A DNA stretch of 64,000 bases. Source: a bacterium. Lineage in GTDB: Bacteria > UBA8248. The position numbers and the translations under genes are program-made. Positions within the stretch are counted from its first letter, which is position 1, and each line of letters starts with the position of its first letter. Of this stretch, positions 1 through 64,000 are shown one piece after another. The notes under the pieces were generated by a model, which was given only the letters and a program-made list of their open reading frames with translations, ran no database searches and had not been told where the DNA came from. The stretch lies in the NCBI GenBank assembly GCA_965219955.1, contig OZ244799.1, positions 1,888,001-1,952,000 on the forward strand, written 5' to 3'.

Positions 1-69
1 TCCAGTAGTTCACCGTCGGATTTACTGACGCCGGAACTCCTTCATGGTCCCTGCCGTCGTTGTTCGGAC

Positions 70-467
70 GGTGGCGGCCAAGCTCAAGGAGTTCGAAGCC
101 CACTCGTGGGAACTCTACCCGGCGGTAGCTCCCGTCTCGTGGTGCGCCTGAGATCAGGTCGTGCCGATGTTCGCATTTCTGCCAGTTATCCGCAAGATGA
201 TTTATACGAACAACGCCCTGGAGAGCCTGCACCGTTCGTTGCGCAAGATTATCAAGACACCGGAAAGTTTTCTCAGGGACGAGGCAGTGGCGAAGTTGCT
301 GTTCCTGGCGATCCGTAACGCCGGGATTCGCTGGCGCCGCCCTGTTGACTGGACCGAAGCGATGGGGCAGTTTGCCATCCTGTTCTAGTTCGCTTTTCGG
401 CCTCAGTGAACTGAGGACGGAGAGCCAAATGCCCCCGGCTGTTACTTGCACAGAAAATCGGACAGGC
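70..467 (+). mobile_element. IS256-family remnant (transposase C-terminal fragment plus right end)
   Basis: ORF 161..388 reads IRKMIYTNNALESLHRSLRKIIKT...DEAVAKLLFLAIRN, matching the IS256 C-terminal YTTNxxES motif. The frame upstream is broken by a stop. ttgcacagaaaatcggacaggc (to 467) resembles an IS256 terminal inverted repeat. Confidence 0.8.
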
Positions 468-523
468 ATTGTCGCATCTTTGAGACTCTTGAGTGGACCG
501 CCTATGCCACAGGAGACGCCACC

Positions 524-1111
524 ATGATATCGCCGCAGGCCAAACCCTACGCCACCCCTGTTCTGCTAATCACCGCGGCACTTGCGCTCCTGCTGCTCAC
601 CCTTGCTAAGGAAGCGGCGGCACAGACGCGTGAGCGCAGGTGGACCGTGACCTGCGGTCTGCCAAAGCAACATCCGCTCCTTGCCCTTGCTCCCACAGGC
701 GGAGACAATGGCCTTTGGATGGGCGATACGCGTAGTGGGCACTTGAGGGTGAAGAAGCTTCACAGCCTTCATCCCGAAGGTGGCGTCAGCACTGAGTTGT
801 GGGTGCTCTCGCGCAACGTCGGCTGGTGGAGGCTGAAGGCAATCAGGATCCACCCGGAAGATTGGTCGGAACTCCCAGACCCCGAGAATTTGGTCAAAGG
901 CCAGGGCCTGCGCGGAATACGCCAAATCATCGACTCCCCGTTCCTGTCTCAGTCCACCATTATACGCGCGGGGAACACCGACGAGGAGGAATTGGTGAAT
1001 GGACAGATACTGGCCCTGATGCCGGACGCTTCCCGTCTGCAGTGCGCCTCTTCGAGGCGGCGGGAAGAGTCGGGCGGCTCAGAAAAGTCGATGCGTGGTC
1101 GGTCCAAATAG
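524..1111 (+). CDS. Hypothetical exported protein
   Basis: AGGAG at 511-515 precedes ATG 524. Hydrophobic N-terminus ending AKEAAA. No recognised domain. Confidence 0.55.
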   Translation: MISPQAKPYATPVLLITAALALLLLTLAKEAAAQTRERRWTVTCGLPKQHPLLALAPTGGDNGLWMGDTRSGHLRVKKLHSLHPEGGVSTELWVLSRNVGWWRLKAIRIHPEDWSELPDPENLVKGQGLRGIRQIIDSPFLSQSTIIRAGNTDEEELVNGQILALMPDASRLQCASSRRREESGGSEKSMRGRSK

Positions 1112-1168
1112 AATTGGGAGTTTCTCTTCTGTGGCAACTAACATGCCCGAGTGAATGGCTGACGCTCG

Positions 1169-1501
1169 CTAACGACTTAGCCGGTCAGCAAAACGTCCAC
1201 AACCACCTTCATTGCCCTCGACATCGTACGCCGTGATGCGATCCCGTGAATCCACGAAAACGCGAAGCTTGCAGTAGTATATGTAAGATTGCTGCCCATA
1301 GTTCATGTAGTTTTTGGTCGACCAGATGTAGAATTTCCGCCCGGCAACCTTTCCTTCGGCATCGGGCAACCCTAGCTTTGCAAATACGTTGGACGCGGGA
1401 CTACCAAACATACTAGATATCTTCTCCGTGATGATTTTACCCGCGCAGCCAGCGAGAAATAGAGCTAATATCCCCGCCCCTGCGATCTTTCGCCAGTTCA
1501 T
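1169..1501 (-). CDS. Small lipoprotein
   Basis: MNWRKIAGAGILALFLAGC gives a basic n-region, an h-region and lipobox LAGC. Confidence 0.75.
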   Translation of the reverse strand: MNWRKIAGAGILALFLAGCAGKIITEKISSMFGSPASNVFAKLGLPDAEGKVAGRKFYIWSTKNYMNYGQQSYIYYCKLRVFVDSRDRITAYDVEGNEGGCGRFADRLSR

Positions 1502-1760
1502 GATACTGCCCCAATCGTGACTATCAAGTTGATGTTGCCCGCGCGACTCTGAATGTACCCTACAGAGTGCTTCCTATCATTTCAAGGGGAACGTGAAATA
1601 CGAGGTAGAGACCATTTTGAACGGACGACTTGAAAATTGATTTTGGTATCAAGGCCACTATACGCACCACGAGACCGTGACCCACTCCGATGAAATCTGG
1701 AGGATGAGCGATGTTCGCACGATCAGCAGGAAGGCGTGTGGTCGCTGTTCAAGACGTCAC

Positions 1761-4700
1761 CTAACGGATCGGCTCGAATACGAGTTCCGGCACGATCACT
1801 TCCCAAGCGTCGCATCGTATGGAATTGTGATACTTGGGCTGCGAGGCTTCACGGCTCCACCCGCTGACGGCCCACACTTCGGCGGAACGGCACCGGGTCC
1901 CCAGCGGCGGCTCGAAACTCCCGGCGAGGCGTCCCACCACCACGCCCCTCTGGTCCCGCAACTCCCAGCGACCCTGATCCGTGATGCGCGTATCGAGCCG
2001 GTCGCCCGGCGAGAGCCCGGCGATGGCGCGGTGAACCGGATGCCGGGCGGCTCGCCGTCCGGCGAAGCCCAGGTCCACTTCCTTAAGACTCGGTCGGGCG
2101 TAGTGGTACCCGAGCGTCGTGGGGGCCGGCGGAAGCTCGGCCGGTTCGCGGCGTATGACGGCGGGATGATCCGTCAACTCGTCCGGGAACCCATTGGACT
2201 CTTCGAAACGAGCGAGCGTCAGGGTCTGCCGGACGCGCGTCATGGCCACGTAGTACAGACGGCGCTCCTCATCCCCGTTTTGCCCGACGCGGCTCCAGCC
2301 GCCGTCCAGCACGGCCACGTGGTCGAACTCCAGTCCCTTGGCGCCATGGGCGGTCGACACCAGGAGGCCGCGCTGTCGCCTGCGCACCTCCCGGCCCCAC
2401 TCAGCCAGCCATTCGATAAAATGATCCACCGGCGTCTCCGCTCCGCCGGTTTCGAGCGCGTGCTCCTCGACGGCCTCGCGCAGCAGGTCATTCCAGGCAC
2501 CGGGCGAGTGCGCTTCCGCCCAACCGGCGAGAGCCGCCCCGTCGACCACGCGGGGTCTGCGCGCGCGCAGCCATTCGAGGAACGCGCGGGTCTCCCGCAG
2601 ATGCCAGAAACCCGGAATTTCTTCATCCGCCATCTGAACCGGAACGCCCTTCGCTTCGCAGAAGGCGCGCACGGGGAACAAATACTTCCACTCGCGCGCG
2701 AGCACAGCGCAGCGGGACCAGTTCCAATCGGGCGTTAGCTTCGCGAGGCGCCGGAGTTCCGCCATGACGGCCCGCGCCTGATGGAGCGGGTCGCGGCCCG
2801 CAGGCAGGATTTGCACACGCCCCCGCGAAAGCGGGTCCAGTTTTTCCCACGCGCCGCCCGGCGGGTCATTCTCGCGCGCGCGGTTGACGTGGATCGCGTG
2901 GTCGGTTTTCATGCGTTCGCGGGCTTGTTCGATCACCGCGTTGGCCGCCGCCACGACGTGGGCCGTGGAGCGGTAGTTCGCCGTGAGATAGGTGGGGCGG
3001 GCTTTGTAATCCGCCCCGAAGCGGCGGATGTACTCCACCAAGGTGCCCTTGAAGGCGTAGATGTTCTGATCGTCGTCGCCGACCGCAAACAGGGTGAGCT
3101 TGCCGTCCTCGTCATCGAGCGTCCGCCCGGCCAGGGCCGAGATCAACGCGTACTCTTCTTCGCCGACGTCCTGATATTCGTCCACCAGTATCCAGCGGAA
3201 GCCCGCCAGCAGACGCTCGCGCTGCTCATCCGCCTCCTCGGTCGGCAGGCCCTCTCCGCGCAGCAATTCCGCGGCGCGGCGGAGCACCTCCCGGAACGCC
3301 TCCTCGTCAGGGCGTTCCGCCTGGTTCCGGAAACTGAACCCGGTCAGGCGCATCGCCAGGGCGTGGCAGGTGAGGACGGTGACGCCTCGGGCGTCGTTTC
3401 CGATCAATTCCCCGAGGCGGCGGCGTATCTCGACCGCCGCGTGGCGGTTGTAGGCCAGTGCAAGAATGCTGCGGGGACTCTCCCGCCTCACGCGGATCAG
3501 ATAGGCGATGCGGTGCACCAGCACCCGCGTCTTGCCCGAACCGGGGCCCGCGAGCACCAGCACGTTCGTCTGCTCCCGGTCGTCGGCGACGATGCGCTGC
3601 TGGACGGGGTTGTTCAGGTTTTGAACGATGGCTTGCCAGGACGCGGGCGTGGTCTGGCGTCCGATCTCCCTGCCCCGGCCCGGCAGCCAGCGCGCGAGAA
3701 ACGCCTCCTCCGACAGCGTGAAGTAGTCCTTCGCCAGACGCTCCGCATCGCGCTCGGCGTCGAGGCCGCGCTTGGCGAACTCCGCCATCACGTGGACGTG
3801 CAACACCTGTCCCTTGTAATGAAGGGCCAGGGGTTTGAAGTCCTCATTCGTGAAGCCGCGCCGCTGCCGGTTTTGCAGGCGGATGGTCATGGCGCGTCGG
3901 AACACGGCGAGGCCCTTGTTCAGGCGCATGACCTCCATTTCGTGCAGCCAGAGCAGGGCGCGGTCGAGGAGTTTATCGGGGTGGCGGACCCTGCTCTTCA
4001 ATATCAGGTCGGACTCGATCGCCTCCAGCAGCTTCCCGAGCGTGGTTTCCGCCAGCAGATCCACGCCGCGGCTTCCGGGCGGCAGGCGGTCGAGGAGGTG
4101 CTCCAGCAGCCGTGAGGCCGCCGCGCGCCGGAGTTCGGCCGTCTCCTCCAGGTCTTCCCACTCCCGGCGCAGCGTCACCCAAACGGTCTCCGCGTCCCGT
4201 TTCCGCACCGTCAGGCTCCCGCCCGCGCCGTCCTCGCCGCGGCCGTCCCGGGCGATACCTCGGAGGATGCGCAAAAGCCGTTCCGGCAGCGGATCGGGCA
4301 AGCCCTCGTCCCTCAGTTTTTGGGCGGCGATGCGCAGGTGAAGCGTCGACGCCTCTCCCTTCCCTATATCCGGCGCCGCCTCGCGCAAATACGCGATCAG
4401 GGCGGTCTCCAAGGCCACCGCTTCTTCGAGGCGCTTTTGGGAACTGCGCTCCACGCCGGCGTGGACGAACGCGGTCAGCGCCGTGTCGTTGCTGGCGATG
4501 CCAAACCGTTCCAAGTCGTTCAGTGCGCGGCACACATCCTCGGAACTCAGCCCCGATACTCCCATCAGTTCGTCGGTGCTGACACCCTCGTCCGGGGGGG
4601 CGTCGATGAGCGCTTCGACGATGCGCAGCAATTGGCCGCGATAGGCTTGGGTAATGTTCGCTTTCGCGAGCTGCTCTTTGGCCTCCTCGACCGAGCGCAC

Positions 4701-6872
4701 CCGGAGCGAGGAGGGGAACACATGCACCGTGTTCTCCTCGCGGGCCAGCAGTTCGGATTCCTCCAGCCAGGCGACGGCGGTGCGCACCCGCGTGTCGTCG
4801 GTGGCCGAATCCCGCTCGAACGCGTTCTCCTCGTCCTCCCCCAGTATCTCGCCCTCCGTAGCCACCACCTCGCCGCCGGAGTGTTTCTTGCGGTCCAGGC
4901 TGCGCAAGGCCCGGAGAATGCCGTGTATCTCCCGCCGGGTGAGACGCGAGCGGGCCGACATGCCGAACCTGTTTTCCACGTCTTCCGCCGTGTAGAGCAG
5001 CACGCACCGCGCCGGCGCCCCATCCCGCCCGGCGCGGCCCGCCTCCTGGAAATAGTGCTCCAGCGACCCCGGTATGTCGGCGTGGACGACCAGACGCACG
5101 TCCGGCTTGTCGATCCCCATGCCGAAGGCGTTGGTCGCCGCGATAACGCGCAACTCGCCGTCGATGAAGCGGCGCTGCGTATCTTTCTTGATCTCCGGCG
5201 AGAGGCCCGCGTGGAAATGCTCCGCCGCCACGCCCTTCTGTTTCAGGTATTCGGCGATATCTTCGCTGCCCCGCCGTGTCGCGCAATAGACGATGGCGCC
5301 GCCGGGCACATCGGACGGCAGGTGCGATTCCAGTATCTGGTGGATGTGGGCGAACTTCTCGCCCCCCGTGGTCGGGATCACCTCGAACGTCAGATTAGGT
5401 CTTTCCGAGCCGCCGTCGAACACCTTGAGCTCGACCCCGACCTTCTCCCGGAAATGGGCCAGTACGTCCTCGATGACGCCGGGCCTGGCTGTGGCGGTCA
5501 GGCACATCACGGGGGGTATCCGCCCCTCGCCCGCCTTCTCCCGGATAAAGCGGCCCACGTAGCGGTAATCGGGCCGGAAGTCGTGACCCCACTGTGACAG
5601 GCAGTGGGCCTCGTCCACCACCCAGCCGCCGATCTCCCGCTGGGCGAGCGCCCGGCGCAAGGAGCGGGAGCGGAGTTGCTCGGGAGAGATTATCAGGATG
5701 CCCGCGTCCCCCAAACGCACCTGGTCGAGTGCGTCCGAGCGCTCGGGCATGGACAGGAGCCCGTTGATGGTCACACAGCAGTCGACGTTGCGCGCTTCCA
5801 GCCCGGCCACCTGGTCGGCCATCAGCGCGACCAGGGGCGAGATGACCACCGTGAGCGCACCCGTCTTGTAATACCGCGAGAGCGCGGGAACCTGGTAGCA
5901 GATCGACTTGCCGGTTCCCGTGGGCAGGATGCCGAGGATGTGCTCCCTCGCCATCGCCGCCTCGACGATGGCGCGCTGCATGGGACGTCCATCGTCGACC
6001 GCCGGTTTCAGCCGAAAATTCTTGATCTTGGGACCGAACCAGCGCGCAAGCTCCTTGCGGGCGTCGTGCCGCTCCCGGCACCAGCCGCATTCGGGAGCGG
6101 CGCAGGCGGTGTCCCGGAGGCGGCGCACCAAGTCGCCCGCTTCCGGGAACTGGTGGCGCACCCAGGGCGGCATGACCGAGTTGCCGCCGGCCACCGAAAG
6201 CCACGCCAGCGCGTAGGCAAGCGGCCATCCGAAACCGGCTGCTTCCGCCAGCATCTCACGCCCCCAAGTCGTGCAGGCTACGCCGTCGAGCCGCCGGCCT
6301 ATCGCCTCGCACGCTTCGGCGCCAGACGGTCGGCGCGAGCGGCGAATCTCTGCGAACAGATCGTCCAGGGCGCGGTCCACGCCCCCGGGCTCAGGCGTGG
6401 TCAGCCAATGCCATGCCGTCAGCAGGTCAGGCTCCGCGCGGGGCAGCTTTTCCAATTGCTCGCCAAAGACCTCCAGCGCGAGGCGGGCGTCGAGTTCGGG
6501 GTCGTTGATCCGCCCGCGCCTGAGCCCGCCGTCCTGGTAGTGCTTGACAAGGCGATGATAGGGGTTGCGGGGAAAGGCGAGAGGGCTGAGACGCAGCGTA
6601 TCCACCACGGGCAGCTTCAACAACCGCAGGTCGGGTTTCGCCGCCGCGAGATGCGGCAGGTCGAAGGCGATCAGGTTGTGGCCCAGAACGAACGACGCTC
6701 CGTCGGCCAACTCATCGAGTTTCTCCAGCGCGGCCGTCAGACCGCCGCCGGAATGCGTCAGGCTCTCTCCGGTGTCCGCGCGCACCGCGCCCAAGGCGTG
6801 GATAACGCCATTCCTGCTGACCTCCAGGTCTATCGACAGGCAGCGGGGGCGATAGGGATTGTCCCGCCCCAA
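1761..6872 (-). CDS. Large fusion helicase: DEDD-like 3'-5' exonuclease + RecQ SF2 helicase + UvrD/Rep SF1 helicase + possible HIRAN-like C-terminus
   Basis: Exonuclease motifs: [16 protein letters not shown]. RecQ motifs: [38 protein letters not shown]. UvrD motifs: [49 protein letters not shown]. The TTG start is uncertain. Confidence 0.92.
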
Positions 6873-7334
6873 CGACGGGGTGTCTCTCGTATTGATGCCG
6901 AATGTTCCTGCAGCGGGCGGATGGCCGTCTTCTAGATTCTCGCCACGACCCGACAGGAATTTTCAGTCGGCATTACGTCGCCGGTCGAATATCCCCGGCT
7001 CGACGGCGGGCGGAACCCTTTTCCTCATCTAAGCCATATTATCTTTTCCGCTATCGCCGGGCGCAACCCGAAGCGCGGGTTTTCCGCAGAAAAACTGCAC
7101 CGTTTGCTCCTCGGCACCGACCGAACAGATCGGCGCCACACATACAAGAAGCAGTCAAGGTGAACTCCACAACTTTGCGCTACGTCCTGCACGGCGTCAT
7201 CTCCCTGCTCTGCTCCCCGAAGAGGCGGAGTCCGGCCGGGAGGGGGCGTCGGCGGGGCGTCCGGGAGAGGCGGTACTTCCCTCCTCGGTCAGTACCGACT
7301 CGCCATCATCCATCCCACAACAAGGAGGCGCGCG

Positions 7335-7634
7335 ATGCGGAAACCCAAACCGGAAGCGGACACATTCCTTACCCATCTCTTCACCCGCGGCCTGGCGGAC
7401 GAGAGATACGCCGTGGAACGCTACAGATCCGCAGAGGGGGGCGAGATCAGGCCCGTGCCCGCCCGGGACAAGGCAGGCCGCAGAAGGAAGCGCGTGACCG
7501 CCTCGCGCAGGGCGGTCCGGGAGATGCGGCCCGCGCACGACGAACTCATCGTCTGCACGGGGATCCGGGTCCCCGGCAGCGGGCTGCAGCTCTGGGGCGA
7601 GCACCTCGTGTGGGCCCGGATGCTCACCCGGTGA
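7335..7634 (+). CDS. Hypothetical protein
   Basis: Strong SD (AAGGAGG) before ATG 7335. Co-oriented with the downstream mobile-element genes. Confidence 0.55.
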   Translation: MRKPKPEADTFLTHLFTRGLADERYAVERYRSAEGGEIRPVPARDKAGRRRKRVTASRRAVREMRPAHDELIVCTGIRVPGSGLQLWGEHLVWARMLTR

Positions 7635-7729
7635 GGAAGCCCCCCTCGGGGAGGACTTCCGCCCGCAAGACGTCTGGCCGGCCCGGCGCCGGCCGCACGT
7701 ATTCCACTCACCCCAGGGAGGGAGACTGG

Positions 7730-8539
7730 ATGCCTCACAGAGATCCGGAGAGACGACGCGAGTATGAGCGCGAGCGCCACCGCAAACGCACCGCCGACCG
7801 ACTCGCGCGCGGCCTGTGCCCCAGATGCGGAAAGGTTCCTCCCGCCCCCGGACGCAGGGTATGTGAACCCTGTGGCGAGAGGGAACGCGCCGCCGGGCGC
7901 GCCCGATACCTCAAGCGAAAACTCGAGGGAGCCGCGTACGGCGGCCGCTGCCCCGAGAGCCGCCGGCGCATGGCGCGGGAGAGGCACAAGAGGCGAAGGC
8001 GCGAGCGCAAGGAGGCCGGCCTCTGCACGGCCTGTGGAGAGCGTCCCCCGGTCGAGGGGGGCGCGGTTTGTGAGACCTGCCGGGAGGCGAGGCGCGCTGA
8101 AGAGCGGAAGCTCTACGCCGCCAGGAGAGCGAAAGGGCTGTGCGGCAGGTGCGGGAGGCCGACGTTCGCAGGCGCCGCGCAATGCGGTCCCTGCGCCGCG
8201 CTCGAAGGAAGCCGTTCAACGAAGAAGAACGCCGCGAGCCGCAGACGTTATCACGACAGGCGCGCCCGTGGGCTTTGCGTCGACTGCGGCGTCCACGCTG
8301 ACGCAGGGGTGAGATGTACTCCCTGCGCTCGCCGATCGTACCACTCCTCGGGAGAGCACAAGGGGATGCCCGTCTATCCGCCGCGCTACACCGTCGTCGA
8401 GCTCGCCACGGGCGAGGAGCACGGCCCCTGGGACTCCTGGGAGGAGGTCGCGATGTGCCTCGCGTTCAGCAAACTCTCACGGGATGAGGTGGAGGTGGTT
8501 ACGGACAGTCCGGTAGTGGCGACTCTCACCGGCTACTGA
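7730..8539 (+). CDS. Arg-rich protein with four tandem zinc-ribbon-like repeats
   Basis: GGAGGGAG SD before ATG 7730. Four GLCxxCG...CxxC units: CPRC/CEPC, CTAC/CETC, CGRC/CGPC, CVDC/CTPC. Confidence 0.8.
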   Translation: MPHRDPERRREYERERHRKRTADRLARGLCPRCGKVPPAPGRRVCEPCGERERAAGRARYLKRKLEGAAYGGRCPESRRRMARERHKRRRRERKEAGLCTACGERPPVEGGAVCETCREARRAEERKLYAARRAKGLCGRCGRPTFAGAAQCGPCAALEGSRSTKKNAASRRRYHDRRARGLCVDCGVHADAGVRCTPCARRSYHSSGEHKGMPVYPPRYTVVELATGEEHGPWDSWEEVAMCLAFSKLSRDEVEVVTDSPVVATLTGY

Positions 8540-8646
8540 GCGCCGACTCGCGGCCGGGCCTGCACGTGCCGCCGTCCCGTCGCCGGCGGGGGGCAGGCAC
8601 GACCGGGGAGGGGGATGACGCCGCCCTGCTGCGCAGCCGGCCGGTT

Positions 8647-9006
8647 TCAGTCCGGCACGGGGAGCCACCACCACAACAGCCAGGCCGGGAGGCTGAGAAC
8701 GACCGCCCAGGCGGCTATCGCGAGCGGGCCGGGGAGTCCCGCCACCATGGGCGCCGTTACCGCCCCGAGCACCGCCCACGTCGCCCACGCGGCGCGGCGC
8801 CAACCCAGCCGCCATATCTGCCGGCAAGCCAGGGCGAGAGGCAACCCGCACGGCGCCAGGGACGCCGCCGACTCCGGGAACATCGGCGTCCAGGCCTCGG
8901 GCGCCGTCCAGAAGAGCACGGCGGCGGTCACGAACACCCCGAGCGGCAGCCACAGGAGCGCCGGCGCCCAGAAGCCGTACCGCCTGATGCCTCTGCTGTT
9001 GTCCAT
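8647..9006 (-). CDS. Hypothetical multi-pass membrane protein
   Basis: 119 aa, Trp/Leu/Ala-rich, with 3-4 hydrophobic segments. Confidence 0.5.
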   Translation of the reverse strand: MDNSRGIRRYGFWAPALLWLPLGVFVTAAVLFWTAPEAWTPMFPESAASLAPCGLPLALACRQIWRLGWRRAAWATWAVLGAVTAPMVAGLPGPLAIAAWAVVLSLPAWLLWWWLPVPD

Positions 9007-9190
9007 GTCCCATCTGACCCGAATTCCGGAGCGGACGCAAGGCCGGGCGCGGTATGCCGGCGGTCCTCACCCGACGTGATCCCCCTGGCAGAGGAAGAGC
9101 GAAGCGGGGAGCCGGGCAAAGGCCCGGCAGGGGAGAGGGAGACGGTCTCCAGCTCCCGCCGCCGGCGACAACCCGAGAGGAGGCTTGGCC

Positions 9191-9322
9191 ATGTACGAGA
9201 ACGACTTCGACATCGACGTTCCCACTACAGACGAACTGCTCGCAGAACTCGGACTCGACGCGTACACGATCCGCAAGATTCGCGACGAGGCGGGGGGCGA
9301 GGAAGAGTTCTGCAGCATCTAG
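9191..9322 (+). CDS. Small acidic protein (43 aa, below the ORF-track cutoff)
   Basis: GAGGAGG SD, then ATG 9191 to TAG 9322: MYENDFDIDVPTTDELLAELGLDAYTIRKIRDEAGGEEEFCSI. GC-rich third codon positions. Confidence 0.65.
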   Translation: MYENDFDIDVPTTDELLAELGLDAYTIRKIRDEAGGEEEFCSI

Positions 9323-9399
9323 GACGACCCGGGGGGTGGAGAGAAAAGCTCTCTCCCTCTCATCATTTTTTCACACTCACACCACGAAGGAGATTCATC

Positions 9400-9822
9400 A
9401 TGGCATTCGGACTCAACAGAGCGGAACTGATCGGGCGCCTCGGCGCCGACGCCGACATCAACCACCTCACGAGCGGCGGTCGCGTCGCCAACCTGTCCAT
9501 CGCGACGGATGAGGGCTACGTCGACAAGCAGTCCGGCGAGCGGGTGGACAAGACCGAGTGGCACCGGGTCGTGACCTTCCAGCCCGGCCTGGTCGATATG
9601 TTCGAAAAGCACGCGAAGAAGGGCCGCCTGGTCTACGTGGCCGGCAAGCTCCAGACCAGGCGCTGGAAGAAGGACGAGGAGGACTCCGATCGGTTCTCGA
9701 CCGAAATCCTCATCGCGCCGGGCGGGCGCATTCAGTTCCTCGACAAGGTGAACGGGAACGGAAACGGCGCGCACGCCGAGACGGCGACCGCCGGCGTAGT
9801 GGGCCAGGACATTCCATTCTGA
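9400..9822 (+). CDS. ssb: Single-stranded DNA-binding protein (mobile-element type)
   Basis: NRAELIGRLGAD, ANLSIAT, TEWHRVV, GRLVYVAGKLQTRRW and C-terminal DIPF tip. AAGGAG SD. Confidence 0.95.
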   Translation: MAFGLNRAELIGRLGADADINHLTSGGRVANLSIATDEGYVDKQSGERVDKTEWHRVVTFQPGLVDMFEKHAKKGRLVYVAGKLQTRRWKKDEEDSDRFSTEILIAPGGRIQFLDKVNGNGNGAHAETATAGVVGQDIPF

Positions 9823-9829
9823 TCACCCC

Positions 9830-9867
9830 GGGGGGTCGGCGCCACGCGCTGGCCCCCCTTCTTTTTT
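9830..9867 (+). terminator. Rho-independent terminator after ssb
   Basis: Stem ggggggtcggcg / cgctggcccccc followed by ttctttttt. Confidence 0.75.
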
Positions 9868-10209
9868 GTTCCGGGTCCCGAGGAAGTCCGCCGTGCCCCG
9901 AACACCCTCTCCCGCGGCCGCCGCCCACGCCTTTCCCGCCCTGCCGGCTCTCACATCTACCGGGAGCACCCGGTAAATCTCCGGTTCCGCGAACGATGAA
10001 CCGTGTTCCCGGAAAATCGGCATGCACCTGCGATCACTGCATCCCCTCGACAGTGGCTCGATCTACCCCCCGCTGCGGGAATTTCGGGCCGGAAAAGACG
10101 GCCCGAAATGACCCTTCCCGCAGCATGAGAGAATGTTTCCCGATGAGCTTCGCCTTCATCGTGAAACACCAAAGGCTCTTGTGTCCCGGTGGCGGTACTA
10201 CCCTCTCTC

Positions 10210-10400
10210 TCTTAGCGCTCCCATTTTAGCACGCACGGCGCGGGGTCAAGGGTGCTTTTGCAAAATACGCAAAAGCATCTTTTTTCAGAAAAAATCGGTG
10301 AAGCGTGGATTTTTTCCGCTGCGCGCCCTCCGGGTGAAAAAAGACTGAAAACCGCCCCTGACGCCCACGCCTGGCACGTGCTGAAAATGGGGCGCTAAGA
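10210..10400 (+). promoter_or_regulatory. Long stem-loop resembling an Frpo/ssi single-stranded-DNA promoter
   Basis: The left arm tcttagcgctcccattttagcacg...ggggtcaaggg pairs with the right arm cccctgacg...cgtgctgaaaatggggcgctaaga. Internal hairpin tgcttttgc/gcaaaagca. -35-like and -10-like hexamers lie in the paired arms. Directly upstream of DUF4326. Confidence 0.65.
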
Positions 10401-10435
10401 AGCGCATCCGTTAACTCTCTACGAAGGAGAAAGGC

Positions 10436-10807
10436 ATGGAAACCACAGTAGTGAACCTGAACGACTACGTTGCGGATATCAGCAGTGGATTGCTGGTCAG
10501 GATCGACCGCAGGACGAAGTGGGGAAACCCCTTCCGGGTCGGCAAGGACGGCGAGCGCGCCGACGTCATCGAGAAATACCGGCGATGGCTGTGGGAAAGA
10601 ATCCAGCGCGAGGAGGTGGACCTCTACCAACTCGCCGACCTCCAGGGCTGCGAACTCGGCTGCCACTGCCATCCCCTCCCGTGTCACGGCGACGTACTCG
10701 CGCGCGCCGCCGATTGGGCCGCCGGGTATCTCGACGAGATGCCCAAAGAAGTGGGGCGCAACGAGCGTGGCTACGCTCTTCCCGAATTCAACCATCCCCT
10801 CGCTTGA
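10436..10807 (+). CDS. DUF4326 domain protein
   Basis: VRIDRRTKWGNPF...LGCHCHPLPCHGDVL signature. AAGGAG SD. Confidence 0.85.
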   Translation: METTVVNLNDYVADISSGLLVRIDRRTKWGNPFRVGKDGERADVIEKYRRWLWERIQREEVDLYQLADLQGCELGCHCHPLPCHGDVLARAADWAAGYLDEMPKEVGRNERGYALPEFNHPLA

Positions 10808-10828
10808 GGACAACGAAAGGAGTGAACG

Positions 10829-11764
10829 ATGACTACCACCGCAATTCACGAGTACGCAGAGCACGAAGCGCAGAACGAATGCTTTACCGCCATGGTCTGC
10901 GAACAGGCAGCACTCTTCGGCGCGACCCCCGGACCCGACGAGTTCGACAACCGGCCCGTGTGGGGCGAGGCGGAGTCCACCGCCGCCGTCCTCAAGGCTT
11001 TCCACCTGCTCGCCGAGGCTGCGCCCGACGGAACGCAACTCGCGGATGAGCGAAGAAACCTCCTGTGGGGCTTCGTCAACACCCTCGACGCCCAGACACA
11101 GCGCCTCGACCGCGCCGCCGACAAGCTCATCCCCGGCATCCGTGAACTCCAGCGCGAGCAGGACGGCTCCGAGATCAGATCGCGCGAGCTCGAACTCGCG
11201 ACCGACCAGGCGGAGAATCTCACCGCCCGCCGCGACGCCTTCGAAGGGCTCCGTGACGCCGCCTCAGAGGCCTACCGCGTCGAGACCGGCGAGGTATGGC
11301 GGCCCAGGAGAGGCTCGCACGTCTCGCAGACCGGCAAGCTGACCTCTGCGGTGATCGAGGCGCGCGACTTCCAGCGCGCGAAAAAGAACCGCGAGAACAC
11401 GGCGCACCTCCCGCAGGGAACCCTCGTCGCCGTCGCGGGCGGCAAGGAGGCGAGCGATGCGGGCAAAATCATCGCGCATCTCGACAAGGTCAAGGCCAAG
11501 TACGCCGATGTCGTCCTCGTCCACGGCGGCGGACCCGGCGCCGAGAAGGTCGCGGCAGGATGGGCCGAGCGGAACGGCGTCCACCAGATCGTCTGCAAGC
11601 CCGACTGGAACGCCCACGGCAGGGCCGCTCCCTTCAGGCGCAACGACGAGCTGCTCTCTCTTCTCCCCAAGGGCGTGATCGCGTTCCCCGGCTCGGGCAT
11701 CACCGACAACCTCGTCGACAAGGCGAAAACCCTCGGCATCCCCGTCCAAAAAATCGCCGCTTGA
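10829..11764 (+). CDS. DUF2493 (YspA/SLOG-like) domain protein
   Basis: C-terminal VAVAGG...LVHGGGPGAEKVAAGWA...KPDWNAHGRAAPFRRND...IAFPGSGIT...GIPV is typical of the plasmid/ICE DUF2493 family. Confidence 0.85.
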   Translation: MTTTAIHEYAEHEAQNECFTAMVCEQAALFGATPGPDEFDNRPVWGEAESTAAVLKAFHLLAEAAPDGTQLADERRNLLWGFVNTLDAQTQRLDRAADKLIPGIRELQREQDGSEIRSRELELATDQAENLTARRDAFEGLRDAASEAYRVETGEVWRPRRGSHVSQTGKLTSAVIEARDFQRAKKNRENTAHLPQGTLVAVAGGKEASDAGKIIAHLDKVKAKYADVVLVHGGGPGAEKVAAGWAERNGVHQIVCKPDWNAHGRAAPFRRNDELLSLLPKGVIAFPGSGITDNLVDKAKTLGIPVQKIAA

Positions 11765-11896
11765 CGTGAACGAGCAACGGGTCGCGTCGACAGACGGCGC
11801 GGCCCGTTTTCTCATCGCTTGTGAATCCAGGCGCAAGCATCAGCCCCTCCGTACAAAACTCCCTCCACTCACGACCGACTGCTCCCTGACGAGGGG

Positions 11897-12054
11897 GTAA
11901 CGTGTGAACCTCTCCCCGTTGCGTCAAGGTAACGCGTGAAACCGCAAATCGTTCGCCGGCGTCTTGCGGTGCGCGGCGTGTGAAAAACTCATCCGCTCCC
12001 TTGCGCCGCGCGCCTGCTTTTGTTACCCCTGTTCACGGGAAGAGGACACGGTAC
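11897..12054. promoter_or_regulatory. Second long branched stem-loop (Frpo-like)
   Basis: cctctccccgttgcgtcaaggtaac (11909-11933) pairs imperfectly with gttacccctgttcacgggaagagg (12022-12045). Internal hairpins accgcaa/ttgcggt and gcgcggcg/cgccgcgc. Confidence 0.5.
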
Positions 12055-12601
12055 GCGTCCCGAGGTCGCGCCCGGTCGTCTCGCTCAATCGCCGCGAAGG
12101 CTCCAATCCCTTGTGTCGTCGACATTTCAGGCCGATGACGCTTCGCCGATAAACGGTATCATCTGCCGCCCTTCGGCGCTTCGGATTTCACACCGGACGC
12201 AGCCTGCTGCGGGTGCAAACCAAGCGTGCGCCAGGCATGCAGTTCTTTTCTCAAACGACGACAAAGACCGCCTCCTTCATAGCGGAAAAAGTAATACCAA
12301 ATTGGTGGCCTCGTATCCATTTGAAATTCCTGCACTTGAAAGATAGCGCATGTCATATGAAATGCGGCGTAACACGGGGTAACACGGGGATTTCCCTGGC
12401 GTATGCTATTGGCATACACGTCAGGGATGCGCGCGAATATGATCCTTCCCGGCGAGTGTCGCAAATGCGTCGCAAGACAAGGATGCGCAGGGCCATGATC
12501 GAGCGTCGCATTCTGACCCTGAAATCCGGTGCGAGGGCGTTGTTTCGGCTTCAAATAACGCAGGCGAGAGGCGAAAACGTCTCACATGAACCACCTTTCA
12601 G

Positions 12602-14015
12602 GGTCAAGTCCGAGAATTGCTGGAAACTTTCTTTTGGCGCATATCGGCTGAGGGCCTGCGGTTGAGTTCGTTTTCCTCCTCGTAGTTCTGGTCCAGTTCC
12701 CGTCTGAGGGCTTCCATCTGGCGTCGTTCGAAGCCGGTAATCTTGAGCGCGCGCCACCTTTCGGCGGCCCGGATCATGGCGCTGAACATGAGCTTGAGCA
12801 CCGGTTTCTCGCCGAAGGCATTCGGGATGATCTTGAGCCTTCGGCGCTCCTCGACGAACAAACGCTCCAGCTGGTTCGTGGTGCGCACGGCCCGGCGATG
12901 GTTGACCGGCGCACGCAGGTGCGCGATACAGGCTTCGAAGTCGTCGCGGAAGCAAGCCACGGCGCTGGGTAGTTTGGACTCGTAGTCCCTGGCGAGTCCC
13001 TCGGCCAACTCCCGGGCGATGGCGCGCGAGGGGGCCTGGTAGGCCGCCGCGGCCCGCTCCCTGAACTCCGGCCAGAGGTCCTCGGGCGCCTTCGCCGCGA
13101 GGTTCCGCATGCGGTGCGCCAGACAGCGCTGCCGCTCCGAGCGCGGGAAGCACGTCTCGATCGCCTTGATGATGCCGGGCGCTCCGTCACTCACTACAAC
13201 CAGCGGGTCGCCCAGACCCCGGGCGCGCATGTCCTAGAAGAACGCGCTCACCGTCTCGGCGTCTTCTTTCGAACCCGCCATCAGGTGCAGCAGCACCTTG
13301 GCACCGTTCGCCGTGATTCCCCAGGCCGCCAGCACCGGCTCGCGCTTGCTCCCCGGGCGGAGCCGCTCGGCGATCCCGTCGATGAACAGATAGACGACCT
13401 CGTACTCGCCCAAATCCCGCAAAGCGAACTCCTGATATTCTGACCACAACCGTTCGCCGAGCTCGGAGACCGCCGTGCGAGAGAGCAGCAGACGGCCGCT
13501 CTCGTCGCTGAAGACGTCCTCGATGTCCCGCACCGAGAGACCGCGCGCCAGAAGCTCCACCGCCAACTCCTCGAGCCCCTCGGTGCGCCCCTTGAGGTTG
13601 TCTCTAATCGCCGAGCGGAACGCCTCCTCGCGCCCGGCAATCTGAGGCGCCGCGAACTCGACGAACCCTTCCGCCGTCTTGAGACGACCAGCACGGTGGC
13701 CGTTGCGGTAGCCTTGGCCGGGCTTCGCTCCGTGCTCGTAGTATTCCCGGCCCAGAGCGTCGCGGCTCTCCGCCTCCAGCGCCTCTTCCACGATGAGCCG
13801 CGTGGCGAGCTTCACCAGGTCGGCCCGCGCATCGGGACTCGACAGACGGCCTTCGATCAAGTCGGACAGGGATTGGCGTGTGTGCATCGATGCCTGTATT
13901 CTCTTCTTCATGGGGTGCCTCCTCGGTTTGGTGCCGGCGCTTACCGGCACGGTTTTGTGTTGCCTCTGCCGAGGATGCACCCCTCTGATTTTTCCAGCAA
14001 GTTTAGGACTTTACC
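12602..14015 (-). mobile_element. Complete IS256-family element, 1414 bp, with 9-bp target site duplication
   Basis: Inverted repeats ggtcaagtccgagaattgctggaaa and (reverse complement) ggtaaagtcctaaacttgctggaaa. Direct repeat ACCTTTCAG at 12593-12601 and 14016-14024. Confidence 0.95.
12604..13911 (-). pseudogene. IS256 transposase interrupted by an in-frame TAG
   Basis: ORFs 13234..13911 and 12604..13230 are in the same frame (...SAFF*DMRARG...). Motifs YRNG, YLFIDG, VSDG, QRCLAH, RTTNQLER. Confidence 0.9.
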
Positions 14016-14048
14016 ACCTTTCAGAAGCCGAAAAGAGGGAAAAACGAC

Positions 14049-14345
14049 ATGGGTAAAACCATCAACAAGCACATTCGAGTCGATGAAAACCACTGGCGAC
14101 GAATCGAAAAAGCAGCCCACGAGCGAGGGATAATACCTGTCCGGTTGGTGATTTCGGACACACTTGAAGTGAGCGAGAGACGGGAATGGCCCCGCATCGA
14201 AGCGGAAATCCACCTGTAGCCTCTGCCATGTTCTCCGCTCAAGTCATCATCCGCGACATAGAGAGGGACAGGCGATAGGAAGAAATCGAGCAAATCAGCA
14301 ACGCTATCTCTCAAATCGCGCCGGAACTGCCTCGAAATTCAGGGG
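14049..14345 (+). pseudogene. Degenerate ribbon-helix-helix-like small DNA-binding protein
   Basis: GAGGG SD. MGKTINKHIRVDENHWRRIEKAAHERGIIPVRLVISDTLEV has a beta-helix-helix pattern, followed by frameshifts and a stop. Confidence 0.45.
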
Positions 14346-14479
14346 AATCGAGCGGAGTTTTCACCGCGGTAAGGTTGTGGTCTCTCGGCAAATTGCTTTA
14401 CCGGAACACAAAAAGTGAACCGGCTAAGACTATCGTGGAGAGAAGCGAGAAGGCGGGCGCTCCGCAAGCCTCTGGCTTG

Positions 14480-14768
14480 GGGCCCCGGTCCATGTCGTAG
14501 TACCGCATGCCTGCCGAGAAGCCCCACGCCAGGCGGGGACTTCCGGTATGAGTTGGTCTGACAACAGACATCCCAAGGAGCGATAATCCGGTGGAACAAT
14601 CAAATAGAACTCTTGTGGTTTGGCAATCACGTTCCGCCCGGTCAACCTGCTCAAGGTGAGTTTAGCAGCGTCCGCGGACACGCCAGGCGCCTTGCGGGCA
14701 CCACTCGAAGCGAAGTGACAGCAATCGGCAGCGGCAAGACCATCGGTATAATCTTTGACGTCAAGCGG
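14480..14768 (-). pseudogene. AbiEi-family (type IV TA) antitoxin N-terminal remnant
   Basis: GVSADAAKLTLSRL...FYLIVPPDYRSLGCL resembles the AbiEi FYxIVPPEY motif. Degenerate and truncated. Confidence 0.6.
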
Positions 14769-14843
14769 CTCGACAAATCGAGCATTATCGTCTGTGTCGT
14801 CTGGAGAGCCGCCCAAGGAGAAGCCATACGCTCCGTGGTGGAT

Positions 14844-15263
14844 ATGGTTCTCGCCGGGAAGGACGTGCAAGAGCGCGGTACCCCTGCTCAAGCGAAGGAA
14901 ATGGCGGCTCAGGCGCTCGCTTTGTTCGACAGGGAAGGAGCGAAGGCGGGCTTTGCCCGCTTCAACGAGCGGCCTGCCCCTGATTTCAAGCACCTGGACC
15001 TCTACATTTTCGTGGCGAGGGCCAGGGATGCGGTCATCCTCGCACACGGTGCGGACCGCTCGCTCCTCGGCATCGACGCCGCCACGCTTGTTGACCCGAA
15101 GGGTCTCAACATCGGGCGCGCCATTCTCGCGAGGGCGACGGAAAACGGTGCATGGGTGGATTACGGGTGGAAAGACCCAGTCTCCGGCAAGGTGCTGCCA
15201 AAGTCCTCATGGGTGGTGCGCCACAAGGACTACATCCTCGGGTGCGGTGTCCACAAAACCTGA
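14844..15263 (+). CDS. Single Cache domain protein, probably 5'-truncated
   Basis: RGTPAQAKEM...DLYIFV...ILAHG...LVDPKG...GAWVDYGWKDPVSGKVLPKSSWV...ILGCG fits an sCache_2 pattern. No signal peptide; the start is uncertain. Confidence 0.7.
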   Translation: MVLAGKDVQERGTPAQAKEMAAQALALFDREGAKAGFARFNERPAPDFKHLDLYIFVARARDAVILAHGADRSLLGIDAATLVDPKGLNIGRAILARATENGAWVDYGWKDPVSGKVLPKSSWVVRHKDYILGCGVHKT

Positions 15264-15799
15264 ATCAATTCCTGCGTCTATTGCGAGGAGGACGCCGCAA
15301 CGACTTTTACGCTATGGATGCTTCTCAGGGCCGCATGAATGCGAGCCCTGAGGCGAGTATGGCTTTCCCGTCTTTCCCGCTGACCCCCACTTATCCGCTC
15401 TATACCTCTACGTTCACCTCCTCGGCAAGGCGCTTCGGGTAGTGCGTCTGCTGTGGGGGATACGCCTGAATACATCCTTATTCATCATTACCTCTCTCCA
15501 CCGAACGCATATATTCATTGTGCCTGCCCGCATGAGCGGGAAGCATCTGTAGAATCAAACGATCTCAAATAAAGTGAACCGTTTTCAGTCGTTTTTGCCT
15601 TGTGTCTCTAGTGAAATTCATCCGCAGGACCCGGCCGGTTCCGGGTACATCAAGCCATATCCAAGAGCCATAGTTTCTGGAAAAAAGTTGAGACAGCACC
15701 TTCGACGTGTTATTTTTCGGTTCGGCACAAAGCATATGCTGGAGGACCTATCTCTATTTTCTTTACGCCCGTGAGGGCCCACGAGGAAGGAGAATTGCG

Positions 15800-16825
15800 A
15801 TGAAAAAGCACCTGTTCACCGTACTTTGCGCGTTTGCCGCCGTAGTGGTAATCGCAAGCGCCGCGTTCGCCGCCAGCCCGACGCTGGAGACGGTCAAGAA
15901 GCGCGGCAACCTCATTTGCGGCGTCAACACCGGCCTCACGGGCTTCTCGGCCCCAGACGACAAGGGCGTCTGGAGAGGGTTCGACGTCGATTACTGCCGC
16001 GGCATCAGCGCCGCGATTTTCGGGGACCCCGACAAGGTGACCTACAAGCCGCTGACCGGCAAGACGCGCTTCCCGGCGCTCCAGTCCGGTGAGATCGACG
16101 TCCTCTCGCGCAACACGACCTGGACCTTCAAGCGCGACGTGAACCTGGGCTTCGAGTTCGTGGGCGTGCTGTACTACGACGGGCAGGGCTTCATCGCCCG
16201 CAAGTCCCTGAACGTCAAGAGCGCCAAGGAACTCGGCGGCGCTTCGATCTGCATCCAGACGGGCACGACGACCGAACTCAACCTGGCCGACTTCTTCCGC
16301 AGCAACAACATGAAGTTCAAATCGGTCGTCGTCGAGGACGCGGCCGAGGCGCGCCAGAACTACGCCGCCAACCGCTGCGACGCCTACACGACGGACCGCT
16401 CCGGCCTCGCCGCCCAGCGCTCCGTGCTCAAGAACCCGGCCGACCACGTGATTCTGCCTGAAATCATCTCCAAGGAGCCCCTCGGCCCCGTCGTTCGCCA
16501 CGGCGACAACGTGTGGGGCGACATCGCCCGCTGGGTGCGCAACGCGCTCATCGTGGCCGAGGAACTCGGCATCACTTCCAAGAACGTCGACGCCATGAAG
16601 AAATCGAGCAACCCCGAGATCAAGCGCATGCTCGGCCAGGAGGGCGACTTCGGCAGCATGCTCGGCCTCCCGAAGGACTGGGCCTACAACGTCATCAAGG
16701 GCGTGGGCAACTACTCGGAGATCTACGAGCGCCACATCGGCCCCAAGACGGCCATCGGCCTCGCGCGCGGCTACAACCAGCTCTGGACGAAGGGCGGCAT
16801 TCTCTACTCGCCTCCGTTCCGCTAG
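15800..16825 (+). CDS. aapJ: General L-amino acid ABC transporter substrate-binding protein
   Basis: Signal peptide; LICGVNTGLTGFS, RNTTWT, QTGTTTELNLAD, ISKEPLGP, GGILYSPPFR. Confidence 0.95.
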   Translation: MKKHLFTVLCAFAAVVVIASAAFAASPTLETVKKRGNLICGVNTGLTGFSAPDDKGVWRGFDVDYCRGISAAIFGDPDKVTYKPLTGKTRFPALQSGEIDVLSRNTTWTFKRDVNLGFEFVGVLYYDGQGFIARKSLNVKSAKELGGASICIQTGTTTELNLADFFRSNNMKFKSVVVEDAAEARQNYAANRCDAYTTDRSGLAAQRSVLKNPADHVILPEIISKEPLGPVVRHGDNVWGDIARWVRNALIVAEELGITSKNVDAMKKSSNPEIKRMLGQEGDFGSMLGLPKDWAYNVIKGVGNYSEIYERHIGPKTAIGLARGYNQLWTKGGILYSPPFR

Positions 16826-16850
16826 GCTGACTCGAGCAATGACGTGAACC

Positions 16851-16885
16851 CGCTCCGGCTCCGGGGGTTTCCCCGGGGCCGGGCG
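16851..16885 (+). promoter_or_regulatory. GC-rich intergenic hairpin after the substrate-binding gene (mRNA stabiliser or partial terminator)
   Basis: cgctccggctccgggg-gttt-ccccggggccgggcg, with no U-tract. Confidence 0.5.
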
Positions 16886-16941
16886 GCGCGTTCTCGAAGC
16901 GAAGTTACCGCGCAGGCGATGTCGCACCCCGGGGGCTCGAT

Positions 16942-18141
16942 ATGGCGGTAGACTCTCAAGCAAGCGGCGGACGGCAAAGCGCCGCCCGTTGGTGGTACGA
17001 CCCGAAATTCCGGTCGATCGCGTTCCAGGTCGCTTTTGTGCTGGCGCTCGTCGGCCTGGGCGTCTACCTCGTCCACAACACGCTCATCAACCTCGAAAAA
17101 CGCAACATCAAGACGGGATTCGATTTCCTCTTCAACCCGGCGGGCTTCGAGATTCCGCTCACGCTCATTCCCTACTCCGTCGAGGCGGGCTCGACCCACG
17201 GCGCCGTCTTCATCGTCGGACTGCTCAACACGTTCCTCATCTCGGCTCTTGGGATCGTGCTGGCGACGATTCTCGGCTTCATTCTCGGCGTGCTCAGGCT
17301 CTCGAACAACTGGCTGGTCTCGCGCCTGGTGGGGTTCTACATCGAGTCGGTGCGCAACGTGCCGCTGCTGCTGCAGTTCCTGTTCTGGCACTTCGCCGTC
17401 TTTCAATCGCTCCCCCTGGTCCGCCAGGCGATACCGATTTTCGATACGGTTTACATCCACAACCGCGGCCTCACGATTCCCAGGCCCATCCCGCAGCCGG
17501 GCTTCCTGGTGGTCGTGATATCGGTTTTCGTCGCTGTCGCGGCGATCGTCTGGCTCAAGAAATGGGCGCGCAGGCGCCAGGACGCGACCGGGGAGCAGTT
17601 CCCCGTCTTCTGGACGTCGCTGGGCATCTTCATCGGCGCGCCGCTGCTCGCCTCGGCCGCGGCCGGCTTTCCGCTCACCTGGGAATACGCGGAACTCGGC
17701 CGGTTCCGCTTCACGGGCGGCCTGGGAATCCAGATAGAGCTCTTCTCCGCCCTGGCCGCGCTCACGGTCTACACCTCATCGTTCATCGCCGAGATCGTGC
17801 GCGCGGGCATCCTCGCCGTCTCGAAGGGTCAGCAGGAGGCCTCCTATTCCCTGGGGGTGCGGCCGGCGCCGACGTTGAGGCTCGTCATCATCCCGCAGGC
17901 GCTCCGGGTCATCGTGCCGCCGCTGGTGAGCCAGTACCTGAACCTGACGAAAAACTCCTCGCTCGGCATCGCCATCGGCTACCCCGATCTGTTCAACGTC
18001 TTCGGCGGCATCTCGCTGAACCAGAGCGGCCAGGCCATCGAGATCGTCGCCATGTGCATGGTGGTGTATCTCACCTTCAGCCTGCTGATATCGCTCTACA
18101 TGAACTGGTACAACAGGCGCATATCGCTGGTGGAGAGGTGA
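16942..18141 (+). CDS. aapQ: Amino acid ABC transporter permease
   Basis: VGLLNT, RNVPLLLQ, AEIVRAGILAVSKGQ, YLNLTKNSSL. Confidence 0.93.
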   Translation: MAVDSQASGGRQSAARWWYDPKFRSIAFQVAFVLALVGLGVYLVHNTLINLEKRNIKTGFDFLFNPAGFEIPLTLIPYSVEAGSTHGAVFIVGLLNTFLISALGIVLATILGFILGVLRLSNNWLVSRLVGFYIESVRNVPLLLQFLFWHFAVFQSLPLVRQAIPIFDTVYIHNRGLTIPRPIPQPGFLVVVISVFVAVAAIVWLKKWARRRQDATGEQFPVFWTSLGIFIGAPLLASAAAGFPLTWEYAELGRFRFTGGLGIQIELFSALAALTVYTSSFIAEIVRAGILAVSKGQQEASYSLGVRPAPTLRLVIIPQALRVIVPPLVSQYLNLTKNSSLGIAIGYPDLFNVFGGISLNQSGQAIEIVAMCMVVYLTFSLLISLYMNWYNRRISLVER

Positions 18142-18145
18142 TGCC

Positions 18146-19276
18146 ATGAGCGATACCGCAAGCAATCCGGACAGGAGCTTCTTCCGCACGGAGAATGTCC
18201 CGCAGTCTCCGCCGCCCGTCTCGACGGTGGGCGTCCTGGGCTGGATGCGGCAGAACCTCTTCTCCTCGCCGTTCAACACGGCGCTCACGCTGCTGACGCT
18301 CTATCTCCTCTATACCATCGTGCCGCCGCTGTTCCAGTGGGCCTTCATCGACTCGCTCTGGATCGGGGAGTCGAACAAGGATTGCCGGGGCATCGAGGGC
18401 GCCTGCTGGGTCCTGGTGCCGAAACGCTTCGGGCAGTACGTCTACGGCTTCTATCCCGAGCCGGAGCGCTGGCGGGTGAACCTGACCTTCATCCTGTTCT
18501 GCCTGAACCTCTTGCCGGTGCTCTCCGACAGGGTGCCGGGCCGCACCTTCGCGGCGCTCTTCCTCGTCTTCGGTTTTCCCGTCATCGCCTTCATCCTGCT
18601 CCACGGCGCTTTCGGCCTGGAGAGCGTGCCGACGAACAAGTGGGGCGGCCTGACGCTCACGCTGGTGTTCGCCTCGGTCGCCATCCTGTTCTCCCTGCCG
18701 ATAGGCATTCTGCTGGCGCTCGGGCGGCGCTCCGAGATGCCCGTCATCCGCACGATCTGCGTCGCCTTCATCGAGTTGTGGCGCGCCGTGCCGCTCATCA
18801 CCGTGCTCTTCATGGCGTCTTTCGTGCTGCCGCTCTTCACACCGGAGGGGGTGAACGCGAACGAACTTCTGCGCGCGCTCATCGGCTTCACCATGTTCTC
18901 ATCCGCCTATATGGCCGAGGTCGTGCGCGGCGGTCTGCAGGCGCTGCCCAAGGGCCAGACCGAGGCGGCCCAGGCGCTGGGACTCAACTACTGGAAGTCG
19001 ATGCAGTTGATCATCCTGCCCCAGGCGCTCAAAATCGTGATCCCGGGCATCGTCAACACCTTTATCGCCCTGTTCAAGGATACGGCGCTGGTATCGATCA
19101 TCGGGCTGTTCGACTTGTTGCTCGTGGCACGCTCGGCGGTGACGGACCCCAAATGGCTGGGCCTGGAGCATGAGTCCTACATCTTCGCGGCCGTCATCTA
19201 TTTCGTCTTCTGTTTCAGCATGTCGCGCTACAGCCTGTGGTTAGAGCGCAAGCTCGACACGGGCCACGGAACCTGA
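18146..19276 (+). CDS. aapM: Amino acid ABC transporter permease
   Basis: [29 protein letters not shown]. Confidence 0.93.
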
Positions 19277-19293
19277 GGAGGGAGAACGCACGC

Positions 19294-20034
19294 ATGAGTG
19301 AGCCGATTATCCGGATCGAGGGAATGAACAAGTGGTTCGGCGAGTTCCACGTCCTGCGCGACATCGACCTCACCGTCAACCGGGCCGAGCGCATCGTCAT
19401 CTGCGGGCCTTCGGGCTCGGGCAAATCGACGCTCATCCGCTGCATCAACCGCCTGGAGGAACACCAGAAGGGCACCATCGTGGTGGAGGGCATCGAACTC
19501 ACGGGGGACCTCAAGCAAATCGACAACGTGCGCCGGGAAGTCGGCATGGTGTTCCAGCAGTTCAACCTCTTTCCCCACCTGACGGTTCTGGAGAACTGCA
19601 CGCTCGCGCCCATCTGGGTGCGCAAGACGCCGAGGGCGGAGGCGGAAGAGCTCGCGATGGAGTATCTGACCCGCGTCAAGATTCCCGAGCAGGCCCTGAA
19701 ATACCCCGGCCAGCTATCGGGCGGCCAGCAGCAGCGCGTGGCGATTGCGCGCTCGCTCTGCATGCGTCCCAAGATCATGCTGTTCGACGAGCCGACCTCC
19801 GCGCTCGACCCCGAGATGATCAAGGAAGTGCTCGACGTGATGGTCGAACTCGCCGAGACCGAGATGACGATGCTCGTCGTGACGCACGAGATGGGTTTTG
19901 CGAGGCAGGTCGCCCACTGCGTCATCTTCATGGACGAGGGCCAGATCGTCGAGCGGAACGAACCCGAAGAATTCTTCAACAACCCCCAATCCGACCGCAC
20001 GAAACTCTTCCTGAGCCAGATACTGTCGCATTAG
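19294..20034 (+). CDS. aapP: Amino acid ABC transporter ATP-binding protein
   Basis: [39 protein letters not shown]. Confidence 0.95.
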
Positions 20035-20224
20035 AAGGGTGGGGTTACGTTTTATCTAGTGAATTTTACGCAAATGGTACTGAAGTATATTTATCGTGCA
20101 AGTCTTTCTTTCGCTAAATTTGGATATCCGAAGAGGATACCTATGAGGATCAACTCAACCTAATCCTTGAAACGACGCTTCAAGAAGCACCTGAAATAGT
20201 TGCTTTAAGAAAGCATTTTCCTCG

Positions 20225-20341
20225 ATGAAATTGTCTTTCCCGATTATGCCAGAGGAATTAAAGCTTCGTTACCACGAACTCGTGAAACAATGGCATCCAG
20301 ACCTGAACCCAAATGCTCCTCAAGCTGGGCCTATTCATTGA
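20225..20341 (+). pseudogene. J-domain (DnaJ-like) fragment
   Basis: EELKLRYHELVKQWHPDLNP carries helix II and the HPD motif, inside an AT-rich patch. Truncated. Confidence 0.55.
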
Positions 20342-20476
20342 TTTATTTGACAATAACCCACCGAAATGCCATATCTGGCGATAGATGATTCGAAGCTAAC
20401 GTTGCAAGGATACCGTAAGACTCGCCAATAATTACCGGGTGCGCCGTTTCGCGAGAGTGGAGCGAGGAGGATCGCC

Positions 20477-20771
20477 ATGAGCAAGCTGGAACCGGTTCAC
20501 CCGGGCGAAATTCTGAAACACGATTTTATGCAGCCCTTTCGCGCTGTCCTGCGCCGCTCTCGCCAAGGCGATTGGTGTATCACCGGCGCGGATCAGAGAA
20601 ATCGTTCGCGGGCGTCGGGGCATCACTGCCGAGACTGCACTGCGCTTGTCCCGTTATTTCAATACGGACGCTAGGAGCCGGATGAATCTTCAGGATCGTT
20701 ATGAACTCGAACTCGCGGCGCGGGCCAATGAAGACGCCTTGTGGGCTATCCACCCGCGTCAACAGGCGTGA
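20477..20771 (+). pseudogene. HigA-family antitoxin, frameshifted
   Basis: MSKLEPVHPGEILKHDFMQPF, then one extra base near 20540, then ALAKAIGVSPARIREIVRGRRGITAETALRLSRYF...MNLQDRYEL. No higB seen. Confidence 0.85.
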
Positions 20772-20938
20772 GGGCGAAGATTTTATCTTACCAGCGGGCT
20801 GATGAAAACCAGGTTCCGATTTGGCGATCCAGGCATAGTGAGTCAGGGAATTCAGTTGAGGGTATCGCTCAACGATTATACCGACAGCGGAACTTGGGTT
20901 TCAGCTTCAAATTCTCGAATCGCCGTACAGGAGGGAAA

Positions 20939-21817
20939 ATGCGGTATTCACAGAACCAACTGTGCGTCTTCTTATTCGTGTTCGTGATATGCGCCATCCC
21001 GAGTGCGGCGGGAGCGAGCGCCGCCCGTGAGGCAAAGCCTTCCGGCTGGTACGTTGGCCTGGGCGCCGGGGTCAACAGGACTTCGGGCATCGAGCAGACG
21101 GGCTACAACCGCGACGACATCTGTTATCCCGACTGGGATTGCACCCATATCGACGGCGGCGCGCCCGACGGCTACCGGTGGTCCTACGACCTGGAAGCGG
21201 ATGACGGCGCCGTGTTCGAGATTTCCATCGGGCGCACCATCGGCGCGTTCCGGCTGGAACTCGCGCTGGCCCAGCGTAAAAGCGGAATCGAGCAGAAATT
21301 CACGGACATCACCTATCTGGACGGCTCGCGCATCACGCCCCGCCCGATGAGCAACTATCAAAGCGACTCCGACGCCCGTATCGACGACTTGACGACGCGC
21401 ACCCTCTCGCTGAACGCCTATTACGATTTCTCGATCGCGGGCAGCCGCTTCACGCCCTACCTGGGCGCAGGCGCGGGCGTCTCTTTTTTGAAGCTATCGG
21501 GGTTGTATTATGAGTCACGGTTTTCGTGCAGGAACCCGGCGTCTGATTGCGATATGCCCGAACAGTACAACAGCCGCCAGCACGTGGACCTCTCGGACTC
21601 CGTCTATTCCGCACACCTCCACGCCGGCTTCGACTACCGCGCAAGCGAAAAGACGCTCGTGGGCTTGAAGCTCACCTACTCCGTGGTGGGCGACATGGAA
21701 GACGTAGAAGGCGGCTACGATTTCCATCCGGTCCCCGACGTTTCCAATTTCACTACGGTCGGCAATATGAACCACTGGTCCGTGATGTTCGGTGTGAAAT
21801 ACTTCTTCGGGCGGTGA
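20939..21817 (+). CDS. Outer-membrane beta-barrel protein (OmpA-TM/opacity/P44-like) with Cys-containing loops
   Basis: Signal peptide; GWYVGLGAG, FRLELAL, LNAYYDF, FTPYLGAGAG, C-terminal GVKYFF. Confidence 0.85.
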   Translation: MRYSQNQLCVFLFVFVICAIPSAAGASAAREAKPSGWYVGLGAGVNRTSGIEQTGYNRDDICYPDWDCTHIDGGAPDGYRWSYDLEADDGAVFEISIGRTIGAFRLELALAQRKSGIEQKFTDITYLDGSRITPRPMSNYQSDSDARIDDLTTRTLSLNAYYDFSIAGSRFTPYLGAGAGVSFLKLSGLYYESRFSCRNPASDCDMPEQYNSRQHVDLSDSVYSAHLHAGFDYRASEKTLVGLKLTYSVVGDMEDVEGGYDFHPVPDVSNFTTVGNMNHWSVMFGVKYFFGR

Positions 21818-22028
21818 CGCTTCGACTCAATATAACTACCCACTTGCCATTACTGATGAAATGTCGAGCTCAACATTTCATCAGTTCGACGACGACGATG
21901 GTGTATACTGGGGTCCAACGGATTTCACGCGGCCGGCCCCGGCGCTTCTCCTCCCTGGACGGCCAGGGAAGAGTACCGAACGGTCTGTTTCGGTCAACAG
22001 TATATATTCCACAAAGGAAACCATGCAT

Positions 22029-23057
22029 ATGAAACCCCTGAAACTGATGGCCCTGTTCATTGTTTTGCTGGCGGCTGGCTGTTTCGGCGGCGGCAGTTCT
22101 TCTGTACCTCCCCCTCCCCTGCCGACGCCCACGCTCACGCCCGAACCCCAGCCGTTCCGTACGCGGACGACCTTCGTCGACGGCATCCTGAGCGTCGACG
22201 TGCGCTACCACGACGGCCGTACGCACACCCTCGATACCGTCCGGGACCGGGACGCCTCATGGGGGCGTTACCTTCCCCGACCCTTGCAACCCGGTCATTC
22301 CAGCCGCGAATGGCTTCTGGCGGAGAACCACTACGACGGCAGGATTCTGCTCTACACCGTCGTCTCCTGGAACGCCGAGGACCCTTCCGACTACCTCGCG
22401 GCCGGTTGGTGGCTCGTCTATCCCCCCGGCGCGCCCATTCGTGCTTTCGAATCCGCCACGCGCGGCGTCTTCATCGACGGCCCCGAGCTCGACCCCGCCA
22501 ACCCGCCCGAGCTTCCGCTCTCCGGCACAGCCACCTACTTGGGCGGGGCGGGCGGCCTGTACACCTACAACTACGGACGCGACTGGGGTGATTTGGCAGG
22601 GACGTCGGAGTACACCGAATTCGCAGGGACCATGGAGTTGACCGCGGACTTCGCCGGCAGGCGCATCACCGGCTGCATGGGGTGCGCCGGAGCGACCGAA
22701 ACCGCGCCCGGCCGCCACCTCTATCCGGCCGTGCCCTGGCAGGGCCCGGATCCCGCGGCGTTGCCGGCCGACTACGACCTGCGTTTTTCGGCGTCGTTCG
22801 ACGAGAAGGGCGCATTCGAGGATACCGGGATCACCGTCAACCATCCCGACCGCGAAATCACGCAAGCCGCCGGGACGTGGCGCGGCCAGTTCTCGAATGT
22901 GCCCGACGCCGGCGGCCACCCCCGCCGCGTGGTCGGCTCGAGCGACGTGCACTTTGCCGAGGCGGACGGCTCGAGCGGACGCTTTACGGGTATCTTCGAT
23001 GCGCTTACGCCCGCTACGCTCAAACCTGATGACGGCAATTCGCCCAACGCGAACTGA
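22029..23057 (+). CDS. Lipoprotein with TbpB/fHbp-like barrel
   Basis: Lipobox AAGC and a Pro-rich tether. LPLSGTATYLG...MELTADF...GTWRGQFS. Confidence 0.7.
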   Translation: MKPLKLMALFIVLLAAGCFGGGSSSVPPPPLPTPTLTPEPQPFRTRTTFVDGILSVDVRYHDGRTHTLDTVRDRDASWGRYLPRPLQPGHSSREWLLAENHYDGRILLYTVVSWNAEDPSDYLAAGWWLVYPPGAPIRAFESATRGVFIDGPELDPANPPELPLSGTATYLGGAGGLYTYNYGRDWGDLAGTSEYTEFAGTMELTADFAGRRITGCMGCAGATETAPGRHLYPAVPWQGPDPAALPADYDLRFSASFDEKGAFEDTGITVNHPDREITQAAGTWRGQFSNVPDAGGHPRRVVGSSDVHFAEADGSSGRFTGIFDALTPATLKPDDGNSPNAN

Positions 23058-23460
23058 TTACGCCCACACTCCGTCGCCAGGAAGGCCAAGAAGCGGTCTT
23101 GGGTTGATGTGTATCAGGAATGTATCAGCCCGAAACGAATACGTCGCGATATACCGATAACTCCCTCTGGCGCCTACGCTATTGTTATTCCCGCGGCACG
23201 GGTAAACGGCAAGGTGCTCCGGGTCGTGCGCAGGGTGTGAGGAATACCGCCGGGAGACTCTGTATTCACCATTGCCCTCTCTTCACCGGATGCGTATATT
23301 CATTGCGCCCGCCCGAATGAACGAGTTGAACCCGAGTGAATCTTTTTATGCTTTTTCCCTGCTCCTCCCGTGAAAATCACTTTCAGCACCCGGGCGCCGG
23401 GAACGATGGGCCGCATCAGGCAGCCCGGTTCTCCTCTGCAATACCACAGGTAATCTTCTG

Positions 23461-25362
23461 GTGAGCGGGCCGATGAGCGCCGCGCGAGGGGTGCTGGCCG
23501 GGACGTTCGGCTTCAGTGAGTTCCGGCCGGGCCAGGAGGACGTGATCGAAACGCTGCTCTCGGGGCGCAACGCGCTCGCCGTGATGCCGACGGGTTCGGG
23601 CAAGTCGCTGTGCTTCCAGATACCGGCGCTCCTCACGGGCGGGCTGACGGTCGTCGTATCACCGCTGGTGGCGCTGATGCAGGATCAGGTGGCGGCGCTC
23701 AGGCTCGCGGGCGTCGAGGCGGAGTGCATCAATTCCGGCAACGGCCGGGCGGAGAACGTGGCCGCCTGGAAGCGCGCGGCCGAGGGCCGCACCCGTCTTC
23801 TCTACATGGCGCCCGAGCGGCTGATGACCGAGCGCATGCTCGCGGCGCTCGAGCGCTTGCCCGTGAAACTGTTCGCCGTCGACGAGGCCCACTGCATCTC
23901 GCAGTGGGGGCCGGCCTTCCGGCCGGAATACGCCGACCTCTGCCGGTTGCGGCAAATCTTTCCGGGGATACCGCTCGCAGCGCTGACTGCGACCGCCGAT
24001 GCGGTGACCCGTGAAGACATCGTCGAGCGGCTGTTCGGCGGCCGCGTCCGGCAGTTCGTGCTCGGCTTCGACCGACCCAACATCTCTCTCGCCGTGGAGA
24101 TGAAACAGAACTGGAAGCGCCAACTTATAAGTTTCATCGCACACCGTGAGGGCCGGAGCGGCATCGTCTACTGCCTCTCGCGCAAGAAGACGGAAGAGGC
24201 TGCCGCCATGCTCGCGGCCGAGGGTGTACGCGCATTGCCCTATCACGCCGGGATGGAAGCCCGGGAGCGGGAACACCACCAGAACGTCTTCATGACGGAG
24301 CCAGGCGTCGTCATCGTGGCGACCATCGCATTCGGGATGGGAGTCGACAAGGCGGACGTGCGTTACGTCTTCCATACCGACCTTCCGGGCAGCATGGAGG
24401 CCTATTACCAGGAGATCGGCCGCGCCGGAAGAGACGGCCGCCCCGCCGAGGCGCACATGCTCTACGGGCTGGGTGACATCCGGATGCGCCGTCAGTTCAT
24501 CGAGGAGGAAGACGCAGGCCCGCAGCGCAGGCGTCGGGAGCACAAGCGGCTCGACGCGCTCCTCGGCTATTGCGAGGCGCCGGCCTGCAGGCGGGTGGCG
24601 CTGCTCGATTACTTCGGAGAGAGTGTCGAGCCTTGCGGCAACTGCGACGTCTGTCTCTCGCCGCCCGATCTCATCGAGGGCACGGATGAGGCGCTCAAGA
24701 TACTCTCGGCGGCCAGCCGCTCTGGGGAGCGATTCGGCGCGGCGCATCTGATCGAGATTCTTCGCGGAAGGGAATCGGAGAAGATCGCGCGTTTCGGGCA
24801 TGATTCGCTGCCCGCCTTTGGAACCGGTGCGGATCGCAGCGCGAACGAGTGGCGCTCCCTGATCCGCCAGATGATCGCGGCCGGGTTCCTGTGGCTGGAC
24901 ATCGGGGGCTATGGCGGGATCGGGATCACGGAGAAGGGCCGCATGCTGGAACGCGGCGAGGGCGAATTCATCTACCGGATGGATACGGTGGCCGCGCCGC
25001 AGGCCTCAAGGACGCGGGCGCGCGGCGGCGGGGAGGCGGAGCCGCATCTCAGCGAGCGCGAAACGACGCTGCTGGACGTCCTGAAAGCGCTCAGGCTCGA
25101 AATCGCCAGGGAGCGCGGCGTGCCCGCCTATATCGTGTTTCACGACCGCACGCTGATCGAAATGGCGCGACGCCGTCCGCGCACCAAGGCTCAGTTCGCG
25201 GAAATCGGCGGCGTCGGGGCGGCCAAGCTGGAAGCTTTCGCGGAACCCTTCCTGGCCGCTATCGATGAAGCCTCCTCCGGAGCGGACGAGAGCGCCGGGG
25301 TTTCCGGGGACGACATTATCGAGGAGGCGAGTGGTTTCTCCACCCTGGCTCAAGGTGAGTGA
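23461..25362 (+). CDS. recQ: DNA helicase RecQ (helicase, Zn/RQC and HRDC domains)
   Basis: MPTGSGKSLCFQ, DEAHCISQWG, QEIGRAGRDG, CGNCDVC, VPAYIVFHDRTL. Confidence 0.95.
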   Translation: MSGPMSAARGVLAGTFGFSEFRPGQEDVIETLLSGRNALAVMPTGSGKSLCFQIPALLTGGLTVVVSPLVALMQDQVAALRLAGVEAECINSGNGRAENVAAWKRAAEGRTRLLYMAPERLMTERMLAALERLPVKLFAVDEAHCISQWGPAFRPEYADLCRLRQIFPGIPLAALTATADAVTREDIVERLFGGRVRQFVLGFDRPNISLAVEMKQNWKRQLISFIAHREGRSGIVYCLSRKKTEEAAAMLAAEGVRALPYHAGMEAREREHHQNVFMTEPGVVIVATIAFGMGVDKADVRYVFHTDLPGSMEAYYQEIGRAGRDGRPAEAHMLYGLGDIRMRRQFIEEEDAGPQRRRREHKRLDALLGYCEAPACRRVALLDYFGESVEPCGNCDVCLSPPDLIEGTDEALKILSAASRSGERFGAAHLIEILRGRESEKIARFGHDSLPAFGTGADRSANEWRSLIRQMIAAGFLWLDIGGYGGIGITEKGRMLERGEGEFIYRMDTVAAPQASRTRARGGGEAEPHLSERETTLLDVLKALRLEIARERGVPAYIVFHDRTLIEMARRRPRTKAQFAEIGGVGAAKLEAFAEPFLAAIDEASSGADESAGVSGDDIIEEASGFSTLAQGE

Positions 25363-25851
25363 TATAAGACGTGCGAAGCGCCCTTTGCCGCTTTCACCGG
25401 GAACCGCCCTCACCGGGCAGGCCTCGGGTTTCTACAGGAGCAAATATGGATCCAGGGATAGCGTTTCTTGTGCTTTGCGCATACCTGCTCGGGCGAAGGC
25501 ATGGGCGAAAGAGAATCTTGCGAGGCATGCAAACGACTCGATTACGCACAAGCAATAAGCTGACATCAGGCGGCTGTGCCTTGAGGCCGGCGTGGATAAC
25601 CCAACATGGCCGGCATCAGCCGAGCGCGAGCGTCTCTGCTCATTGACATCCTCAAAAAGGGCAGATGATGACACCGCCGCGCCGCCTGCGGATGGCCAAT
25701 GCCGTGGCAGTGGGTATCGAACCCAAATAACCGGCGGTCTCAATCGCAGTCTCCCGCAGCGTGTACCCCGTACATATTCCGGGGAAGTCTTTTATGAGAA
25801 AACCTGGAACCTGAAAACCATGCCAGTAATCGAAACCATCAGAAATCTGTT

Positions 25852-26916
25852 TCAGTCCCTGCGTACACCGAAAGCGCCGATGATCGATTGCCGTTCGAAC
25901 ACTCCGCCTGCTTCTTGATGGCGGTCCCCGTAGAATCGTCCTTCGAGACTCCTGTTATCCGATATGAAGGCGCCATCGATAACCGCTACGTCTTCCCATG
26001 TCATATCTTTCAGGACTACATCCGAGCCCCGGATCCGCGTAAACGACACATCCACCTTTGAAGCAGAAAAACCATCGAGTTCGATCACCGCGCTTCCGGT
26101 CACGACCTTGCCGCTAAGCATGTCTTTCCCCACCATGCGTCCGGACCATCGCGCACCGCCGTCAAGTTGCTTCGGGTTCGTCCCGGGGAAGTGAGGCGCC
26201 CACGAAACGCCTGCCACCGTATCGTCTCCAGTCAACACATAGAAAGATGTCCTGCCCACCCACGCCCCATGGACATTTGCATTCGGGAGGACATCGAGGG
26301 CGGGCAGGTCAATCTCTCCTGCCGGTTCTTCTGATGGAACCAGGAGATCAGGGTTGATATCCGTATTACCCGCTACAAGGATGCCGGGTGCGGCATCGCC
26401 AAGGCGATGGCCGCTGCGCCAGTCCCATGGCGCGAGGTAACGGCCGGCATGCATGCCTCGCCCCTGTTTTCTCGCTTCTTTTTCCTCGGCGGCGTAGTTC
26501 GGGCTGTAGCGGGGTTCGTTCACGGCAAGGCCGGCCATTACGAGAGCGGCCCCTGCATCCTTTCCACCGGCGGAGCATGAACCCACGATGCGACCGTATC
26601 TGTCTGTTCTGGAGCCGCTGCAAGTCAACGCGCCCGTAGCGGCAAGGCGTTCGAGTTCTTCGGTTGCCGCCTGCCCGCAGGCCCATTCATCATCACCCGA
26701 GTCGCGGCATTTTTGATGTCTCTCGGGGGCATCGAATCCTGACAGCCGATAACGCTGCCCGTCGATATCGATGGTGTCGCCGTCCACCACGCGGACCCTC
26801 TGGTCGGGGACGAAGGCCGGCGGAACGTCCATGACGGCTGATTTTCCACCTCCTCCGCAAGCGGCCAGAACGAACACCAATACAGCAGCACCTAATGAAT
26901 TCCTCGTGTGATTCAA
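25852..26916 (-). CDS. Lipoprotein: thermonuclease (SNase) domain fused to a TbpB-like C-terminal barrel
   Basis: Lipobox LAAC. SNase motifs VVDGDT, RLSGFDAPE, DRYGR, PWDWR. C-terminus ARWSGRMVG...VDVSFT...EGRFYG...EAGGVF...GAFG. Confidence 0.85.
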   Translation of the reverse strand: MNHTRNSLGAAVLVFVLAACGGGGKSAVMDVPPAFVPDQRVRVVDGDTIDIDGQRYRLSGFDAPERHQKCRDSGDDEWACGQAATEELERLAATGALTCSGSRTDRYGRIVGSCSAGGKDAGAALVMAGLAVNEPRYSPNYAAEEKEARKQGRGMHAGRYLAPWDWRSGHRLGDAAPGILVAGNTDINPDLLVPSEEPAGEIDLPALDVLPNANVHGAWVGRTSFYVLTGDDTVAGVSWAPHFPGTNPKQLDGGARWSGRMVGKDMLSGKVVTGSAVIELDGFSASKVDVSFTRIRGSDVVLKDMTWEDVAVIDGAFISDNRSLEGRFYGDRHQEAGGVFERQSIIGAFGVRRD

Positions 26917-27305
26917 AATCCGGTCTGCTCCTTATTCGTAAGTGCCGACTCCTGGCAGATCCGTCAGCGCGAGACTGTATAGATATTGGAGTGCAAACGA
27001 ATCTGCAAGCACAATTCATGGTCCTTTGGCGTCTATACAGCTTTCGTGACTCCTGCCGGGGAACTGCCAATCCGGGCGTGACGGCTCGCAGGCTTTATTC
27101 CGATAACCATGCGCTCTCGAGTGAGTTCTGCCGCCGCATCGGCCTGTTCAGGCCCGGCGGCGTACTTAGGGATATGATGGCCAAGTGACATTGCCCACCG
27201 GAATGTCGTAGGGTATTTTTCTATTACGGGATGGCGTCCGCCGCCCGGGCCATGAGGACCCATCATGCCGCCTGCGTCTTGGTACGGGAAAGGGGGGTAG
27301 ATGCG

Positions 27306-28667
27306 ATGGATTGGCTGAATTCGATGATCAGTTCCGTGAACGCCTTCGCCTGGGGGCCGCCGATGCTCGGCATGCTGGGCGTGACGGGCGTGCTGCTCAC
27401 GCTGGGGATGGTCTTCATGCCCTGGCGCAAGGTGGGCTACGGCTTCCAGCTGCTCTACGACACCGACGGGGAGGTCGGCGAGGGCGAGGTCAAGCCCTTC
27501 AACGCGCTGATGACGGCGCTCTCCGCCACGGTCGGCACCGGGAACATCGCCGGCGTCGCCACCGCCATCGCCCTGGGGGGTCCGGGGGCCATCTTCTACA
27601 TGTGGCTCATCGCGCTCTTCGGCATGGCGACGAAATACGCCGAGGCCGTCTGCGCGGTCACCTACCGCGAGGTGGACGCGGCGGGCAAGTACGTGGGCGG
27701 ACCCATGTACTACTTGAGGAACGGCGTGGGCGAATTCGCGCCCGAACTCGCCAAGTGGCTGGGGCTCGCGTTCGCCGTGTTCGGCGCGGTGGCGGCCTTC
27801 GGCATCGGCAACGCCGTGCAGGTGAACTCGATGGCGACCGCACTTCAGGACAGCTTCCTGATCCCCACCTGGATCACGGGAGTCGTCGTGGCCGCGCTGG
27901 TGGGCTTCGTCGTCCTGGGCGGCATTCAGCGGATCGGCGAGGTGGCGGGCAAGCTCGTGCCCGCGATGATCGCCCTCTACGTGGGCGCCGCGCTCATCAT
28001 CATCCTCATCAACATCGCCTCGGTCCCCGCGGCCATCGGCTTGATCTTCAAGCACGCCTTCACCCCGGCGGCGGCGGCGGGCGGTTTCGCGGGCGCGGCG
28101 GTGGCGGCGGCGGTTCGCTTCGGCGTCGCGCGCGGCGTGTTCTCGAACGAATCGGGGCTGGGCTCCGCAGCCATCGCGCACGCGGCGGCGCAGACGAACA
28201 GCCCGGTGCGCCAGGGCGTCATCGCCATGCTGGGCACCTTCATCGACACCATCGTGGTCTGCACGATGACGGCGCTGGTCATCCTCACCTCGGGCGCGTG
28301 GATGCTCAAGGGTGGCGACGGCGCGGGCCTGACGGGCGTCGTGCTCACCTCGGCGGGTTTCCAGAACACCATCGCGGGCGGGAAGTACATCGTCACGGTC
28401 GCGCTGGCCGTCTTCGCCTTCACCACCATCCTGGGCTGGTCGTACTACGGCGAGCGGTGCTGGCAGTATCTCTTCAGCGAGAACAGCCTCATGGTCTACC
28501 GGGGGCTCTGGGTGCTGGCGGCGCTCGGCTTCGCGAACGTGAAGGTGGCGTTTGTCTGGAACCTGTCCGACACGCTGAACGGGCTGATGGCGGTGCCCAA
28601 CCTCATCGGCCTGCTCCTGCTCGCGCCGATGGTCTTCAAGGTCACGCGCGAGTATTTCGACGCGTAG
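27306..28667 (+). CDS. Alanine/glycine:cation symporter (AGCS family)
   Basis: ATVGTGNIAGVA, GGPGAIFYMW, GGPMYY, RGVFSNESGLGS, FIDTIVVCTMT. Confidence 0.95.
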   Translation: MDWLNSMISSVNAFAWGPPMLGMLGVTGVLLTLGMVFMPWRKVGYGFQLLYDTDGEVGEGEVKPFNALMTALSATVGTGNIAGVATAIALGGPGAIFYMWLIALFGMATKYAEAVCAVTYREVDAAGKYVGGPMYYLRNGVGEFAPELAKWLGLAFAVFGAVAAFGIGNAVQVNSMATALQDSFLIPTWITGVVVAALVGFVVLGGIQRIGEVAGKLVPAMIALYVGAALIIILINIASVPAAIGLIFKHAFTPAAAAGGFAGAAVAAAVRFGVARGVFSNESGLGSAAIAHAAAQTNSPVRQGVIAMLGTFIDTIVVCTMTALVILTSGAWMLKGGDGAGLTGVVLTSAGFQNTIAGGKYIVTVALAVFAFTTILGWSYYGERCWQYLFSENSLMVYRGLWVLAALGFANVKVAFVWNLSDTLNGLMAVPNLIGLLLLAPMVFKVTREYFDA

Positions 28668-28780
28668 CAGTTTCAGTAATCCAGGGCCGCTCTTGCGGGT
28701 GCGAAACCGTCCGTGAGAGCGGTCCGTTTTTTCAGGAAATCGGAACTGACATGCGTTCGTAACGGGGGCGTTAAAAAGAT

Positions 28781-29165
28781 ACTGTCCTGTGATTTTCTAT
28801 AAGTATGTTCAGCGACAAGAAGTGAATGTCACAAGAGATGCCGGGATGCAAGAAGCGTGAGCAGCTGAAATTTTTCGGCGACGGTTTGCTGGAGAGCTGG
28901 CTCCGAAGGGTCACGTCCTGTACCGCGTGAATCGTGCATTGGACCGGAGTTGGCGGATTGCTATTGCGCAGACAATGGTCGTCCGGGGATCGGCCCGGAA
29001 GTTGCGGTTCGCTTGATGACGGCGGGTCTGTTTCCTGGGGTCACGCACGACCGCTGCATGCTTCGCGAGACGCAGGTGAACTTGGAGATCCGGTGGTTCA
29101 TCGGGTATGGGCTGCACGAGGAGTTGCCGGAACGTTCGAGCCTGATTCGGATACGGCAGCGGTGA
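28781..29165 (+). mobile_element. IS1182-family transposase 5' remnant
   Basis: YCADNGRPGIGPEVAVRLM...QVNLEIRWFIGYGLHEELPERSSLIRIRQR, with frameshifts upstream and truncation. Confidence 0.75.
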
Positions 29166-29487
29166 GTGAATCTTGCCGAGAAAATTCAGCGCGAACGAGG
29201 AAAGCGGAAAACCCGTCTCGGAACAACTGAAATGTCTCTTGCGCAGTGGATGGATTTGATAATATATTCAAGAAATTGCAAAGAAACCATAAAGGAAACT
29301 GAAACAAAGTCTTGCAGATGGGCATTTCAGAGAGGCTTTGAACGATTTTTCCAAAAGTTTACTTGCTGCATTGTTTTCGCAGGACTCAACAGGTAAATGG
29401 ACATGCTTTCTACAAGGTGGATTCATTCTTCGTCTCACCGGAAATTCCGAGAACCGCTGAATGAACTTTCGAGGAGACCCTACGGCG

Positions 29488-30651
29488 ATGCAAATTCCAT
29501 CCGCCTATGTTGAAGGCTACGAGCAAAAGGCCCGTCTCCACGATCAGGAACTGGCGGACCTCTACATCCGACACACCACCATCGGCGATCCGGAGCTCGA
29601 CCCGATCATGGAGGAGATATCCTCCATACCGGTCTCTGACCTGCACGCGTTCGTCGAGGCCGGCATCGAAGGGCATGACCGTGTTCTTCAGGAAGCGCCG
29701 CAACCCCTGCGCGATTTCTTCTGGAATTTCAAAGAGCCGTCCTGGCTGGATCATGAAGCCTTCAGGCCGGGGGTCCGCTGTTTCAACGTCAACGTCGACC
29801 TCATGCTCGTCGCGTTCGTGACGGGGGTGCTGGTGGAGGGCTTTTCGACGCTCATCGCCAAGTCCTTCAACACGACCGGACGGGTGGCGGCGACCCCCAG
29901 GCGCCTCATGCAGAACAACCGCCAGTTGATGGAGATATTCTACCCCGGCGGCCTGCAGAGAACCGGCGACGGCTGGAAGCTCTCCACGCGCGTCCGGTTC
30001 GTGCATGCGCGCATCAGGCAACTGCTGGCGAAATCAGGCGACTGGGAGCAAGAGATCTGGGGCACGCCGCTGAGCGCGGCGAACCTGGGGTTGGCCATCG
30101 CCATCTTCTCGATGCAACTGCTCAGATACTCGAAACTCGTGGGAACGAGCTTCAGCATCGAGGAACAAGAGAGCGTTCTCGCCGTCTGGCGCTACGCGGG
30201 CTACCTCATGGGGATACCCGAAACCATCCTCTACACCGACGGGGCGGACGCGGAGAGAAAACACGACATCGCCTACATGTGCGAACCGCCGCCGGGTGAC
30301 GATTCGGTGGCCATGTCGAACGCGCTGATCAAGGCCATCGCGCCGGTCGCGGGGGTTACGGACCCGAAAGAACAAGAAGATTTGACGGATCTGGCCTACC
30401 GCCTTTCCACGGCGTTGATAGGGCAGGAACTCGCAGGCCAGTTCGGGTATCCGAAGCACTCCCGCCTGTCCACCATGCTGACGCTCTACAGTTTCCGGAC
30501 GAAACAACGCCTCATGCGCTTTCTGCATAGCAAACAAATCGTCAAATCCCAGAATTTTTCGCAGCTTCTCAAGATTTCGGTGTACGATGAGGGCGGGATC
30601 AGCTACCGGATGCCCGACCGCGTCAAAGCGTCGGAATCGAGCAAGTGGTAA
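29488..30651 (+). CDS. MpaB/Lcp-like (DUF2236) oxygenase family protein
   Basis: IGDPELD, PSWLD, RVRFVHARIR, WGTPLSAA, WRYAGYLMGIPE. Confidence 0.8.
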   Translation: MQIPSAYVEGYEQKARLHDQELADLYIRHTTIGDPELDPIMEEISSIPVSDLHAFVEAGIEGHDRVLQEAPQPLRDFFWNFKEPSWLDHEAFRPGVRCFNVNVDLMLVAFVTGVLVEGFSTLIAKSFNTTGRVAATPRRLMQNNRQLMEIFYPGGLQRTGDGWKLSTRVRFVHARIRQLLAKSGDWEQEIWGTPLSAANLGLAIAIFSMQLLRYSKLVGTSFSIEEQESVLAVWRYAGYLMGIPETILYTDGADAERKHDIAYMCEPPPGDDSVAMSNALIKAIAPVAGVTDPKEQEDLTDLAYRLSTALIGQELAGQFGYPKHSRLSTMLTLYSFRTKQRLMRFLHSKQIVKSQNFSQLLKISVYDEGGISYRMPDRVKASESSKW

Positions 30652-30723
30652 GCTGCTCCAGGGTATGGCGCACTCTGAACTGCCAATCCACGCCCGGCCC
30701 GCGATGAGGAGGCGATAGCTCCC

Positions 30724-30790
30724 GTGCAACTGGACCGCTATATCGACGCCGTTCTGCGCCGGCGGTGGCTCGTCGTAGCGCTGCACGCCT
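30724..30790 (+). pseudogene. Possible 5' scrap of an MMPL/RND-type transporter
   Basis: Strong GAGGAGG SD, then MQLDRYIDAVLRRRWLVVAL, after which the sequence no longer looks coding. Confidence 0.3.
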
Positions 30791-31098
30791 CGGAAATCGC
30801 CGGACGCCTCGTCTCGATGTCCTGGCAATCTCGTGGTCTGTCTATGACGCCTTTCCGAAGTGGCCCGGAGAGAGCCCCCAAGGCAGTTCACTCTTCATTG
30901 GGAAAGGACTCACCAAACCCCCTCCGGGCCTGTACCTCCCTCCCGGGGTGTATTGCAATGGGGAATGGCCCCTGCGATCAAGCGCGTAATTGCCAATCAC
31001 CGTGAAGCAGGGAATCCCGGGAGAAGAGGCATGTCGTTCCAAGGGGATAATATACACGACCCGGCTTTGGGACAACAGCGCTTCTCTCCAGATAGCCA

Positions 31099-31863
31099 CT
31101 AGTAGATGCTGAACGGGAAATACAGCGCGTTGATCCTCTCATAGGCGCCGTCTGAGAGAATCCCCTCGATTGCGCGGTTCAGGCGGCGGCGCAGCGTCTC
31201 GTCTTCTTTGCGGACGGCGATCCCGATTCCCTCGTCGAGGCGATACCCTTCACCCACGAACCCGAAGCGCTCGCCCTCCGGGCTCTGGAGCCAGTTCCAG
31301 AAACCCAGGCCGTCGCCGAACACGGCGTCCACCCGGCCACCTGCGAGCGCCGAGAGGAGCGCCTCCTGAGTGGAGAACAGACGGATATCCGCGATACCGG
31401 CGAGGTTCTCTTCCAACCAGTCAGAAGCGATCGTCGCGCGCGAGGCGCCAATTGTCCGTCCCGCCGGGGCGGAAGGATCGAAACCCCCGCCCTTGCGCGC
31501 CACGAAGCGAACGACGTTGGAGTAGTATCTCTCGGTGAACGCCACCAGCCGACGGCGCTTCTCCGTGATCGACATGCTCGACACGATGGCGTCGAACTTC
31601 CCGGCCCGCAATCCGGGGATCAGGTACTCCCAGTCGTGGCGAACGAACTCGCACACGGCTTTCATCCTCGCGCACAGCGCCAGGGCGATATCGACGTCGA
31701 AACCCTTGAGACGTCCCTCATCGTCGATGCGGCTGAAGGGTGGATAGCCAGCGTCGACGCCGATGCGGACCTTGGAAGCGGTTTCCGCAAATTCGGTCGC
31801 GGTGAGGACCGCCCCGCCGAGGACGGCGAGGAATAAGGCGATGAGTAAAACTCTGTACATCAT
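31099..31863 (-). CDS. Polar amino acid ABC substrate-binding protein (family 3, orphan)
   Basis: YPPFS, GFDVDIA, KFDAIVSSMSITEKR, GIGIAVRK. Confidence 0.92.
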   Translation of the reverse strand: MMYRVLLIALFLAVLGGAVLTATEFAETASKVRIGVDAGYPPFSRIDDEGRLKGFDVDIALALCARMKAVCEFVRHDWEYLIPGLRAGKFDAIVSSMSITEKRRRLVAFTERYYSNVVRFVARKGGGFDPSAPAGRTIGASRATIASDWLEENLAGIADIRLFSTQEALLSALAGGRVDAVFGDGLGFWNWLQSPEGERFGFVGEGYRLDEGIGIAVRKEDETLRRRLNRAIEGILSDGAYERINALYFPFSIY

Positions 31864-32002
31864 GGTCGACCCCCTGTATGTTCGCAATCGATAAAGCTTA
31901 GGGAGATATTGCTATCTTTCACCTTTTCCCGGACACTCAGTGATTGTATTCAGGACATTCCGGCAGCCCCGCGAGTAAAGACGGACATTCGCCGGCCCGC
32001 TG

Positions 32003-33076
32003 TCAGGCGGCCTGTATCCGGGACCACGTCGCCTCGTATAGCCGCGCCACCTCCTCTCCTAGGTAGAGCGCGGGCTCGCACCTCGAAAGCGTCATATCGT
32101 CCGGGTATATTACCGGGTTCTCCAGGTAGCTCGCCGGCAGCAGCGCCTTCGCGGCTGCGTTTGGCGTCGCATACCGGATCGTGGCCGCAATTGCCGCCCC
32201 GGCCTCGGCCCCCAGGATGAAGTTCAAAAATGCGTGCGCGTTTTCGGGATGCGGCGCGCCGCGGGGTATCGCAAGCGCATCCTCCCACAGGCTCGAACCC
32301 TCACGAGGCACGACATAGGATATATCGTCGTCTTTCTCCATCGCCTGAAGGATGTCCCCGTTCCATTCCATTGCGATGTCCACTTCACCGGAAAGCAGCA
32401 GTTCCTGGCCGTTGTCCGGCGCGAACTGCTTGATTTGCGGCTTTTGCGCGATAATCATCCTCTCGGCCGCCTTCACGACCTTCGGGTCGCTCGTGTTGAG
32501 TGGATGGCCCATGTACTTGAAGGCCGCTCCCAGTACGCTGCTCGCCTCGCTCAAAAGCGCGCAACGCCCCCTGTAGCGCCCCGAATCGAACAGCCAGCGC
32601 CAACTGTCGGGGGTTCCGTCGCAACGCGACTTGCGGTAGCCGATCCCCATCGTGCCCCACATGTAGGGGATGGAATGTAGGCGACCGGGATCGAAGGCGG
32701 CGTCCCGGAAAGCGTGCTCGATATTCACCATATTGGGGATGGCTTCGTGGTCGAGGGGCGTGAGCATATCGGCCGCGACCATCCGCTCCACGAAATCGTT
32801 CGAAGGCGCGATCACGTCGTAGCCGGGATTGCCCGCTTTCAGTTTTGCGAACAACTCCTCATTGTCGGAATAAATGTCCATTCGCACCGATACGCCGGTC
32901 TTGGCCTTGAAGTCCGAAAGGGTGGTCTTGCCGACATAGGAGTCCCAATTATAGAAGTTGAGCCTGGGCTCCTCTCTCGCGAATCCGTCGCTCGGCAAAA
33001 GAGAGACCGCAGCCGCCATGCCCATCCCCGCCATGAAGCGGCGCCGCGTCAGCCTGCACATCGAACCCGTTAGCAT
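32003..33076 (-). CDS. Spermidine/putrescine ABC substrate-binding protein (PotD/F-like), Tat-exported, orphan
   Basis: TRRRFM Tat motif; LNFYNWDSY, YDVIAPS, PYMWGTMGIGY, VVPREGS. Confidence 0.92.
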   Translation of the reverse strand: MLTGSMCRLTRRRFMAGMGMAAAVSLLPSDGFAREEPRLNFYNWDSYVGKTTLSDFKAKTGVSVRMDIYSDNEELFAKLKAGNPGYDVIAPSNDFVERMVAADMLTPLDHEAIPNMVNIEHAFRDAAFDPGRLHSIPYMWGTMGIGYRKSRCDGTPDSWRWLFDSGRYRGRCALLSEASSVLGAAFKYMGHPLNTSDPKVVKAAERMIIAQKPQIKQFAPDNGQELLLSGEVDIAMEWNGDILQAMEKDDDISYVVPREGSSLWEDALAIPRGAPHPENAHAFLNFILGAEAGAAIAATIRYATPNAAAKALLPASYLENPVIYPDDMTLSRCEPALYLGEEVARLYEATWSRIQAA

Positions 33077-33899
33077 GGCGAACTCCTCTTTTCGTTATAG
33101 TCGTTCAGGTCACGTAGAGCATGACGAAACCCTCAACCTTGCAAAGAATCCGTGGCAAGACTGCACTTGCTGATTTATGACAGCAGAACGCCTGCAGCGC
33201 AAGTTTCTGTAGATGCAGGATATTGGGATACATCTCTTTCGGCAGAAGATTTTCCATGTGGGGGTTTCTTCACAGAGAACCGCTCGTCACTGGAGTTTCC
33301 GCATGCCTTAAAAATGCTGTAATCAGACGCGGCCTTCGAGAGGGCGACCAGCGTGGCGCAAGCAGTTACGACGTAGAAGTGAACCTGTTCCATGGACAAT
33401 CTCCTGAGCGGGAAACTGTATCACTTTGCCCCAGCGTGATGTTGCCGGGATACACAGGGTTATTCTTTTGTCCGCTTTGGATTCGGTTACATTTGAACAA
33501 GACAAATCCTGAGCGAAATACGAGAAAAGCAAATATCTGCTAAGGTTTCAATAAGCTACGAAGTGTTTCACGGCAGTTAGCCATGCACTGGTGTCTCATA
33601 CGGATGATTTCCTCTTTTTCCGGCTATCACCGCCTGAACATTCGACTCGACCATTACTCGTTGCGGTACGGGGAGTGTTCAGAAAGAGTTTGCGCCTCTC
33701 GCACGATCACAACTTAACCGGCAAGATGCCCGTCAACGCATTTCCAGCGTGTCGTTACAATTGTTTTCGTCTTTTTCAAGGGCTATGATGGGATGTTGCA
33801 ACGACTTCAATTCAGGGCAAAAATGTCAATCTTTGCGAGGCTGTCAATCCTTGTAGTCGATCACGGATACTTGGTTAATCTTGGAACCAGGCCAACGTC

Positions 33900-35078
33900 A
33901 TGTTGACTTTTGTCGAGGAGCTTCTCCTGCTGACGGCCGATGAAGACGGCGAGTTGGTTCCGATGCAGGATGACCGATACGAATGCGCCATGGCAGGCGC
34001 CGCGCTGATGGACTTGGCTTTCGCCAACAGGATCGACACCGACCTGCAAATGCTCGTGGTCAGCGACCACACGCCGACCGGCGATTCCATGCTCGACCGT
34101 ATCCTGGCGAAGATTGCGGACCGCAAGCAGGCCGTGGATACGCGGAGGTGGATCAAGGATTTATCCGAAGACGAAGCACTCACGATACAGGAGTCGACGC
34201 TTAACGGCCTTGTCGAGCGCGGCATCCTGAAACACCAGGAGAAAAGATTCCCGTGGACCTCCCGCTCCCGGCGCTGCTTGATGGTTGACGGCAAGGCCCG
34301 GAACGAGGTCAGTCTGCGTATCGAGAATGTGCTGATTTCCGAGGCTATCCCCGATCCCCGGGACATCGCCCTGATCTCTTTGTTGGATGCGTGCGATATC
34401 CTCCCGGATATCTTTCCCGGCGGCTGGATGGAACGATGCCGCCCCCGGCTCGAGCAGCTTCGCAAAATGGACTTGATCGGCCGTGAGGTAGCCGGCGCGA
34501 TCGCCGATGTCGATCGAACGATCATTCTCGCTCTACGAGCCCGGTCGACACGTTTCCGAAAGTTGCTGCTGGCCCTCTCCGCCATGGGCGCTCTGGCTAC
34601 GGCGGCGACGTTGCTGTCTCCCCGCGTCCCCGTACCGGACCGGTTCGGCCCCACGTTCCTTGAGCTTCTCTGGTTCGACGGTCTGTGGCAGCAGTGGAGC
34701 GGCTATGCGCTTCTCGGATTGAGCGGGGCGGGATTCATGGCGGCGGCGCTCAGGAAATGGCGGCCTGCGGCGCGATTGGGCGGCTCCAATTGGTGGCGGC
34801 TCGCCCACCTCGTGATCGGTATCTGCTGCGTGCTCGTCTTGTTCGTCCATACCGGCTTCCGGATAGGCGCGAATATGAACGCGGCGCTCATGATCTGCTA
34901 TCTGGCCATGCTGATGTCCGGCGCGTTGGCCGGAATCTCGATCAACGGAGCGTCTCAGCTCCGTAGAATCGGGGTTTCCCCGAAACCGCTCTACTTTCTG
35001 ATGAAACTCCACGTCATCGCGCTATATCCACTGCCTGCTCTGCTGATCATCCACATCCTCATCGTCTATATGTACTGA
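33900..35078 (+). CDS. GPP34 (Golgi phosphoprotein 3-like) domain fused to a His-containing, cytochrome-b-like membrane domain
   Basis: N-terminal EELLLL...AGAALMDLA..RID...TGDSMLD...LVERGIL...PDPRDIALISL is GPP34-like. The C-terminal part has about 5 TM helices with His in RLAHLV, FVHTG, KLHVI and IIHIL. Confidence 0.75.
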   Translation: MLTFVEELLLLTADEDGELVPMQDDRYECAMAGAALMDLAFANRIDTDLQMLVVSDHTPTGDSMLDRILAKIADRKQAVDTRRWIKDLSEDEALTIQESTLNGLVERGILKHQEKRFPWTSRSRRCLMVDGKARNEVSLRIENVLISEAIPDPRDIALISLLDACDILPDIFPGGWMERCRPRLEQLRKMDLIGREVAGAIADVDRTIILALRARSTRFRKLLLALSAMGALATAATLLSPRVPVPDRFGPTFLELLWFDGLWQQWSGYALLGLSGAGFMAAALRKWRPAARLGGSNWWRLAHLVIGICCVLVLFVHTGFRIGANMNAALMICYLAMLMSGALAGISINGASQLRRIGVSPKPLYFLMKLHVIALYPLPALLIIHILIVYMY

Positions 35079-35089
35079 GAGAACTGCGC

Positions 35090-36580
35090 GTGTCACGGAA
35101 GGCGATTTTCTGGATTCTATGCACAACCGGAACCCTCCTCGCCGTAGCCGTCACGGCGGTGTGGATGTTTTTTGGTGGTGATCGCGGAACGCTGGTGATC
35201 GGCAAAGGCACCGATGCCCACCACCAGATAATGACGACCTGCGAGACCTGTCACGCCGCGCCGGTTTTCGCTGATGCGGCTGCGGCGGAAAGGGCGCTTA
35301 ACAAGACTTGCCGGAACTGCCACGAAGAAGAACTGAAGGCCGCCGGTGACAGCCATTCGCGCAAGAAGTTTCGCGGTCCAAGAATGGCCGCATACTGGGA
35401 AAGACTCGATGCGCGTCGCTGTACAGCCTGCCATATAGAGCACCGTCCCGAGATCACGCGCGCAGGGGCCGTCACCGTCGCGATGGATTTCTGCGTGGCT
35501 TGTCATTCAGAAGGCGATCAGGACGTGCGGAAGGTTCGCCCGAGCCACGCGGGGCTGACCTTTAACACATGTGCGTCGGGGGGCTGTCATAATTACCATG
35601 ACAATCGCGCCCTATATGAGGATTTCCTGGTCAGGCACGCCACTCAGCCCCGGGTTGCGCCCTTACCGGTGCACAGTTTGAGTGCGCGTTACCGAACTCG
35701 GCAACTACCAGAGAAGACGGCGCTCAGAAGGAGAGACGCCATAGCTCCCGAGAGCGCGCTCGCCGAACAGGCGGTGTTGAACCAATGGGCCAGCTCCGGT
35801 CACGCGGCAGGGGGGGTGAACTGCGCCGGTTGCCACGCGCCTGATGTCGCGCAAGGTTCTCCTCGCGCCGAAGTAGAGGCCCGCTGGGTCGACGCGCCGC
35901 GCATGAGGGTTTGCGAAGGTTGCCACAAGATGCAAGCGAGAACATTTGCACGGGGAAGGCACGGCATGCGCGGACACCCATTGATCGCGCCTCCCCGCGA
36001 CCCGGGCCGCCGGCTCGAAGCGATGGGGCTCGGCGGCATCCTGCCGGAGGGAATCGCGGCCCGGTTCGCGGACCCGGCCCCTCCGGCTTTCATGACCGTC
36101 GCCGAGTCGCGTCTGCCGATGCGGGCCGACGCCGTCAGTGGAACGCTCAATTGCGGAACGTGTCACCGGCCCCATGCGGTGGACATCAAGCGGGCCGCGG
36201 TCCAAGCTTGCGCATCCTGCCACGATGACACCCACACCAGAGCCTACTTCGAAAGCACCCACTACGGGTTGTGGCAAGCCGAGCTTGCCGGTGAAGCGCC
36301 GCCGGGCGGTGGCGTCAGCTGTGCGACCTGTCATCTGGTCAAGATCGAACGTCGCGGGAAGATCATGACCAATCACAACCAGAATGACAATCTGCGACCG
36401 AACGAGAAGATGATCCGGTCCGTATGCCTGGATTGTCATGGCCTGGGTTTTGCGCTCGACTCGCTTGCGGACACGGGGCTCGTGGCCCGAAACTTCAGGG
36501 GGAAGCCCGCGGTTCATGTCAGAAGCATCGAATGGGCTAAGCGGCGCGCAGCGGCAACTGGGTGGAACAAAGGACGTTGA
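35090..36580 (+). CDS. Membrane-anchored multiheme cytochrome c (10 CxxCH plus 1 CxxxxCH)
   Basis: CETCH, CRNCH, CTACH, CVACH, CASGGCH, CAGCH, CEGCH, CGTCH, CASCH, CATCH, CLDCH. N-terminal TM helix. Confidence 0.92.
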   Translation: MSRKAIFWILCTTGTLLAVAVTAVWMFFGGDRGTLVIGKGTDAHHQIMTTCETCHAAPVFADAAAAERALNKTCRNCHEEELKAAGDSHSRKKFRGPRMAAYWERLDARRCTACHIEHRPEITRAGAVTVAMDFCVACHSEGDQDVRKVRPSHAGLTFNTCASGGCHNYHDNRALYEDFLVRHATQPRVAPLPVHSLSARYRTRQLPEKTALRRRDAIAPESALAEQAVLNQWASSGHAAGGVNCAGCHAPDVAQGSPRAEVEARWVDAPRMRVCEGCHKMQARTFARGRHGMRGHPLIAPPRDPGRRLEAMGLGGILPEGIAARFADPAPPAFMTVAESRLPMRADAVSGTLNCGTCHRPHAVDIKRAAVQACASCHDDTHTRAYFESTHYGLWQAELAGEAPPGGGVSCATCHLVKIERRGKIMTNHNQNDNLRPNEKMIRSVCLDCHGLGFALDSLADTGLVARNFRGKPAVHVRSIEWAKRRAAATGWNKGR

Positions 36581-36637
36581 CCAACTGCCACGCATCGTTC
36601 AAAATCCGGGAAGACAAACAGGGAGGATCAGATTGCC

Positions 36638-37258
36638 ATGCGTCTAGGCACACGCAAGCTGGTCGGACTCGCACTCGGCGCGGCGATTTTAATGGCGGCG
36701 GGTGTTGCGGCCGAGGGGATACCGCACCGCCGGGTAGCCGATATGCTGCATCTCGTAGTGTCCTCGGATCGGGCGGTGTATACGCGCAAGGTGGTCCAGC
36801 GTCTTACGAGAGACAAGAAGATCATCACCGCATCGGAGCATTTCGAAGACGATTCGGCATTGCCTCTGCCGGCGCAGATGTTCCGTTTCGGCGCGGAATT
36901 AGTTACCGACAAGACCGAGGACTTCTCGTATTCGCTACTCTCGTTACATCCGATCAACAAGAAAAACGGCCCGGGAACGAATATGGAGAGGAAAGGCCTC
37001 GAATATGTCGAAAATAATCCGGGAAAGAATTACTACGGTGAGGAGAAACTCGGCGGCCGACGCTACTTCACCGCCGTCTACCCCGACTATGCCGTGGCCG
37101 AAGCCTGCGTGAATTGCCACAACAGCCACAAGGACTCTCCCCGCGCCGATGCCACGGTCGGCGACGTGATGGGCGGCGTCGTCATTCGTATCCCGCTGGA
37201 CTTATGTCGGCGGGTTTCGCCCGTTGTCCGGCGTTGTAACCCGTATGAAAAACGATAG
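36638..37258 (+). CDS. DUF3365/Tll0287-like periplasmic monoheme protein
   Basis: Signal peptide; LPLPAQMFR, LLSLHPINKKNGP, YFTAVYPD, ACVNCHN, GDVMGGVVIRIP. Confidence 0.85.
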   Translation: MRLGTRKLVGLALGAAILMAAGVAAEGIPHRRVADMLHLVVSSDRAVYTRKVVQRLTRDKKIITASEHFEDDSALPLPAQMFRFGAELVTDKTEDFSYSLLSLHPINKKNGPGTNMERKGLEYVENNPGKNYYGEEKLGGRRYFTAVYPDYAVAEACVNCHNSHKDSPRADATVGDVMGGVVIRIPLDLCRRVSPVVRRCNPYEKR

Positions 37259-37716
37259 CCGACACGTTTCCGATGGTATGGACGCGCCCTCCCGGAAACT
37301 TCACACCAGAGGCAAGTGATATGGCTTGCCGCGCTGCAGGGGGTTCTCCAGGAAACAGGTTCACATCCGTATCGGTTTTTGTTTTTTGGCGTCGGATGGA
37401 TTTCGAAACGTCACGGCAGTTCCCCTCCGGACCTCGCTGGTACCCCGCATTCACGTGACGATGAAACCTTTGTCGGTCGTTCGCATTATTCTCCGGAGCA
37501 CGAACAAGGAGTAGACCATGTTGCTTTGGAACGAAGGCGGGCGGGTTGCGATTTCCCGACACCCTGTATTATCCTTTCAGAATGCTCGGAACAGGACACG
37601 GCGGAGCGAGGCCGCTACACAATCAATCTTCATGCAAGCCCAATGTGGCCTTGCGGGGAAACACCGACACTTATTCCGAATCGACCGACACACACAACGA
37701 GAACAGGGGGCCAACC

Positions 37717-38754
37717 ATGAAATCCAGAGTTCTTCTTATCTTCGTTTTGACCATCGCCATAGGAACTGCGGCGCTCGTATCCCTGCCGAGCCGGGCGGAT
37801 GCCGCCTGCAGCGTCCGCATCGGCGACCTGAACTGGGACAGCGCGAACTTTCACGATCAGGTGGCCGCCTTCATCCTGGAGCACGGCTACGGCTGCCGGG
37901 TGCGGCTCATCTACGGCGGCACGCTGCCGATCATGACGGCCCACTACGAAGGCAAGAACGACATTATCATGGAACTTTGGTACGACAACGTGAAGGCGCA
38001 GTACGACCCCGCCATGAAGAGCGGCAAGGTCAAGCAGGTGGGAGTCAACACGCCCGACAGCATACAGGGCTGGTTCATCCCGCGCTTCGTTCAGAAGGCG
38101 AATCCCGGCCTCAAGTCTGTCTTCGACCTGCCCAAGTACAAGCATCTCTTCAAGGACCCCGAAGAGCCCTCCAAGGGCCGGTTCGTGAACTGCATCCCCG
38201 GCTGGTCGTGCGAGGTCATCAACACGGTGAAGCTGCGCGCCTACGGGCTGGAGGAGCATTTCACCAACTTCCGGCCCGGCTCCGGCGGCGCGCTCGCGGC
38301 GGCCATCAAGGGCGCGTATCTCAAGAAAAAGCCGGTGCTCGCCTATTACTGGGCGCCGACGCCGCTCCTGGGACAGCTCGACCTCGTGCAGCTCGAAGAG
38401 CCCAAATGGAACGAGGCCGACTGGAACGTGGTGGTGAAACACATGGACGCGCTCAAGAAGGGCGGAATGGAGGCCTTGGGCAACCCCAAGAAGGCGACCG
38501 CCTACCGGACGGCGGAGCTGCCGAAGTCGGTCACCACGAAGTTCGCGGCCAAGCATCCGAAGATCGTCGCCTTCATCGAGAAATACACGCTGCCATCCAA
38601 AGAAGTCTCGAAGATGCTGGCCTATCTCGAGAGCAAAGCCGGCGGCGACGCCAAAGCCACCGCGATCCATTTCCTGAAGACCAACAAGGTCTGGAAGAAG
38701 TGGGTTCCGGCCGACGTAGCGAAAAAGGTCGAGGCGGCGCTCGAATCGGCTTGA
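37717..38754 (+). CDS. proX: Glycine betaine/proline-type ABC substrate-binding protein
   Basis: Signal peptide; LNWDSA, MELW, CIPGWSCE, YYWAPT. Confidence 0.88.
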   Translation: MKSRVLLIFVLTIAIGTAALVSLPSRADAACSVRIGDLNWDSANFHDQVAAFILEHGYGCRVRLIYGGTLPIMTAHYEGKNDIIMELWYDNVKAQYDPAMKSGKVKQVGVNTPDSIQGWFIPRFVQKANPGLKSVFDLPKYKHLFKDPEEPSKGRFVNCIPGWSCEVINTVKLRAYGLEEHFTNFRPGSGGALAAAIKGAYLKKKPVLAYYWAPTPLLGQLDLVQLEEPKWNEADWNVVVKHMDALKKGGMEALGNPKKATAYRTAELPKSVTTKFAAKHPKIVAFIEKYTLPSKEVSKMLAYLESKAGGDAKATAIHFLKTNKVWKKWVPADVAKKVEAALESA

Positions 38755-38815
38755 GTTGCGCCCGCGCGATGTTTTTTTCTCGTGAAGCGGCGCCTGGTCC
38801 CGGGGAGGTCCGCCG

Positions 38816-39724
38816 ATGATGAAGTTCTTCCGCGGACTATTCCCCGACTGGGCGGTCGAATGGCCCAAGGGCCTGAACCTGCCGCTGAACAAGTGGACCA
38901 ACGATTTCGTCGAATGGCTGGTCTACGAGTACGGGATCATCTTCGAGACCGCCTCGGACGCCATTCTCGTTCTGCTGGTCGGCCTCGAGCGTTTCCTGCG
39001 CGACCTCCCCTGGCTCGTCGTATTCTTGGGCGTGTGCGCGCTCACCTTCTTCTCCAGCGGGCGCAAATGGGGCCTGACCGCGCTGGTGGCCGCCTGTATG
39101 TTCTTCATCGGCCTCACCGATCCCAGGCTGTGGGATTTGTCGATGATGACCCTTTCGGTCATGCTGGTTTCGACCCTGATCTGCATCGGCCTGGGCGTTC
39201 CGATCGGCATCGCGATATCGAGAAACGACCGGATGCGCGACATGGTGCTGCCCGCGCTCGACCTGATGCAGACGATGCCGAGCTTCGTCTATCTCATTCC
39301 GGCGATCATGCTCTTCGGCCTCGGCGCGGTGCCCGCCGTCTTCGCCACGGTGATCTACGCCATCCCGCCGGTGGTCCGCCTGACCGACCTGGGGATCCGC
39401 CTGGTGGATGAGGACATCGTCGAAGCATCCGACGCCATGGGCGCGAGCCGGAGGCAGAAGCTCCTTCGCGTGCAGATACCGATGGCGCTGCCCAACATCA
39501 TGCAGGGAGTCAACCAGACCACGATGATGGCGCTCGCGATGGTGGTGATCGCCTCGATGATCGGAACCCGGGGGCTCGGCACCGAGGTGCTCATCGGCCT
39601 CCAGCAGCTCAACGTCGGGCGCGCGCTCGAGGCCGGCGTGGCCATCGTGCTGCTCGCCATCGTGATGGACCGCGTCACCCAGGCCTACGGCGGGCGCTTC
39701 ATCCGCACGAGCGGGAGGGTCTGA
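38816..39724 (+). CDS. proW: Glycine betaine-type ABC permease
   Basis: LDLMQTMPSFVYLIP, PPVVRLTDLGIR, GVNQTTMMAL. Confidence 0.92.
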   Translation: MMKFFRGLFPDWAVEWPKGLNLPLNKWTNDFVEWLVYEYGIIFETASDAILVLLVGLERFLRDLPWLVVFLGVCALTFFSSGRKWGLTALVAACMFFIGLTDPRLWDLSMMTLSVMLVSTLICIGLGVPIGIAISRNDRMRDMVLPALDLMQTMPSFVYLIPAIMLFGLGAVPAVFATVIYAIPPVVRLTDLGIRLVDEDIVEASDAMGASRRQKLLRVQIPMALPNIMQGVNQTTMMALAMVVIASMIGTRGLGTEVLIGLQQLNVGRALEAGVAIVLLAIVMDRVTQAYGGRFIRTSGRV

Positions 39725-39728
39725 GCCG

Positions 39729-40787
39729 ATGGCGCTGATCGAGGTGCGAAACGTCTACAAGATATTCGGAACGGGACGCGCGCTGGAGGCGGCGCTCGAC
39801 CTGGCCCAGACGGGCGTCGAGAAGAACGACGTGCTGGTCGAGACCGGCTGCACGCTGGGCTTAAAGGACGTGAGCCTCTCCATCGAGCGGGGCGAAACAT
39901 TCGTGGTCATGGGCCTTTCGGGTTCGGGAAAGTCGACTCTGATCCGCCACATCAACCGGCTGATCGACCCGACGACGGGCCGGATCCTCGTCGACGGGCG
40001 GGACGTGCTCGAACTCTCGCCCGAGGAGTTGCTCGCGTTCCGCCGAAGCGCCGTGAGCATGGTCTTTCAGCGCTTCGCGCTCTTCCCGCACATGACGGTA
40101 CTGGAGAACGTGGGCTACGGCCTGGAAGTCCAGGGGACCGAGCACGCCGAGCGGCGCAGGCGCGCGATGCGGTGGATTGAGGACGTGGAGCTCAGCGGTT
40201 ACGAGAACGCCTATCCGGCCCAGCTCTCGGGCGGCATGCAGCAGCGCGTGGGCCTGGCGCGCGCCCTGTGCACGGACCCCGAGATTCTGCTCATGGACGA
40301 GCCCTTCAGCGCCCTGGACCCGTTGATACGCAAGCAGATGCAGGAACATCTCATCACCCTTCAGCGCGACCTCAAGAAGACCATCGTGTTCATCACCCAC
40401 GATCTCGACGAGGCGCTCCATCTGGGCGATCATATCGCCATTCTGAAAGACGGCGTGATCGACCAGACGGGCAAGCCCAACGAGATTCTGCTCCGTCCGG
40501 CCACTGACTATGTGCGTGAGTTCGTGCGCGAAGTGAAGCGCGGGCGCATCCTGAAGACGGGTGACGTCATGTGGCCGCCCGATGCGGCGGCGACCGGCCC
40601 GACCATATCGCGCGACGCCGTGCTGCAGGACGCGCTGCCCGTGTCCATGATGAACGAATCCCCGCTGCGCGTGGTGGACGAGACGGGCGCAGTGGTCGGC
40701 GTGCTCTCTCGAACGGCCCTCCTGCGCGGTCTGACCGATCATGGCAGTAAAAAAACAGAAGCGGTTTCGCTGACGAGCCACATATAA
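39729..40787 (+). CDS. proV: Glycine betaine-type ABC ATP-binding protein
   Basis: [45 protein letters not shown]. Confidence 0.93.
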
Positions 40788-40918
40788 ACGCTCCCTGTAT
40801 TGGCACCCATTTCCCTGATTGGTTTGTCTCGTAATTCCGGCAATCATCGGAATGCCGGTATTCAATAAAAATTTTCAGGGGCCGCTTGAGAGCGACCAAC
40901 GTTCGCGAACGGCCCCGT

Positions 40919-41008
40919 CGATCCATTTCCTGAACACGAACGGGGTCTAGGAGGAAGTGGCTTCCGGCCGACGTAGCGAAAAAGGTCGGGGTGACGGCTC
41001 AAATCGGC
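40919..41008 (+). repeat. Degenerate copy of the last ~90 nt of proX (38663..38750)
   Basis: cgatccatttcctgaa...ttccggccgacgtagcgaaaaaggtcg...aatcggc occurs at both sites. Confidence 0.85.
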
Positions 41009-41206
41009 GTCGTTCGCGCCAGATGAACGAACGAGAGGGCGCTGCGAACCTTGCTGACGAGAGGCTGTTTTTCGCCATGATGAAGGCGATGCGGAAACCG
41101 GAAGGAACTCGCAACTGGGAGCAACCTTTTTGCCGGTTGGCGCCGACGCGCCGAACGACGCGGCTCTCCTGGCCCGAGCGGCCCTACAGCCCTCCGTAAT
41201 GAAATC

Positions 41207-42517
41207 CTAGAAGCTGTATTGAAGTCCTACCTGGAGGCGCGTCGCGTCGCCCTCCTCGCCGCCGTTCGTCTCGCGCCATCCCTGGATGATCTCCGCACCA
41301 ATCCTCGTCTTGGGCGCGGGTGACCACCAGATGGTGGCGTGCAGCGTCTGGAGCGACTGGCTGAGGGCCGGATACGCCGCTTGGGCGGCATCCTCGAAAT
41401 CATTCTCCACCCAGCCGTAATACAAGCCCGAGCTCACCGCGCTGGTCCAGTTATGCGTGATCCCCACGAAACCACCCATGGAATCCAGCGCTTCCAGCTC
41501 GTTGTTTGCGCTCAAGACAGCGGCGGCGGACGCTCCCAGCATGGATTGATCCAATCCGCCCTGGCCGACGTTGAACGTGCCCCACAGGCGGGTGTCCTTG
41601 CCCAGGCCGATGTTCGCGCCGAGGTGGAGAGCACTCATTGTGACGCTTTCTTCCAGCGCGCCGTCTTCGTAGAGAACCTGCCCCAACAGACCCGACACGT
41701 TAATTGCGCCCCAACCCGTTTTCATTCGCAGAGCCGCTACAAGGTTTGGAATCCGCTCCTGGGAGGACGTTTTTCCGCCGTCCTTCAGGATAGTCGGTGC
41801 GCTGGGATCCTCGAGCGCCACCTGCATCGTGAGGTCCTTTCCCATGGCCTGGGAGTAGCGGACTTGTGGCCGGCGGGTTGCGACCACGCCCACAGGACCT
41901 TCGAAATCGATCGTATCGGCGTAGGTGTTCTCGTCCATCAACGTCGTCCAGGTCTGGCCCGCCAGCACCCCGCCCAAAGTGCCGTAGGCGTGACGCAGGC
42001 GCAGGGCGTTGCCGCCACCGTAGAAATCGGTTTCGATTCTGGTTTTGAGGTTCCCCATTTTCGTCGGCGTCAGGCTGTCGAAGCGAAGGCGCGTCTGCCG
42101 GGCGTGCAAGGAGGCCTTGCGCTGACCACTGTCATCGCCCTCCAAGAGAATGCCGCTCGCGCCGCCTCCCCAGTCATAGCCGAAAAAGGAATCACCCATA
42201 TCCTGATCGAAATCGTAGATGGCGTCGAGCTTGACGTAGCCACTGAACGAGACGGAAGTGTTCGATCCCGGCATCTTCCAGGAGCCCGGAAAATCACCGG
42301 TAGCCACGGCCTTTTTCTGGGCGGCTTCCTGGGCGGCCATCATATCGGCCTTCATCTTCTTCTCCCGGGCTTCGAGAGCTTCGAGCCGCTCCATGAGAGC
42401 CTTGATCTGCGCCTTGAGATCGTCTATCTCTCCCCCGGCGGCAGGTGCTGCGAACAACGCCAAGGCCGTTACGCATCCAAGAAGCGCCAAACCGAAACGA
42501 TTTGTTAGGTTTCTGAT
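41207..42517 (-). CDS. DcaP-family trimeric porin
   Basis: N-terminal coiled coil, GYVKLDAIYD, ARQTRL, LRLRHAYG, LAGQTWT, C-terminal QYSF. The start is either ATC at 42517 (SD-spaced) or TTG at 42490. Confidence 0.88.
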   Translation of the reverse strand: MRNLTNRFGLALLGCVTALALFAAPAAGGEIDDLKAQIKALMERLEALEAREKKMKADMMAAQEAAQKKAVATGDFPGSWKMPGSNTSVSFSGYVKLDAIYDFDQDMGDSFFGYDWGGGASGILLEGDDSGQRKASLHARQTRLRFDSLTPTKMGNLKTRIETDFYGGGNALRLRHAYGTLGGVLAGQTWTTLMDENTYADTIDFEGPVGVVATRRPQVRYSQAMGKDLTMQVALEDPSAPTILKDGGKTSSQERIPNLVAALRMKTGWGAINVSGLLGQVLYEDGALEESVTMSALHLGANIGLGKDTRLWGTFNVGQGGLDQSMLGASAAAVLSANNELEALDSMGGFVGITHNWTSAVSSGLYYGWVENDFEDAAQAAYPALSQSLQTLHATIWWSPAPKTRIGAEIIQGWRETNGGEEGDATRLQVGLQYSF

Positions 42518-43059
42518 TGTTCACTCCCTCGTAGCAGGTCAAAAGGGCGGAAAGGGCAACAAATGAAAATACAATGCGTGGAACGATGTTCTTTCGTACC
42601 AAGGGAATTTCCCTGCAATCAGTTGATGCTGCCTGAAGTTTACTATTTTTAGAGTACCCGGGGCAAATCTTCTCTGACTCTTGGCATCTTTTCTTTTCCC
42701 GGCGTAATGACACGAGAGGGGAGCCGGAGGAGTTTGTGGTTAGCGGGTTCGCAAGTCCCCTGGGAACCGAAAACCTTGACATCGGCCTCGCCCCCTCCCG
42801 GCCGGTGACAATGGCTGTGGAGAGAAAATATGCAAAACGAGATAAAATAATCACAAACTGCCTGGAAAATCAGGGGATTTCCAAAAAAATCAGTTGCAAT
42901 CTTTATCATCTCGACTCACATTTGTTTCGTCCGCCTACGCTGCGGTACTGCCTGGGGCGGGATGTCAAATGCGCGAAGGACGTCTTTGCAGCGGCCGCTT
43001 CGGGTTCTGCAAAACTTCCCGCCGCCGTTAGCCCGACGCCGAAGAAAGGGCGAATAACG

Positions 43060-43461
43060 ATGAGAACACAGACGCGGCCCGTCATCATCGATCAAGCGGA
43101 TTTACCCTGGGAAGGATGGGAAGATGCCGATGTCGCCGCAAGCAGCGCCATCCGCTGGAAACTCCTGACCGCGGGCGAACGCACGGGAAGCGCCGGACTC
43201 GTCACCGGAATCGCGGAGATTCCGCCGGGCGAGCGGCTCTTGCTGCATCACCACGGGCCGGAAGAGACCTACTACATCGTGCAGGGGCGCGGGCGCTTGG
43301 AAATCGATGCCCGTGCGGCAGATGTCGGGCCCGGATGCGCCGCCTATATTCCGCCCAATGCGAGACACGCGTTGCACTGCACTGGAGAGGAACCTCTCAT
43401 CCTGGTATTCTCGTTCGCGCGGGACCGCTTCGACCAAGTCGACTACCAATTCGACGAATAG
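43060..43461 (+). CDS. Cupin domain protein, DddW (DMSP lyase)-like
   Basis: HHHGPEETYY gives HxH-x3-E-x-Y. Also YIPPNARH, RWKLL and FDQVDYQF. Confidence 0.8.
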   Translation: MRTQTRPVIIDQADLPWEGWEDADVAASSAIRWKLLTAGERTGSAGLVTGIAEIPPGERLLLHHHGPEETYYIVQGRGRLEIDARAADVGPGCAAYIPPNARHALHCTGEEPLILVFSFARDRFDQVDYQFDE

Positions 43462-43672
43462 GGCCTCGCCGTCAGATGTGCGGATCAGGCCGTGCAACAC
43501 GATCATGCCATGGCGGCGGCGATCTCCCGCCGGATATATTCAAGCTCCTCATTCGTGCGGCGCTTTGCCGGCTGAAGAGGCAGTCGGGTGGCGACCGCTC
43601 TTCGGGGTCGTCCAGCACCGGGTAGGGAAAGCTTGTGCAGGCCGGTGTCCCGCCGCTACGGGCACGGTGTGT

Positions 43673-43905
43673 TCAGGAGGAGGACGCCCCTGGATTCCCT
43701 CTCAGAATGTCGGCCACGATGATCTCCGATACGAGGAGGGCGGCCTCTCTCGCCGAATCACGCGCGGGATACGCGTAGCGCGCCGTGGTCTCGACCCCTA
43801 TGTGGCCGAGCAGCTTCCCGATAGCGGGCAGGGACTCGCCCAGCGTGAGCGCCCGGCTCGCGAGCAAATGACGCAGGTCAGGAATGCGGACAATATCGAG
43901 TCCCG
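43673..43905 (-). pseudogene. Tyrosine integrase C-terminal remnant
   Basis: RIPDLRHLLASRAL...IGKLLGH...TTARYA (box II and the catalytic Tyr region). Confidence 0.8.
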
Positions 43906-44400
43906 CGTGCGCTCGGGGTATTCGGCGAGGGCACGCAGCGAATCATCCGCCGGGCCGTGGAGTCGGAGTTGAGAGCCTTTCTGGAAGAGGATTCTCCCAA
44001 GCGAGACGCGCGAAGTCGTCGCGCGGTGGTGCGCAACGGCTACCTGACTTTGCGGGAAGTGTTGACGGGAATCGGCATGGTACGGGAGTGACGTGTCACG
44101 ATATCTGAATGGTTTGTGAAGATTCACAGTGTATGAGCCGGACCCGGCCGGGGCAAACCCGGAAAGAGCCGAGGGATACAACGCGAGCGCACCATGTCGC
44201 CGGGCACCGCGGAGCGGGATTTCCCGAAGATGAGGGCGCGAATTCGCCAGGGCGGAGCATGACGGGAGGGCGGGTTGCATCAAGGCAGGCCGGGAGGGAT
44301 CGTGTCTCTCGCGCTTTTGTTCAAACACCTTGAGTGAAGCGTGCTGCTGAAAGGACGGAAGCACCGGCCTGCCGGCTCGCCCCTCGGCGAATGAAGCCCG

Positions 44401-44860
44401 CTACGGGGCGCATTCGGAACCGGAAGCCCGACTCCAGTCTTCTCCCATGACGTCGTCCGCGATGCTCCCGGCGACCCGCTCCGCGGCCTCCTGCTCCGAG
44501 TTACGCGCGAGGTGCGCGTAGCGCGCCGTCGTCTCCATCCCGCTGTGGCCCAGGAGTTTCCCGATCACGGGCAGCGCCTCGCCGAGCGCCAGCGCCCTCG
44601 ACGCGTAGGAGTGCCTCAAGTCGTCAAGTCTCCAAATTCTCCAGGCCCCCCAAGTCCCTCACGGCCCCCAGTACTAGTGGACGTTCAACGGGCGCGTCCT
44701 TTCCGTTTTGGCCGAGGAACATGTGGGGGTCGTCCCGCGAGCGGGGAACCTCTTGCAACACCCTGAGCACGGGCGCCGTCAGCGAAACCATGTGAGTACC
44801 CGCCTTGGCATCTTAGAGTCTCAATCCGCCCACCGCGCGGTCAATGCCGTCCCAGCGTAT
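44401..44860 (-). pseudogene. Tyrosine integrase C-terminal remnant
   Basis: DLRHSYASRALALGEALPVIGKLLGHSGMETTARYAHL. The upstream part is degenerate, with stops. Confidence 0.82.
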
Positions 44861-45163
44861 TCGTTTTGCTCCGATGCTTTGCTAATCCCCATCACTACAA
44901 GAGAGAACCTTTGCCCGACGTAAACGCGTGTCTATTGGCTTGAGTTGTAATTTATCCGCTTTCGATTTGATTACATTTTATGGAAGGCCGATTTCAAAGG
45001 AAGCTTCTACAAACCAACTCCTCGCATAGTGTCAACAAACTACAGGGATATAACTGTCACTGAAAATCCCCGCCGCCCATAAACGAGCGGATTACAATTT
45101 CCGATGTTCTTTCTTAAAATGCGTGATTTCAAGAAGCCTGAATGGGCGACGGACTTGCATATT

Positions 45164-46582
45164 TCAAATCTGCCAGTCGCCGCCCAGGGCGAGAAAGAGG
45201 TTGACGCGCTGCTCCAGCGCGAGGCGCCGGATGGAGAGCTTGTTGCTCTTCGCTGAGAGCACGCGCTGTTGGATGGCCAGCAGGTCGATCAGGGCGATTT
45301 CGCCTTCCTTGTATCGGAGTTGCGCGATTCGATGCGCTTTTTCCGCTTCGCTCAACGCGACGCCGAGCGCCTCCTCGCGCCGGGCGAGCGTGCCGGCGAG
45401 GTCGAGGTTGGTTTCCACCTCGCTGAACGCGCCCAGCGCGGTTTGGGCGTACGCCGCCAGGGCCTGTTTTTGCTCCGCCGTGGCGATTTCCACCTGCGCT
45501 CTTCTCACGCCGCCGTCGAAGATGGGGGCCAGCAGGTTTCCCACGAGCCGCCAGGCGATGTTGGCCGGATCGACGATGTTCGACAGGGCGTTGGAGGTGC
45601 CGCCGATGTTGCCGGTCAGACTCAACTGCGGCAGGCGCGCGGCCTTCGCCTGTTTGAGGGCGTTGAAGGCGGCGGCGACGCGGCGTTCGCCCGCAATGAG
45701 GTCCGGCCGCCGCTCCAGTATGTCCGAGGGTACGCCCGGCGGCGGCATGGGCGGCAGCGGCGGGAGCGCCGCGCGTACGGCGATATCGCCTTTCGGGTAG
45801 CGTCCCAGCAGCACTTCCAATGCCCGCAGGGCCTCTCTCTCTGACGCTTCCAGCGCGATCAGTTGTTCGCGGGTGGACGCCAAATCGGATTTCGCCAGCG
45901 CGACATCCTGGGCGGTAGCGAGGCCGTTCTCGTATTGCACATTGATGATGCGGACGGTTTCTTTGAGCGATGCGAGGATTTCCCTCAATATGGCCGTTTG
46001 CCGCCCCGCCTCGATGGAGATGAAGTAGGCTTTAGCCGTCGCCGCCGCCAGGGAGTGCTGCGCGTATTTGTAGTCGGCGGCCGCGGCTTCGGCGCTTGCG
46101 ACGGCGGCGCGCCGCCCCGCGCCGATGCGCCCCCACAGGTCGACTTCCCAGTTCAATTGGACCGAGAGCGAGAGGTTCGAGGTCTCGGGCGCGGCGCTCT
46201 CGAGCGCGCCGGCGCGCGAACCGGCGAAGGCCAGTTTCACCTGGGGCTTCAGTTGCGCGCCGGCCTGAACGGCCAACGCCCGGGCGCGCTCCACGTTCGC
46301 CGATGCGGCCATGAGGTCGCGGTTGTTCGCCAGGGTCTGCGCGACGAGTTCGTTCAGCCGGGCGTCCCCGAAGGATTTCAGCCAACCGACCCGCCTCGCG
46401 CTTCTGAGCTGCGTTTCGTCCACGCTCGTCGCCCAGGTTTGCGGCGTGAACGTGGTTTCGCGCGCGATTTTGGCCTTGACGGCCCGGTCGTCGCGGACCT
46501 TGGCGCGGCCGCAGCCGGTCAACGCGACCAGAACACATACCGACAACACCTGAACGGGCAGGAGCGGCCTTTTATTCCGCAT
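45164..46582 (-). CDS. RND efflux outer-membrane factor (NodT/TolC family lipoprotein)
   Basis: Lipobox LTGC; WEVDLWGR, RRPDLIA, PIFDGG, LFLALGGDW. Confidence 0.93.
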   Translation of the reverse strand: MRNKRPLLPVQVLSVCVLVALTGCGRAKVRDDRAVKAKIARETTFTPQTWATSVDETQLRSARRVGWLKSFGDARLNELVAQTLANNRDLMAASANVERARALAVQAGAQLKPQVKLAFAGSRAGALESAAPETSNLSLSVQLNWEVDLWGRIGAGRRAAVASAEAAAADYKYAQHSLAAATAKAYFISIEAGRQTAILREILASLKETVRIINVQYENGLATAQDVALAKSDLASTREQLIALEASEREALRALEVLLGRYPKGDIAVRAALPPLPPMPPPGVPSDILERRPDLIAGERRVAAAFNALKQAKAARLPQLSLTGNIGGTSNALSNIVDPANIAWRLVGNLLAPIFDGGVRRAQVEIATAEQKQALAAYAQTALGAFSEVETNLDLAGTLARREEALGVALSEAEKAHRIAQLRYKEGEIALIDLLAIQQRVLSAKSNKLSIRRLALEQRVNLFLALGGDWQI

Positions 46583-46585
46583 CGC

Positions 46586-49500
46586 TCACGGCTCCCTCGA
46601 CTTCTGTCGGACGGATTCGGAAAACAAGGCGTAGAGCACCGGCGCGATCACCAGCGTCAGCAGCGTGGCGAAGGTGAGTCCGAATACGAGCACCACGGAC
46701 ATCGACTTGAAGAACGCATCGAAATACAACGGCATCACCCCCAGCACGGTCGTCAGCGCGCCCATCATGACGGGGCGGACGCGGCCGGCCGCCGCATCGA
46801 CCACGGCGTCGAAACGCGGCTTGCCCTCGCCGATCTCCAGATCGGTCTGATCGACGAGCACGATGGCATTCTTGATCAAGAGCCCCGACAAGGACAACAG
46901 GCCCAGTATCGCCATGAACTCCATGGGCGTGCCCGTCGCCAGCAGCCCGACGACCACCCCGATGATGGCGAGCGGCACGACCAGCCAGATCACGACGGGC
47001 TGCCTGACGCTGCCGAAAAGGATGAACACGACGAGTACCATGGCGAGGAAACCCAGCGGGATGGTCGAGGCCAGGTTTTCGTTGGCTTCGCTGGAATCGC
47101 CGTACTCCCCGCCCCATTCGAGCCGATGGCCCTCGGGCAGGTCGATGGCTTCGATCTTCGGACGAAGGCGCGCGAGGAGATCCGCAGGCAGTTCGCTCGG
47201 GTAGGGGTCGCTTTGCGCCTTGATTCGCCAGACGCGGTCCTTGCGCCGTACCAGGCCGTCGCGCCATATCGTCCGGAAGCCTTCGGTCACCTGGGCGATG
47301 GGCACCGCTCTGCCCGTGACCGAACTCAGCACCTGAATGTTGCGGATGTCGTCGATATCCACGCGCTCGTGTTCGGGCGCGCGGGAGATGATCGGGACCA
47401 GTTCGTCCTTCTCGCGGTAGACGCCGACGACACGCCCGGAAAAGTTTCTCTGGAGGGCCTGCGCGAGGTCCTCGCGGGAGACGCCCGCGCGCCGTCCGGC
47501 GCTTTTCGCATAAACGGGTTCGATCACGCTCACCGGCTGGCGCCAGTTGTCCTTTATCGAGAGCGCACCGCCGTCGGCCGCCATGACGGCCTTGGCCCGG
47601 TCCGCCAGGGCGCGAAGCGCCTTCGGTTCGGGCCCGCTGAACTCGGCCTCGATTTTCGACCCGCCGCCGGGCCCCAGCACGAAGCGCCACACCTTCCCCT
47701 GGGCTTGGGGAAAGGCGTTTTCCACGTGTTCTTGAATCTCGGGCATCAGGGCGTCGATCATCTTGTAGTCGTACGTGCGCACCAGCAGTTGTCCGAAAGC
47801 CGGGTTCGCGGACTCGGGGGTATAGACCAGCATGAATCGCGGCGCGCCGGCCCCGATGGACGCCTGCACCGCGCTGACCCCTTCCAGACCCGCGACGAAC
47901 TTCTCAAGCTCCGTGATGTCGCGTGCGGTCCTTGAGATGTCCGTCCCCTCGGGCAGCCAGTAGTCCACGACGAACAGCGGCGTGGTGGATGCGGGGAAAA
48001 ATCCGGACTTGACGAACTTAAATCCCCACGCCGAGGCGAGGAATATGCCCAGGGTGCCGATGAGTACGACGATGCGCATTCTGAGTGCGAAGCGCAGAAA
48101 CCATTTGTATGCCCGCAAGAAGCCACTCTCACCCCTCTCACCGCGGCCCGGGGGCTGCGCGGGCTCTCTGAAGAGCCAGAAGCAGAACAGCGGCGTCAGC
48201 GTGATGGCGAATACCCAGCTGCACATGAGTGAAATCAGGATCACCCAGAACAGATGGCCGGTATACTCGGCGGTGGAGCCGGGGGCGAAGCCGATGGGCG
48301 CGAAGGCGATGATGCCGACCAAGGTGCCTCCCAGCAGCGGCAAGACGGCGCGCTTGACGATGCGGTTCGCGATTTCGAGTTTCTTCGCGCCGCCCTGGAC
48401 GCCGACGAGAATGCCCTCGGTCACCACGATCGCATTATCCACCATCATGCCCAGGGCGATGATGAGCGCGCCGAGTGAGATGCGGTGCATGGGAATATCG
48501 ACGGCGTGCATCGTCGCCAGGGTGGCGAAAATCGTCATCAGCAGGATCGCGCCGATCACGACGGCCGACCTCAGCCCCATGAAGATCAGCAGCGTGACGA
48601 TGACGATGACCAGCGCGGCGACCACGTTGACGACGAAGACCTGTACCGATTCGTCGACGATTTTTCCCTGGTGGTAGAATTGATGGAGCTCGACGCCCAG
48701 GGGGCGAAACCTCTCGCCGTCCGCGATTTTTTCGTCGATGGCCGCGCCGATTTTTACGATGTTCCCGCCCGATACGCCCGAGACGCCCAGCGCAACCGCC
48801 GCCTCACCGTTGTAGCGATAGAGTTTTTCCGCAGGCTCGCGGTACCCCCGCCACACGCGCGCGATGTCCTTCAGAAAAATTACTTTCCCCTTGTTGTCCG
48901 AGGACACGAGAAGGTTCCGGATCGCCTCGACGGAGTCAATCGACCCCGTGGGATCGATCACGATACGCTGATCGCCGATTTTGACGTCGCCGGATGCGAC
49001 GACGGCGTTTTGCCGCGCGAGGGTGTCGTAGATGTTGGATATGGAAAGCCCCAGGGCGGTCGCGTCCTGCCGGGAGATCTCGACGAAAATCGCTTCCCTC
49101 CTCAGTCCGTCCAGCGTTACGCGGGCGACGCCTTCCACTTCCAGCAGCGCGCGCTGCAGGGATTTGCCGTAGCGCTTGAGTTCGGCGGGCGAATAACCAT
49201 CGCCCGTAATGAAGTAGAGCAGACCGAAGACGTCGCCGAAATCATCAGCCACGTAAGGCGTTTCCGCGCCGGGCGGCAGGGCGCGGGCGGCGTCGTTCAC
49301 CTTGTTGCGCAGCTTGGTCCAGATGAGCTGAAGGTCGGTTTTGGTGGGTGAGGCTTCGTATTTTATCTCCACGTTGATTTCGGATTTTCCCGCGGTGGAC
49401 ACCGACTCGATGGAATCGACCTCCGCCAGTTGCTGGATGGCCTTCTCTAGGGGTTCGGTGATTTCGAACGCGACCTCGTGGGGGCCGGCGCCCGGGTAGT

Positions 49501-49648
49501 TCGTGACGACGAGCGCCTGGCGGATGATGAATTCCGGATCCTCGAAACGCGCCATGTTCTGGTAGGCCGACCAGCCGCCCGCAATCGTCAACGCGATGAC
49601 GATGACGCTTAACACGGTGTTCTTGATGGTGAATTCGGCGATTTTCAT
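46586..49648 (-). CDS. RND efflux permease (AcrB family)
   Basis: EDPEF, GMMVDNAIVV, GLLIKNAIVLVD, RVRPVMM; 1020 aa. Confidence 0.95.
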   Translation of the reverse strand: MKIAEFTIKNTVLSVIVIALTIAGGWSAYQNMARFEDPEFIIRQALVVTNYPGAGPHEVAFEITEPLEKAIQQLAEVDSIESVSTAGKSEINVEIKYEASPTKTDLQLIWTKLRNKVNDAARALPPGAETPYVADDFGDVFGLLYFITGDGYSPAELKRYGKSLQRALLEVEGVARVTLDGLRREAIFVEISRQDATALGLSISNIYDTLARQNAVVASGDVKIGDQRIVIDPTGSIDSVEAIRNLLVSSDNKGKVIFLKDIARVWRGYREPAEKLYRYNGEAAVALGVSGVSGGNIVKIGAAIDEKIADGERFRPLGVELHQFYHQGKIVDESVQVFVVNVVAALVIVIVTLLIFMGLRSAVVIGAILLMTIFATLATMHAVDIPMHRISLGALIIALGMMVDNAIVVTEGILVGVQGGAKKLEIANRIVKRAVLPLLGGTLVGIIAFAPIGFAPGSTAEYTGHLFWVILISLMCSWVFAITLTPLFCFWLFREPAQPPGRGERGESGFLRAYKWFLRFALRMRIVVLIGTLGIFLASAWGFKFVKSGFFPASTTPLFVVDYWLPEGTDISRTARDITELEKFVAGLEGVSAVQASIGAGAPRFMLVYTPESANPAFGQLLVRTYDYKMIDALMPEIQEHVENAFPQAQGKVWRFVLGPGGGSKIEAEFSGPEPKALRALADRAKAVMAADGGALSIKDNWRQPVSVIEPVYAKSAGRRAGVSREDLAQALQRNFSGRVVGVYREKDELVPIISRAPEHERVDIDDIRNIQVLSSVTGRAVPIAQVTEGFRTIWRDGLVRRKDRVWRIKAQSDPYPSELPADLLARLRPKIEAIDLPEGHRLEWGGEYGDSSEANENLASTIPLGFLAMVLVVFILFGSVRQPVVIWLVVPLAIIGVVVGLLATGTPMEFMAILGLLSLSGLLIKNAIVLVDQTDLEIGEGKPRFDAVVDAAAGRVRPVMMGALTTVLGVMPLYFDAFFKSMSVVLVFGLTFATLLTLVIAPVLYALFSESVRQKSREP

Positions 49649-49700
49649 GGCGCGGCGCAGTCGATGAGGTGGGTCGGGCCGGGTGGTCGATTCGGGCGCA

Positions 49701-50771
49701 TCATTTCCACTCTCTGATCTTCATGCCCTCCGAGAGATAGGCCGCGCCCGCCCCGGCGATGGTTTCCTCGGCCGCGAGCCCCGCGGTGACGACGACCGTC
49801 TCGCCCACACCCTCTTCGAGCGTGACGGCGCGCTTCGATACCCGCATCGTTTTCCTGTCCACAGCCCAGACGTAGTTGTTCTTCCCGTCGCTGGTCACTG
49901 CGGCCAGCGGCACCGCCACGCGCGGCGTGCGCGCCTTGTTTTCGATTCGCAACTCCACGTTGGCGTTCATGCCGGGCAGGACGAGCAGGTTTTCGGGAGG
50001 ACGGAAGGCGAACGTGACCGCGTAGGTCTGGGACGCCGTATCCGCCAGAAGCGTCGCCTCCTTGAAGGCGGCCCTGATGCGCCGGTCCGGGGCCGCGTCC
50101 AGTATGACGAATGCCTGCTGATTCCTTTTTTCGGCGGTCTTTCTGGGAATCCTGGCCAAAAAAGCGGCGGGCAGATCGATGGCGGCTTCGAACGAGTCGC
50201 CGCTCATGAATTTGACGACGGCCTGGCCCGGCGACACGTTTTGCAGTTTCCTCACCATCGTCTGCGCGATCAGCCCGTCGAAGGGCGCGCGCAGCACGGA
50301 GTCGGCCAGCGTCTTTTCGGCGTGCTCGAGCTGCGCCCGGCTCACGTCCCGCTGGGTCTTGCGCTTCTCCAGCACGGTGCGCGCGATGGCGTCCTGCGCC
50401 GCCAGGCGAACCGCGCGCCGATATTCTTTCTCCGCGTTTTGGTATTGCGACCTGGCCGAGGCGAGGGCGGAGCGGAAATCTCGCTGATCCAGTCTGGCGA
50501 TGAGCGCGCCGCGCTTAAGGCGCTGCGCATCCCGGACCGGGAATTCGCGCAGCATCCCGCCCACCTGGAGGCTGAGCTCGGACAACCGGCCCGCACCGAT
50601 CACCGCCGGGAAGCGGCTCACCCGCGCCCCGCCGGCCGCCTTGACCGTGATCAGCTTGACCGGACGCACGGCCGGGGTTCTGCGCTTCGTTTCCGGGGCG
50701 TCTTCGCAGGCATATAGGAACAGAGCGAGGAACAAAACGACGCACGGGCCGAAGCGGATTCTGGCCGACAT
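49701..50771 (-). CDS. RND efflux periplasmic adaptor
   Basis: RPVKL, LIARLDQRD, LRAPFDG, LPGM, VPLAAV. Confidence 0.93.
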   Translation of the reverse strand: MSARIRFGPCVVLFLALFLYACEDAPETKRRTPAVRPVKLITVKAAGGARVSRFPAVIGAGRLSELSLQVGGMLREFPVRDAQRLKRGALIARLDQRDFRSALASARSQYQNAEKEYRRAVRLAAQDAIARTVLEKRKTQRDVSRAQLEHAEKTLADSVLRAPFDGLIAQTMVRKLQNVSPGQAVVKFMSGDSFEAAIDLPAAFLARIPRKTAEKRNQQAFVILDAAPDRRIRAAFKEATLLADTASQTYAVTFAFRPPENLLVLPGMNANVELRIENKARTPRVAVPLAAVTSDGKNNYVWAVDRKTMRVSKRAVTLEEGVGETVVVTAGLAAEETIAGAGAAYLSEGMKIREWK

Positions 50772-51003
50772 CTGGACGCTTCTCCCTGGGTGGTTTCACG
50801 CGCCAACTGTGAAAGCCTGCACAGCGGAACGACCTTCCTCTCTATATGACGGGCAACAAAAAAAACCTTATTATAGATTATGAACTCTTACAAGCAACGG
50901 AGTATTCATTGCAGACGCTTAAATGGAGTGGATTTCGAGCCATACTAGGGCATTTCAGCGGCAGCAGACATAATTTCCATTGGTGCGATACAGGGACCAG
51001 TGC

Positions 51004-51459
51004 ATGTTGAGACAGATATTCATTGGAACTATCGTTATATTCTTTACGATTGTGATACAGGTGCTGTTCATCAGCACGGCCGCCGAAGTGCTGAGAAGAC
51101 GAAAAGCATGGCTTGTGAAACCGCCTTTCTTCGTCAAGACAATCGTTGCGCTGGTCGGCGTGGTTCTATGGCTAATCGTGGGAATCAGCCTCAGTGCATG
51201 GTCCTGGGCGGGTGTATTGCTGTTTCTCGGCACATTTCGAACCATGGAACCGGCCCTATATTTTTCCATTGTCACATTCACGACGTTGGGGTATGGGGAT
51301 ATCACCGTCGATTCGCAATGGCGCATTCTGGCCAGTTTCGCTGCCGTAGACGGCCTCATCATATTCGGTGTGAACACTGCATTTTTGGTCGAATTCACCA
51401 GGCGCTTGCGGCTGACTCAGCTAGGAATTCTCGAATCGAACAATGCGAACAACGAGTAA
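51004..51459 (+). CDS. Potassium channel family protein (Ion_trans_2)
   Basis: ALYFSIVTFTTLGYGDI selectivity filter between TM helices. Confidence 0.9.
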   Translation: MLRQIFIGTIVIFFTIVIQVLFISTAAEVLRRRKAWLVKPPFFVKTIVALVGVVLWLIVGISLSAWSWAGVLLFLGTFRTMEPALYFSIVTFTTLGYGDITVDSQWRILASFAAVDGLIIFGVNTAFLVEFTRRLRLTQLGILESNNANNE

Positions 51460-52262
51460 GGAAACAACAGAAGTCCGTTCGTCACAAGAGAAGTACACAC
51501 TCTCCTTGCAAGCATTCTCTCGGGCGTTGATCTATCTCTAGAAAGAGGCCGGAGGCGGTCGCCATACTTTTTTATGGATTCCGATACAGAACAGACTTTG
51601 ATGCTAAATGCTTTCTTGAATACTTTCGCACATTGCGACCGTTCGAACCCGTAAATGCTATAACTTGAATGGTGAAGTCAAAAGCACGTGACATTACTTT
51701 CGAGATATATAAATCCAAGTTGTGGCAGATACGGTGTGCGCGCTCAATTGGAGAAGGTGGCACATCTAAAACCGCTCTTAGTAACGAGGATACTCATCCT
51801 TGCTCTTTCTATCGCGTGGTTAATGGTACGACGAATATTGTTGCGGCAGAGCCTCGGATATTCCTGCTTTGATTATAAGGCATAACACTCGATGGCGATT
51901 TCTCCCGTCCACGCCCGTAGACGCGAGACGTCGTGCCAGATATGCATTCGAAACAGCATGTCCATGCCTACGCCGAATGCCTGTTCGATACGGTGTGTCA
52001 GCTTTTGTGAAAGCGACGCCTTACCGTTCAGCAGGCCGAAAGCGTCGCACGGCGAACGCCAAGAATCCCGACGCTCCTGGTCACGCTCAGACCCAGCGCA
52101 TCGAATACCTCCGTTCTTATGAACATGAACCTGCCGAGACGAGGGCTGGACCTAATAGTGATCGTTTTCTTTTGGAAGCCGATAATTACGGGAAATCTCC
52201 ATCCGCAGGGATGAAAGCAGAAGCGTCGTGAACAACATCGAAGAACAACCCTGGAGACATTT

Positions 52263-53045
52263 CTAAAGACGGGAATCCGTCAAGGGATCGGGTAGGCTCG
52301 CGTGCAAGTGGTCCTGTTCGAGTTCGGGTGGAACGACGCCCTTCAGTTTATCGATCCGGTCGGGGATTCTTTGTACGGTTTCGCGGAACTGCTTCACCGT
52401 CCAGTCGTTGGCGTAGACCTCGGTCACGTCGCTCGGACGGGCATGGTTGAACAGTCTTTTGGTTAGCTTCCTCGGCAGCATGAGTCTACGCTCGGTCACG
52501 GTGATGAAAGCGTTTCTCAGGCCGCGGAACCAGAACTTCACGCCGCCAGCCTTACCGATGCAGGTTTAGTGGATATTTAGTTCCTAGACGTACTCCGAGA
52601 CGTTCGAGGGGTAGGGGAACACCCATTCGCGCAGGTCCGCAGGCCCGGCGTCACAGTTCGCCCTTCGGCCGGAGCGCCAGGGTCTCCCCGAGCTGCTGGG
52701 TAACGGGAAACTCCAGAGGCTCCCCGCTCTTGGTCTCCTCTATGCTGAGGATCCGCCGCTCCATATCCACCTTTTCCCGGCGCAAAGATACGATCTCGCC
52801 CCGGCGCATAACGGTTTAGAGCTCAAACCACAGAAGGTCCCTGTGCACGGGGTCTCGCACTGACCCCTCGGTACCCGCGCGCCAGCGCGGCAGCACTTCT
52901 GCCGAGGAGGATATCATGCGCTGCTTCTTGGAGTGGTAGCGTTCGCCTCCGGCGAGCCACAGTTCGACCGGGTTTCTAAGGATCTCGTTATCGGCGTAGG
53001 GCCTTCTGTACACCGGACGATTATCGCGAAGATGCGCAATCACGT
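52263..53045 (-). pseudogene. Degenerate tyrosine integrase
   Basis: Fragments MRRGEIVSL...ETKSGEPL and FWFRGLRNAFITV...KRLFNHARPSDVTEVY, broken by stops and frameshifts. Confidence 0.75.
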
Positions 53046-53340
53046 GATGAAATCGATGAATATGAGCGCGGCCTCGCCGTGGGAGAACTTCTTGGTGTCG
53101 AGCCTGATATCGGGGATTTCGGGCGCCTCGCTCGGCGAATGGAGGTTTTTGAGATTTTTAAGCTCGCGCGCGTGAGTAGAGGCTATGGGGTCGCGCGATT
53201 CGCAAACCTTGAGCAGCGTGTCGATGAATATCTCGACGAACCCGCCTCGCCCACCATCCAGCGGGCCATGTCGCGTTCCGCCCGGAAGGTGGAGGCGAAC
53301 GAGGCCGGCACGATAAACCCGGCGTCGAGCATCGTTCCAG
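53040..53340 (-). pseudogene. Adenylyl-sulfate (APS) kinase C-terminal remnant
   Basis: DAGFIVPASFASTFRAERDMAR...LYSRARA...SEAPEIPDIRLDT resembles CysC (ISPFRAER...LYxKARAG...YEAP). Confidence 0.65.
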
Positions 53341-53543
53341 GCGAACTGTAAACGCGTCGCTTGACAAATGCATCAGACTGCAATTAGGGGATTAATCCCG
53401 TGCATGCAGGCACTCGGGGCCGGCAATGATGCGCCATGGCATGACAGGCACTGCCCTGCCAGGTATCATGAGTCTTCAGCTTGCTCTTCTATATCCAGAT
53501 TCATCGAAAGGCGGCATTGCGCACTGAATGGAGGGGGCGAATC

Positions 53544-54698
53544 GTGAGTGGCTCCGCGCACCGGGAAGTTCCGGAGATTACCCTTGGGGTGGAGGAAGAG
53601 CTGTTTCTCGTCGACCCCGACACCCGCGACCTTCTGGCCGAACCGGACCCGGGCATCCTCGCGGCCTGCGAGAGGAGGCGCGGCCCTCACAAGGTGGTGC
53701 CCGAATTCCTTCGCGCCCAACTCGAAACCAACACACGCGTCTGCGGCTCGGTGGCCGAGGCGTGCGAGGCGCTGCGCGAGACCCGGCGGGTCGTTATCGA
53801 GGCGGCCGAGGAGCACGGCGCGGCCGTGATGGCCGCCTCCACGCATCCTTTCGCGCAATGGCGAACGCAGCTGGTCACGCCGAAGGAGCGCTACGAGCGG
53901 TTCGCGGCCACCTATCAGGAGAGCTTCCGCCGGATCTGCCTGACCGCCATGCATGTCCACGCCGGCTTCGGCGACCCGGAATCGCGCATCCGGGTCATGA
54001 CGTCGCTGCGGAGGCACCTTCCCCTTTTCCACGCGCTGTCGACGTCCTCGCCGTTCTACGGCGGGGGCGAGACCGGCTTGAAATCCTGGCGGCTGAACCT
54101 CCTCGGCGTGCTTCCGCGCACCAGCATTCCCGGCCCGTTGCGCACCCGGGCGGAATACGACCGCATCGTGGAAGACTACCGGCGCATCGAGGTCATCAGG
54201 GACGGCAGCGAAGTGTGGTGGGACATCCGCCCCTCCCACGCTCACCCGACGATAGAGCTTCGCATATGCGATACCTGCCCGCGCCTCGAGGACGCCGCGA
54301 GCATCATCGCCCTCTACGCCTCCCTGATCCGGTGGCTGGCGCGCCTGGACCGCGAGGGCCGCCTCCCGCCCGAGCCGCCCACGGAGATTATCGCCGAGAA
54401 CCGCTGGCTCGCCCAGCGATACGGTGTGCTGGCCTTTCTGGGCGACATGGACCTCGGAGGGCGGGTGGACATCGAGGACTACGCAACGGAGCTGATCGGG
54501 AAACTCTCCCCCGACGCCCGGGCGCTGGCGTGCGAGGATGAAATGCGCCACGTGCTCACCATCATCCGGGAGGGCAGCAGTGCGGACCGGCAAGCCGATC
54601 ATTTCCGTCTTTGCCGCCTGAATGGCGACAACCGCGAAGAGGCCATGCGCTCCGTGGTGGATATGGTGCTCGCCGAAACCCGGGAGGGTGTCCTATGA
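53544..54698 (+). CDS. Carboxylate-amine/glutamate-cysteine ligase (GCS2/YbdK family)
   Basis: TLGVEEELFLVD, ASTHPF, MHVHAG, ALSTSSPF, WWDIRP, TIELRICD. Confidence 0.93.
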   Translation: MSGSAHREVPEITLGVEEELFLVDPDTRDLLAEPDPGILAACERRRGPHKVVPEFLRAQLETNTRVCGSVAEACEALRETRRVVIEAAEEHGAAVMAASTHPFAQWRTQLVTPKERYERFAATYQESFRRICLTAMHVHAGFGDPESRIRVMTSLRRHLPLFHALSTSSPFYGGGETGLKSWRLNLLGVLPRTSIPGPLRTRAEYDRIVEDYRRIEVIRDGSEVWWDIRPSHAHPTIELRICDTCPRLEDAASIIALYASLIRWLARLDREGRLPPEPPTEIIAENRWLAQRYGVLAFLGDMDLGGRVDIEDYATELIGKLSPDARALACEDEMRHVLTIIREGSSADRQADHFRLCRLNGDNREEAMRSVVDMVLAETREGVL

Positions 54699-55438
54699 AC
54701 TTTCGGACGGCTCGACATGAAATCAGGACCTCCACCAGAACGCACTCCGGTTTTCATTCCGATAGAAACGGACCCTCCGAAGGCCGAACCTTCGATGTCG
54801 ATGACGTGGGGAATATGTGCGTGTGAGCCCCGGATGCATTTGCTGATTTGGAAGGCGAGACGTATTCCGGCGAGTTGGTGAAGGTTTGGAAAACCGAACA
54901 ATCGGGCGCGTCCACCCCATCGAATACCGAACGGTAACGATTCGGCGGCAGGGTGATGGACATGCTGAAACTGGTGCCTGCATGAGGTATTGTCCGCAAG
55001 CAGTCAGACCAACTCAGTGCCCTAACCACTTCGGCAGTGCGAGGATATTCTGGTGGTACCGATGAATCTCACTGATCGTGGGGATATTGACCTCCATCGT
55101 TAACACTCATTCAGGAGAGTCCGTGGTCCGCTCTATCACCCCACCCAGCGAACGGACACATCGAAACACCTCACCAACACCTCCTATTGTAGAAGACAGG
55201 CCTAAGCCCGACAGGCTTATAGCCCAAATCGGTTTGAACAAGAGATGTTTGCTCGTCCTGTATGGGTTTCCCCCTGCTGATATTCGCCTTTGCAAACCCG
55301 CGCGCTTGGCGATGTGTCCCTTGACGCGAGGCCTTCGGAATCGCTAGTTTGAATTTGTAGCCTGTTCTACCTATTTCTACCGCCACCGAAATTTTTCATT
55401 TCTGCACGCAACGAGGTTCCGATCTCGAAGAGGGTGGG

Positions 55439-56561
55439 ATGAATATCAAAAAAAATTTGAGCCGTATCGCGCGTCGCAAGGGCGCCATGCAGGCTGAATC
55501 AGAAGACCGGCATGAGATTCCGCCTCCGGCGGCCATCGAACCGTTCGTTCCGAATACGACGGGAAATTCGGAAGCGAAGGGGTTTGGTTCGCACCAGGAA
55601 CTGGAATTGATCGCTTCCGGAGAGACTGCGCCAACCGATTCGGCGAACGGCGTGGACTCGGTTGATGGAGGCGATGCTCCCGCTCTGGAGGCATTGGTCG
55701 AGCCGGTCCCGGATGAGTCGCCGGATGCTCCCGAGCCGCCTCTTAAAGCAGCACCGTATGAGGAATATGCCCTCGAACTGGAGTTGCTGACTGAGACGGA
55801 ATCAAAAGCATCGCGGAAAGAAACGGGGTCGTCTCAGAACGATGAATTTGCGGCCCCGGAAGCAATCGATAACTTTGAGGAGGCGTCTGCGTCAGAGGCG
55901 GGAGTGCCACAGGAGACCGAGTCTGAGGCCATGGACGAAATCACTAAGGAGGAGGAACCCTTGGCGCCGGTCACGGATGAGTCGTCGTCGCAGAGTGATG
56001 CAGCGTCGTATGAGGAATATGGCCTCGAACTCGAGTCGCTGATCGAATCGGAATCAGAAGTCTCGCCGGAAGAGCCGGAACCGTCTCTGGATGAATCGTC
56101 TCTCGAAGAAGCCGCTGCCGAGGATAAGGAGATACTGACGGCGTCGGTTTTGCAAGATTCGCCGGATGAAGACGAACCGCCGCTCGTAGACGAAGAAGCA
56201 GACTCGGAGATAGCCGAAAGCGTCGCTGAAGCTACTGCACCTGAACCGGAAATCTCCAAGGAGAGTGAGCCTGCGGAAGATATCACGGAGGATGTTGGGG
56301 GATCCCCTCGCGGCTGCAGTGATACAAGACTCGCCGGATGAATCCCTGGAGCCCGCTCTCGCGGAGAACGGTATTTTCCCCCTCGTGCGGGATGCTCGCG
56401 GCACTTGGCGGTCCGGCAAGGGATTCAGCCGGGGGGAATTGCGCGAAGCGGGCCTGAGCCTCGCCGATGCCTCACGCCTGCATATCCGCTTTGACAAGCG
56501 TCGTCGCAACACGCACCCGGTGAACGTCGCATCCCTCGAACAAGCCAAGAGCGGCGTTTGA
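55439..56561 (+). CDS. Acidic repeat protein with a C-terminal ribosomal protein eL13 (L13e)-like domain, split by a +1 frameshift in a G5 run
   Basis: ORFs 55439..56341 and 56265..56561 join if one G is removed at 56297-56301. C-terminus PLVR...RSGKGFSRGELREAGLSLADASRLHIRFDKRRRNTHPVNVASL. Confidence 0.75.
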
Positions 56562-56590
56562 GGGGCATGAACCGGCATTGAAAGGAAGCA

Positions 56591-56760
56591 ATGATGAGCG
56601 AATTAGTATTGGAATTCAAAAATTATCACGGATCCACCGAATACGATGAGGAAAACAAAACCCGGCATGGCAAGGTTCTCCCCACGTACGGGATTTGATT
56701 CCCTGCGAAGGCGAAACCGCCAAAGATTTGAGAAGGCGTTTCAGGATTCGATGAACGAGC
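56591..56760 (+). pseudogene. HicB-family antitoxin remnant
   Basis: AAAGGA SD. LEFKNYHGSTEYDEENKTRHGKVL, then frameshifted RDLIPCEGETAKDL...AFQDSM. Confidence 0.65.
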
Positions 56761-56816
56761 ATGGGTGCGTCCATACAAGTTTGCGGTCCGCTCTATGACC
56801 TCACGACCGAATCTCC

Positions 56817-56837
56817 GGCCGGGTAGGCGGGGGCATT
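56817..56837 (-). repeat. Exact 21-nt copy of the group II intron 3' terminus
   Basis: ggccgggtaggcgggggcatt is identical to 61937..61957. Confidence 0.75.
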
Positions 56838-56885
56838 CCCGGAGGAGAGCGAACGAATACCCTTGATGGCGGATGGGTAAGACGT

Positions 56886-57737
56886 TCACTTTCTCGCGCC
56901 ATATGCGCCCATGAGATCGCTGGTTGAGAACGTGCCGCCGACTTCCTCATGGTTCGGCCCGTAAAATGTGCCGTTGATGTTTCCCCAATCGAAAGTCCCG
57001 TTATTTTCGACACTGCGGTTGCGCCATTCGATATTCTCGTAGCTCCCACCCGTGCTTCTGCCTCTGATATTCGTGAAGGAAACATCCATCCGGGCATCAA
57101 CGGCGGACGCCCTGAATTCGAGCCGGGCATCCCCTTCGAGATGCTCTCCCCTGTTCTCTTCTGACGAATCCACCCCCAGCATCACGCCCTCGTAGGTGGC
57201 CGATGTCGCCGGAACACTTCTTGACTTGTTTCCTGCAGACATCCCGAAGCCCATTTCGAAATGAATGCCTTGGATGGTGGTCTCACCCACGAATGCTCCG
57301 AAAAGATTGTGACCCATCCATGCGCCATAACCTTCGACATTCACATCGCCATCATCCATCGGAATGGTTTGGGATGCGCGGTATAATTCAACACCATTCC
57401 TGCCTGCGATTCCGGCGAGCTGAAAGTCATCCGAGATCGAATCTTCCGCATCGATAAAGTCTCCTATGACGAATCGACCTGAATACCCCAATTGTGCATT
57501 GCTCGTGACGCAACCATCGGGAGAGCAGGTGGTGTCAATGGGGAAATCCACCGCCGCTCCTTGTTGGTCTCGGCCATACAGGTACATATCGCTCATCAGC
57601 AATAGCGCATCGTGATTCAACTGGTTGAGTTTGTACGCATCAGGCATTATTTCAGGTTGTTGTGACATCCCGGAGCCGCCACCGCAACCGAGCGCAAGAA
57701 CCGCTACCAAGGAAATTGCCAGAATGTTCCTGATCAT
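56886..57737 (-). CDS. Lipoprotein with TbpB/fHbp-like barrel
   Basis: Lipobox ALGC-GGGS; SATYEGVMLG...GDARLEF...MDVSFTNI...GTFYGPNHEEVGGTF...GAYGA. Confidence 0.82.
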   Translation of the reverse strand: MIRNILAISLVAVLALGCGGGSGMSQQPEIMPDAYKLNQLNHDALLLMSDMYLYGRDQQGAAVDFPIDTTCSPDGCVTSNAQLGYSGRFVIGDFIDAEDSISDDFQLAGIAGRNGVELYRASQTIPMDDGDVNVEGYGAWMGHNLFGAFVGETTIQGIHFEMGFGMSAGNKSRSVPATSATYEGVMLGVDSSEENRGEHLEGDARLEFRASAVDARMDVSFTNIRGRSTGGSYENIEWRNRSVENNGTFDWGNINGTFYGPNHEEVGGTFSTSDLMGAYGARK

Positions 57738-57988
57738 TTTTTCATCGTCCCCTTATTGTGAGATATGTCCGTCCGGACCCGAAGACGGGCCTGTCTCCAA
57801 ACAACTCACGGGTTCCTGGTAAATTCCTTTCTGCTCCGACCATTCGGGAATCGTCTTTGTTGAAATTCCATTTATTCGAACGACATTCCGTGCCTGTATC
57901 TCTGGTAGCTACCCCACGCCGCGCAAACGGACAGCCAAGACGGGAGCGCATGTCAGCCCGCCGACGACCCATGAGACGGACGATCAAC

Positions 57989-60900
57989 CTAGAAGCGCAT
58001 CCTAAGAGTCACCCGCCCGGCGTATTCCGAATCGTCGGAACCCAGGCCATACACCGACACCTCGCCGCCGAGCGAGAAGCGGCCCTTGCGGTAGACGCCG
58101 CCCAGCCCGAACAGGAACCGCGTCTCGGGCGATTTCGATACGAGCCTCTCTCCCGACACGTCGACGGCAGTCTCCGCGTCGCCGAGTTTCTGTTCGAGGT
58201 CCACCGAACCCCGTAGCGAGAACATCCCTCCATCCCAGGTGCGCTCCATCTTGGCCACTAATCCGACGCCGCCCGCGAGGCGCCTCGCATCATCAATAGA
58301 GAATCGAGCGCCCGCCGAGTCGTTGAATTTGTCGATGGAAACTTCCGAGCGCGTCGCCCAGGCGCGGGGCGTGAGGTTCATCCGCTCGCTCATCTTGATA
58401 CGCCTGCCTGCTTCGAGGCTCATGAGTGTGCCGCGCGAGGCGGCGTCGCGCTTCAAGGTTCCCACATCCGCGTCGCCGGAGATGATGTCCACGTCGTAAT
58501 CCGTCAGCGAGAGGCTCCCGTTCGCGTAGTAGCCGCCCGCGCCCTTCCAGGAGGCGGCCAGCGACACGCCGGTTCCTTTCGCCTTGATGTCTCCGCCGCC
58601 TGTTGGTGCGGAAACGTCCGCAGAACCCTTCACTTGGAGCAACGATATCGAGCCGGTGAAATGCTCTCCCATTCCGATGTCCAGCCCGGCTTGCGCCGTG
58701 AAGCGATTGAAGTCGTATTCCGCGCCGACGCTCGCGCGCTCAGGCTCGTACGAGCCCCTGCCGCCGGAGAGCTTTGTCCACACCGGCGAGCCGGGCGAGC
58801 GTAACCGTTCCCCTTCAGGCGCCCCGCTGTTCAGGCGAAGTAAAAAGCCGGGCAGGGCCTCGTAGAGAGCCGCGCGTGGAGCGTAGACCTCGAGAAGGTT
58901 GCTCGAGTTGCGGGCTTCGATAACACCCGCGGCCAGCTCGCCGGCGGCCTGGTCGCCGTTCGTCAGAAAATCGGCCGCCGCATTGCCCAAGCCGCCGAAT
59001 ACATACTTAACGACCCGGCCGCCGCCTTTGTGAAAAACGGACACCGCTTTGCCTGAGCCGTCGAACACACGAATCGGCGGATTCATGCAGTCCGGCGGCG
59101 TGCCGACCTGCCCTTCCGGACAGGTGGGCGGCGTCTCGATGAAATCTCCGGCGGAAAAATCCCGGTCAGCGATGACGCCCGCAGCCGGTTCGCTGATAAC
59201 CCAGTTCACCGGGTTCGAGCCGATACGCTCCGTTACGGTAACCCCTTCCGCTCTTATCGTGACATTCCACGCCCCGTTGTGAGCCACAGCGTTGGGGACG
59301 ACGCCCTTCCCGCCATCGTGAAGCATAACCTCGTTGACCACGATGGTGGTCTCTCCCCCGTCGTTGATAATCCAGTCGTCCCCGATTACGTCACGCACCC
59401 GGCGGCCGTTCAGATTCATATCGACAAGCAGCCTGGGATCATTTCCCGCTGCATGGATTGCGACCCCATACTGCGTGCGTATCGTTCCCTCGGGTCCGAT
59501 GCAGACCTCGCCCCCGGCCGGGAGATAAACACCCGCCAAGCTGTACACGTCGCCGAATATGGGCCTGTCCACCACGACCTTTCGAGGCATCGGCGGAGGC
59601 GGCGGAGGCGGCGGTGGTGGAGGCGGCGGTGGTGGAGGCGGTGGTGGCGGCCGCGTCTCGTTGAAGTCCGCCGACGAGAAATCCCGGTCGGCGACGACGC
59701 CTGCGGCCGGTTCTGTGATCACCCAGTTCGCCGGGTCCGTGCGATCTACGGTGACGCCTTCTTCTCTCATACGGACGTTCCACGCCCCGTTGCGAGCTAC
59801 CGCGTCGGTGACCGTTTCGCCGGCGTGTAGCACGGTGCCGTTGACCGCGATGGTGGTCTCTCCCCCGTCGTTGATGATCCAGTCATCGCCGATGGCCTGC
59901 GACACCCGGCGGCCGGCGAGGTTCAGATCCACACGCAGCCTGGGTGGAATGGCCGGGAGCACGTTATCCGGGTCGGTATTGTCTTCCGCTACGGTGCCCG
60001 TGGCCAGGATCGCAATACCCGAGCCTGAGCTGATGCTGCCCTGTGGCCCGATGATCACTTTGCCGCCACCGGCAAGGTACACACCCTCTGCCGCACTGTT
60101 TATTGCCCCGTTGACCGTAACGGTCTGCTCGCGATAGCCCAATGCATCCAGGGACGCCGTAAGGAATGGCATGTTATTGCTGACTGCGCCCACCTGCACG
60201 CCACGTGCGCCCGCACCGCTCACATCGATCCTGCCACCCACCGTGACGTCCATGCTGCGTCCTGCAGCCGTCCCTCTATGATAGACCACGATGCCGTGAC
60301 CATTGGGACCCGTCGTGGTGATCCTGTTATTTGCTCCCGTGGCAAGGTTGACGTTGCCGGATCCAAAGTGCAGGCCGTAAATACCGTAAGAGTGGGTCCC
60401 GGCCGTAGTGATGGTGCCCTGCGTGTCGACATGGACGTCGCCGGTACCCTCATGAAGTCCGTAAATGCCGTGGGCCGAAGTAATGGCGTTATCCTGCGAG
60501 ATCAAACCCACACTTTCCGTGGTGATGGCGTAATCGCCTTTTATGTCGATCCGGCCCTCGCCGCTTGAGCTTGCATGATGCCAGCTGAGAACGCCATGTC
60601 CCTGTGTGCCTCTTGTCGTGATGCTGCAGGGAACTGCAGGGGAGTCCGTACAGACCAGATTGATCGCCTGGTCACCTGTACCGGAATGCTGGCTAATTAT
60701 GGCATAACCGATATCACCTCCGGTCATGATTGTAGTGTCCCTGAGCGTCATGTGGACATCGCCAGGCCCGCCCTCTCGCAAGGCAAAAAGGCCGTGCGAC
60801 CTGTTCGTCGTAACGGAAATCCCCTGGGTCAGGAGAGTGATGTTGTTTACCTGGTCTGCAGTGTAATTCTCTTTTGCGATGCGGACACCGATTCCTGCGG

Positions 60901-61489
60901 TATCAATCGTCACACCGCTCCTCAAGTCCACTTCAATGTGGCCATTGCCCCTATGCTGGGCAACCAGTCCCCAGGAAGTAGTATCTTGTGTGCGGATTCC
61001 GGTATCTTCCAATGTGAAGGTGAGGGTGCCTTCACCACTCAAGTGGGCCCAGACACCGTGTGTAACTCTGCCCGTCGTGTCGATCATCGAGCGGGTGGTT
61101 GTCATGCCTGTTGTGATACCGGCGATGCTGATATCCACATCCCCGCTGCCGAGATGCGTAGCCCTCACACCCGCGTTGGTGGTGCCGGTCCCAGTCAAGT
61201 CGATATCGATACCCATCGCATCGATGTCGATATTGTTGGTCGATGTTTCACTTTCTTCACATTCAATATGATTCCCTGTGCCAGGTGTGTTGCTGCATAC
61301 AGGCGCAGCCCGCACTTCGCCTTGGGCAAAGGCAACCAGCAGAACCGAGGCGCAAAGCCTGAGCAAGACCCGCCTCAGTTCACCGGCACACCTCCGCTTA
61401 CTCGCAAATATGAGCATATGCACAGCCTGTAACGTAGAGCGCCCCAGCAAGTCAGCGGAAGAGAGTCGTGGCATATGCCTGAAGGACAT
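57989..61489 (-). CDS. Autotransporter (type Va) adhesin-like protein
   Basis: Thr/Gly-rich beta-helix-like passenger, a duplicated module, a 20-Pro tract, linker YAPRAALYEALP, and a C-terminal barrel ending LRMRF. The start is uncertain (61489, 61417, or 61679 via the repeat). Confidence 0.92.
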   Translation of the reverse strand: MSFRHMPRLSSADLLGRSTLQAVHMLIFASKRRCAGELRRVLLRLCASVLLVAFAQGEVRAAPVCSNTPGTGNHIECEESETSTNNIDIDAMGIDIDLTGTGTTNAGVRATHLGSGDVDISIAGITTGMTTTRSMIDTTGRVTHGVWAHLSGEGTLTFTLEDTGIRTQDTTSWGLVAQHRGNGHIEVDLRSGVTIDTAGIGVRIAKENYTADQVNNITLLTQGISVTTNRSHGLFALREGGPGDVHMTLRDTTIMTGGDIGYAIISQHSGTGDQAINLVCTDSPAVPCSITTRGTQGHGVLSWHHASSSGEGRIDIKGDYAITTESVGLISQDNAITSAHGIYGLHEGTGDVHVDTQGTITTAGTHSYGIYGLHFGSGNVNLATGANNRITTTGPNGHGIVVYHRGTAAGRSMDVTVGGRIDVSGAGARGVQVGAVSNNMPFLTASLDALGYREQTVTVNGAINSAAEGVYLAGGGKVIIGPQGSISSGSGIAILATGTVAEDNTDPDNVLPAIPPRLRVDLNLAGRRVSQAIGDDWIINDGGETTIAVNGTVLHAGETVTDAVARNGAWNVRMREEGVTVDRTDPANWVITEPAAGVVADRDFSSADFNETRPPPPPPPPPPPPPPPPPPPPMPRKVVVDRPIFGDVYSLAGVYLPAGGEVCIGPEGTIRTQYGVAIHAAGNDPRLLVDMNLNGRRVRDVIGDDWIINDGGETTIVVNEVMLHDGGKGVVPNAVAHNGAWNVTIRAEGVTVTERIGSNPVNWVISEPAAGVIADRDFSAGDFIETPPTCPEGQVGTPPDCMNPPIRVFDGSGKAVSVFHKGGGRVVKYVFGGLGNAAADFLTNGDQAAGELAAGVIEARNSSNLLEVYAPRAALYEALPGFLLRLNSGAPEGERLRSPGSPVWTKLSGGRGSYEPERASVGAEYDFNRFTAQAGLDIGMGEHFTGSISLLQVKGSADVSAPTGGGDIKAKGTGVSLAASWKGAGGYYANGSLSLTDYDVDIISGDADVGTLKRDAASRGTLMSLEAGRRIKMSERMNLTPRAWATRSEVSIDKFNDSAGARFSIDDARRLAGGVGLVAKMERTWDGGMFSLRGSVDLEQKLGDAETAVDVSGERLVSKSPETRFLFGLGGVYRKGRFSLGGEVSVYGLGSDDSEYAGRVTLRMRF

Positions 61490-61679
61490 GCGATCTAATC
61501 TTGAGGCTTGAGGCTTGAGGCTTGAGGCTTGAGGCTTGAGGCTTGAGGCTTGAGGCTTGTTCCAAATTAGGTTCAGGACCCGCTGATGTCAAGTTTGTTT
61601 GAGTCTCAGTGCTCTTTGCGCCGGAACCATGAAACGCCGTTGAACCATCGCTCTCAGAAAGGGATAATTTCAAGTGCAT
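61452..61679 (-). CDS. Short upstream ORF crossing the heptamer repeat; the putative out-of-frame 5' end of the autotransporter
   Basis: ATG 61679; encodes QASSLKPQASSLKPQASSLK. It is offset from the autotransporter frame by 190 nt (1 mod 3). Confidence 0.5.
   Translation of the reverse strand: MHLKLSLSESDGSTAFHGSGAKSTETQTNLTSAGPEPNLEQASSLKPQASSLKPQASSLKIRSHVLQAYATTLFR
61500..61559. repeat. Simple sequence repeat (TTGAGGC)8
   Basis: Eight perfect 7-mers at 61501-61556 plus partial flanking units. Confidence 0.97.
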
Positions 61680-61937
61680 TCCGCCTATCGCTCTTTGAAG
61701 TTCAGTGAGAATTTACGCCCAAGGAGTCCTTCGGTAAAAAGGGCTGAAACTCCGCCTTGGGCATTTCTGGTGCGATGAATTTCGGGCGAATCTCCTGTTG
61801 AGTGAGGTTTTTCTTCTAGGTGGATGCCCTCACTCGGTAAAATCACGATGATAATAAAGTATATAAGGCAGAATTTTCAAGACTGATGGGGCAATGTTCT
61901 TCTCCCATGAGCCGTCCCTACCCGAGGACCTTGCATG

Positions 61938-62769
61938 GCCGGGTAGGCGGGGGCATTGCTGCGCCACTCCCCCCACAGAGCCGGACGTGCGGGCACTACC
62001 GCATCCGGTTCCTCACGTGTCGGGTTTGCTCAAGGACGTTGTCGCCCCTGATCCGCAGATGCCGGGAACCACAGCCCCCCGGCGCCTGGCATGGCTATCC
62101 GCCGCCGTTACGTTGACGCGAGTGACGGAGCTCAGTGTCTCCCCCGCGTGTCCCGTCAGCGGGTCCGATCACGCGGTGCCCCCCTTCCCTCGGACGGGTC
62201 CCGATGGCCACGGTTCCCCGCCTTCAACGGTAATATGAGGGCGCTACGACTCCCGACACTGCATCCATCGGACTTATTGTTTTCGCCTTTCAGTACCATG
62301 CGCGCCTGCTCTGTTCGTGCCGTCGCTCACGCGCTCCCGACGCCCCGCAGGCAGGGTATCATCGGGCCGGGGTTTGGATTTAGGGCCGGTTACACCCCCG
62401 ACCGGCCATCGTTCACATGGACAGTGCCGGGCCTCTCAGGTTCCCTGGCGACCCATCCCGTGACTTTGCAGCGTTCTACGACCCCGGAGGGTCCTGCAAC
62501 GCCTCACCCGTAGCGGCGTCTGCGGTGCAGCCCCCATGACACTTAAACACAAAGGCACCCTCGCATTACGATTTCGAGGCTCAATAGCGCTGCTTCGCCA
62601 CCCCCTGTGTACGCTTCTCGACGTGCGTTGCCGTCCGCCACGCAACACTCGGTTCCGGCTGGCTGGCATGGCCTTTGCCGCGCGGGAGTTGAACCCGCTG
62701 GGTCGCGATGAAGAGTTTCAGCGATTTCAGGTCATCACATCCTCCCTTCCAGAGCTTAGCCTGACGCAA
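61938..62769 (-). ncRNA. ORF-less group II intron (IIB-like, bacterial class D/E-type), ~832 nt
   Basis: On the minus strand it begins TTGCG. Domain I motifs gaagcgtacacaggg and attgagcctcgaaa. Domain V gaaccggatgcggtagtgcccgcacgtccggctctgtgggggg. Domain VI ends cctacccggc. Only a stop-containing RT N-terminal trace remains. Confidence 0.88.
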
Positions 62770-63409
62770 TAAACGTTCGGCGGCAAGGTGATGGAAGACT
62801 AGAAAACACAGGCTCAAGCTGGCTAGACCGCGTAATTCCTAGAAATGTCTTCGGCATCGCCTGTGTTATCACCCCACGACCGAACGGTTATTACCCGGCC
62901 CCCGACACTCGCCCGCAGGGATACGCAGGGGTTGGAATGAATCCGCTTGCGGCTTGATTACAGACTCTACGGGGCCGATTCGGGATCAGGCCGGAATCAG
63001 TTCGGAAAATGAGTTAACAGATATAAAATCAACGCGATAGCGAAATCTCAGACATGACGGAAAATTCTCGATAACCCCGGATTCCTGGATAATTCGATAA
63101 ATTCAGATAAATTCACGGGGTTTTTCGATAAATAAATGGGAATTTATTTGCTTTGAAATGACGCCGCGAAATCCGGGCGCAGGGGGGATTCTGCCATGGC
63201 CCGCCAGACCTGCGGTGACGGCAAATGCGGGGAGTTGCGGGAGCGGAATTCCCCCGGATTCACGGGTCACACGGTCCGCAAGGATCCGGAATCGGCGGAA
63301 ATCGCGATGATTTTACGGGGAGTTCCTGAACACAAGACAGGCGGAACGATTGTGATATCCTGCTTTAGGTACTACATGTAATATATTGATATATAGTCGG
63401 TTATTTATT

Positions 63410-63937
63410 TCATTTCGCACGCCAGCAGCGCGGGTCGTGAGGTTCGGGTATCCTGCCGACGCTCTCGAGGTAGGCTTCCGCGATCTTGGGCCCCATAAAC
63501 GTGAATTCCGCGCGAAATATCTTTTGAAGCGAGGGAAGATCGTCCGGCAGTGAGGCGAGATAGCGGTTGAACGAGCCGTGTTTTTTCTTGATGGCGAGGA
63601 ATTTCTTGGCGTTCTCGATTGTCGCCTCGATTTTCTTGCGGTTGCGCACGACGCCCGGGTTTCCGAGAATGCGCTCGATGTCCTTCTCGGTGAAACGGGC
63701 GACTTTTTCGGGTGAGAACCCCATGAATTCCTTTCTGAACGCCTCGCGCTTATGGAGGATGGTGCGCCAGGAGAGGCCCGCCTGAAAGATTTCGAGCGTC
63801 AGTTGCTCGAAGTGTTTCCGGGTCGTACGGACGGGAAAGCCCCACTCCTCGTCGTGGTATTTCTCCATCACCGGGTCGCCCTCGGCCCACGTGCATCTCG
63901 TGGGGTTGGGGATGTCTTTTCTCGTTCTGGGGGACAT
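63410..63937 (-). CDS. tag: DNA-3-methyladenine glycosylase I
   Basis: RCTWA, YHDEEWG, LEIFQAGLSWRTILHKREAF, VRNRKKIEA, HDPRCW. Confidence 0.93.
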   Translation of the reverse strand: MSPRTRKDIPNPTRCTWAEGDPVMEKYHDEEWGFPVRTTRKHFEQLTLEIFQAGLSWRTILHKREAFRKEFMGFSPEKVARFTEKDIERILGNPGVVRNRKKIEATIENAKKFLAIKKKHGSFNRYLASLPDDLPSLQKIFRAEFTFMGPKIAEAYLESVGRIPEPHDPRCWRAK

Positions 63938-64000
63938 ACGCTCTCTCGACAGGCGGCTAGGGGCTACAGGGGCCACTCCTCCATCTTCCAGCTCATATCC

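Follow-up and report, generated by a model that had tools for sequence, protein, structure and literature searches.

Within the 64,000-nt stretch of DNA from a sponge-associated bacterium analysed here (the window), the gene at positions 55439-56561 is a frameshift-disrupted secondary copy belonging to an accessory protein family restricted to one bacterial genus. Sequence analysis and structural models indicate that the intact protein consists of a short basic N-terminal helix, ~300 disordered polyacidic repeat residues and a 60-residue basic domain folded like the core of ribosomal protein eL13. Members of the family are probably not ribosomal proteins. In our preferred reading, to which we assign slightly less than even odds (roughly 0.45), the window carries the broken copy of a gene for an eL13-core nucleic-acid-binding module that is gated by a polyacidic tail and plays a role in conflicts over foreign nucleic acid.

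The original prediction had treated 55439..56561 as one protein, silently joining two frames across an extra G near position 56297. The span measures 1123 nt, a length not divisible by 3, and a single-ORF reading is ruled out because the ORF at 55439..56341 (300 aa) and the ORF at 56265..56561 (98 aa) overlap without sharing a frame. The features concerned are the following:

ORF A, 55439..56341, + strand: 300 aa; a basic N-terminal segment, then the polyacidic repeat region.
ORF B, 56265..56561, + strand: 98 aa from a GTG, with an alternative ATG at 56292 and the stop codon at 56559-56561.
Frameshift site, 56297..56301, + strand: five G in the window, four in the intact allele; thereafter the +1 frame.
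eL13-like domain (PLVRDARGTWRSGKGFSRGELREAGLS...RFDKRRRNTHPVNVASL), 56373..56558, + strand: 62 aa, net charge +7, pI 11.65, with matches in Pfam, NCBIfam and the PDB.

ORF B carries the gene onward in the +1 frame and contains the eL13-like domain, and the C-terminal ~13 residues of ORF A (SPRGCSDTRLAG) form an out-of-frame tail past the frameshift. DNA alignment of the window with its paralogs places the surplus base, a G, in the run GTTGGGGGATCCCC at ~56297-56301. In line with this, the copies of an internal repeat encoding VLQDSPDE and VIQDSPDE lie 172 nt (3n+1) apart, which indicates a frame change between them. The intact allele (P0091; 373 aa), present in closely related strains, reads DVGDPLAAAV across the site, which the intact orthologues P0088, P0082, P0087, P0097, P0101 and P0095 read through as well. 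At 56297, the contigs from runs X6 and X10 are shorter by exactly one letter that those from X2 and X12 have, and we therefore read the frameshift as a real polymorphism. An assembly error is made unlikely by the extra base shared by X2 and X12, X2 being possibly not independent of the source sample. The window copy is a pseudogene whose frame is interrupted relative to its intact orthologues; it represents a frameshifted allele, varying between strains, of a secondary paralog. Programmed frameshifting or phase variation is a remote option for a run of merely four or five G. The window copy would yield only a 300-aa acidic fragment devoid of the domain, barring an infrequent +1 slip on GGG-GGA that brings the frame back.

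The proposal that the last ~60 aa are eL13-like was borne out by profile searches. The domain matched the Pfam family Ribosomal_L13e (PF01294) with an E-value of 1.1e-7 and 32.4 bits (cut-off 24.9); the alignment spans positions 41-98 of the 180-position profile, and the intact paralog scored 30.2 bits. Against the archaeal L13e profile of NCBIfam (NF008914) it reached 51.9 bits (E = 4.3e-14), under the 96-bit cut-off; as a yardstick, 20 short archaeal-type proteins score 55.9-121 bits on this profile and one of the 20 exceeds the cut-off. The domain also matched solved eL13 chains, the best being 9e6q_AH (E = 2.5e-6). AlphaFold modelled it as a beta-hairpin with three short helices (mean pLDDT 83.6), and in the model of the intact paralog the C-terminal domain, starting at residue 361, has pLDDT block means of 83-93. 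The Foldseek comparison suggested in the original prediction pointed the same way: all 49 matches at E <= 0.001 were chains of eukaryotic ribosome or pre-60S entries, and the 15 among them for which the chain was named were eL13 without exception. Sequence and predicted fold thus support homology of the C-terminal module to the conserved eL13 core. Within the family the domain is under purifying selection, with a median dN/dS of 0.22 (taken over 244 of 276 pairs, those with dS > 0.3) and no value above 1.

That sequence and fold matches lead solely to ribosomal eL13, and that the domain is strongly basic and selectively constrained, would suit a ribosome-associated factor whose domain docks on the cell's own large-subunit rRNA with the acidic stalk projecting, for instance to modulate translation or hibernation. 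We consider this unlikely, given the missed NCBIfam cut-off (51.9 vs 96 bits) and the genomic evidence presented below.

The long, very acidic stretch proposed to precede the domain was confirmed as well: residues 21-300 of ORF A contain 28.9% D+E and have a net charge of -70 and a pI of 4.05, and the first 20 aa are basic (net +5). Net charges run from +5/+6 at the N-terminus through -70 to -86 in the acidic region to +7 to +10 in the domain, and the whole intact paralog has a pI of 4.08. The internal repeats recognised earlier in the translation were recovered in the DNA:

Repeat D1, copy 1 (PYEEYALELELL...), 55748..55842, + strand: 95 nt, 77% identity to 56000-56094; the YEEYALELE/YEEYGLELE pair.
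Repeat D1, copy 2 (SYEEYGLELESL...), 56000..56094, + strand: partner of 55748-55842.
Repeat D3, VLQDSPDE, 56139..56170, + strand, frame A: 32 nt, 78% identity to 56311-56342.
Repeat D3, VIQDSPDE, 56311..56342, + strand, frame B: partner of 56139-56170.

In the AlphaFold model of the intact paralog (416 residues), an N-terminal helix at residues 3-14 is followed by a segment without secondary structure from residue 15 to 357, and 317 of the 416 residues have a pLDDT < 50.

The same layout of basic N-terminus, acidic stretch and domain recurs in 104 proteins of 230-541 aa with a highly variable number of repeats. At least one copy of the motif EEYGLDLE occurs in 81 of them, and an N-terminal motif is also conserved. 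Four records of the family bear the automatic name 'ribosomal protein L13e', a label that misleads on bacterial proteins of this kind. The family is present in 17 of 22 congeners, whereas 28 further genomes from the phylum and 14 control genomes gave no match; an accessory gene confined to one genus speaks against a ribosome-associated factor. The host genome (G000), which consists of one 4.28-Mb contig, carries the gene three times, and two of these copies are frameshifted. This, together with synteny in congeners, makes archaeal contamination or a chimeric contig very unlikely, and the gene is bacterial, as originally proposed. The breakage of two of the three copies suggests that the family may be dispensable in the host genome and is a further argument against a ribosomal role.

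The two frameshifted copies also raise the question of a non-functional relic, i.e. the decaying leftover of a degraded gene for a DruE partner (see below) or of another fusion that no longer serves any purpose. The substitutions that the frameshifted L003 copy shows at residues invariant elsewhere (DKRRP, GRGFSG) and the wide variation in repeat number (230-541 aa) are in keeping with such decay. This reading is nevertheless improbable, as the domain evolves under constraint (median dN/dS 0.22, none > 1), the matched frames are open over 219-550 aa in all 17 matching congeners, the N-terminal motif and EEYGLDLE are conserved, and contigs of an RNA library contain the intact allele, presence there not being proof of transcription.

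All holder genomes examined come from sponge or marine metagenomes. Together with a fold that is otherwise archaeal or eukaryotic and the short motif EEYGLDLELL repeated across the family, this would fit a eukaryote-like protein released into sponge cells, where the acidic repeats would mimic host motifs while the domain engages host ribosomes or rRNA. Such a host-directed role is very improbable: the N-terminus, inspected by eye, shows no hydrophobic signal sequence, the domain has its nearest relatives in bacterial DruE partners, and no gene for VipB (T6SS), VirB4 (T4SS) or FHIPEP (T3SS/flagellar export) was found in the one-contig host genome. The absence of these three genes weakens the idea of an injected effector and, with it, the earlier suggestion of an effector aimed at host or archaeal ribosomes.

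The primary copy of the gene is found next to HicAB, in a junction of variable content that is bounded by an alpha/beta-hydrolase gene and tRNA-Asn. The tRNA-Asn and a conserved frame (FMN reductase - hydrolase / NmrA - DctM) were found at 17 of 21 family loci. In congeners lacking the gene, the junction is empty (G033) or holds an HNH protein (G025), a nucleoside transporter with HicB and DUF6998 (G034), or a DruE (Druantia) helicase with a partner protein ending in an eL13-like domain (G023). Location in a variable junction with toxin-antitoxin genes counts against a ribosome-associated factor; the ordinary metabolic genes in the flanking frame, in turn, count against reading the junction as a conflict island. 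The window copy lies elsewhere, with GCS2, a hicB remnant and a TbpB-like gene as neighbours, and its surroundings include:

Repeated element upstream of the gene, 54931..55156, no strand assigned: ~225 nt; copies at 4085358-4085590 and 2822726-2822943 of the host genome.
hicB antitoxin remnant, 56571..56758, + strand: 79% identical by blastn to the hicB region that adjoins the intact paralog.
Second, incomplete copy of the ~225-nt element (3' end), 56778..56811, no strand assigned: repeat family D4.

The two element copies flank the gene and the hicB remnant. A 35-codon ORF within the remnant (56591-56698) matched the HicB N-terminus only, and hicA is absent; both HicB and HicA were identified at L026/L001. 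Secondary copies of the gene adjoin integrase genes or fragments, with a hicB remnant alongside. A scan of 54600-57000 returned no promoter-like site and no + strand terminator, and Rfam matched nothing at 54650-55450, its sole match in the window being a group II intron.

The protein found at the junction in G023 belongs to what we call the DruE-partner family, an uncharacterised bacterial protein with an eL13-like C-terminus, whose gene immediately precedes that of a compact DruE helicase:

DruE partner, L025:5382-8174: 930 aa; further members are P0109, P0110, P0125 and P0215.

The partner gene adjoins DruE at all nine assessable loci examined. This adjacency was seen in L025 and two more genomes of its phylum (3 of 3 holders there), at 5 of 5 assessable metagenome loci (two more end at contig edges) and in both congeners that hold the partner. 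The L025 helicase matched the PADLOC model DruE1 with an E-value of 6.5e-160. When the acidic family and the DruE-partner family were compared by hhalign, the domain alone aligned (66 columns, probability 99.5, E = 4.7e-23). All 25 family domains scored 8.8-13.5 bits higher with the DruE-partner profile (median 90.0 vs 78.3 bits). By this measure, the domain is most closely related to the C-terminal domains found in the DruE-partner family, one of them from a Thermodesulfobacteriota genome, and not to archaeal ribosomal proteins. Homology between the N-terminal helices of the two families was considered and rejected: an HMM scored 19 of 65 N-termini with a median of -1.1, a result reached by 23% of shuffles.

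These relationships modify the proposed origin as a horizontally acquired eL13 module. Homology to the eL13 core and the bacterial host stand; archaeal ribosomal proteins as nearest relatives do not, as 25 of 25 domains favour the DruE-partner profile. The phylogeny itself, a quick and poorly resolved tree with 6 starred branches of 156 and a split support of 87, is compatible with the family grouped with archaeal-type L13e, a grouping left unrejected by the AU test (p = 0.296).

An eL13-like domain at the end of the DruE partner points to a DNA-related role over ribosomes, the last of our arguments against a ribosome-associated factor. With an L025 DruE query there was no match in the host genome at E <= 1e-5, and residues 864-926 of the 930-residue partner query were the sole part to match that genome. 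The core of the DruE partner was found in none of the 18 genomes with the domain (the host and 17 congeners) and occurs only in G023 and G025. The family thus works without that helicase, and its link to defence is one of guilt by association. In PADLOC, no model matched the L025 partner at E <= 0.001, and at E <= 0.01 there was no family of any kind that matched P0001 or the long-family proteins. The acidic family had no match in PHROGs, the ESM Atlas held no entry for P0001 or P0073, and the literature searched described no bacterial eL13-like protein of such a kind.

The sharing of the C-terminal domain alone between the family and the DruE partner, the extremely acidic composition, the repeats bracketing the window copy and the position of secondary copies beside integrase genes or fragments, with the hicB remnant, could be taken to mean that the protein is an anti-defence decoy: a polyacidic DNA mimic joined to a copied C-terminal domain of a sensor, left over from a mobile element and disturbing DruE-type or other nucleic-acid-sensing immunity. 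We regard this as quite unlikely. No relatives were detected in 50,697 phage records, 72,556 plasmid records, viral contigs (two patterns) or a viral fold library (E <= 0.001); synteny of the primary copy is kept throughout the genus, so that it lies on no recognisable element; and the DruE-partner core is missing from all 18 genomes that have the domain.

In the self-gated module that we favour, the C-terminal domain of the intact protein would bind nucleic acid, by analogy with the eL13 core in ribosomes. The polyacidic tail would fold back onto the domain as an electrostatic competitor or nucleic-acid mimic, binding would take place only once a better ligand or partner displaces the tail, and the protein may have its role in conflicts over foreign nucleic acid rather than in the ribosome. 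Acidic autoinhibitory tails and DNA mimics are exemplified by HMGB1, with its acidic tail, and by phage Ocr. The likeness would be one of principle, a basic nucleic-acid-binding module joined to, or competed by, a polyacidic segment; in sequence and fold both are unrelated to the window family.

A bolder, and doubtful, extension holds that the eL13 core also senses nucleic acid in bacterial immunity: it forms the end of the DruE partner and, in one sponge-associated genus, would have been freed to work by itself as a sensor or decoy, borne on a self-gating polyacidic stalk. Phage nucleic acid or rRNA would be candidate ligands. If true, a fold known from a ribosomal protein would be linked to antiphage defence, and one would have to ask which of the two uses arose first. 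The eL13 core fold appears in two uncharacterised bacterial architectures, though eL13 is listed as confined to archaea and eukaryotes, with 0 for Bacteria, in Table 4 of one review (PMC3056875) and likewise in a passage of another (PMC3353972). This bears on the reuse of a ribosomal RNA-binding fold outside the ribosome, and the DruE-tied architecture offers a testable handle on the ligands of the variable DruE partner proteins. The window's own stake in this is smaller, its copy being a secondary paralog in a frameshifted form that varies between strains.

Among known systems, ribosomal eL13 (e.g. chain AH of the Pyrobaculum calidifontis 50S, 9e6q) has in common with the family a core of ~60 residues of the pattern GxGFSxxELxxAGL...A..L.I.VDxRRR..H..N. 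The window family, however, covers profile positions 41-98 of 180 only and misses the NCBIfam cut-off. Whereas ribosomal eL13 is a small, basic, stand-alone protein present throughout a lineage, the domain here forms the C-terminus of a ~370-aa protein of pI 4 that is accessory, encoded in a variable region and limited to one bacterial genus.

Canonical DruH of Druantia III (YjiT family) is described, in the portions of two preprints that deal with it, as a DNA-binding sensor (10.64898/2026.05.12.722862, 10.64898/2026.05.12.724681); the terms 'L13', 'eL13' and 'ribosomal' are absent from the two. By description, DruH and the DruE partner are analogous in position and role, each a large protein encoded beside DruE, and the eL13-like domain of the partner family likewise comes after an Ig-like region. 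Unlike canonical DruH, neither the partner nor the acidic family matches a PADLOC DruH model. Another close counterpart is the DruE-partner module itself, a two-gene, Druantia type III-like system. The window family differs from it in having no ~550-residue globular/Ig-like core (RPELICR ... LPRIWWRL ... Ig-like region) and no adjacent DruE; it shares with it the same C-terminal domain (48-58% identity), a layout that starts with a short helix followed by an acidic low-complexity region and, in one congener, the very tRNA-Asn junction occupied by its own primary copy.

The stretch 55439-56561 (1123 nt), treated as one protein in the original prediction, holds two ORFs in different frames, and the same genome (G000, one contig of 4,283,615 bp with three PF01294 matches) encodes an intact paralog:

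55439..56341, ORF A, 300 aa
56265..56561, ORF B, +1 frame, 98 aa, bearing the eL13 motif named in the original prediction
L001:1456..2706 (minus strand), intact paralog, a 416-aa ORF with the layout of the window gene

The spacing of the VLQDSPDE and VIQDSPDE copies, 172 nt (3n+1), itself shows the change of frame. The third copy in G000 (L003) is likewise broken into two frames, at a different site; it also carries substitutions in otherwise invariant domain residues (DKRRP, GRGFSG). Aligned with the paralogs at the DNA level, the window has GTTGGGGGATCCCC where these have GTGGGGGAA-CCCC and GTCGGTGAG-CCCC, a difference that fits one additional G. Contigs from public sequencing runs X6 (DNA, a different study) and X10 (a metatranscriptome library, whose contigs are no proof of transcription) lack one letter at 56297, while those from X2 (possibly not independent of the source sample) and X12 have the window's form there and are otherwise identical over the stretch. 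The intact allele is itself a database protein (P0091, 373 aa), reading ...EDITEDVGDPLAAAVIQDSPDES..., and further intact orthologues exist (P0088, P0082, P0087, P0097, P0101 and P0095). Given both forms among the runs and these intact orthologues, we read the break as a probable strain-level polymorphism, real rather than technical. An RND efflux operon in the window (45164-50771, minus strand; outer-membrane factor, AcrB-type pump and HlyD-type adaptor) is intact, which argues against the assembly being generally error-ridden.

The eL13-like C-terminal domain was borne out by profile searches. ORF B matched Pfam Ribosomal_L13e (E 1.1e-7; 32.4 bits, cut-off 24.9; covering positions 41-98 of the 180-position profile), archaeal L13e NF008914 (E 4.3e-14; 51.9 bits, under the 96-bit cut-off) and solved eL13 chains, the best being archaeal 9e6q_AH (E 2.5e-6) and microsporidian 6rm3 (E 1.2e-5). 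Its last 62 residues have a net charge of +7 and a pI of 11.65. Folding of a 74-residue C-terminal piece with a 46-row alignment predicted a beta-hairpin and three helices (mean pLDDT 83.6, pTM 0.70). The Foldseek comparison proposed with the original prediction returned, at E <= 0.001, only chains of eukaryotic ribosome or pre-60S entries (49 of 49; query-normalised TM 0.56-0.71), and viral structures gave no match at that threshold. These results make the domain an eL13 core rather than a generic helical motif. Pairwise dN/dS over the domain (median 0.22; 244 of 276 pairs with dS > 0.3; none above 1) indicates purifying selection in the acidic family.

The acidic stalk with two internal repeat pairs held up as well, both pairs being present. 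ORF A, with no Pfam or NCBIfam match, contains 27% D+E and has a net charge of -65 and a pI of 4.05. In the AlphaFold model of the 416-aa paralog, an N-terminal helix (residues 3-14) is followed by a region devoid of secondary structure up to residue 357; pLDDT lies below 50 at 317 residues, and block means reach 83-93 in the C-terminal domain from residue 361. The gene product combines a disordered polyacidic region with an eL13-fold domain. Searching with the C-terminal 81 residues of this paralog, among candidates restricted to 228-727 aa, recovered 104 proteins (230-541 aa, E <= 4.8e-19), 103 with a precomputed PF01294 hit and 81 with at least one EEYGLDLE-type motif. All 21 examined combine acidic region and C-terminal domain, and most begin with MNIKKNFLSRIARRK, which is missing from P0031, P0069 and P0106. 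Four of the 104 carry the NCBI name 'ribosomal protein L13e', in MAGs labelled Nitrospinota/Nitrospinae (three) or Rhodospirillaceae (one). In a survey of 51 genomes of the phylum plus 14 controls, PF01294 matches were found in G000 and 17 of 22 congeners, the matched frames in the latter being open over 219-550 aa, and in none of the 28 genomes from 14 further genera or the controls. The acidic gene is a genus-restricted accessory gene, and its copy in the window is secondary and frameshifted.

A convergent tRNA-Asn(GTT) lies immediately downstream of the intact G000 copy and of the gene at 17 of 21 family loci of other genomes. At these 17 the order is FMN reductase, alpha/beta hydrolase, (UPF0175), gene, (hicA), hicB, tRNA-Asn, NmrA-like and DctM, with hicB in 11 and hicA in five. 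The remaining four (L014, L019, L020 and L022) hold the window-type paralog and have as common neighbours with the window only hicB fragments, an integrase fragment (L020) and an autotransporter-like gene (L022). Features of these settings are:

window 54931-55156, repeated element of ~225 nt upstream of the gene; copies at G000 4085358-4085590 and 2822726-2822943
window 56571-56758, hicB antitoxin remnant directly 3' of the acidic gene, ~35 N-terminal codons kept
window 56778-56811, 34-nt partial copy of the element's end, downstream of the gene
L027 7131-9478 (G000:C1 about 1849131-1851478), pair of tyrosine-integrase genes in tandem, immediately 5' of the frameshifted third G000 paralog
L049 1592-3235 (congener G025), 548-aa protein with an HNH endonuclease motif, cargo at the hydrolase/tRNA-Asn junction
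L050 3931-4488 (congener G034), DUF6998 protein, junction cargo with a nucleoside transporter and HicB

hicA is missing beside the window copy; complete hicA and hicB genes lie after the intact paralog. The 225-nt element, without an Rfam match at 54650-55450, and its 34-nt copy flank the gene and hicB remnant like insertion ends; one other copy has a tRNA gene ~800 nt away (L051). GC3 of the acidic gene is 0.58-0.68 as compared to ~0.8-0.9 in neighbouring core genes. Among congeners devoid of the gene, which include G025 and G034, the junction is empty in G033 (184 nt). The acidic gene resides in a tRNA-Asn junction of variable content, whose cargo includes toxin-antitoxin and defence genes. 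Further along the window, a lipoprotein-like ORF that matches the TbpB beta-barrel (56886-57737, minus strand; GC3 0.59) adjoins an 1166-aa autotransporter (57989-61489, minus strand; GC3 0.71), which contains an internal duplication and ~22 consecutive prolines; both lie below core genes in GC3. Group II intron domains D1-D4 occur at 62472-62691 (minus strand; Rfam RF02005, 136.9 bits, E 8e-39).

A full HMMER scan of the 74-aa domain against 1.84 billion representatives gave 300 hits at E <= 0.001. Pooled with the 104-protein search, 249 domain-bearing proteins comprised 108 of the acidic family, 80 of a second family, 52 short archaeal-type proteins (20 of 20 scanned match archaeal L13e) and nine other fusions. 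Two short archaeal-type proteins, P0197 and P0211, add a C-terminal helix-hairpin-helix (HHH_5) domain. The second family shares a ~530-residue core (median length 733 aa), with no additional Pfam hit in 13 members scanned and no PADLOC hit in four, and is encoded beside the Druantia helicase DruE. On a Thermodesulfobacteriota chromosome (L025), the gene of a 930-aa partner runs into the start of the gene for a 1404-aa helicase (PADLOC DruE1, E 6.5e-160; DEAD, Helicase_C and MZB domains). The core occurred in three of 120 Thermodesulfobacteriota genomes, adjacent to DruE in all three; adjacency held at five of five assessable metagenome loci, two more ending at contig edges. Within the window's phylum, two of 51 genomes (congeners G023 and G025) encode the core, both next to DruE and both lacking the acidic gene. 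The G023 module is flanked by tRNA-Asn on one side and the hydrolase and FMN-reductase genes on the other, at the junction that elsewhere holds the acidic gene, and lies in opposite orientation to that gene. Since the G025 partner (L045 9741-12131) keeps the core but has a different acidic, helical C-terminal tail in place of the eL13-like domain, and the domain of the L034 partner is truncated after GKGFSLGEIK, the domain is modular.

In a profile-profile comparison of the two families, the C-terminal domain alone aligned (66 columns, probability 99.5, E 4.7e-23); a test of homology between their N-terminal helices failed. The DruE-partner profile outscored the archaeal-type one on all 25 acidic-family domains (medians 90.0 and 78.3 bits). 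A quick tree placed them in one half with 74 of 80 partner domains, a split with only 87% SH-aLRT, and grouping with the archaeal type was not rejected (AU test, p 0.296). The eL13-like domain is common to both families. One DruE query found no match in G000.

The eL13 core is one of the rRNA-bound parts of the large subunit, and the domain may for this reason bind nucleic acid; the acidic tail could gate this binding, and the protein might act in conflicts over foreign nucleic acid. Per membership tests, the acidic protein is not ribosomal. The suggestion of an effector aimed at host or archaeal ribosomes found no support: searches for VipB, VirB4 and FHIPEP genes found none, and inspection by eye shows no signal sequence in the acidic protein.

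Table 4 of PMC3056875 gives 0 for Bacteria in the PF01294 distribution, and passages of PMC3056875 and PMC3353972 regard L13e as archaeal and eukaryotic only. The retrieved excerpts on PF01294, L13e in bacteria or horizontal transfer describe no bacterial eL13-like protein. The eL13-fold domain does occur in bacterial, non-ribosomal architectures. In two 2026 Druantia preprints the word 'ribosomal' is absent, as are 'L13' and 'eL13' from one of them. The 2026 Druantia preprints distinguish subtypes III-A and III-B, the latter with a compact DruE without PLD domains, and describe DruH as a DNA-binding YjiT family member (including 10.64898/2026.05.12.722862 and 10.64898/2026.05.12.724681). While the window locus is a broken paralog, the link to DruE offers a specific, testable lead.

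Follow-up and report, generated by a model that had tools for sequence, protein, structure and literature searches.

The 64,000-nt stretch of contig OZ244799.1 analyzed here (the window) carries on its minus strand an autotransporter gene, a perfect heptamer array in front of it, and an open reading frame that enters the array from upstream (the entry ORF). Their coordinates are given in Table 1. Pfam placed the autotransporter domain PF03797 at residues 903-1144 of the protein (E 2.3e-25). With this barrel, a passenger, and a signal-peptide-like stretch, RRVLLRLCASVLLVAFA, which was recognized by its alignment with homologues, the protein is a type Va (classical) autotransporter. By likeness to homologues, the mature protein would begin with A-P-V-C from 61306. 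Among the candidate starts, TTG 61366 is preceded by GAGG (61376-61373) with a 6-nt spacer.

Table 1. Features of the array-autotransporter locus in the window
Feature	Position	Strand	Basis
Promoter-like site TTGAAA-18-TATTAT, 10/12	61851..61880	-	promoter scan
Entry ORF, 75 aa at 8 units, ATG start	61452..61679	-	ORF list
Weaker promoter-like site TTGACA-17-TAATTT	61564..61592	-	by eye; uncalled by promoter scan
Perfect heptamer array (CAAGCCT)8 + CAAG	61500..61559	-	repeat finder and sequence reading
Conserved 3' flank of the array, CAAGATTAGATCGCATGTCC	61484..61503	-	comparison with other cassettes
Autotransporter ORF, 1166 aa from ATG 61489	57989..61489	-	ORF list, Pfam
Further candidate starts of the autotransporter	ATG 61474, ATG 61417, TTG 61366	-	sequence reading
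Putative signal-peptide core of the autotransporter	~61372-61320	-	likeness to homologues
Beta-barrel of the autotransporter	58058-58783	-	Pfam PF03797

Tandem Repeats Finder reported the array at 61500-61559 with period 7, 8.6 copies, 100% matches, 0 indels, and a score of 120, the highest among the 28 rows it listed in the window. On the minus strand, (CAAGCCT)8 at 61559-61504 is followed by CAAG at 61503-61500, and the array ends 10 nt before ATG 61489. The sense strand has no stop codon in any of its three frames and encodes QASSLKP heptads. On the opposite strand, all three frames contain TGA. A whole-genome scan for perfect short-unit repeats (4,283,615 bases) returned two heptamer arrays, the window's included, and the next longest perfect repeats were a 12-mer in four copies and a 10-mer in three. 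The window array far exceeds chance. As is sought in a contingency locus, it is a long perfect short-unit repeat beyond chance expectation and lies in the 5' region of a surface gene (autotransporter, PF03797).

The initial annotation had advised a search of the genome for other CAAGCCT arrays. Exactly one was found, with 9-10 units, before a Tat/PAP2 lipoprotein gene. The two arrays share an 11-nt flank, ATTAGATCGCA, which occurs nowhere else in the genome. Within the flank, TAG 61497-61495 shuts one exit frame, and the reading AGA-TTA-GAT (R-L-D) is the autotransporter frame at the window locus. ATG 61489 lies inside the flank as a one-letter variant of it, the corresponding letters being AAG, GAG, or GCG in other cassettes.

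The array had been described as lying inside an ORF that runs from 61679 to 61452, which the repeat finder, the ORF list, and the sequence all confirm. The frame of this entry ORF is open from 153 nt upstream of the array into the array, and it is the only frame that is, as in the loci that look functional. ATG 61679 (120 nt upstream of the array) has no spaced Shine-Dalgarno (SD) sequence, while TTG 61673 (114 nt upstream) lies 6 nt 3' of AGGCGGA (61686-61680). At 8 units, the entry ORF overruns ATG 61489 and ATG 61474 and stops at TGA 61454-61452. The two ORF starts are 190 nt apart (61679-61489), which is 1 modulo 3, so the loss of 7 nt or the gain of 14 nt brings the entry ORF and the autotransporter into one frame. 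The unit numbers that fuse them are 7 and 10, and the fused product at 7 units would measure (61679-57992+1-7)/3 = 1227 aa. Our recomputation reproduced the 190-nt offset, the stop-free fusion upon losing one unit or gaining two, and the 1227-aa product of the initial annotation.

The autotransporter frame itself stays open across the flank and the entire array, as far as 29 nt upstream of the array (1199 aa). In the frame table, the exit frames from the array run for 1170 aa (the gene), 16 aa, and 2 aa, so that one enters the protein and the others end early, as in a neuO-type switch. Such a switch has no start between array and protein, whereas ATG 61489, ATG 61474, ATG 61417, and TTG 61366 all lie there in the window. 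Since the three ATGs are in frame, the gene could be independent of the frame in which the array is left. The initial annotation had foreseen such a bypass at 61489 and 61417, and its remark that no start is preceded by a strong SD also holds in the sequence and the frame table.

We then compared the arrays of related genomes. At least 3 CAAGCCT units occur in 5 of 51 genomes of the class, the window's genome (G000) counted. The arrays hold at least 12 units in G003, 21, 22, and 28 in G008, 12, 16-17, 25, and 26 in G022, and 12 in G044; homologous leader copies with just 1 or 2 units exist too. Orthologous and paralogous leaders in relatives thus span 1-28 units, all of them perfect. The autotransporter orthologues carry 8 (window), 22 (G008), and 16-17 units (G022), and the PAP2 lipoprotein orthologues carry 9-10 (G000) and at least 12 (G003, where the assembly breaks inside the array). 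Between G008 and G022, the 321 nt of leader next to the array share only 82% identity, yet every array is perfect, which argues for continuing slippage. The genes behind the arrays encode autotransporters and proteins with fn3, Calx-beta, cadherin-like, LRR, SRCR, or Ig-like domains.

All 11 of the other class arrays examined have, 47-80 nt upstream, an ATG with an SD whose frame is open into the array, compared with a background of 5-10% of random positions; in our grouping, these 11 count as 4 independent contexts, to which the window, lacking a good SD, adds a fifth. In G014, which belongs to the same genus, two loci have the unit CCGAACT with the ATTAGAT flank of the CAAGCCT cassettes, and a Thiomargarita metagenome-assembled genome has a locus with CAAGCCT x8. 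At these three loci, the signal peptide lies 3' of the array with no ATG, GTG, or TTG between them (ORFs of 1353, 1346, and 833 aa), so these arrays must be translated. Each of them is out of frame with its own SD-ATG, like the window. Outside the window locus, 8 of the 9 CAAGCCT arrays (relatives and second locus) cannot be fused, the start of the gene itself lying 100-300 nt downstream, and the ninth is at a contig end. The genes behind the second array of the window's genome and behind the G008 and G022 arrays have their own SD-ATG.

The idea of a contingency locus, put forward in the initial annotation, finds good support in the second array with its shared flank, in the leaders of 1-28 units with surface genes behind them, and in the three read-through loci. 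Its narrower form, in which the autotransporter is made solely as the 1227-aa fusion and is now OFF, gained no such support: the ribosome-binding site is poor, the upstream region has no coding signature, ATG 61489 lies in the flank, and the frame table shows that the second array cannot be fused to its gene.

The array-to-signal-peptide region of the window is not homologous to the leaders of its orthologues, so the locus has been rearranged, and the switch may be decayed. We consider it quite unlikely that the cassette came by recombination, that its upstream start was lost, that a point change made ATG 61489, and that this left the array as a hypermutable passenger which hardly affects expression, if at all. 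Consistent with such a history, the DNA 5' of the array is AT-rich, has a unique sequence, and adjoins the remnant of a group II intron that has no ORF. Nothing resembling the orthologues' leaders appears 5' or 3' of the array before the signal peptide is reached, and the window array is the shortest of the family, copies of 1-2 units aside. The entry ORF, which has no good SD, also gave no coding signal: its 40 codons had a log-likelihood delta of -0.077 and a GC3 of 0.42, against +0.26 for in-frame gene windows, in a codon-usage test of low power in which the autotransporter itself reached merely +0.10 to +0.16. A further point against a frame switch is that fusion would place about 105 residues ahead of the signal-peptide core, compared with 45-74 residues before the cleavage site in homologues. 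RNA-library contigs cover 60900-61439 in another strain, a weak hint of expression in which the unit state is unreadable. Against decay, the array is still perfect, its three exit frames retain the design of the family, and a single frame is open into it. Moreover, only 2 of 120 positions of the entry-ORF region differ between strains (one synonymous, one Leu/Val), versus 11 differences in the next 257 bases, the latter in one covering contig.

To find protein calls of the ON phase, we searched 5.8 billion proteins with the open frame that includes the array; 3 hits emerged among 1502 candidates, all ordinary homologues and none with the heptad. We also looked for the array in read data. The k=31 Logan contigs from four runs all break off some 30 nt inside the array, too early for a unit count. 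The depth of array words in the RNA library was 210 versus 8.9, although the second locus or other organisms may be their source; the RNA-library contigs leave 61440-61519 and 61597-61924 uncovered, and missing cover is not evidence. The array-flank pattern had 0 matches in JGI metagenome contigs. The locus occurs in sponge-metagenome runs, so the lineage is host-associated, which fits the non-pathogenic, uncultured lineage supposed earlier. In a protein atlas, Pseudomonadota was the commonest group for an RpoB fragment, a weak taxonomic lead.

The promoter scan of 61200-62300 called 2 sites versus 0.5 expected, and a transcript from the site at 61880-61851 would contain the entry ORF. A site TTCACA-18-TATCCT was called about 210-240 nt upstream in 4 cassettes. 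The weaker site at 61564-61592 ends 4 nt upstream of the array and, if used, would make the array the 5' end of the mRNA. We also considered a sigma-70 promoter just before every array and rejected it, as the scan called no such sites; the proximal site may nevertheless be used.

This arrangement suits the main rival explanation, in which the array is transcribed and untranslated, the start is ATG 61489 or ATG 61417, and the effect of unit number, on the level or stability of the mRNA or on initiation, would be graded rather than periodic in 3. PMC12721329 describes such a case in nontypeable Haemophilus influenzae, where the heptamer (ATCTTTC)n is transcribed in the 5'-UTR of the adhesin genes hmw1A and hmw2A, expression drops in a graded way as the unit number rises, and the two repeat regions recombine with each other. 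Likewise, our array precedes a large secreted adhesin, shares its repeat with a second locus of the genome, and lies between the proximal promoter-like site, 4 nt away, and ATG 61489. The preponderance of unfusable CAAGCCT arrays (8 of 9) also speaks for this reading, and the range of 1-28 units in paralogous leaders would be expected under graded control. The RNA of the leader, rich in C and poor in G, is unstructured, which would suit binding of ribosomal protein S1 or Rho.

However, HMW control requires a long hairpin of about 10 repeats with a G-rich arm, together with RNase III, and no such hairpin was found here, where the leaders are no more stably folded than shuffled sequences (z-scores of +0.53 for 61560-61340 and +2.05 for the second locus). 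Unlike our autotransporter, the HMW adhesins are two-partner secretion proteins. Terminator or attenuator hairpins 3' of the G008 and G022 arrays were not supported either, as a search gave 0-1 weak sites, no more than expected from shuffled sequences. The proximal promoter falls short of the scan criteria, the flank is read in the frame of the gene at the window, and the conserved SD-ATG entry ORFs and the three obligatory read-through loci show that arrays of this family are translated. We regard graded tuning of an untranslated leader as somewhat unlikely.

Alternatively, the heptamers may be RNA or DNA sites for a regulator or for S1/Csp/CsrA-like proteins before the start codon. TAACTGA direct repeats just 5' of start codons in environmental bacteria offer a parallel: in PMC4679880, they are reported from marine Beggiatoaceae, cyanobacteria, and Bacteroidetes, distant phyla with an unknown transfer route, and binding of a post-transcriptional regulator is proposed for those near start codons in Beggiatoaceae. 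In agreement with a binding role, the array ends 10 nt before ATG 61489 in the window and 2 nt before an ATG in G009, both starts lacking an SD, and (CAAGCCT)≥4 is found in at least 120 loci of many phyla. A common coding context for arrays of at least 7 units in other phyla was sought and rejected, as they are mostly intergenic, the Thiomargarita locus excepted. The TAACTGA repeats differ, however, in containing stop codons and in forming 169 short sets (2-6 copies) per genome in Beggiatoa, with no reported surface-protein link, whereas the window genome has two long arrays that are open in all sense frames and precede secreted proteins. The units of the cassette family lie inside reading frames at three loci and carry no stop codons, and we judge an array of binding sites to be very unlikely.

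Taken together, the array most likely lets a population flip or tune the production of a surface protein, as in some pathogens. The specific reading that we prefer, at a probability of roughly 0.4, is that the array is a lineage-specific, slippage-prone cassette, (CAAGCCT)n followed by CAAG-A(T/A)TAGATCG, at the 5' end of secreted or surface protein genes of a sponge-associated bacterium, acting as a contingency switch on the translation frame and uncoupled at 8 units. We infer from the sequence that slippage occurs in the living population, that the upstream start is used, and that expression is affected. In such a switch, mRNA for the entry ORF would come from the promoter-like site at 61880-61851, ribosomes would start at TTG 61673 or ATG 61679 and read through the array, and the unit number modulo 3 would set the frame of exit. 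At 7 or 10 units, they would exit in the R-L-D (autotransporter) frame and make one long protein (ON), whose N-terminal extension would be cleaved off together with the signal peptide. At 6 or 9 units, they would stop at TAG 61497-61495, which lies 5 nt before ATG 61489, so re-initiation would be possible. With 8 units, the assembled state, they would overrun ATG 61489 and ATG 61474 out of frame and stop at 61452, leaving only the weak downstream starts ATG 61417 and TTG 61366, and expression would be OFF or low.

Several known systems resemble this cassette. The Opa proteins of Neisseria have CTCTT pentamers in the signal-peptide coding region and are switched ON or OFF by frame at several loci. 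Our arrays would likewise be slippage repeats in the N-terminal leader of an outer-membrane protein, at several loci per genome; unlike here, where unrelated genes share a cassette, the Opa pentamer encodes part of the signal peptide and belongs to paralogous genes. A similar frame logic is that of neuO on the CUS-3 prophage of Escherichia coli K1, for which PMC13001214 gives (AAGACTC)n in the 5' coding region, 3-53 units, ON when the unit number is divisible by 3, and 42 of 64 genomes OFF. As in neuO, a heptamer would lie between the start and the body of the protein and the frame would set the product, and the G014 and Thiomargarita loci and the window match this geometry. Unlike neuO, whose array precedes an enzyme domain, the cassette array precedes the signal peptide of a secreted protein, has a conserved flank that sets three exit frames, and belongs in part to leaders that cannot be fused; the window has no good upstream start.

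Phase variation driven by repeats is a textbook property of host-adapted pathogens. Our literature search found no report of it in sponge symbionts; the one paper that mentions both subjects concerns, by its title, Pseudomonas isolates. What we describe is a familiar type of system whose setting, a sponge symbiont, is new. The cadherin-like, LRR, fn3, Calx-beta, and SRCR domains behind the arrays are eukaryote-like classes thought to govern how sponges treat bacteria, and a 2026 paper (PMC13747020) reportedly found that single eukaryote-like proteins alter phagocytosis by sponges. Should unit numbers vary within the population, the symbionts would be uncultured mutualists that bet-hedge their surface towards an animal host. 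It is an unlikely but wider-reaching prospect that the leader ORF with its start, the array, and the frame-fixing flank form a portable phase-variation cassette that moves between unrelated surface-protein genes by array recombination, with a unit replaceable wholesale within a genome (CAAGCCT versus its letter-reverse CCGAACT) and with an unstructured, C-rich, G-poor repeat RNA that would couple frame to premature termination where the gene has its own start. If this were true, sponge symbionts would possess combinatorial, reversibly switchable adhesins and proteins with eukaryote-like domains.

The initial annotation described an eight-unit heptamer repeat inside a short ORF whose start lies 190 nt from that of an autotransporter ORF. 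The repeat is exact (Tandem Repeats Finder: period 7, 8.6 copies, 100% matches, 0 indels), and both ORFs, the autotransporter ORF and the entry ORF that reads into the array, are in the ORF list (see the table). The identity of the former was confirmed by the autotransporter beta-domain PF03797 at its C-terminal end (residues 903-1144, E 2.3e-25). The autotransporter frame is stop-free through the conserved flank after the array and the entire array, up to 29 nt upstream of it, and upstream of ATG 61489 this stretch holds no start codon in that frame. The entry-ORF frame is open from 153 nt upstream of the array. Since the start-to-start distance equals 1 mod 3 and both frames are open, 7 or 10 units would give a single stop-free ORF, of 1227 aa at 7 units, in agreement with the fusion first proposed.

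In the autotransporter frame the flank reads R-L-D-R-M-S-F-R (the R-L-D frame). The second exit frame meets TAG (61497-61495) after two codons, and the third, in which the entry ORF exits at 8 units, runs for 16 codons across the ATGs at 61489 and 61474 to TGA (61454-61452). These three exit frames follow the design of the cassette family.

Heptamer arrays, ORFs, start codons and promoter-like site (plain coordinates, window; starts, nt relative to the array)
Feature	Location	Strand	Detail
(CAAGCCT)8 + CAAG, perfect	61500-61559	-	Tandem Repeats Finder, sequence
Entry ORF	61452..61679	-	75 aa; ORF list, translation
Autotransporter ORF	57989..61489	-	1166 aa; ORF list, translation
Promoter-like site	61880-61851	-	TTGAAA-18-TATTAT; promoter scan
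Second array	genome 1863698-1863767 (L001)	as window array	9-10 units; 86 kb away
Array across two contig ends	G003, PAP2-locus orthologue		≥12 and ≥7 units
Arrays	G008		21, 22, 28 units
Arrays	G022		12, 16-17, 25, 26 units
Array	G044 (another family)		12 units
(CCGAACT)20	G014, L173 4002-4141
(CCGAACT)20	G014, L174
(CCGAACT)14	G009, L175
SD-ATG, five cassettes	-73
SD-ATG, L036	-80		AAGGAG
SD-ATG, G044	-69		GGAGG
SD-ATG, both G014 loci	-47		GGAGG
SD-ATG, second G000 locus	-79
SD-ATG, G009	-50

We scanned all 4,283,615 bases of the genome holding the window (G000) and found only two perfect heptamer arrays. Besides the window array there is one more, before a PAP2-domain protein gene. It continues into CAAG-ATTAGATCGCA, identical to the window flank, and this 11-mer occurs in the genome only at the two arrays. 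The gene behind it starts 109 nt downstream and is not fusable to the array; its product (458 aa) combines a twin-arginine/lipobox N-terminus with a PAP2 domain. The entry ORF at this locus begins 79 nt before the array (AAGG 8 nt ahead of its ATG), exits in the R-L-D frame at the present length and ends at a TGA some 27 nt short of the PAP2-gene ATG, just ahead of its AAGGA. The orthologous locus of a related genome, G003, retains both the ATG at -79 (counted from sequence) and the stop position.

At least three units of CAAGCCT were present in 5 of 51 genomes of the class, G000 included; four of these carriers belong to the genus (23 genomes). Orthologues of the window autotransporter, 71-77% identical in their C-terminal parts, sit behind one array each in G008 (22 units) and G022 (16-17 units), where they share the N-terminus MFGI(H/Y)FVFIERWLN. 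The flank CAAG-A(T/A/G)TAGATCG follows 8 of the 10 CAAGCCT arrays first compared. A 321-nt leader module before arrays (L037 3730-4050; L177-L196) is multi-copy (11 matches in G008, 9 in G022, none in the 21 remaining genomes of this genus) and contains a tool-called promoter-like site, TTCACA-18-TATCCT. Two of its homologous copies carry 1 unit; others have 2 degenerate units or 12-28 units. All arrays are perfect, yet the adjoining leader is only 82% identical between orthologous G008 and G022 loci. Because a static stretch of 110-150 nt would gather many substitutions at this divergence, we infer that the arrays are continually renewed, as slippage does.

LysR-type genes lie upstream of three array loci (L033, L036, L038). 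Between array and autotransporter in G008 (L037 ~4360-4420), a short ORF fragment, MTDDYTAD..., matches the N-termini of the genes that follow further copies of this module, a remnant of earlier recombination by which the cassette was moved. Across many phyla, a genome-contig scan found (CAAGCCT) of at least 4 units in at least 120 stretches (L040-L119 among them); the matches listed include Planctomycetota, Pseudomonas/Stutzerimonas, Wallbacteria and Acidobacteriota, and are often intermixed with other CCTCANN heptamers.

Arrays of CCGAACT, the exact letter-reversal of CAAGCCT, came up only through the reversed-pattern control of the genome search, in G014 and G009, which belong to the same genus as G000. 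They precede the same ATTAGAT flank. At both G014 loci its R-L-D frame leads directly into a signal peptide (RLDSPARRLAGSARRAAGLLVIALLASLALLPPAPAQA) of proteins of 1353 and 1346 aa, with fn3, Calx-beta and PPC domains in the first, the one scanned. Neither locus has an ATG, GTG or TTG between array and hydrophobic core, so translation must pass through the array. At 20 units both are out of frame with their own SD-ATG; 18 or 21 units would restore the frame.

We tabulated the three frames for the window array and 11 other arrays of the class, leaving out that of G003, which lies at a contig end with too little upstream DNA. In all 11, one frame and no other can be read into the array without a stop from an ATG preceded at 4-8 nt by a Shine-Dalgarno (SD) motif; the remaining two close within a few dozen bases and have at most a start without a clear SD motif. 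The background rate of such an entry ORF is 10% at random genomic positions and 5-6% in random sequence. By our grouping, four of five independent sequence contexts have an entry ORF with an SD-ATG, and the window is the fifth. In a Thiomargarita MAG (L113), (CAAGCCT)8 directly precedes the signal peptide of an 833-aa ORF, built like the G014 loci. These results indicate that arrays of this cassette family are translated.

The window entry ORF has a poor ribosome-binding site: its ATG at -120 lacks a spaced SD, and a TTG at -114 stands six nt after AGGCGGA. It carries no codon-usage signal (delta -0.077; the autotransporter gene itself reaches only +0.10 to +0.16). Three ATGs, among them the two that the initial annotation named as possible bypasses of the switch, and one SD-preceded TTG follow the array in the autotransporter frame. 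One of them, ATG 61489, lies within the conserved flank, where other cassettes have AAG, GAG or GCG. DNA upstream of the array and between array and signal peptide is unrelated to the leaders of the orthologues; similarity sets in only within the part coding for the signal peptide and becomes clear at the mature N-terminus and beyond. The fused protein would have a pre-sequence of about 123 residues, against an ordinary 45-67 in homologues from the protein search and 74 in G008. All these features weigh against a clean ON/OFF, and a switch that is simply bypassed is conceivable but improbable. The window locus has been remodelled, and its switch may be in partial decay. The contigs (k=31) of the sequencing runs all break off inside the array. 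In those of two other strains, 2 of 120 positions in the entry-ORF region depart from the window (one synonymous, one Leu/Val), versus 11 differences in the next 257 bases upstream (one covering contig), a mild sign of constraint.

The region 61200-62300 contains two promoter-like sites (0.5 expected), and a transcript from that at 61880-61851 would include the entry ORF. By eye, TTGACA-17-TAATTT can also be read, ending 4 nt ahead of the array; its second hexamer does not satisfy the scan rule. That the array acts as a rheostat in the leader is the second most likely reading. In hmw, a 5'-UTR hairpin and RNase III mechanism was shown (PMC12721329); here that form is ruled out, because the leader RNAs fold no better than shuffles (z +0.53 window, +2.05 second locus). 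Comparison with the relatives' arrays supports reading the window array as a probable contingency locus, as first proposed. Translational ON/OFF control of the autotransporter gene is the likeliest single mechanism, with a probability of about 0.4.

Just upstream of the array locus lie an AT-rich stretch and an ORF-less group II intron remnant (61905-62691, minus strand; Rfam RF02005 (D1-D4) at 62472-62691, 136.9 bits; domain V/VI-like end near 62010-61905). A copy of about 3.6 kb, 74-86% similar, at genome 2635999-2640219 is presumably the full-length element. Directly behind the autotransporter, 56886-57737 (minus strand) encodes a lipoprotein of 283 aa that matches the TbpB_B_D beta-barrel (E 7.5e-07), a pair also present in G008 (L037 7930-8859). 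An imperfect triplet repeat (CGG/GGN, ~21 copies, 59591-59655) encodes a 22-proline run in the passenger, 7 in the G008 orthologue, and is a possible second, in-frame length-variable site. A 10-mer (AGATAAATTC / AATTCAGATA rotation) is in tandem at 63091-63115 (2.6 copies) and genome 1428555-1428585 (3 copies).

In mechanism, the closest known system is neuO of E. coli K1, whose 5' coding region contains a heptamer repeat. It is ON at unit numbers divisible by 3; these numbers range from 3 to 53, and 42 of 64 genomes were OFF (PMC13001214). Nearest in setting are hmw1A/2A, two adhesin loci per genome, each preceded by a heptamer repeat, with graded control. TAACTGA repeats, direct repeats of a heptamer in front of start codons of environmental bacteria (PMC4679880), differ from CAAGCCT arrays: they contain stop codons, form many short sets per genome and have no surface-protein link. 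At least half of the sampled words were present in nine runs from three studies. Five of these runs are labelled sponge metagenome, the other four share one coded organism label, and one run may be the assembly's source; the sponge labels indicate that the lineage is host-associated. In our literature search, with most subscription journals outside it, no paper described phase variation driven by repeats in a sponge symbiont. What is new is the occurrence in an uncultured sponge symbiont; a cargo of autotransporters and of proteins with eukaryote-like domains; a conserved flank fixing three exit frames; the use of one cassette both within reading frames and in leaders; and a unit swapped between species while the flank is kept.
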